The notes below the pieces were generated by a model. The model ran no database searches and had not been told where the DNA came from. It was given only the letters and a program-made list of their open reading frames with translations. 64,000 bases of DNA from an uncultured Gammaproteobacteria bacterium (GTDB lineage: Bacteria; Patescibacteriota; Microgenomatia; UBA10105; UBA927): NCBI GenBank assembly GCA_964527425.1, contig CAZGOA010000005.1:15290-79289 (forward strand). Direction: 5' to 3'. Position 1 is the stretch's first letter. Every line of letters begins with the position of its first letter. Both the position numbers and the translations under genes were made by a program. Positions 1 through 64,000 of the stretch are shown here, in pieces.

Positions 1-411
1 AGTGACCCTGGATACAAATTAATTAGAGAAGCCAAAAAAAGAACTATAAAAGTAATCAGTATTCCAGGAGCAAATGCAGCTATAACTGCACTTACTACCT
101 CTGGATTGCCGACAGATTCTTACTTATTCATTGGATTTTTACCAGAGAAGGAAAAACAGCGAATTAAAAAATTACAGGAGTTACAATCTCTTGCTGTAAA
201 ACCCACGATAATCAGTTATTGTGCTCCCCACAAACTCCATACGACATTAACAGATATGCAGCATATATATGGCGATAATCAAACCATTACGGTAGCAAGA
301 GAACTCACAAAAATACATGAACAAATATGGAACGGAACAATTAAAGACGCAGTAAGTGTATTTAATCAACCCAAAGGAGAATTTGTCTTACTTTGGAACT
401 TTAACTCATAA
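1..411 (+). CDS. rsmI: 16S rRNA (cytidine1402-2'-O)-methyltransferase RsmI, C-terminal part (5' end lies outside the window)
   Basis: Open in frame from position 1 (SDPGYKLIREAKKRTIKVISIPGANAAITALTTSGLP...). This matches the tetrapyrrole-methylase fold of the RsmI C-terminus. Stop at 411. Confidence 0.7.
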   Translation, partial: SDPGYKLIREAKKRTIKVISIPGANAAITALTTSGLPTDSYLFIGFLPEKEKQRIKKLQELQSLAVKPTIISYCAPHKLHTTLTDMQHIYGDNQTITVARELTKIHEQIWNGTIKDAVSVFNQPKGEFVLLWNFNS

Positions 412-2497
412 TCATTCTTGCATCAAGAACAATGACTCCCTGTCCTTTAGGTCGTATTATTATCGGGTTAATATCAAGCTCCTTGATTGAAGGAACACTT
501 AACGCTAAATTTGCGACATTCACAAGAACCGAACAAAATGCATCTATATCTAAGAGAGGTTTATTGCGAATACCTGTTAAAAGAGGACTTCCTTGAAGTG
601 AAAAAATCATCTCTTTCGCTTGAATTGTAGTAATTGGTGCAAAATTTCCAGAAATATCTTTTAATAATTCTACATAAATACCACCGAGACCTACAAGTAT
701 AAGCGTCCCTAATGGTTCTTCTCGTTTCATACCAATATAAAATTCTTCTCCTTCCCCCTCTATCATTTCAGAGAGGAGGACTCCATCGGTTCGTGCTTGA
801 GGAGCATGTGTTCGTATTCTTTCCATCATTTCTTTAAATTCTTGCATCGCTTGTTCAGGCTTAACATGTAGTTTCACTCCTCCTACATCTGTTTTATGTG
901 ATATATCAGGGGATACTATTTTCATTGCAATTTCGCCGTGAAACTGTTTGGATTTTTCTTCGATATCACGTTCTGATTGTGCTAATACTGATGTAACAAC
1001 TGGTACTTCTGCTTTTTGTAATAACTTAAAGACTGTTTCTGTATCTAGTAGTGTATTTGATTTTACTTGAGGTAGTGAAATTTGAGTTGTGTCTATAGAT
1101 CGAAAAACTGCATATTCGGAATTTTTTCTCTTTTTTACTGTTGAGGCAAACGCCGTTAAATGTCCAAGAGCTGTGACTGTTGGTTCAGGAAACTGACTAT
1201 GAGCAACACCAGTTGCAGACAGCAGGAATTGTCCCTTATCTATTTGTTTATCGCCAATAAAAGAAGAAACAACAGGTTTGTTAATTGAATTACGGGCCCG
1301 AATTATCGCTGCTGCTGTTTCTGGCACATCCGTCATCGATTGTGGTGTAACGATTGTGACAATACTGTCTACCTCTGGATCCTTTGCAATAATAGATAAT
1401 GCTTGTTCATACCGAGTAGAATTCGCATCGCCTAATAAATCAACCGGGTTTACAGGATGTGAATTTGACGGAAGAATGGTTGTAAGTTGGCTTATTGTAG
1501 TCTGAGTAAAATGAGATAATGAAAGAGATAATCGGCTTGCCTCATCGGTCGCAAGAATCCCTGGACCTCCTGCGTTTGTTACTATGGTTACCTTATTTCC
1601 GTTTGGTAACGGGTTATTTGCACAAACATGTGCTGTGGTTAAGAGTTCATCCATCGACCTAACTCGAATAATCCCTGCTTGATTAACCAATGTTTGATAC
1701 GCAAAATCGGAACCTGCTAAAGACCCAGTATGAGATGAGGATGCATGTTGTCCTTCTTGAGTAACGCCAGCTTTTAGCATAATTACTGGTTTTGGATGAT
1801 CCGATCGTTGGTTTTCATGAATCATAGATAATAATTCGTTTGCATTGTGGAGTGATTCGGTATACAAGGTAATTACTGATGTTTCTGGATCCTGAAAAAA
1901 ATATGGTAAGAGTTCATTTTCTGTAATTTGAGCTTTATTCCCCACGCTAATTATTTTTGAAAATCCAATGCCTCTGTCGTTAGCAATATCTAATAGTGAG
2001 CTGATTAGAGCACCACTTTGTGAAATACAAGCTATATTCCCTTTTATTGGTAATACAGTCTCAAATGATGCGTTTAGTTCAATATGAGCGTTTAAAATAC
2101 CTAAACAGTTCGGTCCAACTAAAGTCAGATCATGCGTGTTACATAGTTTAACTAACTCCTCCTCTCTTTTTTTTCCTTCCTCCCCTTGTTCCTTAAAACC
2201 GGCAGAGATAACTACGACAGCCTTAATCTGAGCTTCTATAGCTTCTTGGATAACCGATAACACCCCTTTAGAAGGAATTGCAACAATAGCTAAATCAACA
2301 GGTTTTTGTATGGATGAAACGGTTGGGTAAACCGATACTCCCATAATTTCCGTTGCTTTAGGATTAACAGGATAAACTGAACCTTTATAGTTGGATTGAA
2401 GTAAATTCTGTAACAAACTACCACCAACACTATTCGGATCTCTTGATGCACCGATGAGTGCAATAGAATTAGGATTGAAAACAGTATGTATATTCAT
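401..2497 (-). CDS. Acetate--CoA ligase (ADP-forming), fused alpha/beta subunits (NDP-forming acyl-CoA synthetase family)
   Basis: 698 aa. N-terminal CoA-binding domain (NPNSIALIGASRDPNSVGGSLLQNLL...YPVNPK), a succinyl-CoA-synthetase-like flavodoxin domain and a C-terminal ATP-grasp domain. This architecture is typical of ACD enzymes. Confidence 0.8.
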   Translation of the reverse strand: MNIHTVFNPNSIALIGASRDPNSVGGSLLQNLLQSNYKGSVYPVNPKATEIMGVSVYPTVSSIQKPVDLAIVAIPSKGVLSVIQEAIEAQIKAVVVISAGFKEQGEEGKKREEELVKLCNTHDLTLVGPNCLGILNAHIELNASFETVLPIKGNIACISQSGALISSLLDIANDRGIGFSKIISVGNKAQITENELLPYFFQDPETSVITLYTESLHNANELLSMIHENQRSDHPKPVIMLKAGVTQEGQHASSSHTGSLAGSDFAYQTLVNQAGIIRVRSMDELLTTAHVCANNPLPNGNKVTIVTNAGGPGILATDEASRLSLSLSHFTQTTISQLTTILPSNSHPVNPVDLLGDANSTRYEQALSIIAKDPEVDSIVTIVTPQSMTDVPETAAAIIRARNSINKPVVSSFIGDKQIDKGQFLLSATGVAHSQFPEPTVTALGHLTAFASTVKKRKNSEYAVFRSIDTTQISLPQVKSNTLLDTETVFKLLQKAEVPVVTSVLAQSERDIEEKSKQFHGEIAMKIVSPDISHKTDVGGVKLHVKPEQAMQEFKEMMERIRTHAPQARTDGVLLSEMIEGEGEEFYIGMKREEPLGTLILVGLGGIYVELLKDISGNFAPITTIQAKEMIFSLQGSPLLTGIRNKPLLDIDAFCSVLVNVANLALSVPSIKELDINPIIIRPKGQGVIVLDARMIMS

Positions 2498-2515
2498 GGG
2501 CAGAAATATCTACTT

Positions 2516-4156
2516 TTATCGTATCAGATCTATTAATAAATTTTTTCCTGTCATTACTTCTGGAATTGGTATCTGTAATAGACCTAATATGGTTGGTGCT
2601 ACATCTCCCAATTTGCCAGAAGGAATGGTATATTCTTTGCCTTCTAACTGCTTATTTATAACAATAAGTGGTACAGGATAGATAGAATGTTCAGTATCCA
2701 TTTCGCCTTCTTCTCCAAGCATTTCTTCAACGTTTCCATGATCTGCTGTTATTAACACAGTTCCATCTAACTCTAATACTGCAGGAACTATCTTACCTAA
2801 ACATTCATCAACAACTTCAACTCCCTTTATCGACGCACTAATGTTTCCTGTGTGCCCTAACATGTCCGGATTTGCAAAATTAACTAATATAAACGCATAA
2901 ACTCCAGACGATATTCTGTCTAATAATTTTTCTGTGAGTTCTCGAGCAGACATCTCTGGTTTTAAATCATACGTAGCAACTTTTTGAGAAGGAATAATAA
3001 GTCTGTCTTCACCAGAAAAAGCATCTTCACGTAATCCATTAAAATAATAGGTTACAAAACGCTCTTTCTCAGTTTCAGACATGCGCAACTGCCGTTCATT
3101 GGCATCTGCAATAACTTTTCCTAGTGGAGATTTAAACACCATGGGCGGAAACGCTACAGTAACAGGGAGGTCTCGTTCATATTCTGTCATAGTAACAAAA
3201 AACAAATCTTTTAAGACAATATTCCGTTTAAATGGTTTTAACCTGGTATCTTCTTCAATTACATGTTTGTGATAGTACTTAATAGTATATGGATCAAAGG
3301 ATTGCCGTATATGAGTCTCAAAATCTGATAACACAAATGCTTTGGTTAATTGTCTTGGTCGATCTATTCTAAAATTAAAAAAAATCACTGCATCATGATT
3401 TGTTATTCTTGAATATGGCTTTCCTTCAGAGTCTAGAATTATTGTTGGCTCAATAAATTCATCAGTAATTTTCTTATCATACGCTTGTTGTATGGCTTCC
3501 TCTGGTGATGCTGCAAAATGTCCTGATTCACTGGTTAATGCATTATATGCTTTTTCTGTCCTTTCCCATCTTCTGTCACGATCCATAGCATAATAGCGTC
3601 CCATTATTGATGCTATAACACCACTTTCTTCTTTTTGTATATATTCCTGCAATTCCTTTATGAATCGTAATCCAGCATTAGGTGGACTATCTCTACCATC
3701 TGTAAACATATGTAAAAATACCCGTTTTCTCATTTGAGTATCTTTAGCAAGCCTCAACAATTCATAGAGATGCTCTCTATTGGAATGAACCATTCCATCA
3801 CTTAATAATCCTAATATATGTATATTTGAGTTATGGTTTAAAGCATATTGAAATGCGCCAGTGAACGCTTCATTTTTGGCAAAAGAACCGTCAGCAACAG
3901 ACATATTAATTCTCGGTAAATCTTGATAAACAATTCTTCCTGCACCCAAATTTAAATGGCCTGTTTCAGTATTACCATCTTCACCAGGTGGCAAACCCAC
4001 AGCTTCTCCCGAGGCCAATAATTGTGTATGAGGATATCTTTTTTTATACGATTCAAAATTTGGTAATGCCGCTAGTGATAACGCATTACCAGGTCCTGGT
4101 GGAGCTATGCCCCAACCATCTAAAACTAATAAAACAACAGGCTTCTTCATAAACAT
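2516..4156 (-). CDS. gpmI: 2,3-bisphosphoglycerate-independent phosphoglycerate mutase
   Basis: 546 aa. N-terminus MKKPVVLLVLDGWGIAPPGPGNA and the metalloenzyme core (ADHGN) are typical of iPGM. Confidence 0.9.
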   Translation of the reverse strand: MFMKKPVVLLVLDGWGIAPPGPGNALSLAALPNFESYKKRYPHTQLLASGEAVGLPPGEDGNTETGHLNLGAGRIVYQDLPRINMSVADGSFAKNEAFTGAFQYALNHNSNIHILGLLSDGMVHSNREHLYELLRLAKDTQMRKRVFLHMFTDGRDSPPNAGLRFIKELQEYIQKEESGVIASIMGRYYAMDRDRRWERTEKAYNALTSESGHFAASPEEAIQQAYDKKITDEFIEPTIILDSEGKPYSRITNHDAVIFFNFRIDRPRQLTKAFVLSDFETHIRQSFDPYTIKYYHKHVIEEDTRLKPFKRNIVLKDLFFVTMTEYERDLPVTVAFPPMVFKSPLGKVIADANERQLRMSETEKERFVTYYFNGLREDAFSGEDRLIIPSQKVATYDLKPEMSARELTEKLLDRISSGVYAFILVNFANPDMLGHTGNISASIKGVEVVDECLGKIVPAVLELDGTVLITADHGNVEEMLGEEGEMDTEHSIYPVPLIVINKQLEGKEYTIPSGKLGDVAPTILGLLQIPIPEVMTGKNLLIDLIR

Positions 4157-4222
4157 GCTTTGTATCTTTATAGTATCAATATTTACTACTTCACACTATG
4201 AGTATATAGCAGGATTGCATTG

Positions 4223-5491
4223 TTAGGCAGGAAATAGTTCTTGTTCTATTGCTAATAACCTATTATATTTAACAACACGTTCGCCACGAGCTGGTGCTCC
4301 AAATTTTACATATTCTGATTGAATACCTACTGCTAAATCAGAAATATATGTATCATTAGTTTCTCCACTTCTATGTGAGGTGATAGTTTTGATACCATGT
4401 TTTTTTGCTAAAGCAACTACTGTTAAAAATTCCAATACCGTTCCGATTTGATTTGGTTTTAATAATATTGCATTCGCTGCTTGCTCATCAATTGCTTTTT
4501 GGAGACGTTCTGTATTCGTTACCAAAAAATCATCACCTACAATATTTATCTCGTTACCTAATAATGTAGTAATTTCTTTCCAGCCTTCCCAGTCATCTTC
4601 TTCTAGTGGATCTTCAAGATAAAGCAGATGATATTTAGTGTGAATTTCTTTTAAGAAGGTTATGAATTCTTTTGCAGTGAATGCTTGTGGCCTATCTTTT
4701 ATTTCGTACCCTCGTGCTGTCTTAAATTGTGTCGCTGCAACATCGAGTCCAAGAAACACATCACCAGTAAGTCTATAAGGGGTGGTTTTTATTGCATCAG
4801 ATAAAATTTCTAATGCATCTGTATTTAAAAACAAGTTGGGAGCAAACCCTCCCTCATCACCTACAGAATGAATAGCATTTCTATAAACAAGCATTTTTTT
4901 AACTGCCATATAAATTTCTGTTCCCATTTGTAAAGCTGCATGAAATGGTTTATTGCTAACAGGAAGTACATGAAATTCTTGAAAATTAATATTTCCAGCT
5001 CCATGTGCTCCACCATTTATAAGATTAAATGTTGGAGTTGGTATACGTGTCATTGGGGTTTGAACCATAGAATTCAATAACGCGTTAATATATTTATATA
5101 AAGGAATTTTTTGATGATTTGCAGCAGCAATAGCAGTTGCCATTGATACACTCAATATTGTATTCCCACCTAATGAGGATTTGTTTTTTGTACCATCTAG
5201 AGCAAGTAAGGTTTCATCAATAGTTTTTTGATTGAGCGCATCCATGCCCTTTAATTTAGGGCTAATAATCGATCCCACGTTCGTTAACGCTTTTAAAACT
5301 CCCATCCCGTTATAGCGTTTTTCATCGCCATCACGAATCTCAACTGCCTCATATTTCCCTCGAGAGGCTCCTGCTGGAACAGCTGCAGTACCCCGATACC
5401 CACTATTGAGTATCACCGTGCTTTCAATAGTTGGATTTCCACGGGAGTCAAGAATTTCTCTAGCTGTAATCGCGTAAATACCGGCATTCAT
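4223..5491 (-). CDS. eno: Enolase (phosphopyruvate hydratase)
   Basis: 422 aa. ITAREILDSRGNPTIE at the N-terminus and a SHRSGETEDT-like motif (SHRSGETNDT). Confidence 0.92.
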   Translation of the reverse strand: MNAGIYAITAREILDSRGNPTIESTVILNSGYRGTAAVPAGASRGKYEAVEIRDGDEKRYNGMGVLKALTNVGSIISPKLKGMDALNQKTIDETLLALDGTKNKSSLGGNTILSVSMATAIAAANHQKIPLYKYINALLNSMVQTPMTRIPTPTFNLINGGAHGAGNINFQEFHVLPVSNKPFHAALQMGTEIYMAVKKMLVYRNAIHSVGDEGGFAPNLFLNTDALEILSDAIKTTPYRLTGDVFLGLDVAATQFKTARGYEIKDRPQAFTAKEFITFLKEIHTKYHLLYLEDPLEEDDWEGWKEITTLLGNEINIVGDDFLVTNTERLQKAIDEQAANAILLKPNQIGTVLEFLTVVALAKKHGIKTITSHRSGETNDTYISDLAVGIQSEYVKFGAPARGERVVKYNRLLAIEQELFPA

Positions 5492-7758
5492 CTGTGATGA
5501 CCTTTATGTACCAATTTTTTTTCGGCGTTATATACCGTTTCTCGCACATGATCAACAGCATCCGGATTTACAGAAACACTAGTAATTCCCCATTGAACAA
5601 GTTTTTCTACTAAATCAGGATAATCAGATGGTGCTTGCCCACACATAGATACTGTAACATCATGCTTTACACATGTAGTGATTATGCGTTCAAATGCCCA
5701 TAAAACAGATGGATCAAGTTCACTAAAGTCATGAGCAACTTCACTATTGTCTCTATCAGTACCTAACATAAGCATTGTTAAATCATTAGAACCAATAGAT
5801 ACGCCGTCTATACCAACATCAATGAAATCTTCTAGTCGAATAACATTTGTTGGTATTTCACACATCAACCATAATTTGAAACTATGTGACCGTTCTAATC
5901 CTTCTCTATGCATAATTTTCTTTACTTCATGCAATTCTTTAGGATTTCTTACAAAAGGAATCATCATCCATAAATTTTTATGACCCATGTCATTTCTTAC
6001 TTTTTTTATAGCTGCAAGTTCCATTTCAAAGACTCTTGCATCTGCAACATATCGAGCTGCACCTCTAAAACCTAACATTGGATTGGGCTCTTCTGGTTCG
6101 AACGCTTGTCCGCCTTTTAAATTTCTATACTCATTTGTTTTAAAGTCAGTAGCTCTGTAAACAACTGGTTTTCCTTCAAATGCTTTACAAAAAATTTCCA
6201 ATTTTTCAGCCAGAGTATCTATAAATACATGCTCCTTCTTTTCCTCAATAAGCTTACGCGGATGTGTTCCAATATCTGCAATCATAAACTCTGCACGTAA
6301 TAATCCAACTCCATTAACATTGAGTTTTGATACAATTTCCGCTCTGCTTGGTTCTGCCAAATTAACATAGACCTTTGTCGCAGTTGTTAAATGTTCGCTA
6401 GATGGTGTTGTAGATGGATGAGATGATGGCAATTCAACAACTCCCTCATATATCTCACCAGCAGAACCGTTCACTGTTATTTTCATGCCATCTTTTAACT
6501 TAGTTAAGGCGCCTTCAGTACCAACTATTGCCGGAATACCTAACTCTCGCGACACAATAGCTGCATGAGAAGTCCTACCACCACGTTCTGTTACAATAGC
6601 TACGGCCTTACGCATAGCTGGCACAAAATCAGGATTTGTTTGTTCTGCTACAAGCACATCTCCAGATTCAATCTTTCCAATTTCTTCGGCAGACTTTAAG
6701 ATTTTTACAGATCCAGAAGCAATACCAGGACTTGCAGGATCACCTTTAAGAAATATTTCCTTTTTGATTTTTATATGACTGCTTGCAGTTTTAGATTCTG
6801 TTGTTGTTACTGGCCTTGTCTGTACAATATATAAAGTACCATCCTCCATTGCCCACTCAATATCTTGTGGAAAATAATAATGATGTTCTAATTTTTTACC
6901 AATTTCTGCTAACTCAACAATTTTATCATCAGGCATTTTTTGTTCTTTAGCTTCTTCATGTGTCAATTTTTTAATAATATTTCCTTTACCATGTTTTACC
7001 ATTTTCTTTTCTTGTTCTCGGATAACTTTATTCGTAATTTCCATGCTTTTCTTTTCAACTTCATAGTGATCTGGTGTCACGGCTCCCTGAACAATCATTT
7101 CACCCAAGCCATGGATTGCTTCAATAACGACCTTTGATTTATCGTTGGTTACAGGATCAATAGTAAACATAATACCTGATGCTTCAGACTCAACCATTTT
7201 CTGTACAGGTACAGCTATTCCTACTTTAAAATGATCGAATTTATTTGTAGCTCGATAAAATATTGCTCTTGCAGTAAAAAGAGATGCCCATGCTTCTTTA
7301 ACCATTTCAATCAAATTTGCTTCTCCTTGAACATTTAAAAATGTTGATTGCTGTCCAGCAAAAGAAGCTCCCGGAAGATCTTCCGCGGTTGCAGAGGAAC
7401 GTACAGCAACTAATGCATTATGTAGAGGACCACTTAATGTAAAATATGCATCAATAACATCTTTTGCAACATCTTTTGGAAAATGTGAACGGATAATTAA
7501 TTTTTGCGTTTTTTCCGCTGCGTTTTCTAATTCTTCTGTATTATTTACATCTAAATTACCGAGTAAATCATGAATTTTAGTTCTTAAATTATCTTCATCA
7601 AGAAAATGATAATACGCATAGGAAGTAACGATAAACCCATTAGGAACTGGAAACCCAGCTTGAGTCATTTCACCTAGGTTAGCACCTTTCCCGCCAACCA
7701 TCGCTAAATCATCTTTATTAACATCTTTAAACCAGGCAACAAATTTCTTCATATACAT
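5488..7758 (-). CDS. ppsA: Phosphoenolpyruvate synthase (pyruvate, water dikinase)
   Basis: 756 aa. PEP-utilising enzyme N-terminus (DLAMVGGKGANLGEM), a mobile His domain (GGRTSHAAIVSRELGIPAIVG) and a C-terminal PEP-binding TIM barrel. Overlaps eno by 4 nt. Confidence 0.85.
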   Translation of the reverse strand: MYMKKFVAWFKDVNKDDLAMVGGKGANLGEMTQAGFPVPNGFIVTSYAYYHFLDEDNLRTKIHDLLGNLDVNNTEELENAAEKTQKLIIRSHFPKDVAKDVIDAYFTLSGPLHNALVAVRSSATAEDLPGASFAGQQSTFLNVQGEANLIEMVKEAWASLFTARAIFYRATNKFDHFKVGIAVPVQKMVESEASGIMFTIDPVTNDKSKVVIEAIHGLGEMIVQGAVTPDHYEVEKKSMEITNKVIREQEKKMVKHGKGNIIKKLTHEEAKEQKMPDDKIVELAEIGKKLEHHYYFPQDIEWAMEDGTLYIVQTRPVTTTESKTASSHIKIKKEIFLKGDPASPGIASGSVKILKSAEEIGKIESGDVLVAEQTNPDFVPAMRKAVAIVTERGGRTSHAAIVSRELGIPAIVGTEGALTKLKDGMKITVNGSAGEIYEGVVELPSSHPSTTPSSEHLTTATKVYVNLAEPSRAEIVSKLNVNGVGLLRAEFMIADIGTHPRKLIEEKKEHVFIDTLAEKLEIFCKAFEGKPVVYRATDFKTNEYRNLKGGQAFEPEEPNPMLGFRGAARYVADARVFEMELAAIKKVRNDMGHKNLWMMIPFVRNPKELHEVKKIMHREGLERSHSFKLWLMCEIPTNVIRLEDFIDVGIDGVSIGSNDLTMLMLGTDRDNSEVAHDFSELDPSVLWAFERIITTCVKHDVTVSMCGQAPSDYPDLVEKLVQWGITSVSVNPDAVDHVRETVYNAEKKLVHKGHHR

Positions 7759-7889
7759 TCAGTATGCAGGAGTATGACCAGAGGTGCAAGTCTTTTGTTA
7801 TCTATTCACAGAAATCCAATTTTTCATGATATAAAAAAGTATATATTTATATTAATTTGATTTACTATGTTACGATTATAGAGTTAGTA

Positions 7890-9932
7890 CTATCGCAAGG
7901 GTGCAAGCAACGGAGCATCATATGAAATATCTTGTAGATAATATCGGTCTTCTTTAGATTGATTACTAATTCGTTTCCAAACGTCAACGTATTGTTCTTG
8001 CAACATGATTAAATTTTCTATTGGAATTTCCTTCTTTAACATCGAATATACATACTGATTTCTCCTATTCCAGTTAAGAAGATATTCAACAGTGTTTGGT
8101 ATTTCAAATGAATGAGCAATCTTAATAAACCCAGGAACGCATAACGAGCCAGTTTTGAGCTGTTCTTCATTATTATTACTTAGAAAACACAGTGATGAAG
8201 AAAAATTTACAAGAGACAAAGGAGATCTTGGTTGTATTGAATAGAAATAAGTTTTTATATTCGATTGATTTAATAGCATAGCAGAATGACTTGCCACTGT
8301 TTGAAGTTGTTGTAAATGTTCATTTATAGTATTGCTTTTATTAACACCAAATTGGGAAATATATAACCCTGCTGATACGGTAGCTTCATCACCTTGATGT
8401 TGTATTGTTTGTAAACTTTCTTCAAATACGGCTACTGTTTCTACAATCTCAGGATAAAAAGAAGTTAATACTGACTTTACATACTCATTTTTATCAGCAT
8501 CCGTACCATATTGATAAATTAATCGATAATACTGTCTATTAAGCAACCCTAAAGATAGACCACTATATGCTGCCTTTCTTCTATCTTCTTCATTTAATAC
8601 CCCGTTTTTTTTGTGTAATTCACTAAGGTACTCTTTAGATATGGTATACGCTATTTTCCATCCTTCATATCCATCTGTTGAAAGGCGTGATAAATAGACA
8701 ATATCGATAGTGTTGTTTACTCTTGGTGGATGATGCGTAACGATAACATGTTCAATATTAACAATCCCTATTCCTAATAGAAACATTAAACCTACCGCAG
8801 CTTCTATATATATCCATGAATACTTTTTGATACTTCTTAAAAATACTGTACTTGCTAAGAAACCAACCCATAATAAAAAAATTGAACCATAGAATCGAAT
8901 AACGGTAAGTCCATGAAACTCCCAGTACAACAAAACTCTTCTAAGAATCGAAAGCAAAAATACAAAAAAAGTCATTATTACAATTGTCTGAACATAAAAT
9001 AATATAGGTCTTTTTTTCCCTTGATATACTCGTAACGCAAGAAGTCCGACCCATAAAAACCCATAGACTATAAATGACGTCACCAAAAACTCACCAAAAC
9101 CACGTTTAACGTATTCAGAGTAGGTACTAATACCATAATTTGTTAATTCATACTCTTTTGCTACAGATGCAAAAATATACGGCCACTGAACACATAAAAA
9201 TACCAAAAGTGTTACCGCAATCATAGTCATGACGACAGTAATAGGTTTTATTAATGCAACATTTAGTTCAGACAGTTGCAGAACTTTTTGTTTAAACCTC
9301 ATAAACGCGAGGGGAATTATAGATAAAAAGGTTATGAGCCCAATAGTTATACGCACACTAGTCTCTCCAAATGTTACATATGAAAATACGTTTGTTAATG
9401 TTTTATTAAAAATTGGATCAGCACTACGGAGAAGAATAAGTAACACTACAACAAATGGAGTTCCAATTATTACTCCTATTATAATCGAGGACACCCATGC
9501 AGATACGCTACGTAAAGCAAAAGATCCTCCTCTTTTCCTCTGTGAACTTACTACTGCTATACTTCTTAGGACTGCTACTACATAGGTATTAAATAAAGAT
9601 ACAGGAACGAATAATAATTCAGAAAAAGAATTAACAAATCGTTTTTTCGCTAACGTTACATACCACAGCACAAAAAAGGATATAACCATTCCTAAAACCA
9701 TCAATAATTGTGGATATATAGCTCCTCTATTTACAGTTAACCATCCTAATAATCCTAAGGTAACTAAAAGGTACCAAGTAGAAACCATTCGTTTAATGCC
9801 GTATCCAATAACCCCTATACTAGTTAAAAAAAGAAGAAATCCTACTACCCCTAAACTTCCAACAGAATGAAAAAGATATTGATTTACAACCCCAGCAAGT
9901 ATTAACCCACCTAAGACAAATCTTAGAATCAT
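7890..9932 (-). CDS. Polytopic integral membrane protein of unknown function (DUF4173-like)
   Basis: 680 aa with more than 10 predicted TM helices in the N-terminal two thirds and a soluble C-terminal region. No recognisable catalytic motif. Confidence 0.55.
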   Translation of the reverse strand: MILRFVLGGLILAGVVNQYLFHSVGSLGVVGFLLFLTSIGVIGYGIKRMVSTWYLLVTLGLLGWLTVNRGAIYPQLLMVLGMVISFFVLWYVTLAKKRFVNSFSELLFVPVSLFNTYVVAVLRSIAVVSSQRKRGGSFALRSVSAWVSSIIIGVIIGTPFVVVLLILLRSADPIFNKTLTNVFSYVTFGETSVRITIGLITFLSIIPLAFMRFKQKVLQLSELNVALIKPITVVMTMIAVTLLVFLCVQWPYIFASVAKEYELTNYGISTYSEYVKRGFGEFLVTSFIVYGFLWVGLLALRVYQGKKRPILFYVQTIVIMTFFVFLLSILRRVLLYWEFHGLTVIRFYGSIFLLWVGFLASTVFLRSIKKYSWIYIEAAVGLMFLLGIGIVNIEHVIVTHHPPRVNNTIDIVYLSRLSTDGYEGWKIAYTISKEYLSELHKKNGVLNEEDRRKAAYSGLSLGLLNRQYYRLIYQYGTDADKNEYVKSVLTSFYPEIVETVAVFEESLQTIQHQGDEATVSAGLYISQFGVNKSNTINEHLQQLQTVASHSAMLLNQSNIKTYFYSIQPRSPLSLVNFSSSLCFLSNNNEEQLKTGSLCVPGFIKIAHSFEIPNTVEYLLNWNRRNQYVYSMLKKEIPIENLIMLQEQYVDVWKRISNQSKEDRYYLQDISYDAPLLAPLR

Positions 9933-9978
9933 ATTAATTTCTCTTTTGACAGGTTCTGATCTATATTAGTCCTTATAC

Positions 9979-11061
9979 TTAAGCGAGTTTGTTTTTAAAA
10001 TAATCTACCCAAGGGATTGCAACAGGATCTAAATTATACATCATTGCTAAATAAAATGTATAAAATCCCGATAAAGCCATAGCCTCTAATGTTTGAGCAA
10101 GTTTCGTCTTACTTCTCAATGATATTGTCATTGTTGCGACGTCTTGCTTTTCAACTACTTCTTGGGTTATGGCATATCTTTTTTTAATAGACTCTGAATA
10201 TAAATCTGAAAGCAAAAAGACAAACAAACCTGTTTGATGAAGGGTATTTGGACTTTTAAGACCTTCCATTAAATGATGATTAAGCTCAGGAATATGACGA
10301 TAATCTGATATTAACTTAGCTGTTTCATTGAGTTGATTTGCCATTCCATTTACTACACCTCTAGTAAATTCTGCACCGATTATAAATGGGTGTGTATCGT
10401 ATAATTTTAATGCAATTTGTTTTGCAAGATTTTTATCCGTAGGAACATCAATAAGTAACTGTTTACTGAAGGTACGTATAAATTCTAGTGCTTCATTAAC
10501 TTCCTCATCACTAAGCCCCAAAAAACCAAGTGATTTTAATATCCCCATATGTCCCATTAATAAATAGCCGCCGCCTATACGAGGTTGACCACATGGATTA
10601 TGTTTTGCGCTGAATAAATATCTAGGCAGATCATCTTTTGTCAACATATCTCCGATAACCCCGCCCTTTGCTATACCCATTACTTTTGCTCCCCGGCTTA
10701 ATCCGTCAAGCCCGCATGAAATAACCTCCTCAGTTGATCCGGAATACGAAGATAAAATTACGAGTGAACGACTGTTAACATAACGAGGTAATTTATAAGT
10801 ATCAACAATTTCGTATGGTTTAGTAATTTGATCGTAAAAAAGTTCTTTGACTATACGTGGAGTAAATCTCGATCCTCCCATACCACATACAACAATAGAA
10901 TCGATATCTTTGTAATCATCTGGAAACTGCATGTCTTTTGTTTCATTCCACGCTTCTTCACATTGATCTGCAAATTGAGCTGTTGAACCTAATACATCTT
11001 GCGGATCTTTTTCCTTAAAATCTTTAATTTCATCTAAATTTATCATATGTGCTCCTTTCAA
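9979..11061 (-). CDS. Bifunctional phosphoglucose/phosphomannose isomerase (SIS domain, archaeal-type PGI/PMI)
   Basis: 360 aa. SIS-domain signature VVCGMGGSRFTPRIV, with a length and pattern matching the PGI/PMI family. The true start is probably the internal MINLDE. Confidence 0.7.
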   Translation of the reverse strand: MKGAHMINLDEIKDFKEKDPQDVLGSTAQFADQCEEAWNETKDMQFPDDYKDIDSIVVCGMGGSRFTPRIVKELFYDQITKPYEIVDTYKLPRYVNSRSLVILSSYSGSTEEVISCGLDGLSRGAKVMGIAKGGVIGDMLTKDDLPRYLFSAKHNPCGQPRIGGGYLLMGHMGILKSLGFLGLSDEEVNEALEFIRTFSKQLLIDVPTDKNLAKQIALKLYDTHPFIIGAEFTRGVVNGMANQLNETAKLISDYRHIPELNHHLMEGLKSPNTLHQTGLFVFLLSDLYSESIKKRYAITQEVVEKQDVATMTISLRSKTKLAQTLEAMALSGFYTFYLAMMYNLDPVAIPWVDYFKNKLA

Positions 11062-12443
11062 TTCTTCTTCTTTCCACCGTTACTTTCAATAAATGTTATA
11101 ACTTCCTGTAATTTTTCATTAAGTATTTCTTGCGTATCTGCTTCAAGGTTTAAACGTAAAAGTGGCTCTGTTTTTGAACCTCTAACATTAAACCAATACG
11201 TATCATACCAAACACTTACGCCATCTAATGCATCAATTGTATTTGCCGAAGAAAAAGCATCTTTCAAAGAAGCTGTTAATGCTGGTATATCTGAAACTAT
11301 AAAATTTATTTCTCCACTTGCTGGATATTTTGATAGCTCATCAACGTATGCAGATAATTTTTTATCTTCAAGCGAAAGCAAAGAGAGAACCATTAATGCT
11401 GTAAGCACACCACTTTCCGCAGAAAAAAAATCTCTATGGTAATAATGGCCGGAATGTTCACCTGCAAATATTGCATTATAATCTTTCATATATGTTTTTA
11501 TGTAACTATGACCGACTCTTACCCTCATAGATTTCCCTCCAGAAGATTCAATTACTTCTGGCACAATTCTTCCACAAATCGCATTGTATAAAATAAGCTC
11601 AGCAGGATGATGTTTTAAAATGTACCTTGAAAGCAAAGCCGTTGTAATGGTTCCGGAAACAAGTCTTCCTTTATCATCTATTAGAAACATTCGATCTGCA
11701 TCTCCATCAAATGTTAACCCGACATCAGCTTGCAAACGTAATACGTTATTTCTTAAATCTTCAGTATTTTTTTCAACTAAGGGGTTTGGGACATGATTAG
11801 GAAAAGTTCCATCAAGATCCATATACATACTGGTAACTTCAAAAGGCAATGATGAAAACACTGCAGGTACTAATTTTCCCGCCATACCATTCCCTGCATC
11901 TACTACAACTTTCAGTGGTTTTAGATCAGAAACTTTTATTAATGAAAGTATTTTTGCTTTCCATTCATCAGTATAATCTACTTCAGTAAATACTCCTTCA
12001 TGTTCTGATAATGGTAAAGGCCCTTGTGCAATTAAATCACGTATTTCATATAAACCAGAGTCGCTGGTAACAGCAATAGGACCTTTCTTTACTAGTTTTA
12101 AACCATTGTACTCTGGAGGATTATGAGAAGCAGAAATCATAATAACCAAATCATAATCTTTTGTTCCAGCAATATAATAAGACATTTCTGTACCTGAGAG
12201 TCCAGCATCTGCGACATTAACACCGAGAGAAATGAAAGTTTTAATGAATGCATCACGCATCTCGGCCCCTGATGTTCTCATGTCTCGAACAAGACATACA
12301 CTTTTAGGGTTGAACTTACGAACGATTGCATGGGTAATGGCAGTTGCGGTTTCTCCATTTATTTGTTCTGGATATACTCCTCGAACATCATAGTCTTTAA
12401 AAATTGAGGTATTAATATTCATATGATATTTTGGAAATAACAT
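11058..12443 (-). CDS. Phosphomannomutase/phosphoglucomutase (alpha-D-phosphohexomutase)
   Basis: 461 aa. Active-site loop ISASHNPPEYNGLKL and Mg-binding loop FDGDADR. Overlaps the PGI/PMI gene by 4 nt. Confidence 0.88.
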   Translation of the reverse strand: MLFPKYHMNINTSIFKDYDVRGVYPEQINGETATAITHAIVRKFNPKSVCLVRDMRTSGAEMRDAFIKTFISLGVNVADAGLSGTEMSYYIAGTKDYDLVIMISASHNPPEYNGLKLVKKGPIAVTSDSGLYEIRDLIAQGPLPLSEHEGVFTEVDYTDEWKAKILSLIKVSDLKPLKVVVDAGNGMAGKLVPAVFSSLPFEVTSMYMDLDGTFPNHVPNPLVEKNTEDLRNNVLRLQADVGLTFDGDADRMFLIDDKGRLVSGTITTALLSRYILKHHPAELILYNAICGRIVPEVIESSGGKSMRVRVGHSYIKTYMKDYNAIFAGEHSGHYYHRDFFSAESGVLTALMVLSLLSLEDKKLSAYVDELSKYPASGEINFIVSDIPALTASLKDAFSSANTIDALDGVSVWYDTYWFNVRGSKTEPLLRLNLEADTQEILNEKLQEVITFIESNGGKKKN

Positions 12444-13110
12444 GTTCAGTCGCTTCTACAAGTGACAGATATGAAGTTCCAGTTTTATTAGCTAATTCTA
12501 TTGTTAAAAGCTGTAGATAAATAGCTAACAATTGATCCATCGTAAAGAAGCGCGTTTGATTTGTCAAACGGTTAAGTTGCCAAGGAGCAATTCCCTCCAA
12601 ATTTCCTCGTTCTTTTAGAAAAAGCAATTGTTTTATTCGTCTAATAAGCAAAAAGTGTATTAACTCTGGTGCTTCAGAGGTAATCATTGAAGTATATTGT
12701 TTTATAAGGCTTGATTGAGCATGAGGTTTAATACTATCTAAAAACTGAAAAACCAGTGTTGGAATTGGATAATACTTTATTGTAATGCTGTTTCCCAATA
12801 GTTTAAGAATGGATTTACCAATTTCTTTCTCTTCCCATATCACTATCTGATATTCATTATGATCTAATAAAATGCGAATAAATGATTCAGCCTGTTTTGT
12901 TTTTTTGCCTAGTGATGAAAAAAGCTGTTCGATAATAACTACTACCTCGTTATCAAACAAAGAAGATGATGATAAAGCTTGAACCAGATCGCCTTCCTGC
13001 AGCGCTTTACCTTCAACAACTCTAATTTCTTTGTCTTTGTAACTTTCTCTTAGACGTATTAATTCATTTCTGGATTTTGCAATATCTTCACCGTGTATGA
13101 TCGTAATCAT
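12412..13110 (-). CDS. holA: DNA polymerase III delta subunit-like (HolA), short form
   Basis: 232 aa. The N-terminal pattern IIHGEDIAKSRNEL...SLFDNEVVVIIE resembles the HolA N-domain. It is shorter than canonical delta, as is common in reduced genomes. Confidence 0.5.
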   Translation of the reverse strand: MITIIHGEDIAKSRNELIRLRESYKDKEIRVVEGKALQEGDLVQALSSSSLFDNEVVVIIEQLFSSLGKKTKQAESFIRILLDHNEYQIVIWEEKEIGKSILKLLGNSITIKYYPIPTLVFQFLDSIKPHAQSSLIKQYTSMITSEAPELIHFLLIRRIKQLLFLKERGNLEGIAPWQLNRLTNQTRFFTMDQLLAIYLQLLTIELANKTGTSYLSLVEATEHVISKISYEY

Positions 13111-14524
13111 AGGAATATTGTATCATTATGAGGAGATGAAAACCTCTTTTCGATTTATTTTGATCTTTATCCTTCTAGTCTGTTTTCATCTTTTTTTCTC
13201 TGGAAAATTTTTATTAGTTGATCCTCCTATTAATCCTGATGAAACATATTTCTTTTCGATCTCAACAGAATTAAAAGATCATGGAATTATCCGTACTCCA
13301 ATCTATGAGTTAGGAATGAGTAGTCAAGAAGTGAGAGCTTATTCATATCCACCTTTATTTCCATATCTCCAATCCTTCTGGATGATGGTTTTTGGTTCGC
13401 ATCTCGTTTCTATACGTATGCTTAGTCTAGTTATTAGCATTTTTGTCCTTCTAGTTTCCTATATATTATTTATTACATTTACTCAATCACTATGGATATC
13501 CGCTTTATCAATCTTAATAATCATTTTATATAGTCCGTTTGCTATAGCAAGCAGAGTAGGAAGAATGGAAATAGTGATCCTGCTTTTTTTTATGAGTAGT
13601 TTACTCTTAATCACTCGCTTACCGTTTACAAGGAAAACCGTTGTCATTGTTGGACTATTAGGCACTTTTTCATGGTTAACACATCCAACAGGTTTTATCA
13701 TCTTTGTCCTTGTATCGATGTATATGTTAGTAAAACGGCCTGTCAATATAACAATAAAAACAATCATTATCTATGTGTCTTTACCATTTATATTGGGAAC
13801 TAGCTGGTGGATATCGCAGTATTCTGATTATCTTAATATTTTTATGGAACAAATGAATTGGCAACTTTTTAATAAATCGAGTAAAGAATCAATAGTAACA
13901 CTTTTATTTAGAACAGACATAGTTTGGAGAACACGTTTTCTATTTATTATGTTGATAAATTCATTTGCAATACTTTTTGGAGTACGTAATAAAAACAATA
14001 CGCTGATAATACTCGGTAGCATTTCTTGGTTAATGTTCCTGTCTACGTATATTGGAAAAGAACAATGGTATTTACCATATCCAATATTTCCTCTTATTCT
14101 AATTTTATTAAGTATCTATTCTCAGATTCATAAACGATGGATCATCACCAGTTGTTTATTCTTTTTGGTTTGTTTAAACGGATATACAACACTTACCTAT
14201 TACGTTTCAGAAACTAAAACGAATGATTCGTACAGACTTTTTGTTAAAGAGTTAAGTTCACATATACCGAAAGATGCCAAAATACTTATCTCAACACTTC
14301 CTGATCCGACGTTTGAATTATGGAATCTTGGGTATAAACACATACAAGCAGTGACACATGATACCGAACCAAACACAATAGGATCTCATTTAGATGAGTT
14401 TGATATCTTACTGATTAATTACACAACAAACACAGAGTTAAAAACTATTATTAACACTCAAAATTTCAGAACTATTCCTATACAATCTCAAGGTTATACA
14501 ACCAATCTCATTTTCTTACATTAA
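13097..14524 (+). CDS. GT-C fold glycosyltransferase (ArnT/PMT family 39/83-like) membrane protein
   Basis: 475 aa with about 11 TM helices. A DE motif in the first extracytoplasmic loop (NPDETYF) is characteristic of ArnT/PMT-type dolichyl/undecaprenyl-phosphate sugar transferases. Confidence 0.5.
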   Translation: MIVIIGILYHYEEMKTSFRFILIFILLVCFHLFFSGKFLLVDPPINPDETYFFSISTELKDHGIIRTPIYELGMSSQEVRAYSYPPLFPYLQSFWMMVFGSHLVSIRMLSLVISIFVLLVSYILFITFTQSLWISALSILIIILYSPFAIASRVGRMEIVILLFFMSSLLLITRLPFTRKTVVIVGLLGTFSWLTHPTGFIIFVLVSMYMLVKRPVNITIKTIIIYVSLPFILGTSWWISQYSDYLNIFMEQMNWQLFNKSSKESIVTLLFRTDIVWRTRFLFIMLINSFAILFGVRNKNNTLIILGSISWLMFLSTYIGKEQWYLPYPIFPLILILLSIYSQIHKRWIITSCLFFLVCLNGYTTLTYYVSETKTNDSYRLFVKELSSHIPKDAKILISTLPDPTFELWNLGYKHIQAVTHDTEPNTIGSHLDEFDILLINYTTNTELKTIINTQNFRTIPIQSQGYTTNLIFLH

Positions 14525-14533
14525 CTTTTATTA

Positions 14534-15718
14534 CTATTTCTTTTTAAAATATATTTTTTGCTTAATTTTATCAGGAAGTAAAGACTCATCAGTATATTTT
14601 ATATATCCGTTTCCATACCCTAACTCTTTCATAAGCTGAGTAGGAGCATTACGTATATTTAAAGGAATAGGCAAATTGCCATATTTTTTAACGTCTTCAA
14701 GGGCTAAAAAATATGAATCATACACACGTCGATCCTTTTTTGCCTGACACAGATAGGTAGTTCCAAAAGCTAAATTAATAGAAGCTTCAGGATAACCAAT
14801 TTTGTGACATGCATCAAACACACTATTGGCTACTACTTGAGCAGTAGGTTGAGCTAGTCCAATATCTTCAGCAGCAAAAATCACCATTCTTCTCGCTATA
14901 AAAAGAGGATCCTCTCCTGATTCAATCATTCGAGCTAAATAATAAAGAGCAGCATCAACATTGCTCGCTCGCATACTCTTTATATATGCTGAAATAGTGT
15001 TGTAATGCTCTTCTCCGTGAGTGTCATATTGAAGCGACTTTTTTTGTGCTGCATCTTCTATTTGTTCAACCGTGATGTATTCACTCTGACTAATATGTAT
15101 TGCAATCTCTAATATAGTAAGCAACTGTCTTCCATCTCCATTAGCTAGCTCTAGAAGTAGAGCTTTGGCTTCTTTTTTTATGTTTTTATTTGACGTTTTT
15201 AAACCTCTCTCTAGTAACACTTCTAAATCATGTTCTGATAGTTGTTTTAAGACAAACACCCTGCATCTTGATAAGAGAGGTGATATAACTTCAAATGAAG
15301 GATTCTCAGTTGTAGCTCCAACAAATGTAATTGTGCCATTTTCTACAAATGGCAATAATGCATCCTGTTGGTTTTTATTAAATCTATGAATTTCATCAAT
15401 AAACAGTATGGTCTTTTGATTAGTGGTATGCTGCCGTTCTGAAGCATGCTGAATAACAGTACGAATATCCGACAATCCCGAAGTTACTGCTGATTTTGAT
15501 TCAAAATACGCCTGAATAGATTCGGCCAACAACCGTGCTATCGTTGTTTTACCAACTCCAGGAGGACCCCAAAAAATGATTGAAGGTATATAATTACTCT
15601 TAACAAGTTTACGAATGACACCATCTGGACCAACTAAATGCTGTTGACCAACTATTTCTTCTAATCTTGTCGGCCTTAATTGCTCAGCGAGAGGAATTGA
15701 AATATTCATTACCAGCAT
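14534..15718 (-). CDS. rarA: Replication-associated recombination protein A (AAA+ ATPase RarA/MgsA)
   Basis: 394 aa. Walker A FWGPPGVGKTT, Walker B LFIDEIHRFNK and a MgsA C-terminal domain. Confidence 0.88.
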   Translation of the reverse strand: MLVMNISIPLAEQLRPTRLEEIVGQQHLVGPDGVIRKLVKSNYIPSIIFWGPPGVGKTTIARLLAESIQAYFESKSAVTSGLSDIRTVIQHASERQHTTNQKTILFIDEIHRFNKNQQDALLPFVENGTITFVGATTENPSFEVISPLLSRCRVFVLKQLSEHDLEVLLERGLKTSNKNIKKEAKALLLELANGDGRQLLTILEIAIHISQSEYITVEQIEDAAQKKSLQYDTHGEEHYNTISAYIKSMRASNVDAALYYLARMIESGEDPLFIARRMVIFAAEDIGLAQPTAQVVANSVFDACHKIGYPEASINLAFGTTYLCQAKKDRRVYDSYFLALEDVKKYGNLPIPLNIRNAPTQLMKELGYGNGYIKYTDESLLPDKIKQKIYFKKK

Positions 15719-15760
15719 TGTAGCTCTACATTAATAAAAAAACAAAAAAACCGCTTCTTT

Positions 15761-15884
15761 GTCCCCCAGCCTTGACCTATCTTCCCGGATCTTTTGAAAT
15801 CAGGTATTTTGGGCGCTGACGCGTTTCACTTCTGAGTTCGAGATGGGATCAGGTGGTACCACATCGCTCAAAAGACTGGAAGAC
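15761..15884 (-). rRNA. rrf: 5S ribosomal RNA
   Basis: The reverse complement contains the universal 5S core CCACCTGATCCCATCTCGAACTCAGAAGTGAAACG. Helix I closes with GTCTTCCAGTC/GGCTGGGGGAC. It is flanked by an inverted repeat (AACCGCTT...AAGCGGTT) and a downstream T-run. Confidence 0.85.
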
Positions 15885-15994
15885 ACAAAAGCGGTTTAGA
15901 ATCACTTTTATTTTTTAAAAAACAATATTCATAGCAAGTAATTGCGCAAAAGGGGCAATTTATCTTTTCAGCATAAAATCACCGGAGAACTTTC

Positions 15995-19232
<3,238 letters not shown>

Positions 19233-19485
19233 AAAAGGTCCATGTAGACTTCTCTATATGGATTCAAATTGTTCCCGGCGATAAATTATGCTGCATAAAA
19301 GGAATATAAATTACCCCTTTTGCTGCAACTACTCATTCATTATTCAACAACAGAAGACCCTCTGTTGTTGATGCTATCAATATTGATGTCATTTGTTTGA
19401 CTTGTTAAGGTGCAATACTCAAATATGGAAGAAAGAAATTAATGTCTGTATATTCAAACATCAAATTCTTTATCCCATTGTAAAG

Positions 19486-19558
19486 TGGACCTGGGGGGAG
19501 TCGAACCCCCTACCTCCTCATTGCAAATGAGGCATTCAACCAGGTAAACTTCAGGCCC
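19486..19558 (-). tRNA. tRNA-Ala (anticodon UGC)
   Basis: 73-nt cloverleaf on the minus strand: GGGCCTG acceptor with a G3:U70 pair (alanine identity element), anticodon loop TTTGCAA, T-arm GGGGGTTCGACTCCCCC, discriminator A. No CCA is encoded. Confidence 0.85.
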
Positions 19559-19562
19559 GACT

Positions 19563-19590
19563 AAAAAACCCCGCCTTTTGCGGGGTCCCC
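19563..19590 (-). terminator. Intrinsic-terminator-like hairpin (CCCCGC-loop-GCGGGG plus T-run) located 4 nt upstream of tRNA-Ala inside the rRNA leader
   Basis: Minus-strand RNA reads ACCCCGCAAAAGGCGGGGUUUUUU. It lies between the predicted rrn promoter and the tRNA 5' end. Confidence 0.5.
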
Positions 19591-19699
19591 AACTAGTTTC
19601 AATCATGAAGCTAACAACGCAATATAAGTGCTTGTTGTTTTAAAATTGTATGCAGGGTGCTTCTCATGAAACGTAAAATTACCTTCGCAAAGGTACATA

Positions 19700-19730
19700 A
19701 GATTGTATCATTTCAGACAATGAAGTCAAT
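19700..19730 (-). promoter_or_regulatory. Candidate sigma-70 promoter of the tRNA-Ala/23S/5S operon
   Basis: On the minus strand: TTGACT, a 16-nt spacer, then TACAAT. A boxA-like tract (CAATTTTAAAACAACAAGC) lies downstream in the leader. Confidence 0.5.
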
Positions 19731-19743
19731 ACCCTTAAATACG

Positions 19744-21054
19744 TCAAAAATCATCTATAGGAACATTTCTCATAGAAAATGCAATTGAATGATGACTGCC
19801 AAAAGCAATTCTATCATGAACTTTTTGATCAATCGACAATAATCTACCTGGTACAACACTCCATTCTCCCCATCTTTGAGCAATAGAATCTAAAGCTTTT
19901 GTTATATTCCTTTTCTTTTCATCATCATAAAAAAGTGTTTGTTGCGAGTATAAATTCTTTTTCAAAGAAAAACACGAAACAGCCAAAATTCTTACAGGTA
20001 AATCAGGAGCTTGAAGGAGAAAACGCATTGCCACTTCGTAAAACTGACTATCAGTGAATAGTTGTGTTTGCTGTTTTTCACTTAATCGCCATTGTGTTCC
20101 ATTCACAAAATAGCAGGAAACATGTACACCTTCTGCTGTTAAATTATCTGTACGCAACCGTCTTCCCATTTTTACGACTAATTGATACAAAATATGTTTT
20201 ATTTTTTCATCATAACTAGATAAAAACGTACGTAACGCATAAGAATGACCAATGGATTTTCTTTCAAATTCTTCATCATCAGCTTCCCATCCATGTAAAC
20301 GAAGCCACCAGTGATATCCAAGTATAGAGTGAAAAGCAGCTTTCAAATATGAAATTGAAGCTGAATATAATTGAAGTGGATTGGTAATTCCAAATGCTCT
20401 AAGACGTGTTGCTGTAGCCTGCTTAATACCGCAAAGATCTTCTAGTTCCATTGATTGTAATATGTCTTTTATCGTCTTATGTGTTATTTGTACTAATCCA
20501 TCAGGTTTTTTATAACTTGCTCCTATTTTTGCCAAATATCGATTAGGAGCTATTCCAATAGAAACAGTTATCCATTCGCCCAACTCTTCTTTAATAGTTT
20601 GTTTAATCTCTTTTGCAATAAGCACCATTGCTTCATCACAACTTATTCCTTTTTTTACCAAACGTTTAAATGTATAAGAATGTTTAAAACTAAATACCAT
20701 TTCATCAATAGATTTAACAATAACTGGGTCAGTAAACCGAGATAGAATTGTTACTAACCGTTTATTGATGTATCGATATTTATCAGGATCTGGAGATAAG
20801 ACGACTATTTTAGGACACAGTTTTTTTGCTTCTCCCACAAACATTCCAGTTTTTACTCCATGTATTTTCGCTTCACGAGAAGCAGCAAGAACACATCCTC
20901 TATCCGTTGTATATGCTCCAACGACTACTGGACGTCCTCTCAGTAATGGGTTTGCTTGTTGTTCAATAGTTGCAAAACAAGAGTTTATATCAAGAAGAAT
21001 AGTAGTTGCAGGTGCTTTGTTAAATCCAACAGATTCGGTTGTTATTGTATCCAT
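19744..21054 (-). CDS. Y-family DNA polymerase (DinB/Pol IV-like translesion polymerase)
   Basis: 436 aa. N-terminal ILLDINSCFATIE carries the catalytic Asp. SIDE supplies the catalytic Asp-Glu. Palm, finger, thumb and little-finger domain order is consistent with DinB. Confidence 0.8.
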   Translation of the reverse strand: MDTITTESVGFNKAPATTILLDINSCFATIEQQANPLLRGRPVVVGAYTTDRGCVLAASREAKIHGVKTGMFVGEAKKLCPKIVVLSPDPDKYRYINKRLVTILSRFTDPVIVKSIDEMVFSFKHSYTFKRLVKKGISCDEAMVLIAKEIKQTIKEELGEWITVSIGIAPNRYLAKIGASYKKPDGLVQITHKTIKDILQSMELEDLCGIKQATATRLRAFGITNPLQLYSASISYLKAAFHSILGYHWWLRLHGWEADDEEFERKSIGHSYALRTFLSSYDEKIKHILYQLVVKMGRRLRTDNLTAEGVHVSCYFVNGTQWRLSEKQQTQLFTDSQFYEVAMRFLLQAPDLPVRILAVSCFSLKKNLYSQQTLFYDDEKKRNITKALDSIAQRWGEWSVVPGRLLSIDQKVHDRIAFGSHHSIAFSMRNVPIDDF

Positions 21055-21057
21055 AAT

Positions 21058-21321
21058 TTACTCATCTATTTCTAATAATTGCCAGGTTAAATATTCAGTA
21101 TTAAATACTAATTTAAAGAATGTAGTTCCGTCAGTAACAGAAAAAACATGAAGCAGCGTTCGTCCTTCTCTTATCATATGATGAAGACCTACTTTGTTAA
21201 TGCGATAGCGTCTCCCTCGCCAGGCTATTACCCACGGATATACTTTGCCAGTTAAATGATTACTCAAAAGATCAACCGAAACTGATTCATTAATAAACGT
21301 AGACATATGAAAAATACCCAA
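21058..21321 (-). CDS. Small conserved hypothetical protein translationally coupled to the Y-family polymerase (possibly DUF6504-like)
   Basis: 87 aa. Its stop is 3 nt before the polymerase ATG (TAA-ATT-ATG). Contains the motif WRGRRYRINKV...LLHVFSV. The family assignment is from memory and not verified. Confidence 0.5.
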   Translation of the reverse strand: MGIFHMSTFINESVSVDLLSNHLTGKVYPWVIAWRGRRYRINKVGLHHMIREGRTLLHVFSVTDGTTFFKLVFNTEYLTWQLLEIDE

Positions 21322-21425
21322 ATATATTCATAACAAAACCCGAAAAGAAAAACAATAGAATCAAAATATATCAATTAAAAAAAGAATAACCACATGGATC
21401 TTTTAACAGACTCGACTAACCACGT

Positions 21426-22637
21426 ATGAATCAAAAAACAGTAGTGTTGGGAATAACTGGAGGTATTGCCGGAGTTACTATTCCTGATTTGATTGCACAA
21501 TTACGATCAAAACATATACGCGTTATTCCGATCATGACAACGCATGCAACTCATATAATTTCTCCAGATATAATAAAAAAAGCAGCAGATTCACCAGTGT
21601 ATAGAGAACTTTTCCCCAAAAATTTTTCTACGAAAACAATCCTAAAAAAACGATCAGTTGACCATATTACTATTGCAGAATTGGCAGATTTATTTGTTGT
21701 TGCACCTGCAACAGCTAATATTCTAGCGAAACTAGCACATGGTATAGCGGATGATTTTCTGACAACGACACTACTGGCAACACAAGCGCGTATTCTTTTG
21801 TGTCCGTCTATGAATAGTAATATGTGGTCACATCCATCAGTACAACAAAATATTGACATATTACATAAAAGAGGATGTATCATCTTGCCTCCAGATTCAG
21901 GAGAGTTAGCCTGCGGAAATGAGGGACCAGGAAGATTACCTACGAGTACTACCATAAGCGATCAAATCAGTATATTACTTAACAAAACCACAATACTCCA
22001 GAACAAAAGAGTGCTTATTACTTCAGGCGGCACTAAAGAGCCAATTGATGATGTGCGCTTTATAACAAATAACAGTTCAGGAACAATGGGTGCTGCTTTA
22101 GCAGATGCATGCGCTCAATCAGGAGCAATCGTTACATATATACATGCTAAAGACGCAAAACTTCCTCGGGTAGAGACTACACTTTATCCATTCACTACAA
22201 CGCAGGACCTCTCAAATCTACTTGCTGCACACTTGCCTTCACATGATATTATTTTCCATCTAGCTGCAATTTCCGACTTCACAATAAAAAAATTGTCTGG
22301 AAAAATTTCAAGCAAAAAATCTCATATCCTGCATTTAATTCCCACAATAAAATTATATAGTCAGATGAAAATGATAAACCCCGACATACATCTCATTACG
22401 TTTAAAGCAGAACCTACAATGTCACCACAAGCTTGGAATACGCTATTGGCTTCAGTACTTAAAACGACACCTATAGACACGGTAATTGGCAATCCCATAG
22501 ACAAGCTCAACCAAGGATTTTCATCAGATTGGAATGAAGTATATATTCGTACCAAACATGGTAAATCTTTACATCTTCCACGTACAACCAAAACAAATCT
22601 TGCATTTCAAATTATAGATTTCTTATTTAGCAATTGA
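21426..22637 (+). CDS. coaBC: Bifunctional phosphopantothenoylcysteine decarboxylase / phosphopantothenate--cysteine ligase
   Basis: 403 aa. N-terminal flavoprotein domain (VVLGITGGIAG...PIMT) followed by a C-terminal DFP/CoaB ligase domain (LITSGGTKEPIDDVRFITNNSSG). Confidence 0.82.
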   Translation: MNQKTVVLGITGGIAGVTIPDLIAQLRSKHIRVIPIMTTHATHIISPDIIKKAADSPVYRELFPKNFSTKTILKKRSVDHITIAELADLFVVAPATANILAKLAHGIADDFLTTTLLATQARILLCPSMNSNMWSHPSVQQNIDILHKRGCIILPPDSGELACGNEGPGRLPTSTTISDQISILLNKTTILQNKRVLITSGGTKEPIDDVRFITNNSSGTMGAALADACAQSGAIVTYIHAKDAKLPRVETTLYPFTTTQDLSNLLAAHLPSHDIIFHLAAISDFTIKKLSGKISSKKSHILHLIPTIKLYSQMKMINPDIHLITFKAEPTMSPQAWNTLLASVLKTTPIDTVIGNPIDKLNQGFSSDWNEVYIRTKHGKSLHLPRTTKTNLAFQIIDFLFSN

Positions 22638-23113
22638 TTGAGTTGCCTTAATAGATGATTCTTCCCATCTTTATTATTTTCTATTTCAGAAAATTCTATA
22701 CTGATAGGCTCAAAATTATTCTGCATTGATTCCCAGTAAGTGTCATTAAAAGTAAATACGTTTTGAGTCATAAATCGTTGTTTTCTTATACTATTGTCTG
22801 CTTTAACTAAGATAAATTCTGATTGAGGAAATATTTCTTTAAATACTATCCTATGTCGATCTTTTAAAAACGTTTGTGTTAATACAAGAAACTTATGTTT
22901 CTTACTTAACGTATTAAATACCTCTCTAATACGTTCCATAAATGCATCTCTCCAGACATCTGTAACTGGAAGGTTGTTCTGTAAAGCTTCTTTCATTTCT
23001 TCTGGCAAATATTGATCACCATCAATATACATATAACCATAAGCATCTTCTAGGATTCGTCCTGTAAACGATTTACCAGCACCAGGTAGTCCAAAAAGAA
23101 TTATGTGTTGCAT
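22607..23113 (-). CDS. P-loop carbohydrate kinase, gluconokinase (GntK/IdnK)-like
   Basis: 168 aa. Walker A GLPGAGKS followed by GDQYLPEEMKEALQNNLPVTDVWRDAF. This matches the GntK pattern GD.LHP..N..KM..G.PLTD.DR. Confidence 0.55.
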   Translation of the reverse strand: MQHIILFGLPGAGKSFTGRILEDAYGYMYIDGDQYLPEEMKEALQNNLPVTDVWRDAFMERIREVFNTLSKKHKFLVLTQTFLKDRHRIVFKEIFPQSEFILVKADNSIRKQRFMTQNVFTFNDTYWESMQNNFEPISIEFSEIENNKDGKNHLLRQLNQLLNKKSII

Positions 23114-23158
23114 ATAAAATGTAAGAATAGTAAGTTTATTTTGTAAACTCTACCACAT

Positions 23159-23731
23159 ATGAAAAAACAAGGATATCTGGAAGTCATAGCTGGACCAATG
23201 TATTCCGGGAAAACAGAACTTCTTATCGAAAGAGCAAAACGTTCAACATATGCTAATAAAAAAATTCAAGTTTTTAAACATGATATAGATTTACGCTATG
23301 GAAAAGAAGGAAAATTATACTCTCATGGTGGTGTAACCTATGCTGCAACTCTTGCTCATACAGCTGCAGAAATACAACAAAAACTTAGAAAATCAACTGA
23401 CTTTGTCGGTATTGATGAAGCACAGTGGTTTGGTGAAGAACTCATCCCAATTGTACTAGAAGCGGTAAACCAGGGGAAAAAAGTTATAGTATCAGGACTT
23501 GGACTTACTTATGATCGACAGCCATTTACCCCAATGCCTAATTTTATGGCTTTAGCTGATAAAGTAACAAAACTAACTGCAGTATGTATGAAATGTGGAG
23601 CGGAGGCTATGTTTCATAAAAGAATTAAAGGTGAATCTGCAATAGATCCCTTAACAAATGATCCTTCTTTCGTTACTACCCTTGATGAAAAAATATTTGA
23701 AGCTCGCTGTAGAACATGTTTTGATAAGTAA
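23159..23731 (+). CDS. tdk: Thymidine kinase
   Basis: 190 aa. P-loop GPMYSGKTE and a C-terminal zinc ribbon (CMKCG...CRTCF). Confidence 0.88.
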   Translation: MKKQGYLEVIAGPMYSGKTELLIERAKRSTYANKKIQVFKHDIDLRYGKEGKLYSHGGVTYAATLAHTAAEIQQKLRKSTDFVGIDEAQWFGEELIPIVLEAVNQGKKVIVSGLGLTYDRQPFTPMPNFMALADKVTKLTAVCMKCGAEAMFHKRIKGESAIDPLTNDPSFVTTLDEKIFEARCRTCFDK

Positions 23732-23783
23732 CTAATAATTAGAATTTAAAATAAACAGTTTCCTCTGATATAATAGTTGCCCG

Positions 23784-24569
23784 ATGAATAAATCGTTTGG
23801 CACCACGCTTGATATTAGTCAAGAAAAAAAAATACTTTTACATCAAATTGCCGTAAAAGAAAAAATACTGTTTCAATTATCAGTAAAAAAACAACAACTA
23901 ACAACTCAAGTAATACAATTTGAGAAAGTCTATGAAGAAAAAATTAAGACTCTCTACGATAAATTACATGAATTAGACAGAGTATTATTTAAATATAGAA
24001 ATATCAGTGAATACGTTGATGGATTCCTTTCATTTACCGAGGCAGAAAGTATTTTTGAAGAAACCATGAATGAGAAAAAAGCTAGAGAAGAAGAAAACGT
24101 AAAAAAAGAAAAAAAGAAATTACTAACAAAAGATCATACAGCTCATCTCTCAAACCAACAAAAAAAAGAATTAAAAAAACTCTATAGAGAATTAGCGAGA
24201 AAATTTCATCCAGACAAAACAGGTGGAAATGATCACATCATGATACTTATTAATGAAGCGTATCAAAAAGGGAATATAACTGCGTTAAAAAATTTAGAAT
24301 TAGAGCATAACATACAAGTAGAAAACAATACATTTAGTGGATTAACTCAAAAATTAGTTCGTTTAACACAACGTATAGAAAAAGTAACGTATGATATACA
24401 TACGATTAAGTCATCACATCTCTATAAATTACGAGTAAAATTATTAAAAACAAATAGTGCTACAAAAACCCTTGTGTTTGATGTACTTACAAAAAAACTT
24501 ACAAACGATGTGCGTCAAAAAGAACGAGAAGTTGAAGATTTTATTAAAAAATTTAAAGGCCACCAGTGA
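23784..24569 (+). CDS. J-domain-containing protein (DnaJ-like co-chaperone without zinc finger), coiled-coil rich
   Basis: 261 aa. HPD motif (KFHPDKTGGN) within a J-domain-like segment. Long Lys/Glu-rich coiled-coil regions. Confidence 0.55.
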   Translation: MNKSFGTTLDISQEKKILLHQIAVKEKILFQLSVKKQQLTTQVIQFEKVYEEKIKTLYDKLHELDRVLFKYRNISEYVDGFLSFTEAESIFEETMNEKKAREEENVKKEKKKLLTKDHTAHLSNQQKKELKKLYRELARKFHPDKTGGNDHIMILINEAYQKGNITALKNLELEHNIQVENNTFSGLTQKLVRLTQRIEKVTYDIHTIKSSHLYKLRVKLLKTNSATKTLVFDVLTKKLTNDVRQKEREVEDFIKKFKGHQ

Positions 24570-24631
24570 ACCGTAACTCACTGCTAATAATCATACATAT
24601 GCGTCTGCTAAGAACTGTAACTTATTTCGTA

Positions 24632-24877
24632 TCATTTATCCAAAACATTGTCTTCTTCTAACTCTTTTTGTATCTCTGTAAATTCATTTTGCAATTCGGT
24701 AAGCCTTTTTTTACTTTCTTTCATTAGAGATGTTGCAATTTTAATTTTTTCTAAACCTTTTTCAACATCTACCGTATCCTGATTATTAAACCACTCAGAT
24801 ATTTCTTTTAATTTATTTAAATTATCAGTAATGTTAACCTGATCACTCATGTATTTCTCCTCTCTTAATAGAATCAA
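24632..24877 (-). CDS. xseB: Exodeoxyribonuclease VII small subunit (true start probably the internal MSDQ at about 24850)
   Basis: MSDQVNITDNLNKLKEISEWFNNQDTVDVEKGLEKIKIATSLMKESKKRLTELQNEF matches the XseB family. It overlaps the xseA stop. Confidence 0.8.
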   Translation of the reverse strand: MILLREEKYMSDQVNITDNLNKLKEISEWFNNQDTVDVEKGLEKIKIATSLMKESKKRLTELQNEFTEIQKELEEDNVLDK

Positions 24878-26123
24878 TATGTGATACTAAACTTCCATCA
24901 TTCACAACGACATCAAGCTTCATATTAATAGTAAGTTGCTCCACAGATCGTACGATATTACCCTGATATTTCAGTATACTATACCCTTTTTTTAATAAAC
25001 GTAAAGGATGATGTAATAATAATGTCTGTTCAGTATGTTCAAGTTTTTGCAACTGTTCTTTTAAGCCACGACTGTATAAATTCAATAGCTGCTTATATGT
25101 TTCCTGAACATACCCAATTTGCTCATCAAGTGTATGGAGTAATGGAGTTATATAGTTAACTTTTATTGTTTCAGCAGACAATAAATAATCATATTCAATA
25201 AATAGATTACGATATCTCACAAGGATTGACTGAAATAATTGGTTAAGCTGTTCAATGGGCCTTAACGCATGTGTATGTAAGAGGTGAGCTGCAGCGGTAG
25301 GTGTAGAGACTTCAAAATCTGCAGCCATTGCCGTTAGTGTCTTGTCTTCATGATGTCCAATTGCAGCGATAACAGGAACTGGAAATTGCGCTATAGCTCT
25401 CACAATTACCTCATTATCAAATGGTGACAATGATTGTAATGACCCCCCTCCTCGCATTATGACTAATACTTCTACATCTTTTTTCTTTAAGGTGTTAATT
25501 GAGGATAATAAGTCATATACTGCTTCCTGTCCTTCAACTCGAGAATCTATAAATTTGATATCAAACCCATGCACACCAACGTTATTCATAAAATCATGAA
25601 TAACTGCTCCCTGTTTAGATGTGATAACACCAATTTTATGTACTATTGGTGGCAATGGTCGCTTTCGTTTCTCCATAAACAATCCTTCTTGCTCTAGGTT
25701 CCGCTTTAAGGCTAAGTACGCTTGTTTTAAAGCACCCTCACCTACTCTCTCAATCGTTTTAACAATGTAACTGAATCTACCTGAATAAGAGTATATAGTA
25801 GGAGTACCACTTACAATAATTTCCATACCACTCTCAAGATTCACACTATTTATGAGATAATTTCCCTTCCATACAATACAATCCAATACAACGTCTTCTT
25901 TCTTATCTTTCAAGGTAAAATATACATGGCCCGAAGAAGCTTGAGATACCTTGGTAACTTCTCCAATAATCTTAAATTCTATTGGTTTAAGTACCTGATT
26001 TATGAATGAAATATACTCAGCTATAGAAAAAATATGATGTTGTAATTCATTATTCATGTAAAAATCTCTCCAAATTTTATTGTGAGAATTAAGTGCCTGT
26101 GTAAACAATAGCCGTAAACTCAT
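24843..26123 (-). CDS. xseA: Exodeoxyribonuclease VII large subunit
   Basis: 426 aa. N-terminal OB fold followed by the catalytic domain (GVITSKQGAVIHDF...VIMRGGGS). Confidence 0.85.
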   Translation of the reverse strand: MSLRLLFTQALNSHNKIWRDFYMNNELQHHIFSIAEYISFINQVLKPIEFKIIGEVTKVSQASSGHVYFTLKDKKEDVVLDCIVWKGNYLINSVNLESGMEIIVSGTPTIYSYSGRFSYIVKTIERVGEGALKQAYLALKRNLEQEGLFMEKRKRPLPPIVHKIGVITSKQGAVIHDFMNNVGVHGFDIKFIDSRVEGQEAVYDLLSSINTLKKKDVEVLVIMRGGGSLQSLSPFDNEVIVRAIAQFPVPVIAAIGHHEDKTLTAMAADFEVSTPTAAAHLLHTHALRPIEQLNQLFQSILVRYRNLFIEYDYLLSAETIKVNYITPLLHTLDEQIGYVQETYKQLLNLYSRGLKEQLQKLEHTEQTLLLHHPLRLLKKGYSILKYQGNIVRSVEQLTINMKLDVVVNDGSLVSHIDSIKRGEIHE

Positions 26124-26243
26124 TATTCATGGATAAGTCAGTAAAAGCAATAATATTTGATCTCCCCAATTTACCCGCTAGCAAACCACCGATCTTAAGA
26201 TATTTTTAAGGATTGAAGAATACAGTATTGAATAAGAAAGGAG

Positions 26244-26783
26244 GTGACACAAATGAAAACACTATTGATAACCGCATTATCTGTAGGTGTGATTGGAACA
26301 GGGTTACTATCTACAAATAAAATATTTGCCCAAAATTCATCTACAACAGGTCCAATGTCCTTTCTAGTAGACAAAATAGCGAGCAAATTCGGCTTAGATA
26401 CATCAGATGTACAAGCTGTCTTTGATCAAGAAAGAGTAGAGAGACAAGCAGAAATGGAAAAGAAATATGAAGAACAGTTAACCCAGTATGTATCTGAAGG
26501 CAAGATAACCGAACAGCAAAAACAATTAATTCTTGAAAAGCATAAAGAAATGCAAGCTCAACATCAAGAAGAAAGAGAAAAAATGCAGCAAATGACGGTA
26601 GAAGAACGAAAAACTGCAAGAGAAGCCAACAGAACAAACATGGAAGAACATAAAGCACTACTCGAAAACTGGGCAACTCAACATGGTATAGATATGCAAT
26701 ATATTATTGGTTTTGCAAAACGAGGAGGTAAAGAGCCTGGTCGAGATTTCCATGTAAAAACAGCACCGACTGTTACTGAATAA
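26244..26783 (+). CDS. Secreted LTXXQ-motif (Spy/CpxP-like) periplasmic protein
   Basis: 179 aa. Signal peptide (MKTLLITALSVGVIGTGLLS), a helical Gln/Glu-rich body and an ITEQQKQ motif. Confidence 0.45.
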   Translation: MTQMKTLLITALSVGVIGTGLLSTNKIFAQNSSTTGPMSFLVDKIASKFGLDTSDVQAVFDQERVERQAEMEKKYEEQLTQYVSEGKITEQQKQLILEKHKEMQAQHQEEREKMQQMTVEERKTAREANRTNMEEHKALLENWATQHGIDMQYIIGFAKRGGKEPGRDFHVKTAPTVTE

Positions 26784-26804
26784 TCAGAGATAGTAACTAC
26801 TAGG

Positions 26805-26835
26805 ATCACTTCTGTGCACGGAAGTGATTCTTAGT
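26805..26835 (+). terminator. Weak hairpin terminator candidate after the LTXXQ gene
   Basis: ATCACTTC-tgtgcacg-GAAGTGAT stem-loop followed by TCTTAGTG. The T-run is weak. Confidence 0.3.
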
Positions 26836-26880
26836 GCATTTATCCATGCATATCAGTTGAATTATATCCAGACACACTAC

Positions 26881-26908
26881 TTGTTAAAAATTTTTTATAG
26901 GATATAAT
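26881..26908 (+). promoter_or_regulatory. Candidate sigma-70 promoter of rpoD, predicting a leaderless or very short-leader mRNA
   Basis: TTGTTA (26881-26886), a 16-nt spacer, then TATAAT (26903-26908). The first ATG of rpoD is at 26917. No Shine-Dalgarno sequence lies between them. Confidence 0.5.
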
Positions 26909-26916
26909 TGCGTAAC

Positions 26917-28002
26917 ATGTCCGAAAGAAATGATAGATCAAACCTCCTTTTAACACATGTGGCAGTAGACAGTCTAAATGCACCCCCTAATATTGAACCT
27001 TCAGACGAAGAACTATCAAAAATTGAAGAAGAATACCCCAATAATGCTGATTACAACCCAGATTATACTGACTTGTTTGGTATATATATACATGAAATTT
27101 CACAAATCCCATTGCTAACTAAAGAAGAAGAATTAAAATTGGCTAAAATGATACAGGAAGGAAAACAAGCTCTTGAGAAAGGTCTCTATGAAAATAGCCA
27201 AGAAGAACAGAAAAGACAAGCATTTATTAGTGAGGCTAAAAGAGCACGAGAACAGTTGGCAGAAGCAAATACCAGACTTGTTATTTCGGTAGCTAAAAAG
27301 TATTTCGGCCGAAATTTAGAATTCTCTGATTTAGTACAAGAAGGAAACATTGGTCTACTACGTGCAGTCGATAAATTCGATTATACAAGAAATTACAGAT
27401 TCTCTACCTATGCTATATGGTGGATACGTCAGTCTATATTAAGAGCATTACACCAAAAAGACAGGTCAATTCGTATACCGCATAATATACGCGATAAACT
27501 TGTTAAACTAAGAAAAACTATTGTCAGTTTAGAACAAACATACGGACGATCACCCACAGATGAAGAACTAGCAACAGCATGTAACACCGATCTGATAGAG
27601 CTTAAAAATTTACTGTCTTACATGCAAAGTATTATTAGTTTAGATGCACCCATTCATAAAGATGACTCTAATAATTCAATCTTAGGAGAATTGATTACAG
27701 CTAAGAATACTAATCCAGAAAAGATAACCGGTCATTCTATGTTAATAGAAGAATTGAATTCTGCCCTAAGCATTCTTTCAGAAAGACAAAGAGAAATATT
27801 ACTTCTCAGATTTGGAATACAAACAAAAGATACATATGAACCATCAATTGTTAAACCAAAAACATTTAAAGAAATAGGAGAGGTACTTAACTTAAGCGGA
27901 GAACGTATTAGACAATTATATGAATTCGCTTTATGTAAATTAAGAAAATCACCACAAACAAACAAAGAGTTAGTTTATTATTTAAATGCTGATGAAGATT
28001 AA
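26917..28002 (+). CDS. rpoD: RNA polymerase primary sigma factor (sigma-70/RpoD family)
   Basis: Region 1.2/2 motifs IHEISQIPLLTKEEE and LVISVAKKYFGRNLEFSDLVQEGNIGLLRAVDKFDYTRNYRFSTYAIWWIRQSI. Regions 3 and 4 are present. The ORF track starts at a TTG (26908); the ATG at 26917 is preferred. Confidence 0.88.
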   Translation: MSERNDRSNLLLTHVAVDSLNAPPNIEPSDEELSKIEEEYPNNADYNPDYTDLFGIYIHEISQIPLLTKEEELKLAKMIQEGKQALEKGLYENSQEEQKRQAFISEAKRAREQLAEANTRLVISVAKKYFGRNLEFSDLVQEGNIGLLRAVDKFDYTRNYRFSTYAIWWIRQSILRALHQKDRSIRIPHNIRDKLVKLRKTIVSLEQTYGRSPTDEELATACNTDLIELKNLLSYMQSIISLDAPIHKDDSNNSILGELITAKNTNPEKITGHSMLIEELNSALSILSERQREILLLRFGIQTKDTYEPSIVKPKTFKEIGEVLNLSGERIRQLYEFALCKLRKSPQTNKELVYYLNADED

Positions 28003-28163
28003 TAAATATTACTTTAATATTATTATTTCTATTGGTTGACAGAAAAATACTTGTCTTCCTAACTTTTTTTTAAAATTGTCAATCATGATACTTGCGGCCG
28101 TTGAGATTTGGGCTGTATTACAATTTTTATTTTGATGCGATATGATTCAATTACATTTTTGTC

Positions 28164-29102
28164 ATGACTAAAGGTATTCATCACATTACGGCTATTGCAT
28201 CTGACACTAGAGAAACTCTGAAGTTTTATACACAGATTCTTGGACTTCGATTAGTAAAGAAAACTGTTAATCAGGATGATGTGGCAACCTATCATTTATT
28301 TTTTGGCGATAATGAAGGGCATCCTGGCATGGATTTAACCTTCTTTATTTTTCTTCCTTCATTTAGAGGACGTCGTGGTAATGGTTTGGTCACTATTATT
28401 TCTCTCGCTGTTCCGGAATCTTCATTAGATTTTTGGCAAGAAAGACTTTCTAACCATAATGTTAAGCATGAAAAAGTAGTAAAACGATTTAACAAAAAAG
28501 AAATACTATTCTACGACAGTGACGATCAAAGATTAGCGCTTGTAGGAATACCAGAACATGAATTGGACAAAGAAAACACAAGTTGGTCAACATCGGATAT
28601 ATCAAAAGATCAGGCAATTCGTTCATTTTACGCTGCCACATTGTCTATTGAAAGTTTAGGATTAATTGAGCCAATACTTACTCATGTGTTTGAATACAAG
28701 AAAATTGCTCAAGAAGGACAGACATCTTTGTATTCTGTTTCTCATTCCAATCGTGCTAACTTTTTAGAAGTAACAGAATCCCCTTCGTTAGAAGAAGGAT
28801 TAAATACAGCTGGAACTGTCCATCATATAGCCTTTCGGGCAAAAGATGAAGCTGAACAATTAACAATGCGTAGAAAAGTTCTTGAATTAGGACTCTATCC
28901 AACTGAAGTTATTAATCGCTTTTATTTTAAATCAGTCTATTTTAGAACACCTGCTGGAATACTTTTCGAGATTGCTACTGATGGTCCTGGCTTTACCGCA
29001 GATGAACCACTTGAAGAGTTGGGGCAAAAACTAGCTCTTCCTCCGTTTTTAGAACCAAAGCGAAAAGAAATTGAATCACAATTAATCCCGCTTGAATCCT
29101 AA
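28164..29102 (+). CDS. VOC-superfamily ring-cleaving (extradiol) dioxygenase, MhqO/MhqE-like
   Basis: 312 aa with two glyoxalase/VOC modules (GIHHITAIASD...; GTVHHIAFRAKDE...), as in Bacillus hydroquinone dioxygenases. Confidence 0.65.
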   Translation: MTKGIHHITAIASDTRETLKFYTQILGLRLVKKTVNQDDVATYHLFFGDNEGHPGMDLTFFIFLPSFRGRRGNGLVTIISLAVPESSLDFWQERLSNHNVKHEKVVKRFNKKEILFYDSDDQRLALVGIPEHELDKENTSWSTSDISKDQAIRSFYAATLSIESLGLIEPILTHVFEYKKIAQEGQTSLYSVSHSNRANFLEVTESPSLEEGLNTAGTVHHIAFRAKDEAEQLTMRRKVLELGLYPTEVINRFYFKSVYFRTPAGILFEIATDGPGFTADEPLEELGQKLALPPFLEPKRKEIESQLIPLES

Positions 29103-29707
29103 TGCAAACTACTTTATTTGACTACAGTGTTATCGATAACCATGTTCCCAAGACGGTATTTTTATTGCACGGAACAGGTGGAACAAAAAATGATTTCATG
29201 TTTTTTGATGAGTTGTTGAACCATCAATACAACCTCATAGGTTTACAGGGGAATATTCATGAACAAGGAATGTCTCGTTTTTTTAAAAGAATTGCGGAGG
29301 GTGTTTTCGATCAAGAGAGTATACGAGAAGAATCACAAAAGTTGTATCGCTTTATTGAAGATTGGAAACAAAAAAATGGTGAGGATCATTCCTATTATTA
29401 TGTAGGGTATTCAAATGGAGCGAATATCCTGTTAGCTGCACTGTTTTATTATCCCACTGTGCTGAATAATCTCATTCTCCTTCATCCTATGCTTCCCTTT
29501 GTTCCAACTACCATAGATTTATCAAATCACACTGTTTTCATAACCCAAGGACTCAATGATCCTCTTATTTCTCCTGCACAACAGGAAAACTTAACAAACC
29601 TCCTTGAATCCTTTCACTGCAAACCTATCACAAAAACATACAATGATAGTCATCACATAACGTCTGAAGAAATACATGATGTAACACAATTTCTACTAAA
29701 AAAATAA
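29102..29707 (+). CDS. Alpha/beta-hydrolase carboxylesterase/phospholipase, MhqD-like
   Basis: 201 aa. LLHGTGG oxyanion region, GYSNGAN nucleophile elbow and C-terminal Asp/His residues. The start codon overlaps the dioxygenase stop (ATGA). Confidence 0.65.
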   Translation: MQTTLFDYSVIDNHVPKTVFLLHGTGGTKNDFMFFDELLNHQYNLIGLQGNIHEQGMSRFFKRIAEGVFDQESIREESQKLYRFIEDWKQKNGEDHSYYYVGYSNGANILLAALFYYPTVLNNLILLHPMLPFVPTTIDLSNHTVFITQGLNDPLISPAQQENLTNLLESFHCKPITKTYNDSHHITSEEIHDVTQFLLKK

Positions 29708-29774
29708 AAAAGTCCCAACCTCGGGTCTTGGTGGGATTGTTCTAACAGCATTTTAAGATAACTTTTCCAATTTT

Positions 29775-29818
29775 AGAAAAAAATAAAAAACGCCCGGAGT
29801 TACCGAGCGATATTTTTT
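29775..29818. terminator. Bidirectional intrinsic terminator (A-run, CGCCCGG/CCGAGCG hairpin, T-run) shared by the esterase gene (+) and tRNA-Glu (-)
   Basis: AAAAAACGCCCGGAGTTACCGAGCGATATTTTTTC. It lies immediately 3' of tRNA-Glu on the minus strand. Confidence 0.55.
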
Positions 29819-29823
29819 CTTTG

Positions 29824-29897
29824 TACCCCGTATCGGATTCGAACCGATGATTGCTGCGCTGAAAACGCAGAGTCCTAGGCCGCTAGACGAACGGGGC
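29824..29897 (-). tRNA. tRNA-Glu (anticodon UUC)
   Basis: The minus-strand sequence GCCCCGTTCGTCTAGCGGCCTAGGACTCTGCGTTTTCAGCGCAGCAATCATCGGTTCGAATCCGATACGGGGTA closely resembles bacterial tRNA-Glu. Anticodon loop TTTTCAG. Confidence 0.85.
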
Positions 29898-30000
29898 AAA
29901 AGGTAAACAATATTATATCAAATTGTTGTAGATATGCCTATCGGAATTTACCACCTCAGTACTATCTTGAGTACTTCATCATACTACACCGAACCTATCT

Positions 30001-30339
30001 CTAAATGGTATTCTTTCTCGCTTTATGAATGGTATCAAGAAGCATACGTTTTACGGATTCTGATTTTCTAATAATCCGCATCTCAATATCACCTTTTGCG
30101 TGTTTCTTTAGAAATATCATCAAATCATGATCATGCGGAGCTTTTGTGAAATGAGTTAAAAATTCTTTATGATGTTTTTTGGGTAATAAGATTAGTATTT
30201 CGTTGAGAATATGATGGTTTACTGTTTCATCAATTAACTGTATGAATTCGCTTTTCTCCTGAGGTGATAGATCATAACTATCTAAAACGAATACTATTTC
30301 TTCAATAACAAGTAAGTGATCATAAAATAGTTTTGTCAT
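30001..30339 (-). CDS. Hypothetical protein
   Basis: 112 aa. 4-nt gap to the upstream DPBB gene. No recognisable motif. Confidence 0.45.
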   Translation of the reverse strand: MTKLFYDHLLVIEEIVFVLDSYDLSPQEKSEFIQLIDETVNHHILNEILILLPKKHHKEFLTHFTKAPHDHDLMIFLKKHAKGDIEMRIIRKSESVKRMLLDTIHKARKNTI

Positions 30340-30343
30340 AATA

Positions 30344-31261
30344 TTAGCTCACTTTTTCAGGCTTTCCTGTTAACACATTGTATTCAACTGGGCCTAAGGG
30401 AATTTCAGTCTTTGAATCATCTATGAACAATAATACTACTTCACCTTTTTTCATTCCTTTATTCAAATCTAAATAGCCCATTACCTCTGGTGACCCTCCA
30501 AACTGCTTACCTGTAAATTTTGCAGGCCCTGCATCTGCAATAGTGCAAACAATTGTACGTCCATTTTTGGGATTAATAACCAACACTTTTCTGTATTTAT
30601 ACCAGTTCTTTAAATAAACAGTATTCGTATTCCATTCAGGTAAATATAATGTCTGAACTGCAACATAATATTTTTCCCTTTCGATATCTTCACTCGTTAA
30701 ATCATTTCTAGAATGAGCAAAGTAACTCCATGCGCCTGTAGCAGGTGTTATTCCAGATTCAGGATATTGATCTTCATTAGTTAACACATCCCCGGGATAT
30801 CGAGGTAAATGTTGCTCTGCACCAATGAAACCATAACTATGATTGAGTTGTTGACCTTCATATCTAGCAGTAGCATGAATTCCCCAATATTCATTAATTA
30901 ACGCTACAATTTTTTCTTCCTTATCACCGAGCTGACTTGGAGATTTTGGAAGTAACGGAAGTAATTCTTTAGAAAATTGTTCCTCCCTGGCGTTTTTAGT
31001 TAACGTTGCCAACTGATGTGTAATTTTTGGTGTACCGTGATGGATAAATGGACTAGTGAGAAATAAAGACGTTGCAATAGTACTCGATGCAACAAAAGCT
31101 GCTGCTTTTTGGCGTAATCCAGAAAGAGTTCCCCCAATTTCTAATAGAAGTTTTTCAATATGAGGATGTCGAGAATGTAGTTGAGCTTTAGCAGAATCTG
31201 CATGTTCTTGTAATGAATGATATAGATTATCTCTATCAATCGGTGTTAACGTATGTGACAT
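30344..31261 (-). CDS. Membrane-anchored/secreted protein with a C-terminal double-psi beta-barrel (RlpA/3D-like) domain, putative peptidoglycan-binding or lytic protein
   Basis: 305 aa. TM/signal segment AAAFVASSTIATSLFLTSPFI. C-terminal VLVINPKNGRTIVCTIADAGP...GYLDL matches the RlpA DPBB pattern V.VtN..NG.sv.vrInDRGP...IDLS. Confidence 0.5.
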   Translation of the reverse strand: MSHTLTPIDRDNLYHSLQEHADSAKAQLHSRHPHIEKLLLEIGGTLSGLRQKAAAFVASSTIATSLFLTSPFIHHGTPKITHQLATLTKNAREEQFSKELLPLLPKSPSQLGDKEEKIVALINEYWGIHATARYEGQQLNHSYGFIGAEQHLPRYPGDVLTNEDQYPESGITPATGAWSYFAHSRNDLTSEDIEREKYYVAVQTLYLPEWNTNTVYLKNWYKYRKVLVINPKNGRTIVCTIADAGPAKFTGKQFGGSPEVMGYLDLNKGMKKGEVVLLFIDDSKTEIPLGPVEYNVLTGKPEKVS

Positions 31262-31440
31262 GAATTAGTACCTTTCAAACTGAATAGCATTACAAATCAA
31301 ACAATCAATAACTACTATCGAAATATAATAGTGCAAGCATTTCAACACTTCACTCTATTCATTATAAATGATTACAAATCTTTCTATAATGGACATCAAA
31401 AGATTTTTCTCACGTATACTATAAGAATGGCGGAAAAGTA

Positions 31441-32364
31441 TTAATGTATTTCTCCAAACACCTCTGCCATCATACATCGCGCACTTCCTCCGCCTATACG
31501 TTCAATAGTAGGTACATCTACAGATACAATTTCACCATGTTGCTCTAGTTTGGATACTTGTGAAGGTGTAAAAGCACTGTATGCAGTTGTAGACATTACA
31601 ATAATGCGCTTATTCTCTATAGTCTTTAGTTGCAACACATTTCCACAATACTCATTCATTTGTTTCATGGTTATAGGAATAATTACTTTGCCAATTCTTT
31701 CTAATTCTTCTACAACTTCAGTACGCATATCAGTATCTTTTATAGATTCAAGACAAATAATGACAAATTGATCCCCTATATTCATCGTGACGTTAGTATG
31801 ATAAATTGGCACATTATTTGAGTCATATGCACGAAATAATATTCCCTTATACCCCATTTTTTTACACCAGGCCTCAAATTCTTTTTTTACTGTCCTTGGA
31901 GATTCCATCCCAAACGCGACTTTTCTTTTTCTATCCAATACGAGACTTCCTGTACCTTCTAAATATCTGCCTTCTTCTTCATGTGGGGATAAATCAATTA
32001 TTTTTGAAACCGGTAAACCTTCCTGAAAAAGTAACTGGCGTAATTCCTTAATTTGACGTTCTGCTCTTCTATTTTCCGCTAACATTGGATAGATAATAAG
32101 AGTCCCATCTTGATGATGAGAAAACCAGTTATTGGGGAAAATCGCATCCGGAGTTATTACATCACTTCGACTTGACAATACGATCACTTTTACTCCTTTT
32201 TCTTTTAACGTATTCACCATGTTTGAAAATTCAGTTTGTGCCTGAGTGTGTACATCAGCATTGGAATCTTCGTGCTGAAACGGATTACTCTGCGCCGTTT
32301 GAGAATTAAATCCAAAATATTCTGGAAATACCATTACAACTGTTTGGGTTAAATATTCCATCAC
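31441..32364 (-). CDS. Amidinotransferase-fold hydrolase (arginine deiminase/DDAH/CtlX-like)
   Basis: 307 aa. The C-terminal GGGSARCM catalytic-cysteine motif is typical of the guanidino-group-modifying enzyme superfamily. Confidence 0.6.
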   Translation of the reverse strand: MMEYLTQTVVMVFPEYFGFNSQTAQSNPFQHEDSNADVHTQAQTEFSNMVNTLKEKGVKVIVLSSRSDVITPDAIFPNNWFSHHQDGTLIIYPMLAENRRAERQIKELRQLLFQEGLPVSKIIDLSPHEEEGRYLEGTGSLVLDRKRKVAFGMESPRTVKKEFEAWCKKMGYKGILFRAYDSNNVPIYHTNVTMNIGDQFVIICLESIKDTDMRTEVVEELERIGKVIIPITMKQMNEYCGNVLQLKTIENKRIIVMSTTAYSAFTPSQVSKLEQHGEIVSVDVPTIERIGGGSARCMMAEVFGEIH

Positions 32365-32587
32365 AACATATTGTAGCGTGATTATATTATCTTGTCATAA
32401 CAGTTAAACGAGAATTTTTATAAGAAAGTCTTGCAGAGACATCTGTTATATACAAACTAAAACAAAGATACACAAACGGCTCATATGCAATTAAATGTTT
32501 TCCCCAATCATTATAACTTTAAGCGACAGATATAACGATATGAAACAATACACAACCAGACAACAAATAGTCTACTTTCGGTAAGTA

Positions 32588-33319
32588 ATGAATCCACTGC
32601 AATACATTTGGTTTGGCAGATTAATACAACATAATTTGCGTTTACACTCAAAAAAAGGTACACTTTCTGTATTCATTAATACGTTTTGCAACAAAGACTA
32701 CTTAAAGTCCCCTGTAAACGGTGAGTGCTCTATGAAAAAAATTCAAGATATTAAACAGGCGATGTCTAATCTTCCCGATAAAAAAAGATACGCAGAACTT
32801 TTAACTGCAGTATTAAGTATTCCTGTACTAATTACAGTATTGTTGCTAAATATTAATAATCTCCGTCCAAAGACACAAGAACCCTCCACTATAGCTACAC
32901 AATCAGGCATGTCTACTACTTCTTACCAATTACCCACACAGCAAAATTTATCTCCAAGCCAACAACAAACACCTACAATATCTCCACCACAAGCGTGTAT
33001 AAAAGAAGTAGGTCCAATAGACATTACTTCACCTGAAGAAGGAGAAGTAATAACACAAAATCCAGTATGTATAGATATTCAACGAAATAATCAAAACTAC
33101 TGTGAAGTAGCCTGGTCATATCGAATAAATAACGATCCATGGAGTGAATATATAGATAAAGCAATTTGCTTATACAATATGACTCCTGGCGAAAAGACAA
33201 TAGAAGTTAGAGTAAAAAGTATTGCAAGCTCAGATCAAACTATACTTAAGCGCACATTTACTATTCCAGCGTTACCCACACCAACGCAAATAGCCACATC
33301 TTCGTCTTCTATACAGTAG
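32588..33319 (+). CDS. Hypothetical membrane-anchored protein with a Ser/Thr/Pro/Gln-rich linker (start possibly at the internal MKKIQ, about 32736)
   Basis: One TM helix (LLTAVLSIPVLITVLLLNI) followed by a low-complexity PT-rich region and a Cys-containing C-terminal domain. Confidence 0.45.
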   Translation: MNPLQYIWFGRLIQHNLRLHSKKGTLSVFINTFCNKDYLKSPVNGECSMKKIQDIKQAMSNLPDKKRYAELLTAVLSIPVLITVLLLNINNLRPKTQEPSTIATQSGMSTTSYQLPTQQNLSPSQQQTPTISPPQACIKEVGPIDITSPEEGEVITQNPVCIDIQRNNQNYCEVAWSYRINNDPWSEYIDKAICLYNMTPGEKTIEVRVKSIASSDQTILKRTFTIPALPTPTQIATSSSSIQ

Positions 33320-33619
33320 AAATTTTACCATTGCCATACAGAATACTCGTATTTTTTCAAGAACGTTTCGTTTTTGAACGAGACACTAATTGTTTTGAAA
33401 ATCAATAGAGTAATAACTAAAGTCTAAATATTACTTCTGTAGATCCCTGTTGTTAGTACAGTTATTCAAGGATTTAATACCATAAACAATGGGTAAAATT
33501 AGTAACTTTTGATTATTGCGGTATTAATAAACCCTCTTGTTCGATTTCCATGTATGAATGCAACAACACGAAAAAAAATAAACCTCTAAATATCGGTTGA
33601 ACACCTTGATTGTTGCCTA

Positions 33620-33931
33620 TCAGGCACCAAAAAACAAAAACCGTAATGCTCTGAGAAACCAATGTGTTTTTTTGTTAGAACGTCCATTTGGTTTTGACCA
33701 CACTGTGAGTATAATCCATTCATTACTCTCATTTTTTTTTGCTACCACTTCGATAAGTTTCCCCTGAACAGTTTTATAATAAACCCATCCTCCTTTAGAC
33801 TGTGCGTAACGCGATTGATCGGCTTTTCTAAACGCCAGATATGCAACTTCCTGGGGTATGGACCGCTGATGTAGTCTTTCTAATGCATGATCCGTCCAGA
33901 TTATGCCTCCATAATTACGAGTTGTCTGCAT
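33620..33931 (-). CDS. DUF4258-like small protein (putative toxin-like RNase fold), overlapping the hflX 3' end
   Basis: 103 aa. IIWTDHALERLHQRSIPQEV resembles the DUF4258 N-terminal motif. Its start overlaps the hflX stop by 17 nt. Confidence 0.45.
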   Translation of the reverse strand: MQTTRNYGGIIWTDHALERLHQRSIPQEVAYLAFRKADQSRYAQSKGGWVYYKTVQGKLIEVVAKKNESNEWIILTVWSKPNGRSNKKTHWFLRALRFLFFGA

Positions 33932-35264
33932 AGTGTATTTTTTTCACTCTCCCTTGAGTTCCATCAGCTAATTCTACTTTAATACCATGTGGGTGAGAAT
34001 ATCCACGCGTTAATATTCGCGATATAGTTCCCTGCATTAGTTTCCCTTCTTTTTGATCTTGTTTTTTTACTACTGATACTGTTTGACCGATAGATAAGTT
34101 ATCTCGTGTAGGTATACCGCTCTTCTTTACTCTTTTAACTATTGTATCTCCTACCTTACCTTGTTGGTGCACAAGTGCTTCTATAGTCTCAATAAGCATA
34201 CTCACCCCTTCACCTGTTTTGGCAGAAATAAACACAAGTTTACTATATGGTAAACGACTCTGTATTTCTTCTTTCATTCGCTTTGTCATCGCATCAGCTT
34301 TATTTACAACAAGTAATTCAGACTTATCCTCAAGTTTTAGTTTTATGAGAATATCTTCAACTGTATGGAGCTGATCCATAACTGATGAAGAAGATCCATC
34401 TAGTACATGAATTATAATATCAGCATGTATTGATTCAAGAAGTGTTGATGTAAATGCATCAATCAGAGAAGGAGGTAAATTTTTTATAAATCCTATGGTG
34501 TCCGATATAAACATCTCTGATCGTAATGTAGGTAAATATATTTTCCCTACAGTCGCATCTAGTGTTGCAAATAAAACATTATCGGCAAATGTATCCTTCC
34601 GGGTTAATCGATTAAAAAGAGTTGTTTTGCCAGCATTTGTATAACCAACGATAGATGCGGTTAATAAACCAGTTTGTCTTCGATGCTCTATTTGCATTTC
34701 TCTTTGTCTTTGCAGTTTTAACAGTTTCTTTTTTACCTCAAGCATCGCATCTCTCCAATGACGCTTCATGAGCTCGACATTCGTTTCTCCAATGCCTCTG
34801 GTTCCAATTCCTCCTGCCTGTTGAGACAATACTTTCCCCATACCATATATTCTAGGTCCCATATGTCTCATGTTTGCTAGTTCTATCTGGAGCTTTGCTT
34901 CGGCGGTATGCGCATGTTTTAAAAAAATTTGCAGTATTAAATCCACTCTATCCCAAACTAAAATATCTCGTTTATATTTGGATAAAGTTTGCCAGAGCGA
35001 AAACAATTGCCGCTGTTTAGCAATACCATTCAACATAACAATATCAATATCCTGCTGTACAATAAACGATGCTACTTCCTGAGCCTTACCTGTACCAATA
35101 TATGCAGATTTAGCAGGATAACCTCTTTGATTTACCATATCAACAACTTTACTATCTCCTAAAGATTCGACTAAATAATACATCTCACTCGCGTCGTCTT
35201 TAGCTTGCTGTGTTGATAACGATGGAGGAAACAGATTTACTAGAACCACTCTTCTTTTATGCAT
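33915..35264 (-). CDS. hflX: GTPase HflX
   Basis: 449 aa. HflX N-domain, G1 motif GYTNAGKTTLFNRLT, G3 DTIGF, G4 NKAD. Confidence 0.88.
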   Translation of the reverse strand: MHKRRVVLVNLFPPSLSTQQAKDDASEMYYLVESLGDSKVVDMVNQRGYPAKSAYIGTGKAQEVASFIVQQDIDIVMLNGIAKQRQLFSLWQTLSKYKRDILVWDRVDLILQIFLKHAHTAEAKLQIELANMRHMGPRIYGMGKVLSQQAGGIGTRGIGETNVELMKRHWRDAMLEVKKKLLKLQRQREMQIEHRRQTGLLTASIVGYTNAGKTTLFNRLTRKDTFADNVLFATLDATVGKIYLPTLRSEMFISDTIGFIKNLPPSLIDAFTSTLLESIHADIIIHVLDGSSSSVMDQLHTVEDILIKLKLEDKSELLVVNKADAMTKRMKEEIQSRLPYSKLVFISAKTGEGVSMLIETIEALVHQQGKVGDTIVKRVKKSGIPTRDNLSIGQTVSVVKKQDQKEGKLMQGTISRILTRGYSHPHGIKVELADGTQGRVKKIHYADNS

Positions 35265-35378
35265 GAAGCAATGATACGAAGGAAATTACAAAACTGCAAA
35301 CAGAATGGTTAGACAGATGTAAGACTGATGTCTTTTTATCGTCAAGTGGATATGTACTAAACAATTTAATCTTACTGC

Positions 35379-36455
35379 ATGGTACAAAATGAAATAAGAT
35401 TAAACACACGTATGCCTGATCGTTTATCCTATACGATACTTGATAGGATGAAATCTTACATCCCAACAATTACTGAACAAGCAGCGCTAGCTGTTTTTAA
35501 AGAATTAAATAACTATCCCTCTGTATCAGCAGATACTATAGAAGAAATAAAAATTCTGTTAGACGATCGTGCCTCAAAAATCATGTCAGAGATGTTACAT
35601 ATCACTCCATTTTATACACATATTCTCTCTGGTGAGGGACAAAAAGAAAAACACTATACAGGATCAGCAGCACCTCTGGTAGAAAACGGTTATTATGGAA
35701 ATCCTCATAATTATCCCTTAGAAGGTATAAATGACCCTCTTGAAGGTACCGTACTTGCAGCAACCCATAAACCTGGTGCCTGTTCAATTATTGCTGTAGT
35801 ACCCAAATCCTATGTACACCCTTATCAAATACGACCAACTCCAATCGATACACACTATATGGTTAAATTTGTAGGGCCACCTCAAGCAAACGGTGTAGTG
35901 GATTTATCAAAACCACACGAAGAAAATCTTAAAAATCTTATAGATGCTTTACAAATTCAACCAAAAAACCTTATACAAGTATCACTTGATCCAGCCAAAA
36001 AAGGACGAGAGATAAACATCCCATTTGTTGAAGCAGCAAAAAAACTCGGAGTAACCACAGAGTTAATTCAAGCTGGTGATTGTGTGCCTGGTATGCTAGC
36101 CGCTTCATTAACATCAAATGATACATACATTATTGTAGTAGGCCGAGGAGGTTATGAAGAAGGTATAAAAACAGCTGCAGCAGTAAAGGCGTTAGGGGGA
36201 TTTATGCAAGCCTATGATTATCAGCCACATTCTAATCAATCATCTCATCAACTTTTATCGATTAATGATTTAGTACCATCTTCGAAAGAACATATTTTAG
36301 TGAGTGTTTCTTGCATTACTAACGACCCATGGTTTAATCAACCTGGGATAACCCAAAAATCACCATCACTTTTTACAATCTCTAGCATTCTAATAACGCA
36401 TAAAGGTGTACATTCACTGCAAAGAAATATTCGTCCCTATACTCTTGGGATCTAA
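35379..36455 (+). CDS. glpX: Fructose-1,6-bisphosphatase class II (GlpX)
   Basis: 358 aa. DPLEGT metal-binding motif and C-terminal GRGGYEEGIKTAAAVKALGG, which matches the GlpX GG..EGV.aAaA.+.lGG motif. The N-terminal start is uncertain. Confidence 0.6.
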   Translation: MVQNEIRLNTRMPDRLSYTILDRMKSYIPTITEQAALAVFKELNNYPSVSADTIEEIKILLDDRASKIMSEMLHITPFYTHILSGEGQKEKHYTGSAAPLVENGYYGNPHNYPLEGINDPLEGTVLAATHKPGACSIIAVVPKSYVHPYQIRPTPIDTHYMVKFVGPPQANGVVDLSKPHEENLKNLIDALQIQPKNLIQVSLDPAKKGREINIPFVEAAKKLGVTTELIQAGDCVPGMLAASLTSNDTYIIVVGRGGYEEGIKTAAAVKALGGFMQAYDYQPHSNQSSHQLLSINDLVPSSKEHILVSVSCITNDPWFNQPGITQKSPSLFTISSILITHKGVHSLQRNIRPYTLGI

Positions 36456-36489
36456 CCAAAAATCTTCATTCATGGTATTCTAAGCGTCT

Positions 36490-37623
36490 GTGAAGTCGTA
36501 TCAATTTTCTGCTCTCATTTTTATTCTCTTTTTTACGATCAGTTTCACCTTAACAGGACTATTTCTTACACACAAAAAATCAGATTCATTAAGTCCATTA
36601 TCAAATACTCAACTTATTACACCTACTCCTACACCAACTCCTGACCCGTTACGTCCCAAAAACGTACTTATTATGGGTTATGGAGGAGGAAATCATGATG
36701 GCGGATCTTTAACTGATACGATAATAGTCGCTCACATAAGACCCCGTGATCAAAAAGCTTTCCTTATTAGCATCCCACGAGACTTATGGGTGTCTTTACC
36801 AGTAAGTACTGACGCTATTGAATCACATAAAATTAATGCAGCGTATGCAATCGGTGTTGATCATCGTAACTATCCGAATAAGCGGGAAGATTTTATGGGG
36901 AAAGATGGAGGAAGATTACTAGCAAGCTACGCGGTTAATCAAGTAACTGGTTTATCAATAGATCATGCTGTTTCAATAAGTTTTTCAGGCTTTTTAAAAG
37001 CAATTACTTTACTCGAACCACTTGTTGTAGAAGTCCCCCAATCATTCACTGATCCATACTACCCAATTGCCGGAAAGGAAACCGATACCTGTGAAAAAAC
37101 AGAAGAAGATATTAAAAATATTACAGCGACAATGTCTGGGTTTTTATTAGAAAAAGAGTTTAGCTGTCGATATGAATCCATAAGTTATACAAAAGGAAAT
37201 CAAACAATGACTGCACAAGAAGCCCTTAAGTTTGTCCGTTCCAGACATTCCGGAATTGATGGCGGAGATTTTAACCGCTCTCGAAGACAAGCTGCCCTAC
37301 TTAATGCCATAAAAAAGAAACTGTCAAATCCAACTATTGTTCCAAAACTTATTCCTTTAGCAACAACAGTATTATCATCTATAGATACAGACATATCTAT
37401 CACGACAATTCCAGAACTTTTACAACTCTATAGTAATTATCAGTCTTTTGAAATTTCGACGATCAATCTTACGACTGATAATGTACTGATAGAACGATTA
37501 GGTCCACAAAACCAATACATACTAACTCCAAAAGAAGGAAATTCTAATTTCGCACCTGTACACCAGTATATTGAATCAGAAATTCTATCAAACGTAGCCA
37601 GTAGTTCTGGAAGTTTTCAATAA
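36490..37623 (+). CDS. LytR-CpsA-Psr (LCP) family cell-envelope polymer phosphotransferase
   Basis: 377 aa. N-terminal TM anchor and LCP core (NVLIMGYGGGNHDGGSLTDTIIVAHI...ISIPRDLWV). Confidence 0.8.
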   Translation: MKSYQFSALIFILFFTISFTLTGLFLTHKKSDSLSPLSNTQLITPTPTPTPDPLRPKNVLIMGYGGGNHDGGSLTDTIIVAHIRPRDQKAFLISIPRDLWVSLPVSTDAIESHKINAAYAIGVDHRNYPNKREDFMGKDGGRLLASYAVNQVTGLSIDHAVSISFSGFLKAITLLEPLVVEVPQSFTDPYYPIAGKETDTCEKTEEDIKNITATMSGFLLEKEFSCRYESISYTKGNQTMTAQEALKFVRSRHSGIDGGDFNRSRRQAALLNAIKKKLSNPTIVPKLIPLATTVLSSIDTDISITTIPELLQLYSNYQSFEISTINLTTDNVLIERLGPQNQYILTPKEGNSNFAPVHQYIESEILSNVASSSGSFQ

Positions 37624-37738
37624 CAATATTTAAATACATCATTTCATATTTGTCTTCGATGTTATTTGGTGAGTAAGGTCATCATTATTAAGCTGTCCTT
37701 ATAAACAAATAATACTTCTGGATAAAAAGGGCACCAAG

Positions 37739-38248
37739 ATGTATACTATAAGACTTATGTTTCCACCACATGAATTTGAGCCAAGATCTAAACGAGATCC
37801 AATTACTGAAAGTACCTTACTCTTAGACATACTGTTCAATCCAAGTATACATAATTTTCAAATAAAAGTATTACAGGGATTGGTAAGTGATACTATGACA
37901 ATTGCTGGTGTCGCATGTTTGTATCCAAATCAGGTTTCAGGTGTTCTTAATGACTTAAGAGTTTATACAACAAATGATCATATCAGAGATTTTGAAACTA
38001 TAATAAGGCGGATTATTACTGATTTAAAAGATTTACCCACTACACGCAATATGCAAATGATTGATGTAAGACAATGTAAAACCCCAACACCTCTTGGTCT
38101 TATTGCACTATTTTACTCACATATAGAAGAAGCTCCCATTCCTATCCCTACATGCATACTCTATTCAGACAATAGGTGTCAGCCATTAGATGTATTAAGA
38201 CAAATTACACCACAGCTTAAAGACGCATTATCTACAAAAATAAACTAA
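37739..38248 (+). CDS. Hypothetical protein
   Basis: 169 aa with no recognisable domain. Confidence 0.4.
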   Translation: MYTIRLMFPPHEFEPRSKRDPITESTLLLDILFNPSIHNFQIKVLQGLVSDTMTIAGVACLYPNQVSGVLNDLRVYTTNDHIRDFETIIRRIITDLKDLPTTRNMQMIDVRQCKTPTPLGLIALFYSHIEEAPIPIPTCILYSDNRCQPLDVLRQITPQLKDALSTKIN

Positions 38249-38251
38249 TCA

Positions 38252-39892
38252 TTACCAGCTTCCTCCACCACCTCCTCCACCTCCTCCTCCAGAAAATCCG
38301 CCAGAAAATCCAGAGGAATGACCTGTTGATGATGAAGTTGTACTCATGCGAGACTCTACAGAACGAAAAGAAGATTTAAAACTATTCACAAACACGAGTG
38401 TATTAAATGGTTCGTTACCCTTATACCAATCAGGTTGAGGAACTTGTACTTCTTTAAATCGCTCAGCCCAAATTTTTTCTACCCCTAATGCAGAAGCATA
38501 TGGTAATAATTTTTCGAATAAAAACAATTCTTTTGCTTGAAAGGTTAGCTGATGTTCCTGACTGACTAAAAACTGCTTAAGAGCTTCTCCCATAGACTTC
38601 ATGTCTACCCCTAATTGAGTTCGTTGCGGCATGTTTTTTCCAAAAATTAAGCTACTGATAAATAGAAGCATGTTACCTGTAACTAAACCAATTATCGATA
38701 GCCCAACGTATAAATTCCTTTGCAATTCAGGATTCTTAACGAACAATCCCTGTAATACACTTTCATTCGCAATATCTTTTTTTATCGTTTGGTATGTTTG
38801 AAACAAATTTAGCGATTTTGATGAAACACTATCCTTATCCTTAAACAATTCCTCATACAATAGTTTTTCATGTGCTACCAATGAAGCTTTCTGTTTTTGT
38901 GATTTACTCAATGTAAATTGATTGTTTTGTTCTTTCGTAATTGATACATACCCTTTATGAGCCAAATCAATAATTGTTGCAACTATTGCTTTAGGCTCTA
39001 CATGTTCCCGCAGTAAGAAGCCTAATTCTGCTGGTGTCATTGGTCTTTTATTAGGATACGTTGGTACGCTAAACGAAACATGAGCTTGACCTACAATACT
39101 TCTTGGGTCGCGGCCAAGTCTCCACCAGCGAATACCAATCCATAAAGGAAGTATAATATACCAAGCAAACGCTGCGAAAAAGATTCCGATTAATACGAGC
39201 GGATTGTCAAAAATACTAGTAACTAGTACAGGTTCAACAAGAGCAACGATTCCTCTAGGAAATCCAAAAACTAGTGTTAATCCTTCTTGCGCGGAAAACA
39301 TCGATGCAGAAACTGTCATTGTTTGAAGATCGATGGTACAGTCTTGAGCGTCACTCCCTTTCAATCCTGTAAAGCATGTAAGTTGTGTTGCCGATGGATT
39401 AATTTCCTCAGGAAATTGTAAAGTCGCTCGCACACGGTTTATTGGGATATTCCATTCATTTCCAGTCACATTCCAATATAATTCATCGTGATCAGAAAAA
39501 TAAGTCAAAGCCCCTCTGACAGTATAAGAAATTACATATTCTTGAATTCCAGTTATCGTTTTATCAGGATCTCCAATTTTTAGTTCTATTTGACTGCGCG
39601 ATCGGTTAGTAGCAAAAGGATAAGCAATATTCTCTTTTGTTACCTTTATTTGATCAAACGACATTTTATATTGCTTGCCTTCAGCATTAGTTTTAATAGT
39701 AGGAATAGTACGGAAAATGCCATGACGATAGTCTGTTCCAAAATTGTATTGAATTCTCTCTGTAACATGCACACTTCCATCAGCATCTATGACATATTGA
39801 ACATCAAAAAACTGAATTTCTTCTGCATAAAGCAATCTTCCGGGTATAAAAATAAGTACTAATAAAAATAGATAAGCAATAATGCGTTTCAC
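38252..39892 (-). CDS. DUF2207 family membrane protein with a C-terminal poly-Gly tail
   Basis: 546 aa. Signal/TM segment, an extracellular beta-rich N-domain, internal TM helices, and a C-terminus GFSGGFSGGGGGGGGGGSW that is typical of DUF2207. Confidence 0.65.
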   Translation of the reverse strand: MKRIIAYLFLLVLIFIPGRLLYAEEIQFFDVQYVIDADGSVHVTERIQYNFGTDYRHGIFRTIPTIKTNAEGKQYKMSFDQIKVTKENIAYPFATNRSRSQIELKIGDPDKTITGIQEYVISYTVRGALTYFSDHDELYWNVTGNEWNIPINRVRATLQFPEEINPSATQLTCFTGLKGSDAQDCTIDLQTMTVSASMFSAQEGLTLVFGFPRGIVALVEPVLVTSIFDNPLVLIGIFFAAFAWYIILPLWIGIRWWRLGRDPRSIVGQAHVSFSVPTYPNKRPMTPAELGFLLREHVEPKAIVATIIDLAHKGYVSITKEQNNQFTLSKSQKQKASLVAHEKLLYEELFKDKDSVSSKSLNLFQTYQTIKKDIANESVLQGLFVKNPELQRNLYVGLSIIGLVTGNMLLFISSLIFGKNMPQRTQLGVDMKSMGEALKQFLVSQEHQLTFQAKELFLFEKLLPYASALGVEKIWAERFKEVQVPQPDWYKGNEPFNTLVFVNSFKSSFRSVESRMSTTSSSTGHSSGFSGGFSGGGGGGGGGGSW

Positions 39893-39984
39893 TATCCCAT
39901 TATCTACCTTCTTTTCCTCAGCTGCAAATAAATAAACATGAGCTGAACTTTGTATTTTTTATTATTTTATTCCATACTTACACT

Positions 39985-40500
39985 ATGAAGAGAAATATTT
40001 TAGTATTGCTATTTATCCTATTCATAATCGTAATATTTAGTTTTACCAAACAACGAATTTTCTATGTAGAAACTATAGAAACAAATTTACAACCTGAAGC
40101 TCTTTGGAACTTAGTAACAGTCAGTATCGAAAATTCAAAATCAACAGAACTTTGGCCGAATGAATACGAAGATGTTCAATCCACGCAGATGAAACCAGGA
40201 AATACTATTTATACTGTTTATAAAACACCCTTTGGAAATTTTCCACAAACATATACTATTAGCGATATCCGATTTGGTATTATCGAATATCAAAGTGGAC
40301 CAAAACATTCACTCAAAGGAAAAGGAATTATCTCGGTTATACCAAGAAAAGAAGGTTCGGCTCTTTCATGGTCAGTCGATTACAGTTTCAGCACACTTAA
40401 TCCAGCAGGCTGGTATGCAAAATTGATATTTGTCCCATCTTTTTTTTCCTCCTTAAAAGCAAATCTCTCAAAAATAAACCAACAAGAAAGTACACGTTAA
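39985..40500 (+). CDS. SRPBCC (START/Bet v1-like) domain protein with N-terminal membrane anchor
   Basis: 171 aa. TM segment LVLLFILFIIVIFSF followed by a polyketide-cyclase/SRPBCC-like fold pattern. Confidence 0.45.
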   Translation: MKRNILVLLFILFIIVIFSFTKQRIFYVETIETNLQPEALWNLVTVSIENSKSTELWPNEYEDVQSTQMKPGNTIYTVYKTPFGNFPQTYTISDIRFGIIEYQSGPKHSLKGKGIISVIPRKEGSALSWSVDYSFSTLNPAGWYAKLIFVPSFFSSLKANLSKINQQESTR

Positions 40501-41582
40501 TAGCATAAAGAAGACACATCACCAAAATATACGAGGTGAGATGTAGTAATAGAACATAAAGAAGCTTCCCGTTTAAATGGAAGAATTGTTTGAGATTGCA
40601 GCAACGATTTTAGCAAACCTCCTTCTAGTTCTTCTCGAATTACATTTATGGTACTGGGATTCACACCAATTTGTTGTGCTAACCACTCATAGGCTGATTC
40701 CCTGCTTCCTACTTCATTTGCTAAGTTTCTTTCAACAGATGTATTGGCGTCATACACCATAGCTCCAAGCACATCTTTAATATAACTTTTTTCAATTGAC
40801 CGCTTGTTACTAACAAACTCGACAAACGTTTCATATTCCCTATTCACCATCGTTTGCAAACTGGATAATTCATCAGGGGTTAATCGTCTATAGGGATTGC
40901 CTAAATCCTTAGATGTACCTGCTGTTATATACGTTGTTTCTATTCCATTTTCTGTAACAACACCGCCCACTAATGCCCCACCGCTTTCACTTAACACCGT
41001 ATCAAAATATTGGAACGGACCAGCTATCACGCCGATACTTCCAAGATTAGTACCCATATCGGCAATAATATAGTCAGATGAAGCAGCTGCCCAATATCCG
41101 CCTGATGCAGCAAGTCCTGAAACAAAAGCTACTACAGGTTTATCGGTTGTAGCTTTATAATATTCAATACCATCTGCAATGGCGTTTGCACCATAAATAG
41201 TTCCACCAGGAGAATTAATCTCTAGTACTATTCCTTTTATAGATTCATCTTCACTTAACTGATACAACGTATTTTTTACATCATAACCATATGTCACCTG
41301 TTCACTGACAAATCCAAATGGATCAGAAATATCTGTTTGATCTCCAACAATAACACCAGTAATAGGCAGGGATACAAATGTATTCGTGGCATCTTCACTT
41401 CCATAAACAATGCTATGAGTTTGTGATTCATTAGATAAAGAAGAAACAAGAAAGACTAACCCTAAAATCATAATGAAGAAAAGCAATAATAGTGTACCAA
41501 CACTTGTTGTAATAGCCACAAAAAAAAGCAGGGATACTTTTATTAAGCGTTTAAAAAATGGTTCTTTAATTTCTGAGTTCAT
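40497..41582 (-). CDS. sppA: Signal peptide peptidase SppA (S49 family, 36K type)
   Basis: 361 aa. N-terminal TM segment and S49 core (KPVVAFVSGLAASGGYWAAASSDYIIADMGTNLGSIGV). Confidence 0.82.
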   Translation of the reverse strand: MNSEIKEPFFKRLIKVSLLFFVAITTSVGTLLLLFFIMILGLVFLVSSLSNESQTHSIVYGSEDATNTFVSLPITGVIVGDQTDISDPFGFVSEQVTYGYDVKNTLYQLSEDESIKGIVLEINSPGGTIYGANAIADGIEYYKATTDKPVVAFVSGLAASGGYWAAASSDYIIADMGTNLGSIGVIAGPFQYFDTVLSESGGALVGGVVTENGIETTYITAGTSKDLGNPYRRLTPDELSSLQTMVNREYETFVEFVSNKRSIEKSYIKDVLGAMVYDANTSVERNLANEVGSRESAYEWLAQQIGVNPSTINVIREELEGGLLKSLLQSQTILPFKREASLCSITTSHLVYFGDVSSLCY

Positions 41583-41586
41583 ATAC

Positions 41587-41946
41587 TTATATTAGTTCAC
41601 CCTCTAAAACCTCCCTCTCAATATTATTCTTTAACAGACGCAAATTACGTACATTTGCTCTATAAAATAAATCTCCAAAAAACCCAATAAATGGTATTAA
41701 ACCTAATATATAATCGATAGAAATATTTATAAGCATTTGAAATAAGATAAATAATGAAACCTTCAATCTCCAGGCAATCCACAATATATAGAGCGACATG
41801 ACTCCTCCAATAAATGGCCCTACTACAGGAAGAAAGTCTAAAAATGGATCTATTCCAATTTTAACTCCTAAAATAGTGAACTTAGTATCGAGAAAATGAG
41901 TAATGTATTCAGCGTATCGCAAATGGTCTCTGGCTGAAAACTTCAT
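41587..41946 (-). CDS. DUF4112 family membrane protein
   Basis: 119 aa. LDTKFTILGVKIGIDPFLDFLPVVGPFIGGVMSLYILWIAWRL...INISIDYILGLIPFIGFFGDLFYRANVRN matches the DUF4112 signature. Confidence 0.7.
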   Translation of the reverse strand: MKFSARDHLRYAEYITHFLDTKFTILGVKIGIDPFLDFLPVVGPFIGGVMSLYILWIAWRLKVSLFILFQMLINISIDYILGLIPFIGFFGDLFYRANVRNLRLLKNNIEREVLEGELI

Positions 41947-42013
41947 ATATCTACTCTACCATAAACCTGATTGTTATTTTCAAAGAACAGTTTAACTTCA
42001 AGTCTATAGTATA

Positions 42014-42769
42014 ATGTCAATACCTCTTGACTCTATGCTTCTACTTAACAAAAAACCAGGACATACACCTCTTCAAGCACTAAAAGAATTTATCCAGCTT
42101 AACCCTGAATATTCTACGAACATTTTGTCGTATGCAGGCAGGCTTGATCCAATGGCCGAGGGTCTTTTGTTAATATTGGTAGGAGATGAAAACAAAAATA
42201 GACATGCATATGAACATTTACCCAAAATATATGAGTTCAAAATACTTGTTGGATTCTCTACAGACTCATACGATGTTATGGGTAAAATCACTAAACAATC
42301 AACAGAACAACTCAATACAACATCATTCGATACTCTAATCCAAAGCATGAAAGGTCAGCAAATCTTGTCTCTGCCACCCTATTCTTCTAAACCAGTAAAC
42401 GGTAAACCACTCTACTGGTATGCAATGAGAAATCTCCTTCATACAATCAGTATTCCTACTCAACATATACAAATACAATCAATTACTAGAACAACTATAG
42501 AAACACTCACAGCAACAACTATACGTGAATCGATACTCCAACGGATATCTCTCGTAAATGGAAACTTTAGACAAGAAGAAATTCAAAACCAATGGATACA
42601 AGAACTCTCGAATGATGAGAAAACCTATCAAATCATCAGCTGCAAACTTGAAGCTTCCTCTGGAACATATGTCAGAAGTATTGTGAATAGAATCAGTTAT
42701 ACGCTCTCTATACCACTTTTAACATACTCCATAAAACGAATTTCTATTGGTCCATATACACTTACGTAA
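42014..42769 (+). CDS. truB: tRNA pseudouridine(55) synthase TruB
   Basis: 251 aa. KKPGHTPLQALKEF...AGRLDPMAEGLLLILVGDENK...KIYEFKILVGFSTDSYD matches the TruB catalytic-Asp region. Confidence 0.8.
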   Translation: MSIPLDSMLLLNKKPGHTPLQALKEFIQLNPEYSTNILSYAGRLDPMAEGLLLILVGDENKNRHAYEHLPKIYEFKILVGFSTDSYDVMGKITKQSTEQLNTTSFDTLIQSMKGQQILSLPPYSSKPVNGKPLYWYAMRNLLHTISIPTQHIQIQSITRTTIETLTATTIRESILQRISLVNGNFRQEEIQNQWIQELSNDEKTYQIISCKLEASSGTYVRSIVNRISYTLSIPLLTYSIKRISIGPYTLT

Positions 42770-42921
42770 TGACGTATTAAACAACAGTGAATTAATCGCC
42801 CTCCACTCCACATCAAAAAAATTCTGAAACAGTTATCAATTTCTTAAAAGACTTTAGGTAATGATCTTTATTATTAACACACAGAAATTGGAGTATTTTC
42901 TAATTTTCTTTCTGAATTATA

Positions 42922-45900
42922 TTAATTTATTTTTTGTTTAAACCATTGGTAATAAACAACTGGGATAAATAGCAACATAATAATAGAAGCAATTAACAAC
43001 CCTGAAATAATTGCACCACCTAAACCTCTCCACAACGGATCTGCAAGTGTAATAGGAAGTAAACCAAATACAGTTGATAACTTTGTTAAAATAATTGGTT
43101 CCATACGGCTAGCCCCTGCGTCTGCCAATGATTCTTCAAATTGCATTCCTTCCTTAAGATTGAGATTTACTTTATCAACGATAAACATAGAATTGGTTAC
43201 AACTATTCCAAACAATGATAAAACACCGATTAGAGCAGGGAACGATAAAGGTGTTCCTGTTATAGCAAACGCATAAAATACGCTTGATACTGCAAGAGGT
43301 ATGACTAATAATACTAAAACAGCCTGTCGAAACGACCCAAACTGTAACACCATTGTTACTAAAATAAGCAATACAGAAACACCCATTGCTTGCAAAATCG
43401 ACTGAATTGATTTTGCATTTTCTTCATTAACACCACCAGTTTGCCAATTATATCCCTCGGGCAAATTCAAACTTTGTGCAAAACTTTCTAGATCCTTACC
43501 TAAGTCAGCTACAGAAAATCCGGGACGCGCGCCTGCAGTTACTGTTATTGATCGTTTTCCATTGACCCGAGTAATTTGAGTTGGATTAGGTTTGAGCTCC
43601 AATCGACCGAGTGACAACAATGGTACATCCCCTTGTGGAGTAATGACGGACAGTCTACCTAATGATTCAGGTGTAGGGTTATCTGAACCAAATGTAAATC
43701 GAACTGGGACTTTCTCTGCTTGTCCATCATCAAAATTTACTTCCTGAAGTGTAAATCCACTGCCATAAATACGTGTCCACAAACCTAATGTATCCATTGT
43801 TAGTCCACGCTGTGCCACACTATCCTGATCTGGTACAAATACAATAGCACTAGTTCCCTCATTAATTGACTTTGCTGTATTTGTTATACCAGGTTGCTTT
43901 TTTAAATATTCCTCAATACGATCAGCATATTGATTTAATATACTCAAATCATCACCAAGAAGTTCTATCTGAATATCTGCCCCTGCAGGCGGACCACCTG
44001 ACAATTCAACAACAGAAACTTGAGCACGAGCATACTCTTTAAATTCATTTCTCAAATCTTCTGCAATCTCAATCGATGAAACAGGACGCTTCTCCTCGGG
44101 AGGAAAATGCATCGTAATAAGACCTTTATTACTAGAATCACCTCCACCTTCAAAACCGGTTGGAGCACTTGTGCCTATTTGAGCAAGTAAATAGGTTGCA
44201 TAGGGATTAGACTTTACCCTATCAAGAACAGCTAATGTTTCTTGTTCTACCCGTTCAAGAGTAGTGCCACTGGGCATTTCTACATCCAAAAAGATTCTAT
44301 TGCCATCTACTTTTGGAAAAAATTCATTTTTTACAAACCCAAATGGAATCAACAAGAATCCAATAAAAGAATACACAACAATTGCAAACACCACTTTTCT
44401 ACGAGCACTTTTAGAAGATAATATTCGCAACATTAATCGTTTATAAGACTGCGAAAATCCGTCAAGTGAGACAACTCCATGATTTGATGAATAAACGATA
44501 AATTTAGTAATTCTACTATATCCAGGTACACGATGAATTAAAGTAATAACATACTGAGATAGTATTGACCTTACTCGGAAAAAAACAGCAACAATTAAAA
44601 CAAAGAGAATTCCAACTGGAATTAACACTGGATTTACTCCAGCTATTGCTGCTATCAAACTGAATAGCAACAATAGAACTATACCTTTTGAAAGCACTAT
44701 AACCCTTCTTGGTATTGATGGCTTTAAAATAAGCATCATGATCGGAAGAGTAATCAATACTGCGATTGCAGTTGAAGAAACCATCGTTACTGTAACGACA
44801 ACTGGTATAGGCTTAATAAATTCTCCAATAATTCCTGTTGCTAATAATAGAGGTACAAACGACCATATCGTAGTAAGTGTAGTAGACCAGATCGGTACAA
44901 TAGTATCCTTCCAGACTAATAAACCAGTTTCTAATGTAGTAAATCTACCTGTTTTGTAATAGGTAGTCATAGCCGAAATGACCACGATAGTATCGTCAAC
45001 CAATAACCCTAATGAAATTAAGAATGCAAATAATGTCAAAAAATTAATTGACATACCAAATACTTGCATGAGTGCAAAAGAGGCTAAAAAGGTTAATGGT
45101 ACAGTAAAAGAAGAAATTACAGCCTGTCTTAAGCCTAAAAATATAAACAAACAGGCAAACACTAGTAATATAGTGGTTCGAAATTCTCCAAGAATATCAT
45201 CAAATTGAGTAGAAATTTCTTCTGCTGTATTACTTATAGTGTTGTAAGAAAAACGTCCTTCACTGGCATCTATTTCTTCATCAACAATGGCTGTTGCAGC
45301 ATTAGCACCATCTGTTATCGTAGAAGTTAACGTTTTAAATACACTGAAGGTAACTACTCTCTTTGGATTTGTATCACGTGTAACCAGATATGCTGCAGGT
45401 TGATTCGGTTCAGATTTTTCTTCAATCGTAGCAATATCACCTAATTTTACAGAATTTCCTTGTAACACCAATCGCAAATTTCGCACATCATTTACTGTTT
45501 CTATACTAGGATCAATAGTAAGTGAAAACGAATTTCTAGCAGAATCGATAGTACCTGCAGGATAAGAACTTGTATTTGCTCGTAGCAAACTTGATAACTG
45601 AAGCGGATTAATTTGATATTGTGCTATTTTTTCAATATCTACTGTCACAGTAATTTCTTGTTCTTCTAAACCTCGAACAGTTACCGTATCTATTTTAGGA
45701 TGATCTTCTAGTCTGTTGCGTAACCTCTTTGCAAAACGTTGCAAACTCCCAATATCTTCAGTAGTCGTAAGTGCAAACTCCCATACTGGTACATTTTCAA
45801 AATCAAGAGCATTTACGTCAGGGTTACTCGCATCTTCAGGCAAATTACGAACTGTATCAACTGCAGCTTGAACATCGTCTGCTGCAACATCTCGATCAGT

Positions 45901-46257
45901 TGTACTCGTAAATTGAATAGTAATTACAGAAACATTATTTCTAGAAACAGAATTAATCGTATCTAAACCTTCAAGTGATTGCAGTTGATTTTCAATAGGA
46001 ATAGTAATCAAAGACTCAACGTCATCAGGTCCAGCTCCTGGTAATGCTGTAACAACAGTAACAATAGGAATTTTTACCTCAGGGTTGAGTCGTTTAGGCA
46101 AATTTGAATATGCAACTAAACCTATAAAAACAACTACTAACAGTAATAAAATAGTAAGTCGAAAATTTCGCAAATACGAAGCCAACGGCCCAGTTAATAA
46201 CTGAGTGTTAAAAGAAATTCTCTGTAAATATGACTGTTCAGCCGTATCTTGAACCAT
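42922..46257 (-). CDS. RND-superfamily efflux transporter permease (AcrB/HAE-like)
   Basis: 1111 aa with 12 TM helices and two large periplasmic loops. Confidence 0.88.
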   Translation of the reverse strand: MVQDTAEQSYLQRISFNTQLLTGPLASYLRNFRLTILLLLVVVFIGLVAYSNLPKRLNPEVKIPIVTVVTALPGAGPDDVESLITIPIENQLQSLEGLDTINSVSRNNVSVITIQFTSTTDRDVAADDVQAAVDTVRNLPEDASNPDVNALDFENVPVWEFALTTTEDIGSLQRFAKRLRNRLEDHPKIDTVTVRGLEEQEITVTVDIEKIAQYQINPLQLSSLLRANTSSYPAGTIDSARNSFSLTIDPSIETVNDVRNLRLVLQGNSVKLGDIATIEEKSEPNQPAAYLVTRDTNPKRVVTFSVFKTLTSTITDGANAATAIVDEEIDASEGRFSYNTISNTAEEISTQFDDILGEFRTTILLVFACLFIFLGLRQAVISSFTVPLTFLASFALMQVFGMSINFLTLFAFLISLGLLVDDTIVVISAMTTYYKTGRFTTLETGLLVWKDTIVPIWSTTLTTIWSFVPLLLATGIIGEFIKPIPVVVTVTMVSSTAIAVLITLPIMMLILKPSIPRRVIVLSKGIVLLLLFSLIAAIAGVNPVLIPVGILFVLIVAVFFRVRSILSQYVITLIHRVPGYSRITKFIVYSSNHGVVSLDGFSQSYKRLMLRILSSKSARRKVVFAIVVYSFIGFLLIPFGFVKNEFFPKVDGNRIFLDVEMPSGTTLERVEQETLAVLDRVKSNPYATYLLAQIGTSAPTGFEGGGDSSNKGLITMHFPPEEKRPVSSIEIAEDLRNEFKEYARAQVSVVELSGGPPAGADIQIELLGDDLSILNQYADRIEEYLKKQPGITNTAKSINEGTSAIVFVPDQDSVAQRGLTMDTLGLWTRIYGSGFTLQEVNFDDGQAEKVPVRFTFGSDNPTPESLGRLSVITPQGDVPLLSLGRLELKPNPTQITRVNGKRSITVTAGARPGFSVADLGKDLESFAQSLNLPEGYNWQTGGVNEENAKSIQSILQAMGVSVLLILVTMVLQFGSFRQAVLVLLVIPLAVSSVFYAFAITGTPLSFPALIGVLSLFGIVVTNSMFIVDKVNLNLKEGMQFEESLADAGASRMEPIILTKLSTVFGLLPITLADPLWRGLGGAIISGLLIASIIMLLFIPVVYYQWFKQKIN

Positions 46258-46308
46258 AAATAATTTTGTAGAAGCTACTACTGTTACTACTGATTAATAA
46301 CTTATTCT

Positions 46309-47772
46309 TCACTTAAAACTTACCGTATCTCCACTTAAAACATCTCTATTAAGAATTACTTGATCTTCCTGACTTATGCCGGATCTAATTTGAACATATG
46401 ATCCAAACACTGTTCCCAATTCCACTTCTTTTGGCACAACAGTATAAACACGCTCACCTGAATTACTAGCAACATATAGCAGTGCTGTATCTTGTGTTTG
46501 AAATATTGCATCAATTGGAACATAAGGAACTGAGGCAGTCGCTTTAACCTGACCTATTGGCATTTGAACTTGTATAGACATACCTTGAGTAACCCATTCA
46601 CTTTGCTCTTCAGAAAGGGTAAATAGTACGGTATGTAACGTTCCATCAGTCGGCTCTGTAGAAATATAGCGTGGACTAAGTTCAATAGTTTGACCTCCGA
46701 CAATTAAATTGCTCTTCTCAAGCCGTGATAGCTGTTTTGCAATGTCTGACGATACAGTAACAACTACATGAGCTACATTTTTATCAGCAGTAATTGTTGC
46801 TAGTACAGTTCCAGGATTTACTGATTGCCCAGGATATACATGAATTCTTTCTATAATACCCGTTTCAGGCGATGCTGGGTACATTAATGATTCACTTATC
46901 TGTGCAATCGTTAAGTTTAATCTAGCTATTTCTTTACCCAAAGCTAAAGATCGTTCCTCTACTTCCAACTGTTTAATAGTTAAATCCTTTGATAGGTTGG
47001 ATAGTTGAGCTCCTTCTTCATCACTACTTGCTTGATATTCACCAGATCGCAAAGCGCTCTTAAGAGCGGATAGCCCTGATAACACTCCTGATTTAGAAGA
47101 CTTAACCTGCGTTATAAGAGCACTATTCGTACCCTCTGCATTATTCATTTCTAATTCAGAAATTTGCTCATCTAATGAAAAAATTATTTGTTCATTTAGT
47201 GAAATTTGAGTTCTTGTTGCATCAAATGACTGAGCAGTAATTTCCCTTAATTGATCATTCATGGCATCAGTTTTCTCTGCAACTTCCCTGCGTTTATTTA
47301 TTAGTTCCTGTTGAGCAGGATAATTTTCTTCAGTAACTGTATAATTTTGTTGTGCAATTTGTCTTGAAACACTTTGCAAAGTTCCACCTTGATAGTTTGT
47401 ACTTAATCCTAGCAGTACTTGACCTTTCCATACTCTTTGACCGGGAGTAACATTAATGTATTGAACAATACCCGAAGATTGAGCAACGATGTTAATCACA
47501 CCACTTTTTTCGACATTTCCAGAAAAAGAAATTTTCGGTGCTTGTGCAATACTAAATATTTCTACCTCTTTTAATGAGGTTTCCGCTTCAGGTAGTGCAT
47601 CAGCAGGTTTTCGCAATAAATTTCCTAAAATAATAATTAAAAGCAGAATTCCTATTAATCCAAAAAAAGAAGTCATCGGTCGTCTGTCAATAAAGTTAAA
47701 AAAAGTTTGTCTGTAAGAAGAAATGCGTTCTTTCAATAGGCTAAACCGGGTTCTTGTTTGGGTTTCTTTCAT
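46309..47772 (-). CDS. Efflux transporter periplasmic adaptor (membrane-fusion protein, HlyD family) with long coiled coil
   Basis: 487 aa. N-terminal TM anchor, beta-barrel/lipoyl segments flanking an extended coiled-coil hairpin. Lies directly upstream of the RND permease. Confidence 0.8.
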   Translation of the reverse strand: MKETQTRTRFSLLKERISSYRQTFFNFIDRRPMTSFFGLIGILLLIIILGNLLRKPADALPEAETSLKEVEIFSIAQAPKISFSGNVEKSGVINIVAQSSGIVQYINVTPGQRVWKGQVLLGLSTNYQGGTLQSVSRQIAQQNYTVTEENYPAQQELINKRREVAEKTDAMNDQLREITAQSFDATRTQISLNEQIIFSLDEQISELEMNNAEGTNSALITQVKSSKSGVLSGLSALKSALRSGEYQASSDEEGAQLSNLSKDLTIKQLEVEERSLALGKEIARLNLTIAQISESLMYPASPETGIIERIHVYPGQSVNPGTVLATITADKNVAHVVVTVSSDIAKQLSRLEKSNLIVGGQTIELSPRYISTEPTDGTLHTVLFTLSEEQSEWVTQGMSIQVQMPIGQVKATASVPYVPIDAIFQTQDTALLYVASNSGERVYTVVPKEVELGTVFGSYVQIRSGISQEDQVILNRDVLSGDTVSFK

Positions 47773-47902
47773 AAGATACTGGATTATAGCAGAAAAAATC
47801 TCACCTTACTAGTACTATAGGTATAAGTATCTATTTATTGAGTATATTTATATTATTTAAATAGTTTAGGATGTGTTGGTATTTTTGCAAACAAAAGCAA
47901 CC

Positions 47903-47956
47903 CTTCCGATCCCGGATCGGTAGCCTCATCCGATCCGGGATCGGAAATACTATAAG
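47903..47956. repeat. GC-rich palindromic double-hairpin element, copy 1 (CTTCCGATCCCGGATCGG-TAGCCTCAT-CCGATCCGGGATCGGAAATACTATAAG)
   Basis: Two 15-nt perfect palindromes that are reverse complements of each other are separated by 9 nt. A homologous copy lies at 59448-59501. Confidence 0.7.
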
Positions 47957-48012
47957 CTTCTGCTCGTGAATGTTTATCCATATGAATCAAAAAACGCTAA
48001 TAAAATTCCTTC

Positions 48013-48567
48013 TTGATTCAAATGCGACTCTTTGCGATAGTGATTTTTATTATGAACGATACAGATAATACACCTAACCAAATACAAGATGCAGAATTGA
48101 TAGAAGATAACGATTCTTCAACTGAAGCTTCCCAGCTTTCTCAATCCGAAGATACTGAAGGAGGACTTTCACAAGCTGGTATGATCCTAGAATTAGAAAC
48201 GATGATAAAAAATCATATTTCTGGTATATCAACAAGACGAAATGAACTTAAGAAGTTTAAAGAAATGGTTGTGGATGCCTTTAAAAATGACTCAACCTAT
48301 CAAGAAGTCGAAGAAGCATATAAAAAAGCTACAAAAGTAAAAAAAGATATTAAAGCAAACATCATGCAGCAACCAGGTGTACAAGAAGCAGCAGAAAAAG
48401 TACGTGATATCTCAACTGAAATTAAAGAGCTGGAAGGAGCTCTGTCTGATTATGCAAGAGAATATCAACGACTGTCTGGTTCAAATGAAATAGAAGATAA
48501 CGAGGGAAATGTTCATGAAATAGTGTATATTGCAAAACTTCTGAAAAAAAATCAGAAGCAAAAATAA
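48013..48567 (+). CDS. Hypothetical acidic coiled-coil protein (start uncertain: TTG 48013, ATG 48022 or ATG 48052)
   Basis: 184 aa. Hydrophobic N-terminus followed by an Asp/Glu/Ser-rich region and helical heptads. Confidence 0.45.
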   Translation: MIQMRLFAIVIFIMNDTDNTPNQIQDAELIEDNDSSTEASQLSQSEDTEGGLSQAGMILELETMIKNHISGISTRRNELKKFKEMVVDAFKNDSTYQEVEEAYKKATKVKKDIKANIMQQPGVQEAAEKVRDISTEIKELEGALSDYAREYQRLSGSNEIEDNEGNVHEIVYIAKLLKKNQKQK

Positions 48568-48708
48568 GCACTATCGCAAATTTTTTAACACATTAGAATG
48601 TCCTATAATATTTGGTGTGAAATCAAGAATTGTACTGTATTTACCTGCTAATCTCAAATTGAAACGTAAAAATAATTACTTAAAATAATGCAATTTTAAG
48701 ATGTTCCT

Positions 48709-49452
48709 ATGAATGTCTCAGCCATTAAAACACCACTATTTAAAGAAAGTCACTCTGTGTTTGAATGTATCATTCACTCAATTCCTTCAATGAAAGAAAA
48801 TTCTATTGTTGTTATCACCTCGAAAATAATCAGTCTCTCACAATGCAAAACTGCAAAATTTCAAACAAAAGAAGAAAAAATTAAAATTATTAAAGAAGAA
48901 GCTGATTGGTATATTCACGAAACAGAATCCCAATATGGTGTCATACTCACAATCAAAGATAATACACTTATTGCCAATGCTGGAATAGATGAGTCTAATG
49001 CTAATGATAAACTTATTTTATGGCCAGATAATCTTGATAGAACAACTAATATATTGTGGTCAGAACTAAGAAGTCATTATAATCTCAAGCATCTAGGAGT
49101 CATAGTAACCGACTCACGGATAACACCTATGAGATGGGGAACCATAGGTGTCGGATTAAACTGGTGTGGATTCAAACCTTTATATAACTACATAGGTACA
49201 CCGGATATTTATGGTCGCTCATTACGTATGACTAAAGCCAGTCATCTTGATGGATTAGCAGCAGCAGCAGTTTTAGTAATGGGAGAAGGTAACGAACAAA
49301 CTCCCCTTGCAATTATAGAAGATATTCCGTTTGTTCAGTTCTCCGAAACGCAAACAACCCAAGAAGAACGGGAAAATCTTTATATCAAAAAAGAAGATGA
49401 TATGTACGCACCCGTTCTTACAGCAGCAAATTGGCTAAAAGGCGGAAAATAG
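48709..49452 (+). CDS. CofE-like gamma-glutamyl ligase family protein (coenzyme F420-0:L-glutamate ligase homologue)
   Basis: 247 aa. VVITSKIISLSQCK and ANAGIDESNAN motifs resemble CofE/F420-ligase-family signatures. Confidence 0.5.
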   Translation: MNVSAIKTPLFKESHSVFECIIHSIPSMKENSIVVITSKIISLSQCKTAKFQTKEEKIKIIKEEADWYIHETESQYGVILTIKDNTLIANAGIDESNANDKLILWPDNLDRTTNILWSELRSHYNLKHLGVIVTDSRITPMRWGTIGVGLNWCGFKPLYNYIGTPDIYGRSLRMTKASHLDGLAAAAVLVMGEGNEQTPLAIIEDIPFVQFSETQTTQEERENLYIKKEDDMYAPVLTAANWLKGGK

Positions 49453-49471
49453 CTCTTATTACTATACTTTT

Positions 49472-50194
49472 TTACATCACAGCTGCATATACTCCCAATA
49501 CAACTAGTCCTATCCAACTAAATCCTAATAGGACTGTAAATACTGAAACTAACACTAAACCAATACGTTTTCCAAACACTTCAGCAATGCGCACTAAAAT
49601 TGCATACGTCATAAAACAGGTAATTATTAACCCTGCAGGGGGCAGCAATGTTCCCATTAGACTTATCTCACCACCATTTATCCATCTCTGCCAAAATGGC
49701 AATTTAACGACAATCGTATGTAATACACCAAGTACAAACGCTATTCTTACTCCCCAAAACTGTAATTTCCACCAAATATGTCGATTAATTGATGTAATAG
49801 TAATCTGAAATGAATAAATAAATAACACAGTTAACACGAGCAAACTACTTAATCCAAAAACAAAAGCTGGATTGCCTAAGTGAAATCTTGAAGCTGGAAA
49901 TCTCTCTGGTAACAGAAAAAGCGTAATAATGGTATGCATATATGCAAAAATAAACGCACCTATTCCTAACCATTTTCTGTATAACAATAATCTATCAAAC
50001 AGGTCGTAGAGACGACTTAAAGGACCTGTAAGAATAACAGTTGCAAGTAATATGCCCGTTACACCAGCTGAAATTTTGTTAAAAAGAAAAAGATTAAATC
50101 CTTGGTGACGGATGATCGTGTACAAAGTTACCATCCCTAACGCTATCAATATCATTGCTAACGCTATTAGTTTTTGACGTATTAATGGATACAT
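49472..50194 (-). CDS. Ferric-reductase-like transmembrane domain protein (MsrQ/YedZ-like haem-binding membrane protein)
   Basis: 240 aa with 6 TM helices. Conserved His in TM helices (AYMHTIITL; LGVLHTIVV) preceded by RKWLG. Confidence 0.45.
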   Translation of the reverse strand: MYPLIRQKLIALAMILIALGMVTLYTIIRHQGFNLFLFNKISAGVTGILLATVILTGPLSRLYDLFDRLLLYRKWLGIGAFIFAYMHTIITLFLLPERFPASRFHLGNPAFVFGLSSLLVLTVLFIYSFQITITSINRHIWWKLQFWGVRIAFVLGVLHTIVVKLPFWQRWINGGEISLMGTLLPPAGLIITCFMTYAILVRIAEVFGKRIGLVLVSVFTVLLGFSWIGLVVLGVYAAVM

Positions 50195-50286
50195 ACAAAT
50201 ATCCTAGCACACCTATTTTGTTTACAATAAAAAATTATCTATTTATTGGCAAACCTGAGGAATTTGATATGATGTAACCCATATTT

Positions 50287-51054
50287 ATGAGATATGGAAT
50301 AATACTATTTATTTTAGCAGCAGGATTATTTTTTTTGTGGATAAATAAAGAACACCCGTCACCTCAACAACAATCAACTACAACTCCAACCGCAGCACCA
50401 GTTATAACACCAGAAGTTAAAACAATACAATCTAAAAGTGAAACGTATGTCTATGAAATTATAGGACCAATAAACCCTGAACGTGTAACACTCTATTCAA
50501 ATCTACCAGATAAAAAATCATCTTCAGAGCTCAAAAACATTTACTCATGTCAGTCATTAACCAGTGCAGGATTTTATGGGACTAATGATCAACATATTGG
50601 ATTGTTTTTAGTAGATGATGTCATTATTCAAGAACAATCACAAAATGCATTTTTTAATGCATTTATTTGGAATACCAGAAAAAACGTTGCAGGTATCGGT
50701 CAAGTATTACCAGATAATCAATTATCCTTTGCAATCCAAACTGGTCCACTTCTCATTACGGAAAATTCAGCGAGACAATTAAGTTTAACAGTTGATGAAG
50801 AAGCAAGAAGAATTGCGCTGGGAGTGACCGAAAATAATTCAATTGTATTTTATGTTGTTCACAAACCAGGAAACACTTTTTCAGGACCAACATTAGCAAA
50901 CTTACCCGAAATTATTCATAGTATAAATAGTCAAGAAAATCTTTCGATACCTACCGCTATTAACCTTGATGGCGGGAATCACTCTACCTTTCGATCACCT
51001 ACAAATTCTATCAGTGAACTATCGGCTGTCGGAGGAATATTTTGTATTAAATAG
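50287..51054 (+). CDS. Phosphodiester glycosidase family protein (DUF2233/NAGPA-like), secreted
   Basis: 255 aa. N-terminal TM/signal segment. SAGFYG...GIG...AINLDGGNHSTF matches the family pattern NaGFF...NLDGGgSs. Confidence 0.55.
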   Translation: MRYGIILFILAAGLFFLWINKEHPSPQQQSTTTPTAAPVITPEVKTIQSKSETYVYEIIGPINPERVTLYSNLPDKKSSSELKNIYSCQSLTSAGFYGTNDQHIGLFLVDDVIIQEQSQNAFFNAFIWNTRKNVAGIGQVLPDNQLSFAIQTGPLLITENSARQLSLTVDEEARRIALGVTENNSIVFYVVHKPGNTFSGPTLANLPEIIHSINSQENLSIPTAINLDGGNHSTFRSPTNSISELSAVGGIFCIK

Positions 51055-51208
51055 GTTATTTCTGAATAATTATAATCCTATCTTTTTTAAATATTCACTA
51101 ATAGGTAAGTATTATTTCGTATATCCATGTGTTTTTTCTTTTTTGAACATAATTAGATAATCACCCCTTGACCCTTCTCCTTGAACTCATGATATCGTAG
51201 TAACATCT

Positions 51209-53140
51209 ATGATTATTGTTAAGCGTTCACAAAATAATCCACTTTTAACCGCAAACAAAAAAAACAGCTGGGAAGCTGAGGCTGCGTTTAATGGATCAAT
51301 CATTAAAGATGGAGATCACTACAGATTACTCTATCGTGCATTATCTGTCGAACAACTATATGAAGGTGTACGACTCCAACAATCAACAATTGGACTTGCG
51401 GAATCAAATGATGGAGAAAATTTTTACAATAATCGACAATTTTTAGTTCCAGAACACGATTGGGAAAAATTCGGTTGCGAAGATCCTAGAGTTACCAAAT
51501 TTGAAGACAAATATTACATTTTTTATACTGCCATTTCAAACTGGCCACCAAATGCAGACGGTATTAAAGTAGCTGTAGCAATTACAGATGATTTTAATAG
51601 CGTTAAAGAAAAACATTTAGTAACTCCTTTTAATGCTAAAGCAATGACATTATTCCCTGAACGTATTAATGGAAAAATTGCAGTTATCTTAACAGTTAAC
51701 ACAGATAGACCACCCTCAAAAATATGCGTTGCCTATCTTGATGAGATTCATCAACTGTGGGACGAAACATTTTGGAAAGAATGGTATGAACGCCATGAGC
51801 AATATGAAATTAAAATTACCCAAACTGATCAAGATCATATGGAGGTTGGTTCTCAGCCAGTTAGGACTGATGAAGGTTGGATATTAGTATTCTGCTATAT
51901 CGAAAATTACTTTAATGAACACAGAATTTTTAGAATTGACGCATTGCTGCTCGATTTACACAATCCACAGGAGTTAATCGGTCAAACGCTGGATCCATTA
52001 CTCGTTCCAGAAGAACATTATGAACTCTACGGAATGGTACCAAATGTAATTTTTCCATCAGGAGCGCTTATCGATGGTGAAAAATTCTATATATATTACA
52101 GCGGAACAGACACTAATGTGTCTCGAGCTAGTGTTACACTCAATGATTTACTTTTTGAACTCAAATCAAATCCTGCCGTCAATCCAGAAAGAAAACATCC
52201 AGAACTATTAGTCAGGTTCGATGGTAATCCCATTATCTCACCAATAGAAGAACACTCGTGGGAATCTAAATATACTTTCAATGTGGGTGCCATTTATGCT
52301 GGAGACAAATTTCATATCATTTACAGAGCAATGGGAGATGATGATACATCTGTATTTGGATATGCAGTCTCCTCAGATGGACTACACATAGATGAACGGT
52401 TGCCAGATCCAGTCTATGTCCCTCGAGAACCATTTGAACAAAAATATCATCCAGGATTTTCTGGATGTGAAGATCCACGTTTAACGAGAATAGACGACAC
52501 TATTTATATGAACTACACTGCGTATGATGGGAATAATCCTCCGAGGATTGCATTATCTACTATCGCTGTTGATGACTTCCTTAAACGAAATTGGAACTGG
52601 TCGAAGCCACGTCTAATATCGGCACCAAGCATTGATGATAAGGATAGTTGCGTAGTCTCTGAAAAAATCAATGATAGTTACGTTATTTTTCATCGACTTC
52701 CACCTTGTATCTGGGTAGATATGGTGAGTGATTTAAATTTTGGTGACAATAGATGGCTTGGTGGACATCCAGTAATGGGGCCAAGAGTTAATGCATGGGA
52801 TGATCTCAAAATAGGACTCAATGGCCCTCCAGAAAAAACAGAAGATGGATGGCTGCTTTTATATCATGGCGTCTCAAAAAGAGATCATAAATACAGAATG
52901 GGGGCAGCACTTCTTGATTTAAACAATCCACTAAAAGTATTAGCTCGATTACAAAATCCTATTTTTGAACCACTTGCATGGTATGAAAACGAAGGATATA
53001 GACATGGCACGGTATTTTCTAACGGTCAAATTATTAAAGATGGAATATTATATGTCTATTATGGTGGAGCAGACAAATACACGGGGGTATGCACCGCTCC
53101 AGTTAAAACAATACTCTCAGCTCTAAAGAAAGGCATGTAA
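51209..53140 (+). CDS. Tandem GH130-family glycoside phosphorylase/hydrolase (two GH130 beta-propeller domains fused)
   Basis: 643 aa. Two repeats, each with a GCEDPR motif (FGCEDPRVTKFEDKYYIFYTA and FSGCEDPRLTRIDDTIYMNYTAYDG) and a LFPERINGK-type segment as in GH130 (DUF377). Confidence 0.6.
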   Translation: MIIVKRSQNNPLLTANKKNSWEAEAAFNGSIIKDGDHYRLLYRALSVEQLYEGVRLQQSTIGLAESNDGENFYNNRQFLVPEHDWEKFGCEDPRVTKFEDKYYIFYTAISNWPPNADGIKVAVAITDDFNSVKEKHLVTPFNAKAMTLFPERINGKIAVILTVNTDRPPSKICVAYLDEIHQLWDETFWKEWYERHEQYEIKITQTDQDHMEVGSQPVRTDEGWILVFCYIENYFNEHRIFRIDALLLDLHNPQELIGQTLDPLLVPEEHYELYGMVPNVIFPSGALIDGEKFYIYYSGTDTNVSRASVTLNDLLFELKSNPAVNPERKHPELLVRFDGNPIISPIEEHSWESKYTFNVGAIYAGDKFHIIYRAMGDDDTSVFGYAVSSDGLHIDERLPDPVYVPREPFEQKYHPGFSGCEDPRLTRIDDTIYMNYTAYDGNNPPRIALSTIAVDDFLKRNWNWSKPRLISAPSIDDKDSCVVSEKINDSYVIFHRLPPCIWVDMVSDLNFGDNRWLGGHPVMGPRVNAWDDLKIGLNGPPEKTEDGWLLLYHGVSKRDHKYRMGAALLDLNNPLKVLARLQNPIFEPLAWYENEGYRHGTVFSNGQIIKDGILYVYYGGADKYTGVCTAPVKTILSALKKGM

Positions 53141-53150
53141 TTTACCATTC

Positions 53151-54044
53151 ATGTCAAAATCAATACCTATTACTGCTCTTGTTCAATTAAGCAGATACCA
53201 AGAATATATACAATTCGTAACTATAAATACGTTACTTGGCTTGTTAGTTACACCCACTTTAATCACTATCACAACCATTTATACGTTTATTCTTGTATTA
53301 ATCGCTAATCTTTTAGCTGTTTGCTCTTCATTTATGATAAATGATGTCGAAGATGCAGCTGATGATGCACAAAACCCAGATAAAAAAAATAGAAATCCAG
53401 TATCAGCAGGTAGAATAACCAAACAGCGAGCATGGATAATGACAGTATTAATTAGTTTAGGAAGTATTCTCTTTTACTTCTTGGTTAATCCATTAGTATT
53501 CCTTATAGGTACAATTAATGTAATTATTGGGTTACTCTATTCTTGGAACATTACACGTCTAAAAAAATTACCAATCATTGATGTACTTTCCCATAGCATG
53601 TTTTTAGGTGGACTATTATTTCTTACGTCTTATGCTTCATTTATTCCTAATCTGGAAGTTTCGATTAAATGGATATTACCAGTTTTATTTATCTCAGCAA
53701 TAAGTGCTCGTGGTGAACTTGTCAATGAATTACGAGATTTAAAATATGATAAAAAAGCAGGACTCAATCACACAGCAGTGGTTATAGGACCAGCACTAGC
53801 AACACCTCTCATGCATGGCTTTGGACTATTGGGATTTATTACTTTTATGATTAGTATCCTATTCGGTATTATTCCTTTGTGGTTACTACCAACTATCATC
53901 ATGTTTTTTGGGATTAGTTATACATATATGACTATATTTCCAACTGCTAATTCCCCAAAAAATCGCGGAGATCTTTTCAATGATGCCGGATTACTAAGTA
54001 TTCTCCTCGCTCTTATCAGTTGGTTAATAGTAAAAAGCTACTAG
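53151..54044 (+). CDS. UbiA-family aromatic prenyltransferase membrane protein
   Basis: 297 aa with 8-9 TM helices. First Asp-rich motif NDVEDAADDAQN. Confidence 0.7.
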   Translation: MSKSIPITALVQLSRYQEYIQFVTINTLLGLLVTPTLITITTIYTFILVLIANLLAVCSSFMINDVEDAADDAQNPDKKNRNPVSAGRITKQRAWIMTVLISLGSILFYFLVNPLVFLIGTINVIIGLLYSWNITRLKKLPIIDVLSHSMFLGGLLFLTSYASFIPNLEVSIKWILPVLFISAISARGELVNELRDLKYDKKAGLNHTAVVIGPALATPLMHGFGLLGFITFMISILFGIIPLWLLPTIIMFFGISYTYMTIFPTANSPKNRGDLFNDAGLLSILLALISWLIVKSY

Positions 54045-54091
54045 CCACTTTCAATCTTTATAAATTCTTGCGATTTCGCTACTATACACCT

Positions 54092-55294
54092 ATGAAATAC
54101 CAGCCATCAGACATAATTCTAGAGAAATACGCTAAAGTTCTTATTGATTTTGCCTTAGGTGGAGGAATTGGAATTAAACCTAAAGAAACAGTGTTCCTTC
54201 AAGTTCCTGAATGCGCTAAACCAATTTTAATCCATTTGCGACGCGCTGTTTTAAAATCAGGTGGCTACCCGCTAATTCAATATATCCCAGATGACATTAG
54301 TCGAGAATTTTTTGAATTGGCAAATGAAGATCAACTCTCCTATTTTCCAGATAAACTCCTTAAAGGTCGAGTTGATGAAGTCGACCATTTTGTTAGTATT
54401 CTTGCAGAAACTGACAAACACGAATTAGAAGGAATAAATCCTGAAAAATTAATGAGTTACCAAAAATCGTTTATGCCCTATAAACAATGGCGGGATCAAA
54501 AAGAAAATGCTGGCAAACTAACCTGGACATTGGCACTCTACGGAACTGAACCTATGGCAAAAGAAGTTGATATGACACTGAAAGAATACTGGAATCAAAT
54601 TATTGCAGCCTGCTATTTAGATGATCCAAATCCTATTGATACCTGGAAGAAAACTGCACAAGAAGTAGAACGACTTAAAAATACCCTCAATGCATTACAA
54701 ATTGAATCCTTACATATCGAAGCTAAGGGTACAGATATTATTGTTGGTTTAGGGAAGGGGCGCAAATGGATGGGAGGATCAGGCAGAAATATTCCCAGTT
54801 TTGAAGTTTTTATTTCACCAGATGCAAGAAAAACAGAAGGTAAGATTACCTTTACTGAACCACTCTATGGATATGGCAATTTAATCAAAGATGTATATTT
54901 AGAATTCAAAAAAGGCAAAGTTGTAAGAGCAAGTGCTAAAAAGGGTGAAGAGGTTATTCTAGAAATGCTAAAAGTTGAAAATGCTGACCGCATTGGAGAA
55001 TTCTCACTAACAGATAAACGACTATCGCGAATCACTAAATTTATGGGAGAAACATTATTTGATGAAAATGTAGGGGGAGAATTTGGAAACACTCATTTGG
55101 CTTTAGGTAGTGCATACAAAGATTCCTACCCAGGAGATCCAACAGAAGTAACAGAAGCCGGATGGAAAGAATTAGGCTATAACGAATCAGTTATCCATAC
55201 AGATATTGTTGCAACTTCAAAAAGAACTGTAACAGCAACATTACCAAGTGGCCAAAAAAAAGTAATTTATAAAGACGGTGAATTTTTAATATAA
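54092..55294 (+). CDS. Aminopeptidase, M29 family (AmpS/PepS/aminopeptidase T-like)
   Basis: M29 N-terminal region (MKYQPSDIILEKYAKVLIDFALGGGIGIKPKE) and C-terminal metal-binding region. The ORF track start at 54020 is probably an upstream extension. Confidence 0.72.
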   Translation: MKYQPSDIILEKYAKVLIDFALGGGIGIKPKETVFLQVPECAKPILIHLRRAVLKSGGYPLIQYIPDDISREFFELANEDQLSYFPDKLLKGRVDEVDHFVSILAETDKHELEGINPEKLMSYQKSFMPYKQWRDQKENAGKLTWTLALYGTEPMAKEVDMTLKEYWNQIIAACYLDDPNPIDTWKKTAQEVERLKNTLNALQIESLHIEAKGTDIIVGLGKGRKWMGGSGRNIPSFEVFISPDARKTEGKITFTEPLYGYGNLIKDVYLEFKKGKVVRASAKKGEEVILEMLKVENADRIGEFSLTDKRLSRITKFMGETLFDENVGGEFGNTHLALGSAYKDSYPGDPTEVTEAGWKELGYNESVIHTDIVATSKRTVTATLPSGQKKVIYKDGEFLI

Positions 55295-55628
55295 TAACTC
55301 TTGTAAACAAGTCAAAAAACTGTTGTTATATCTATAATGCCCAATAGATTTGAAACGTTTTTTTATAACATAGTTCTTGTTATAGTTGCAATCTCAGCAA
55401 TATACTTTCTTCCATTATCACGATTCGTTACTACAACACTATTACCTCTGGCTTTTTCAACTGATACCGTTAGCGCTTCTCAATAAAATAATTAACATTT
55501 CTACTCCTCAACTTATGATATTCACATATCCTCTATCTTGTTTGAATAAGTTTCTACTCCTCTATTTTGATCTTTTGCAGTAAAAGCTCCTTAAATAATT
55601 TAGTTTAAGTCTTAAAGCAATATTTGCC

Positions 55629-57068
55629 CTAATCTATCTCATACACCTTAATACCTTTTTTCTTACCCAGCAAAGCAGAAATAAGAATCTTATATGTATC
55701 AAAATCAAATCGATATGGGACAGTACCTATAGTTTCAATATCATGTGTATCCTTCACGCTACCTAAATAACACCACTGATCAACAATAAAATATTCTTGT
55801 TTGTCATCCAGTTCTTCTTTAATAACAATTTTTCCTTTATACGGCCATCTCTTTAAACGAAGTGTTGCAAACGCTTGTTCAAACCGTAAATTATACAATT
55901 TGGTGTTTTCTTTCCCAACACAAGCACCTTTACATAATCCCAGCTGAGATGAAAAACATGCACCCTTTCTTTTTTCTAACCCCAAAAAAATCGGGCATAA
56001 GTGTTGTGATTCAACTAAAGATTGTAACAAATCCCTTGCCTGTTTTCTTGAACGACATAAAGCAAGAATTGATTGAAACGAAACATCTTCAAGTAATGTT
56101 TTTGGATCAAGAGTTTGAATATGTGCTGTATGAAATCCATTTTTATCTTCACCCTGACAAATAATAGTCATCGCTCTCGATTTTCTTAACTGTTGGTTAT
56201 AAATCGGTAATAACTCTTTTACTTTTGTAGACTCTAATAATAATGCACCGATTTCTCCAGCGGTTTGATCAACCTCTATATGACGCACGGCTTTATATAA
56301 CTTACTATCTGCAGCTTGACCACCACTTAGAGCAAAGTGAGACATTACTCTCTCCTTTATATTTATACTTTTACCCACATATAATGGACTGCCATCTTCA
56401 CCAAAGAACGTGTAGACACCAGGAGTTTTGGGAAGTTTATCCAATAGATCTTTAGATAAATAAGGTGGTAAAGATTGACGTTTCAATAATGAAGCTATCA
56501 CATTTGCAACTTTTTCTTCTCCATGGAAATCTATAGCCATCTCGTATAATTTCACTAGTACTCTTGCATCTTCAAAAGCCCTATGTCGTTTAGTAACATC
56601 AATCTTTAAGTTACTAATCAGATGTTCCAGTGAATAACTAGTAAATCCCGGGAATAATGCCCGTGCAAACCTTACCGTACATAATTTATCAATTTGGAAT
56701 TCAACTCCATATCGTTCAAACTCATACTTTAAAAATGAGTGATCAAAACGAGCATTATGAGCTACTAATATCGCGTCAGAAAATAAATCGAGCAATTCGT
56801 CTTTTATATCTCGAAAAGTAGGCGCACCTTCCAACTCATGTGATGTAATGCCAGTTAAAGTAGTTATAAACGGATCAAGTCGGATTTGAGGATCTATTAA
56901 TGTCTCATACTGTTTAGTGATTTTACCCTCCTCTAAACGCAACACTCCTACTTCAATCACTCGACCATATCTGGCACTTGTTCCTGTAGTTTCTACATCA
57001 ACAAATGTTAATACACTTGGTAAAGAACTCATGCTTAAAAAGCCTACCAGAAGACAAAAAAATTGCAA
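55629..57068 (-). CDS. DEDDh 3'-5' exonuclease (DnaQ-like) fused to a GIY-YIG nuclease domain (Cho/excinuclease-like)
   Basis: 479 aa. Exo I FVDVETTG, Exo II/III (HNARFDHSFL; HRAFEDA), then GIY-YIG (GVYTFFGEDGSPLYVGKSINIKERVMSHF). Confidence 0.75.
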   Translation of the reverse strand: MQFFCLLVGFLSMSSLPSVLTFVDVETTGTSARYGRVIEVGVLRLEEGKITKQYETLIDPQIRLDPFITTLTGITSHELEGAPTFRDIKDELLDLFSDAILVAHNARFDHSFLKYEFERYGVEFQIDKLCTVRFARALFPGFTSYSLEHLISNLKIDVTKRHRAFEDARVLVKLYEMAIDFHGEEKVANVIASLLKRQSLPPYLSKDLLDKLPKTPGVYTFFGEDGSPLYVGKSINIKERVMSHFALSGGQAADSKLYKAVRHIEVDQTAGEIGALLLESTKVKELLPIYNQQLRKSRAMTIICQGEDKNGFHTAHIQTLDPKTLLEDVSFQSILALCRSRKQARDLLQSLVESQHLCPIFLGLEKRKGACFSSQLGLCKGACVGKENTKLYNLRFEQAFATLRLKRWPYKGKIVIKEELDDKQEYFIVDQWCYLGSVKDTHDIETIGTVPYRFDFDTYKILISALLGKKKGIKVYEID

Positions 57069-57234
57069 GTTTTGATTAAATTTTTATAGTTAAAAACGAA
57101 TTCCACTCTATTCAATGGATTCCCAAGTGTACCCTAACTTATTCATTTTATTAAGATATTCTTTCAACTGATCATTCATATTACTGTACTATCAGAAGGA
57201 AATTAAAAGTATATTCGACTATTATGTTATCGTT

Positions 57235-58179
57235 ATGAAAAACATACTCGTTACCGGTGCATTTGGACAAATAGGTTCTGAGTTAGTACCGGCACTTCAA
57301 AAAAAATATGGAAAAGATCATGTCATAGCACTAGGCCATACCCATATACCTAAACAATTTGATGGAATAGTAGAAAAGGCTGATATTACGGACAATAAAA
57401 AACTTCTCAATATCATACAAAAATATAATATTGATACTATTTTTCATCTTGTATCGCTTCTCTCAGTAAAAGGCGAAGTTGATCCAATGGTCACCTGGGA
57501 TATTAACATGAACGGCTTGATTCATGTTCTGGAAGCCGCACGAATATATAAATTAAAAATATTCTGGCCAAGCTCAATTGCCGCTTTTGGACCGACAACA
57601 CCTCGTAAAAAAACTCCCCAACAGACTATTCTTGAACCCACCACAATGTACGGAGTAACGAAAGTTTCTGGTGAGCTACTTTGCCAGTATTATTATCAAA
57701 AATATGGAGTTGATGTTAGATCTTTACGGTATCCTGGACTAATAAGTTGGAAAACTCCACCAGGTGGAGGGACAACTGACTTTGCTGTAGCAATATTTTA
57801 TGATGGACTAAAAACAGGCCATTATGAGTGCTTCGTTCGTAAAGATACTATGTTGCCCATGATGTATATGGATGATGCTATCAAAGCAACAATACAAATT
57901 ATGCAAAAAGATCCCAAACAAATAAAAATTAGAACTAGCTATAATCTCGCAGCAATAAGCTTTACCGCTGAAGAATTAGCGAAAGAACTGAAAAAACATA
58001 TACCACTCACTGTGACATATAAACCAGACCATCGACAAAAAATTGCAGATTCATGGCCACAATCGATTAATGATTCACAAGCACGGAAAGACTGGGATTG
58101 GAAGCATGAATTCACACTTTCAAGTATGACAAAAGAAATGATTAAACACTTATCAAAAAAATTTACGGGAGAAAGGTAG
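57235..58179 (+). CDS. tdh: L-threonine 3-dehydrogenase, NAD-dependent epimerase/dehydratase (SDR extended) type
   Basis: 314 aa. Rossmann motif VTGAFGQIGSEL and YGVTK catalytic motif. Lies immediately upstream of kbl. Confidence 0.75.
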   Translation: MKNILVTGAFGQIGSELVPALQKKYGKDHVIALGHTHIPKQFDGIVEKADITDNKKLLNIIQKYNIDTIFHLVSLLSVKGEVDPMVTWDINMNGLIHVLEAARIYKLKIFWPSSIAAFGPTTPRKKTPQQTILEPTTMYGVTKVSGELLCQYYYQKYGVDVRSLRYPGLISWKTPPGGGTTDFAVAIFYDGLKTGHYECFVRKDTMLPMMYMDDAIKATIQIMQKDPKQIKIRTSYNLAAISFTAEELAKELKKHIPLTVTYKPDHRQKIADSWPQSINDSQARKDWDWKHEFTLSSMTKEMIKHLSKKFTGER

Positions 58180-58185
58180 AGACAT

Positions 58186-59424
58186 ATGGCCACAGTACAG
58201 TTTTTATCATCACTCGAAAAGGAAATAGCCAGAATTGATGAAGCTAAAACAACCAAACGTAAGGAACGAGTTATTGAACGTTTTACCGACACATCTTCAA
58301 AAAAGGCAATTATAAACAATAAAGAATATTATCTATTTAATTCCAATGATTATCTATCGTTGCGGTTTCATCCTGAAGTCAAAGAAGCGGAACACAAAGG
58401 AAGTCAGCAGTATGGTGCAGGTCCAGGTGCTGTGAGATTTATTTCAGGTACACTAAAAATTCATAAAGATCTCGAAAAAACAACAGCAAACTTTCACAAA
58501 CGAGATGATGCAATGATTTTTTCATCCGCGTTTGCTGCAAATTTGGCTGTAATGTATTGCCTTTCTCAAGGACTAACAAAAGATTCTCTCATAGATTCTA
58601 ATGTCCTCATTGTTTCCGATGCCCTCAATCACAGAAGCATTATTGATGGAGTACGATTAACAGGACTTCCCAAAGAACAGCGAGTTATTTTTGAACATAT
58701 GAATCCAGAAAGTTTAAAACAAATTCTTGAAGATCACCTCGGCAAAATAAAACGTGTAATTGTTGTAACTGATGGCGTTTTTAGTATGCTGGGAGAATTT
58801 CAAAAACTAAAAGCGATAAAAACGGTCATTAACCTATATGAAAAAAAATATGAGCAAGGTATATTACTCGTTGTTGACGATGCTCATGGAGTTGGCATTG
58901 CAGGTAAAACAGGCAGAGGTATAGAAGAAGTAGAAGGTGTTCAAGCTGACGTCTTAATAGGTACCTATGGCAAGGCCTTTGGAACTGATGGAGGATATGT
59001 AGTCTCAAATCAAACAATCATTGATTACCTTAGAGAATCATCTGCAACGTACATTTACTCTAATTCAATTGCACCTGCGACTGCAGCAGCAGCACAACGA
59101 TCTGTCCAATTATTAGACGAACCAGCTGGAAAAATATTATTAAAACAATCACGAATAAATACAGAATATTTTAAAAAACAACTCCCCAAAACTAATTTTT
59201 CCTTTGCAGCAGACTCAAACCATCCTATTCAACCAGTACTTATCGGAGATACTGCAAAAACTAAAGCATTAGTCGAATATTTATTTAAGCATAATATTAT
59301 TGCAACAAACATTAGCTATCCTGTAGTACCAAAAGGAAGAGACGAAATAAGAATCCAAATCTCGGCCACTCATACCGAAAAAGATATCAACTATCTAATT
59401 CAAATACTCAAGTCATATAAATAG
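58186..59424 (+). CDS. kbl: Glycine C-acetyltransferase (2-amino-3-ketobutyrate CoA ligase), PLP-dependent
   Basis: 412 aa alpha-oxoamine synthase (SDALNHRSIIDG...GTYGKAFG with a PLP lysine context). Pairing with tdh favours Kbl over BioF. Confidence 0.75.
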   Translation: MATVQFLSSLEKEIARIDEAKTTKRKERVIERFTDTSSKKAIINNKEYYLFNSNDYLSLRFHPEVKEAEHKGSQQYGAGPGAVRFISGTLKIHKDLEKTTANFHKRDDAMIFSSAFAANLAVMYCLSQGLTKDSLIDSNVLIVSDALNHRSIIDGVRLTGLPKEQRVIFEHMNPESLKQILEDHLGKIKRVIVVTDGVFSMLGEFQKLKAIKTVINLYEKKYEQGILLVVDDAHGVGIAGKTGRGIEEVEGVQADVLIGTYGKAFGTDGGYVVSNQTIIDYLRESSATYIYSNSIAPATAAAAQRSVQLLDEPAGKILLKQSRINTEYFKKQLPKTNFSFAADSNHPIQPVLIGDTAKTKALVEYLFKHNIIATNISYPVVPKGRDEIRIQISATHTEKDINYLIQILKSYK

Positions 59425-59447
59425 ATATTAGTTTCCCATAAGCCTAA

Positions 59448-59501
59448 CTTCCGACCCAGATTCGGATGTGTCTACCGCTCCCGGAGCGGAAATACTATAA
59501 G
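59448..59501. repeat. GC-rich palindromic hairpin element, copy 2 (degenerate first arm; second hairpin CCGCTCCCGGAGCGG; conserved GGAAATACTATAAG flank)
   Basis: Aligns end to end with copy 1 (CTTCCGA...CGGAAATACTATAAG). The second hairpin retains pairing through compensatory A>C / T>G changes. Confidence 0.65.
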
Positions 59502-59618
59502 TCTATAAAGAATTTCTACCCAACTCACGCTCAGAGAAATTTCTGCATCCTGATTGGAATACTCCACAGTCTCACAAGTTTTGGCCCTTTTTGACCAACG
59601 GCTATTACATAATAAACT

Positions 59619-60293
59619 CTAAATATTACTGTTTAATAAACTCCCGTTCCTCTTTAACCATAAACGATGCTGTTTATACGAAGGAGTATAACGTTCTACT
59701 AATCTCCAAAACCTATCTGAATGATTTTTTTCTTCAATATGAGCAAGTTCATGAATAACAACATAATTTAACACAATTAATGGAGCCATAACCAATCTCC
59801 AATTAAATTGTAGTTTATTATCATGAGTGCAGGATCCCCATTTGGATTTCGTATCAGAAAAATACACTTCTGAATAAGCTACATTCATTTGTTTTGCATT
59901 CTCTTTAATCCTTTGAGTTATTATCTTTTTCGCTTGCTGTTGATACCATGTTTTCAATTCTTTTTGTATACGAAATTCTAACACTTTAGGATAAAATAGT
60001 TCACTTTTGCCGATATGAATATTACTGTGCGCTCCTATTGAAAGATGATACTGATTACCTAAAAACATATACGTTTCTCCATTCACATATTGCTTCTTTG
60101 ATAAAACAGGTAACGTTTTTTGTTTTTTCAGCTTTTTTTCAATCCATTCTTGATGTTGAATAACAAATCGACGTATCAAAAAATTAGGCATTAATTTTGG
60201 TGCTCTCACTTTAATGATCCCATTAGGTAAAATAGTTATGCTTACAGAATTTCGAGCAGATTTAACGATGGTATAGTTTGGTATAGTTGACAT
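59619..60293 (-). CDS. YgjP-like metal-dependent hydrolase (DUF45/M48-like, HExxH)
   Basis: 224 aa. C-terminal VVIHELAHIEEKNHSDRFWRLVERYTP matches the YgjP/DUF45 signature. Confidence 0.7.
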   Translation of the reverse strand: MSTIPNYTIVKSARNSVSITILPNGIIKVRAPKLMPNFLIRRFVIQHQEWIEKKLKKQKTLPVLSKKQYVNGETYMFLGNQYHLSIGAHSNIHIGKSELFYPKVLEFRIQKELKTWYQQQAKKIITQRIKENAKQMNVAYSEVYFSDTKSKWGSCTHDNKLQFNWRLVMAPLIVLNYVVIHELAHIEEKNHSDRFWRLVERYTPSYKQHRLWLKRNGSLLNSNI

Positions 60294-60755
60294 ACACTCT
60301 AGTTCTTATCATTATAGTTGGTATATGGCACAACGTAATACAAAGCCAAAAAAGGAAAAAAAGAAACCCAAAAAGGGCAAAAAATAACCTTTTAAGCTAC
60401 ATTGTAAACAAAAAGAAACTATCACTACTGTGTTGGTTTCTTTTTTACTTCAATCGTATTACATAAAAAAAATGTAAATATACTTGAACAAATTATATCT
60501 ACAATGCGAAAACATTAGTACTCACCTATACCCTGCCAATATATTGAATCACAATAATTCACGATGCAGTAATAAAAACCACCCACCGGTTACAAGCAAT
60601 TAAAAGCAAAACACCTAAAGTTCACTAGTTTTGAATCAAATAAATAATAAAACTGATTGAATAAAATATTCTCTGAAATTCTATATGAAAAACTACAAAA
60701 AAGTACTTAAAAAACGCAATGCCTTATTATTGTCATTTATTTATCTCTATGTTTC

Positions 60756-61589
60756 TTATTTTTTAGTTGAGGCTCGAGCGATAATTATAAAACGCGAAGT
60801 GAAACCACCTAAATACCAGTCCACTTCTCTACCTTGATTCCAGATTCTTCTATCTATACATTCAAATCCATGATCTTCTAATGCTTTTAATTCACTATAT
60901 AATTTAGTTCTGTAATATGGCAAACTAACTATTTTACCAGCTTTTTCAAAGATGCTTCGGTACTTAAAGAAATCAAATTCATTAGTACTCCTTAACTCTC
61001 TAAATTCTCTTTTCTTCTCTCTATCATAAAAAAACCCGTGTCTTGGAATATAATCGTCACCTTCACTAAGAGATATTGTTTCTGGTTCATATACGCGGCA
61101 TATATATTGGTGACTCGTTTCGGCAGATGCCACAAGAAGCCAGCCGTTTTCTTTAATTACACGCCGCCATTCTGAATATGTACGCATTTTATCTCTGATA
61201 TGCGGTAAGGTATCTTTTGCATTAATTACATCAATACTTTGGTCAGAAATTGGAAGATGATGCATATCAGCAATTACAGAAATGCCCTGATTTAGTCTTA
61301 AAGCATTTTCATTAACATCTATATTAACCACTTTAACCCTATAGTTATTAAAATAGGAATATACAATATCGGCATATTCTCCAGTACCAGAACCAGCATC
61401 TAAAAAAGCATAGGGTTTTTGAGGTTCAAGAGAAAGTCGTTCAAAAAAAGGAAACAACACTTCTTCTCTATAATTATTCCGATAATGAAGGGTTTGAGAG
61501 TAAATCTCATGATGTCTATTTGGATCATTCCCATATCCCTTTTGTATAGAACGTAAATACTGATTAATAATGTCTTCAGTCTCAGACAT
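60756..61589 (-). CDS. Class I SAM-dependent methyltransferase
   Basis: 277 aa. Motif I LDAGSGTGEY and motif II-like VVNIDVN. Confidence 0.7.
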   Translation of the reverse strand: MSETEDIINQYLRSIQKGYGNDPNRHHEIYSQTLHYRNNYREEVLFPFFERLSLEPQKPYAFLDAGSGTGEYADIVYSYFNNYRVKVVNIDVNENALRLNQGISVIADMHHLPISDQSIDVINAKDTLPHIRDKMRTYSEWRRVIKENGWLLVASAETSHQYICRVYEPETISLSEGDDYIPRHGFFYDREKKREFRELRSTNEFDFFKYRSIFEKAGKIVSLPYYRTKLYSELKALEDHGFECIDRRIWNQGREVDWYLGGFTSRFIIIARASTKK

Positions 61590-61627
61590 TCGTATATTAT
61601 AGGTTTTATTTGCTTAAAATACGACTA

Positions 61628-62446
61628 TTACCGGAATTGATGAATTTGTTGGTTTAGTGAGAGTGCACTTTCTCGAGCTTTTTCTGCAAAATTTAATTCA
61701 TTTGAAGAAAATAATACAGATCGAGATACGGTTATGATAATTCCTTTCCCACGACTATTCTTTCCTAAAGTAACCGTCTGCTTTAAATCTCCACCCTGCA
61801 TACCTATACCAGGAACTAAAAATGTTGTATTGGGCAACACTTCTCTCATTATCTTCAGTTCATCTGGCACTGTAGCACCAATAACTAATAAACAATTATT
61901 ATGCTCATTCCATTCATCAATAATTTTCCTCCCGATTATCATATATAACGGTTCATCCTTAACCATCATATTTTGAAATTCTTCTGCTCCGAGATTTGAT
62001 GTTCTACATAAAAAAATGCAACCCTTATCTTTTCTCGATAGAAATGGCTCGTTAGCAACTTTGCCTAAATACGGATTAAGTGTTATTGCATCTGCCCCAA
62101 GGTAGTCAAAAGCAAAAATCGCGTATCCGTTATTTGTACTTCCGATATCACCTCTTTTTGCATCAAGAATAATGGGTACCTCTGGATACGTTTTTCTAAT
62201 GTAATCGCATGTTTTTTTTAGTTGATCAATACCTTCTATGCCTTGAGCCTCATAAAAGGCACTATTTGGTTTATACGCACAGACAATATCATGGGTTGCA
62301 TCAATAATTGCTTTATTAAAATAATATTGGGAATCTTTACCCTGTAATGAATCAGGGATCAAATTAATATCGGTGTCTAATCCAATACAAAGAAGCGTAT
62401 TCTGTTTCGAAGAACACAGCTCAATTTTTTCCAAAAAAGTAGACAT
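61628..62446 (-). CDS. pyrF: Orotidine 5'-phosphate decarboxylase, type 2
   Basis: 272 aa. LLCIGLDTD...PIILDAKRGDIGSTN matches the long-form OMP decarboxylase. Confidence 0.78.
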   Translation of the reverse strand: MSTFLEKIELCSSKQNTLLCIGLDTDINLIPDSLQGKDSQYYFNKAIIDATHDIVCAYKPNSAFYEAQGIEGIDQLKKTCDYIRKTYPEVPIILDAKRGDIGSTNNGYAIFAFDYLGADAITLNPYLGKVANEPFLSRKDKGCIFLCRTSNLGAEEFQNMMVKDEPLYMIIGRKIIDEWNEHNNCLLVIGATVPDELKIMREVLPNTTFLVPGIGMQGGDLKQTVTLGKNSRGKGIIITVSRSVLFSSNELNFAEKARESALSLNQQIHQFR

Positions 62447-62449
62447 TAG

Positions 62450-63229
62450 TTACTTACCTTTTTTTGATAAATAATCACCCAAACCTTCAATAGCACGCAA
62501 TACTTCAAGAGGTAATGCAAACACAACAGTATTCGATTGATCAGATGAAATATCGTTTATAGAATTGAGTGTGCGTAAATGCAACGCACCCGGTACAGAA
62601 GTCATTATTTTTGCAGCTGTTGCTAAATTTTCTGCAGCCTTTACTTCTCCTTCAGAATTAATAATGGTTGCTTTCTTCTCTCGTTCTGCTTCTGCAGTTT
62701 TAGCCATAGTTCTAATCATAGACTCAGGCAAGACAATATCTTTTAGTTCGACTCCCATAATTTCTAACCCCCATGACTTAGACGTTTCTTCGACAATATC
62801 TCTTATTCTTTGCGCTATTTCATCACGGTTTGCCAATAAATCGTTTAAATCTACTTCTCCCACAACGTTTCGCATCGTCGTTTGAGCGAGCTGATCTACA
62901 GCATAATAAAAATATTCCACTTCCAGTATCGCTTTTGATGCATCAGTTACTTTGTAATATAAAACTGCAGAAATCTTTGTAGATACATTATCCTTTGTAA
63001 TCGCTTCCTGTTGAGGAACTTCAACTGCTTTTGTTCTTATGTCAACTTTTTGATAACTTTGAATAATCGGAATAACTAAGTTAATTCCTGGTTTCATGAT
63101 TTTTTGATACCTACCTAAGAAGAATAAAACTCCCCTCTCATATTCATTTATTAATTTGATACAAAGCAAGAGAAGTACAAATCCAACAATGCCTGCGACA
63201 ATTATAATTTCCATAAATCCTCCTGCCAA
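62450..63229 (-). CDS. SPFH/band-7 (stomatin/slipin-like) membrane protein
   Basis: 259 aa. N-terminal TM segment, SPFH core and a C-terminal coiled coil. Confidence 0.8.
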   Translation of the reverse strand: MAGGFMEIIIVAGIVGFVLLLLCIKLINEYERGVLFFLGRYQKIMKPGINLVIPIIQSYQKVDIRTKAVEVPQQEAITKDNVSTKISAVLYYKVTDASKAILEVEYFYYAVDQLAQTTMRNVVGEVDLNDLLANRDEIAQRIRDIVEETSKSWGLEIMGVELKDIVLPESMIRTMAKTAEAEREKKATIINSEGEVKAAENLATAAKIMTSVPGALHLRTLNSINDISSDQSNTVVFALPLEVLRAIEGLGDYLSKKGK

Positions 63230-63357
63230 TTATATTATCTCATAAGTATCAGTTTATTACCTCTATTTATTTCTTACTAACCATTAAGCTTCCCATTATG
63301 CGTACTTACAAATCTTATTTACAACTAACAGTAAAACTATATGTATTTAACTATCAA

Positions 63358-63942
63358 TTAAAACCATTTTTTCTTCATCGTTGGAGGAGAATAATGAGTT
63401 ATATGGTCGAATGCCTCCTGTGGAGTATTAGCTACAAAAAATAAATCTCTATACTCTGCTTTTACTGTAAATTCTGTAATCATTCTCTCAATTTGTAAAA
63501 GTAAGTGCTCAAAAAAATTATTCGTATTCAAAAATACTATCGCTTTATTATGGTATCCTAGTTGCTTTAGAACCAAAACTTCAATCACTTCATCTAGCGT
63601 CCCAAAACCACCAGCAACTGCAACAAAAGCTGTTGCTCTATCAGTCATTATTTTTTTTCGTTCTCTCAAGTCTTTGGTTATTATTAATTCATCTGCATCT
63701 TCATATTTAACCTCTTCAATTTTTTCAGGAATAACACCATACAACTTCCCATGGAATTGCTTCGTAGCATCAGCAACTGTACCCATTAAACCTTTTATAG
63801 ATCCTCCCCAAACTAATTCATACCCTGCCATTCCAATATATTTTCCTAATTCTACTGCAGCAACAACATAGTCTTGTGACACTATAGAACTAGACGAACA
63901 AAATACTGCGACTGAATGTTGCATATTTTCACAGTATACCAA
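63358..63942 (-). CDS. LOG-family protein (TIGR00730; cytokinin riboside 5'-monophosphate phosphoribohydrolase-like / lysine-decarboxylase-like)
   Basis: 194 aa. VAVFCSSSS...VWGGSIKGLMG...AVAGGFGTLDE matches LOG family motifs. Confidence 0.75.
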   Translation of the reverse strand: MVYCENMQHSVAVFCSSSSIVSQDYVVAAVELGKYIGMAGYELVWGGSIKGLMGTVADATKQFHGKLYGVIPEKIEEVKYEDADELIITKDLRERKKIMTDRATAFVAVAGGFGTLDEVIEVLVLKQLGYHNKAIVFLNTNNFFEHLLLQIERMITEFTVKAEYRDLFFVANTPQEAFDHITHYSPPTMKKKWF

Positions 63943-64000
63943 ATAATTTTTTTTATTTTCTTGCAGATAGGATCAGAACGAAACTACTAACAGACGGATA

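Follow-up and report, generated by a model that had tools for sequence, protein, structure and literature searches.

A short hairpin-forming element in a Roizmanbacteria-like CPR bacterium, most likely a REP- or PATE-like dispersed repeat

REP sequences and the REPINs built from them have been described in Pseudomonas and Enterobacteria, where they are mobilised by RAYT tyrosine transposases; the tetranucleotide GTAG is one of the features of a REP. The modules are short imperfect palindromes, dispersed in tens to hundreds of copies per genome, and they flank a cognate RAYT gene that is present once. PATEs are miniature derivatives of insertion sequences of the IS200/IS605 family; they have sub-terminal hairpins and insert 3' of a fixed tetra- or pentanucleotide. 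HUH enzymes in general act on a hairpin that has a single-stranded cleavage site on its 3' side, as at the right ends used by the IS200/IS605 transposase TnpA, and single-strand transposition by HUH/Y1 enzymes makes no target-site duplication. Correia elements, RUP, ERIC and the Rickettsia palindromic elements measure 100–150 nt, usually carry target-site duplications (TA for Correia) and are present in tens to hundreds of copies. A REPIN consists of two inverted REPs that form a hairpin, whereas REP singlets are decaying remnants which are less conserved than the doublets; an example REPIN in that study is 89 nt long (PMC3337134). Our literature search found no paper describing REP-like elements, or the repeat content, of CPR/Patescibacteria.

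Here we analyse a 54-nt palindromic element that occurs twice in a window of 64,000 nt, the whole stretch of DNA under study. We regard it as a real feature of this genome, a hairpin-forming, lineage-specific dispersed repeat of an ordinary kind, which is most likely non-autonomous and REP/REPIN- or PATE-like.

Structure of the two copies

A preliminary description of this DNA had located two copies of the element, and its coordinates and sequences for both proved accurate. The parts of the two copies and their neighbours are listed in Table 1. The repeat unit measures 53–54 nt and comprises two inverted palindromic modules of 15–17 nt, a 9-nt spacer and an asymmetric 3' tail of 10 nt. The weakly similar left flank (47892–47902) probably lies outside the mobile unit, as assembly breaks set the left boundary at 47903/4.

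Table 1 Coordinates of the element copies, their parts and the neighbouring features in the window.
Feature	Position	Strand	Remarks
Copy 1, intact doublet	47903–47956	+	17-bp inverted repeat, 9-nt loop, 10-nt asymmetric tail (from sequence and folds); layout C + TTCCGATCCCGGATCGG + TAGCCTCAT + CCGATCCGGGATCGGAA + ATACTATAAG
Copy 1 left arm, TTCCGATCCCGGATCGG	47904–47920	+	sub-palindrome CCGATC-CCG-GATCGG at 47906–47920
Copy 1 loop, TAGCCTCAT	47921–47929	+	GTAG formed by last G of left arm and loop, 47920–47923
Copy 1 right arm, CCGATCCGGGATCGGAA	47930–47946	+	sub-palindrome CCGATC-CGG-GATCGG at 47930–47944
Copy 1 3' tail, ATACTATAAG	47947–47956	+	identical in copies 1 and 2; no mirror image on the left side
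Possible left flank of copy 1, CAAAAGCAACC	47892–47902	+	compared with CATAAGCCTAA at copy 2, 7/11 identical, weak
Copy 2, decayed element	59448–59501	+	5' hairpin down to 4 bp; loop inverted relative to copy 1; 3' hairpin and tail intact
Copy 2 3' hairpin, CCGCTC-CCG-GAGCGG	59475–59489	+	A:T of copy 1 replaced by C:G (one compensatory pair)
CTAC abutting 5' foot of copy 2 3' hairpin	59472–59475
ACR_tran gene (RND operon)	42922–46257	minus
RND membrane-fusion gene	46309–47772	minus	left neighbour of copy 1
Gene for 181-aa protein	48022–48567	plus	right neighbour of copy 1; no convincing domain
Convergent kbl/YgjP gap	59425–59618	.	194 nt, holds copy 2; kbl stop 24 nt before copy 2

The long 17-bp hairpin proposed earlier for copy 1 was confirmed. 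The inverted repeat is perfect, and its RNA fold is a 17-bp hairpin of −36.7 kcal/mol (z = −6.8), which none of 200 shuffled sequences equalled; the corresponding value with DNA parameters is −21.8 kcal/mol. The two 15-nt palindromes attributed to this copy are also present, but they are built as 7+1+7 nt, so that each small hairpin has a stem of 6 bp and a loop of 3 nt.

The resemblance between copies 1 and 2 is far beyond chance. As reported in the preliminary description, they align end to end without gaps, and 41 of the 54 positions are identical. When copy 1 was compared with the whole window by blastn, copy 2 was retrieved at E = 4e-5 and otherwise nothing rose above noise; a repeat search of the window likewise placed the two in one family. 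The 15-mer CGGAAATACTATAAG occurs exactly twice in the window, and the hairpin of copy 2 is the only perfect one with at least five G/C in a 6-bp stem in the 64 kb outside the rRNA/tRNA region. Both elements have a GC content of 54%, compared with 28–37% in the intergenic surroundings and about 35% in the genome. The ends are exactly common to both copies, namely CTTCCGA at the 5' side and 15 of 15 nt (CGGAAATACTATAAG) at the 3' side, while the interiors differ. Conserved ends around an unconserved interior are the pattern predicted for recognition by a transposase or nuclease.

The decay of the first arm in copy 2 was noted earlier and is evident here as well, with both the 5' hairpin and the long hairpin lost. 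The RNA fold of this copy consists of two small hairpins only (z = −1.1 and −1.4) and is no better than those of shuffled sequences. The loop, whose inversion had escaped the preliminary description, reads ATGTGTCTA in copy 2; it agrees at 7 of 9 positions with ATGAGGCTA, which is the copy 1 loop in reverse complement, as opposed to 3 of 9 in the direct sense. By blastn, the cores of the two copies also align better inverted (E = 4e-5) than direct (1.5e-4). Since the arms of copy 1 are perfect, it is therefore the loop or core that is flipped relative to the tail. As a result of the flip, GTAG adjoins the left hairpin in copy 1 and CTAC the right hairpin in copy 2.

Paired changes in the second hairpin of copy 2 had been taken as covariation that argues for selection on the structure. 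Pairing is indeed kept, but the compensatory change between the copies is confined to a single pair of the 6-bp stem, where A:T became C:G, which turned CCGATC in the 3' module into CCGCTC. We estimate the chance that two stem substitutions land paired and complementary at about 3%. A single compensatory pair is suggestive; however, intra-hairpin template switching (quasi-palindrome correction) from arm to arm gives the same pattern, explains it equally well and accounts for the flip besides. Because copy 2 is without the 5' and long hairpins and folds like shuffled sequences, there is no consistent selection on the overall structure, and the earlier claim was overstated.

The preliminary description had also proposed a check for target-site duplications around the copies. 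None was found at copy 1 or copy 2, whether the arms or 47903/47956 were taken as the ends.

Gene context and further copies

Among named organisms, the closest matches to the glycine C-acetyltransferase (kbl) encoded next to copy 2 come from Candidatus Roizmanbacteria and other Patescibacteria (65–68% identity), and the closest sequence of all is 78% identical. Judging from these protein similarities, the host is a Roizmanbacteria-like CPR bacterium. The gene identities given in the preliminary description (ACR_tran and membrane-fusion protein, kbl, YgjP-like) were all right; kbl itself is a class I/II aminotransferase for which JGI gives the name glycine C-acetyltransferase. The distances given for copy 1 needed small adjustments. 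The RND membrane-fusion gene, placed about 175 nt away, starts at 47772, which is 131 nt from the near end of the element and 184 nt from its far end, and the plus-strand gene, placed 55 nt away, lies 57–66 nt away depending on whether it starts at the TTG at 48013 or at the called ATG at 48022. Both copies are intergenic, and their contexts are opposite: copy 1 sits in a divergent promoter gap and copy 2 in a convergent one. No regulator gene is adjacent to either element, and no effect on the RND efflux operon or on kbl is indicated.

The locus of copy 2 can be compared with that of the closest relative, whose kbl is 78% identical and which has the same order of epimerase, kbl and YgjP genes. 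In that genome the stop codons of kbl and YgjP overlap by 8 nt, and both proteins end at residues homologous to those of the present genome. As the nearest relative has overlapping stops, the comparison indicates that the 194-nt gap, including copy 2, was gained in this lineage. In more distant relatives kbl is followed by other genes, and no homologue of the element was found in the relatives' loci. The rest of the gap (59502–59618, 117 nt) is also absent from the closest relative and contains an AT-rich inverted repeat, AGAATTTCT...AGAAATTTCT.

To look at the element across samples we used Logan contigs of SRA runs, which are assembled with k = 31, and retrieved contigs of the same species by exact-protein look-up. 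Apart from such assemblies, the organism was encountered only in an NCBI metagenome-assembled genome. Not one of the 23 contigs that carry the neighbouring gene at 48022–48567 crosses copy 1. Most right-hand contigs start at 47927 (5 of the 8 listed, one of which stands for 14 similar places), and the first 30 nt of these contigs, that is k−1, are CATCCGATCCGGGATCGGAAATACTATAAG, which ends exactly at 47956 (...TATAAG). The left-hand contigs end at 47932/47933, which is 30–31 nt past 47903/4, and in other samples at 47941. The unit boundaries given by these breaks agree with those given by the comparison of the two copies. Copy 2, on the other hand, is crossed by all 10 independent SRA contigs and its sequence is invariant in them. 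The break pattern at copy 1 is what a de Bruijn graph produces when it branches at the borders of a repeat. Within the 64-kb window every canonical 30-mer is unique, and copy 2 shares just 15 nt with CATCCGATCCGGGATCGGAAATACTATAAG. Since the breaks lie k−1 from the ends and the window has no repeated 30-mer, a near-identical paralogue should reside elsewhere in the same samples. Such a paralogue must be identical to copy 1 over 45–54 nt, at 47903/4–47956 or in some strains at 47912–47956, and must have different flanks. Thus at least one further copy almost certainly exists elsewhere in the genome. Two other causes for the breaks were considered and rejected. Loss of coverage at the hairpin does not account for breaks exactly k−1 from the conserved ends in many samples, and flipping of the loop in the population, as the sole cause, would predict a right-hand break at 47917 rather than the observed 47927. 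Copy 1 is a reproducible breakpoint of short-read assembly in all 23 contigs examined, and the element in this way limits the contiguity of metagenome-assembled genomes.

No further copy was found in the genome as it could be walked, which covers about 115 kb of contiguous DNA from −25.4 kb to +89 kb in window coordinates. A profile HMM built from the two copies (nhmmer) retrieved nothing new in any fetched locus of the same species or in the loci of relatives. Two contig ends, near −25.4 kb and +83.9 kb, were considered as possible element copies and rejected, as both are tRNA genes. At the sites of copies 1 and 2 no presence/absence polymorphism was found among the strains. An 80-aa chimera of four open reading frames through the element, used as a query for partial open reading frames at contig ends, yielded 37 candidates, of which none scored. 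The repeat family has at least three members, two observed and the third deduced from the contig breaks, and its density is low.

Searching wider collections by pattern and BLAST gave nothing related to the element. Among viral contigs the 15-mer tail pattern had 75 matches, none with a palindrome, and the 17-nt arm had two chance matches in GC-rich contigs. The pattern CCG-N9-CGGAAATACTATAAG had eight matches in GTDB species genomes, all in unrelated taxa and none palindromic, and CTTCCG-N23-53-CGGAAATACTATAAG had eight chance matches in JGI metagenomes. BLAST against plasmids gave a single marginal match of 32 nt (E = 0.1) to an Embleya record, and BLAST against phages gave none. These searches indicate that the element, in this exact form, is absent from the collections scanned.

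Relation to known repeats and alternative readings

The element resembles several described systems. As in REPINs, two short palindromic modules are inverted around a spacer and form one long hairpin; copy 1 has this arrangement and copy 2 retains only the 3' module. Both copies are extragenic and lack a target-site duplication. The intact doublet, copy 1, is the better conserved of the two, and the single surviving module of copy 2 resembles a REP singlet. In addition, GTAG at copy 1 and its complement CTAC at copy 2 abut the foot of a hairpin, which with n = 2 could be chance; the position of the tetranucleotide relative to the hairpin differs from that in the REPs of E. coli. The differences lie in the size of the unit (54 nt against 89 nt for the published example), in the 10-nt tail that is present on one side only, unlike canonical REPINs, in an apparently low copy number compared with tens to hundreds, in that no RAYT gene is found in the window or its flanks, and in the host, a CPR bacterium. 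Two copies observed in about 115 kb is a low number for a REP family.

The likeness to PATEs concerns the ends. The element has a sub-terminal hairpin at each end, its ends are asymmetric with no true terminal inverted repeats, it lacks a target-site duplication, and a stretch of about 10–12 nt between the 3' hairpin and the right end is conserved, which is also the case at the right end of IS608. However, no clear target tetra- or pentanucleotide is common to the 5' flanks, ...GCAACCC and ...CCTAAC (n = 2), the two hairpins are mutually complementary, which those of IS200/IS605 ends need not be, and no TnpA or TnpB gene was seen in the window or flanks. With Correia elements, RUP, ERIC and the Rickettsia palindromic elements it shares the character of a short, GC-skewed, hairpin-forming dispersed repeat that lies between genes near promoters and gene ends in an AT-rich genome, but it is shorter, is without target-site duplication and is seen in few copies. 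REP/REPINs are the closest match in architecture and population behaviour, and a miniature IS200/IS605 derivative is the closest in end structure. We do not claim membership in either family, as no RAYT or TnpA was seen, the tail is atypical for REPINs and no target can be read from two copies.

We propose that the element belongs to a small family of extragenic palindromic repeats, dispersed and specific to this lineage, that is like REP doublets (REPINs) or IS200/IS605 PATEs, and we give this reading a probability of roughly 0.55. That the element belongs to a dispersed repeat family of some kind is very probable. In our proposal, the element itself would be inert, and a transposase of the HUH tyrosine (Y1) type, acting in trans, would copy or move it in single-stranded form. 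This enzyme would recognise the hairpin and make its cut a set distance further 3', where ...ATACTATAAG ends, a mode that would leave no target-site duplication. The layout of the conserved unit, a hairpin and then 10–12 nt of single-stranded tail on the 3' side alone, is that of HUH substrates. Copy 1, with one or more near-identical paralogues at other places, would be a doublet of recent origin that is still intact. Copy 2 would be old and in decay, having retained nothing but the ends that are recognised, namely CTTCCG, the 3' hairpin and the tail. Template switching within the hairpin, and not selection on RNA structure, would have produced the perfect arms, the one compensatory pair and the flip of the loop. 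This specific HUH mechanism of spread is offered tentatively, as somewhat doubtful. Neither the window nor the precomputed Pfam lists of the flanking loci (about 115 kb) showed a transposase, whether of the Y1/HUH type or any other. A strain-variable 296-aa open reading frame at locus L139 was considered as a transposase and rejected, as it has no element ends and no Pfam family on record. An integron attC site was likewise rejected: the left flank of copy 2 reads GCCTAAC but has no GTTRRRY partner, and copy 1 is without the motif.

Besides a MITE/REP-like repeat, the preliminary description had proposed a protein-binding palindrome and a structured RNA leader. Of these, the repeat is favoured by the assembly breaks, by the opposite contexts of the copies and by the absence of the gap from the closest relative, while the RNA leader was not supported. 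A structured RNA, be it a leader, a 3'-end stabiliser or terminator, or an sRNA, would have its hairpin kept by selection at the RNA level. The very stable fold of copy 1 (z = −6.8), the one compensatory change in the 3' hairpin and the distance of just 24 nt from the kbl stop to copy 2 are consistent with it. However, searches with Rfam 15 returned no family at the gathering threshold, and only generic miRNA-hairpin models matched, at 18–22 bits against gathering scores of 57–83, or of 48–83 for the best match at 22 bits. Neither copy has a terminator-like site on either strand or a T-run, the tail being AAATACTATAAG, and so neither conforms to the definition of an intrinsic terminator as a GC-rich stem-loop followed by a T-run. 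Copy 2 folds like shuffled sequences, with the long and 5' hairpins not conserved; the RNA would differ between the copies since the loop is inverted; and a 3' element is impossible for copy 1, which is upstream of both its neighbours. Such an RNA is very improbable. A -10-like sequence in the tail (TATAGT/TATAAG), also pointed out earlier, was rejected as a promoter. Its only promoter-like match, TAAACA-16-TATAGT on the minus strand, occurs at copy 1 only and is not above shuffle expectation, the -35 lies in unique flank, and copy 2 has neither a downstream gene nor a counterpart. We consider it similarly improbable that the palindromes are bound by a protein, either as the operator of a dimeric transcription factor or as a nucleoid or restriction-modification site (GATC, CCSGG). 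In favour are the perfect dyad symmetry of the modules, the place of copy 1 in the divergent control region of the RND efflux operon, and the 3' module of copy 2, which one paired change keeps palindromic. Yet copy 2 lies between convergent stop codons, where there is nothing to control, and the change of the half-site from CCGATC to CCGCTC would not be easily tolerated by a protein that reads sequence. There is no adjacent regulator gene, and GATC (201 observed, 206 expected) and CCGG (57 and 61) occur in the window at the expected frequency. Binding by a protein would also leave the asymmetric conserved tail and the near-identical paralogue unexplained.

The remaining readings concern how the copies arose. 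A classical DDE-type MITE would have arisen from an insertion sequence by deletion, and its 17-bp terminal inverted repeats would be what is recognised. The repeats of copy 1 (TTCCGATCCCGGATCGG and its complement) are indeed perfect, and the element is small, extragenic, multi-copy and lineage-specific. But direct repeats are missing from the flanks of both copies wherever the ends are placed, and the absence of a target-site duplication, which the preliminary description had not weighed, argues against a DDE-type MITE and fits HUH/Y1 transposition. The unit extends 10 nt past the right arm only, so that its true ends are not inverted repeats, and the element thus departs from the definition of such a MITE, which has inverted repeats at its true ends together with a target-site duplication. 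Moreover, at 43–54 nt it is below the usual size of MITEs, and no insertion sequence with these ends was found in about 115 kb. Of the two parts of the label MITE/REP-like, then, the second is favoured and the first is very unlikely. Slightly less so, though still unlikely, is that the copies are functionless, immobile remnants of one or two ancient duplications whose palindromes persist through hairpin-templated repair. The count of two copies in about 115 kb, the decay of copy 2 and the lack of a visible transposase agree with this view. Against it, the shared segment is just 54 nt long with sharp boundaries in otherwise unrelated intergenic DNA, a near-identical copy is deduced at a third, unlinked locus, and segmental duplication does not normally move a lone 54-nt piece.

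The host genome

The genomes of CPR/Patescibacteria are small and tightly packed, and a palindromic repeat family there would extend REP-like elements to reduced genomes. If such a family is present, a domesticated or parasitic HUH transposase is presumably present in CPR bacteria too. It is a rather speculative suggestion, which we do not expect to hold, that the element represents the first REPIN-like, HUH-transposase-driven hairpin repeat family in CPR, with a minimal 54-nt unit in which the loop flips and flops against a fixed asymmetric cleavage tail. Should it be true, it would imply that a single-stranded hairpin intermediate is active in a very small and streamlined genome, a setting in which repeats are not expected to persist.

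Strain-variable loci were seen on both sides of the window. About 20 kb to the right of its end (locus L148, 1–5300, compared with L147/L150, 1–5290), a strain-variable integrated element lies at the 3' end of a tRNA gene. One strain carries genes for TraG-like P-loop, M23 peptidase, AAA_13, HTH and PLD-like proteins; other strains have ATP synthase, L19 and DUF1361 genes at this place, and the strains rejoin at GCGGGCTCACTTAATTAATTG. The contig break at about +83.9 kb is due to this strain junction at a tRNA site and not to a palindrome. About 22 kb to the left of the window start (L139, 15740–16740, compared with L140, 15740–15920), one strain has a cassette of about 830 nt that encodes the 296-aa protein mentioned above, with no Pfam on record and no repeat ends evident, and in another strain a short segment of unrelated sequence takes its place.

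In CPR bacteria it is a trait of the rRNA genes to be unlinked and to contain insertions. At 15764–19558 on the minus strand the window contains tRNA-Ala, 23S and 5S genes with no 16S upstream, and the 23S match spans 3227 nt against a model of 2925 nt, which indicates an insertion of about 300 nt; no group I or II intron family was detected there at the gathering threshold. A GC-rich perfect hairpin, ACCCCGCCTTTTGCGGGGT, lies at 19568–19586, 10 nt from tRNA-Ala at the head of the 23S-5S unit, and may be a processing or terminator stem. About 15–17 kb to the right of the window end (L126, 23–1411; L147, 8899–11389), a gene for the large subunit of RuBisCO adjoins one for phosphoribulokinase (PRK), close to NiFe-hydrogenase and Hyp maturation genes and apparently in a CPR genome. 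Finally, a gene on the minus strand at 31441–32364 encodes a 307-aa protein that matches the Pfam 'eukaryotic' dimethylarginine dimethylaminohydrolase family from end to end (E = 3e-98).
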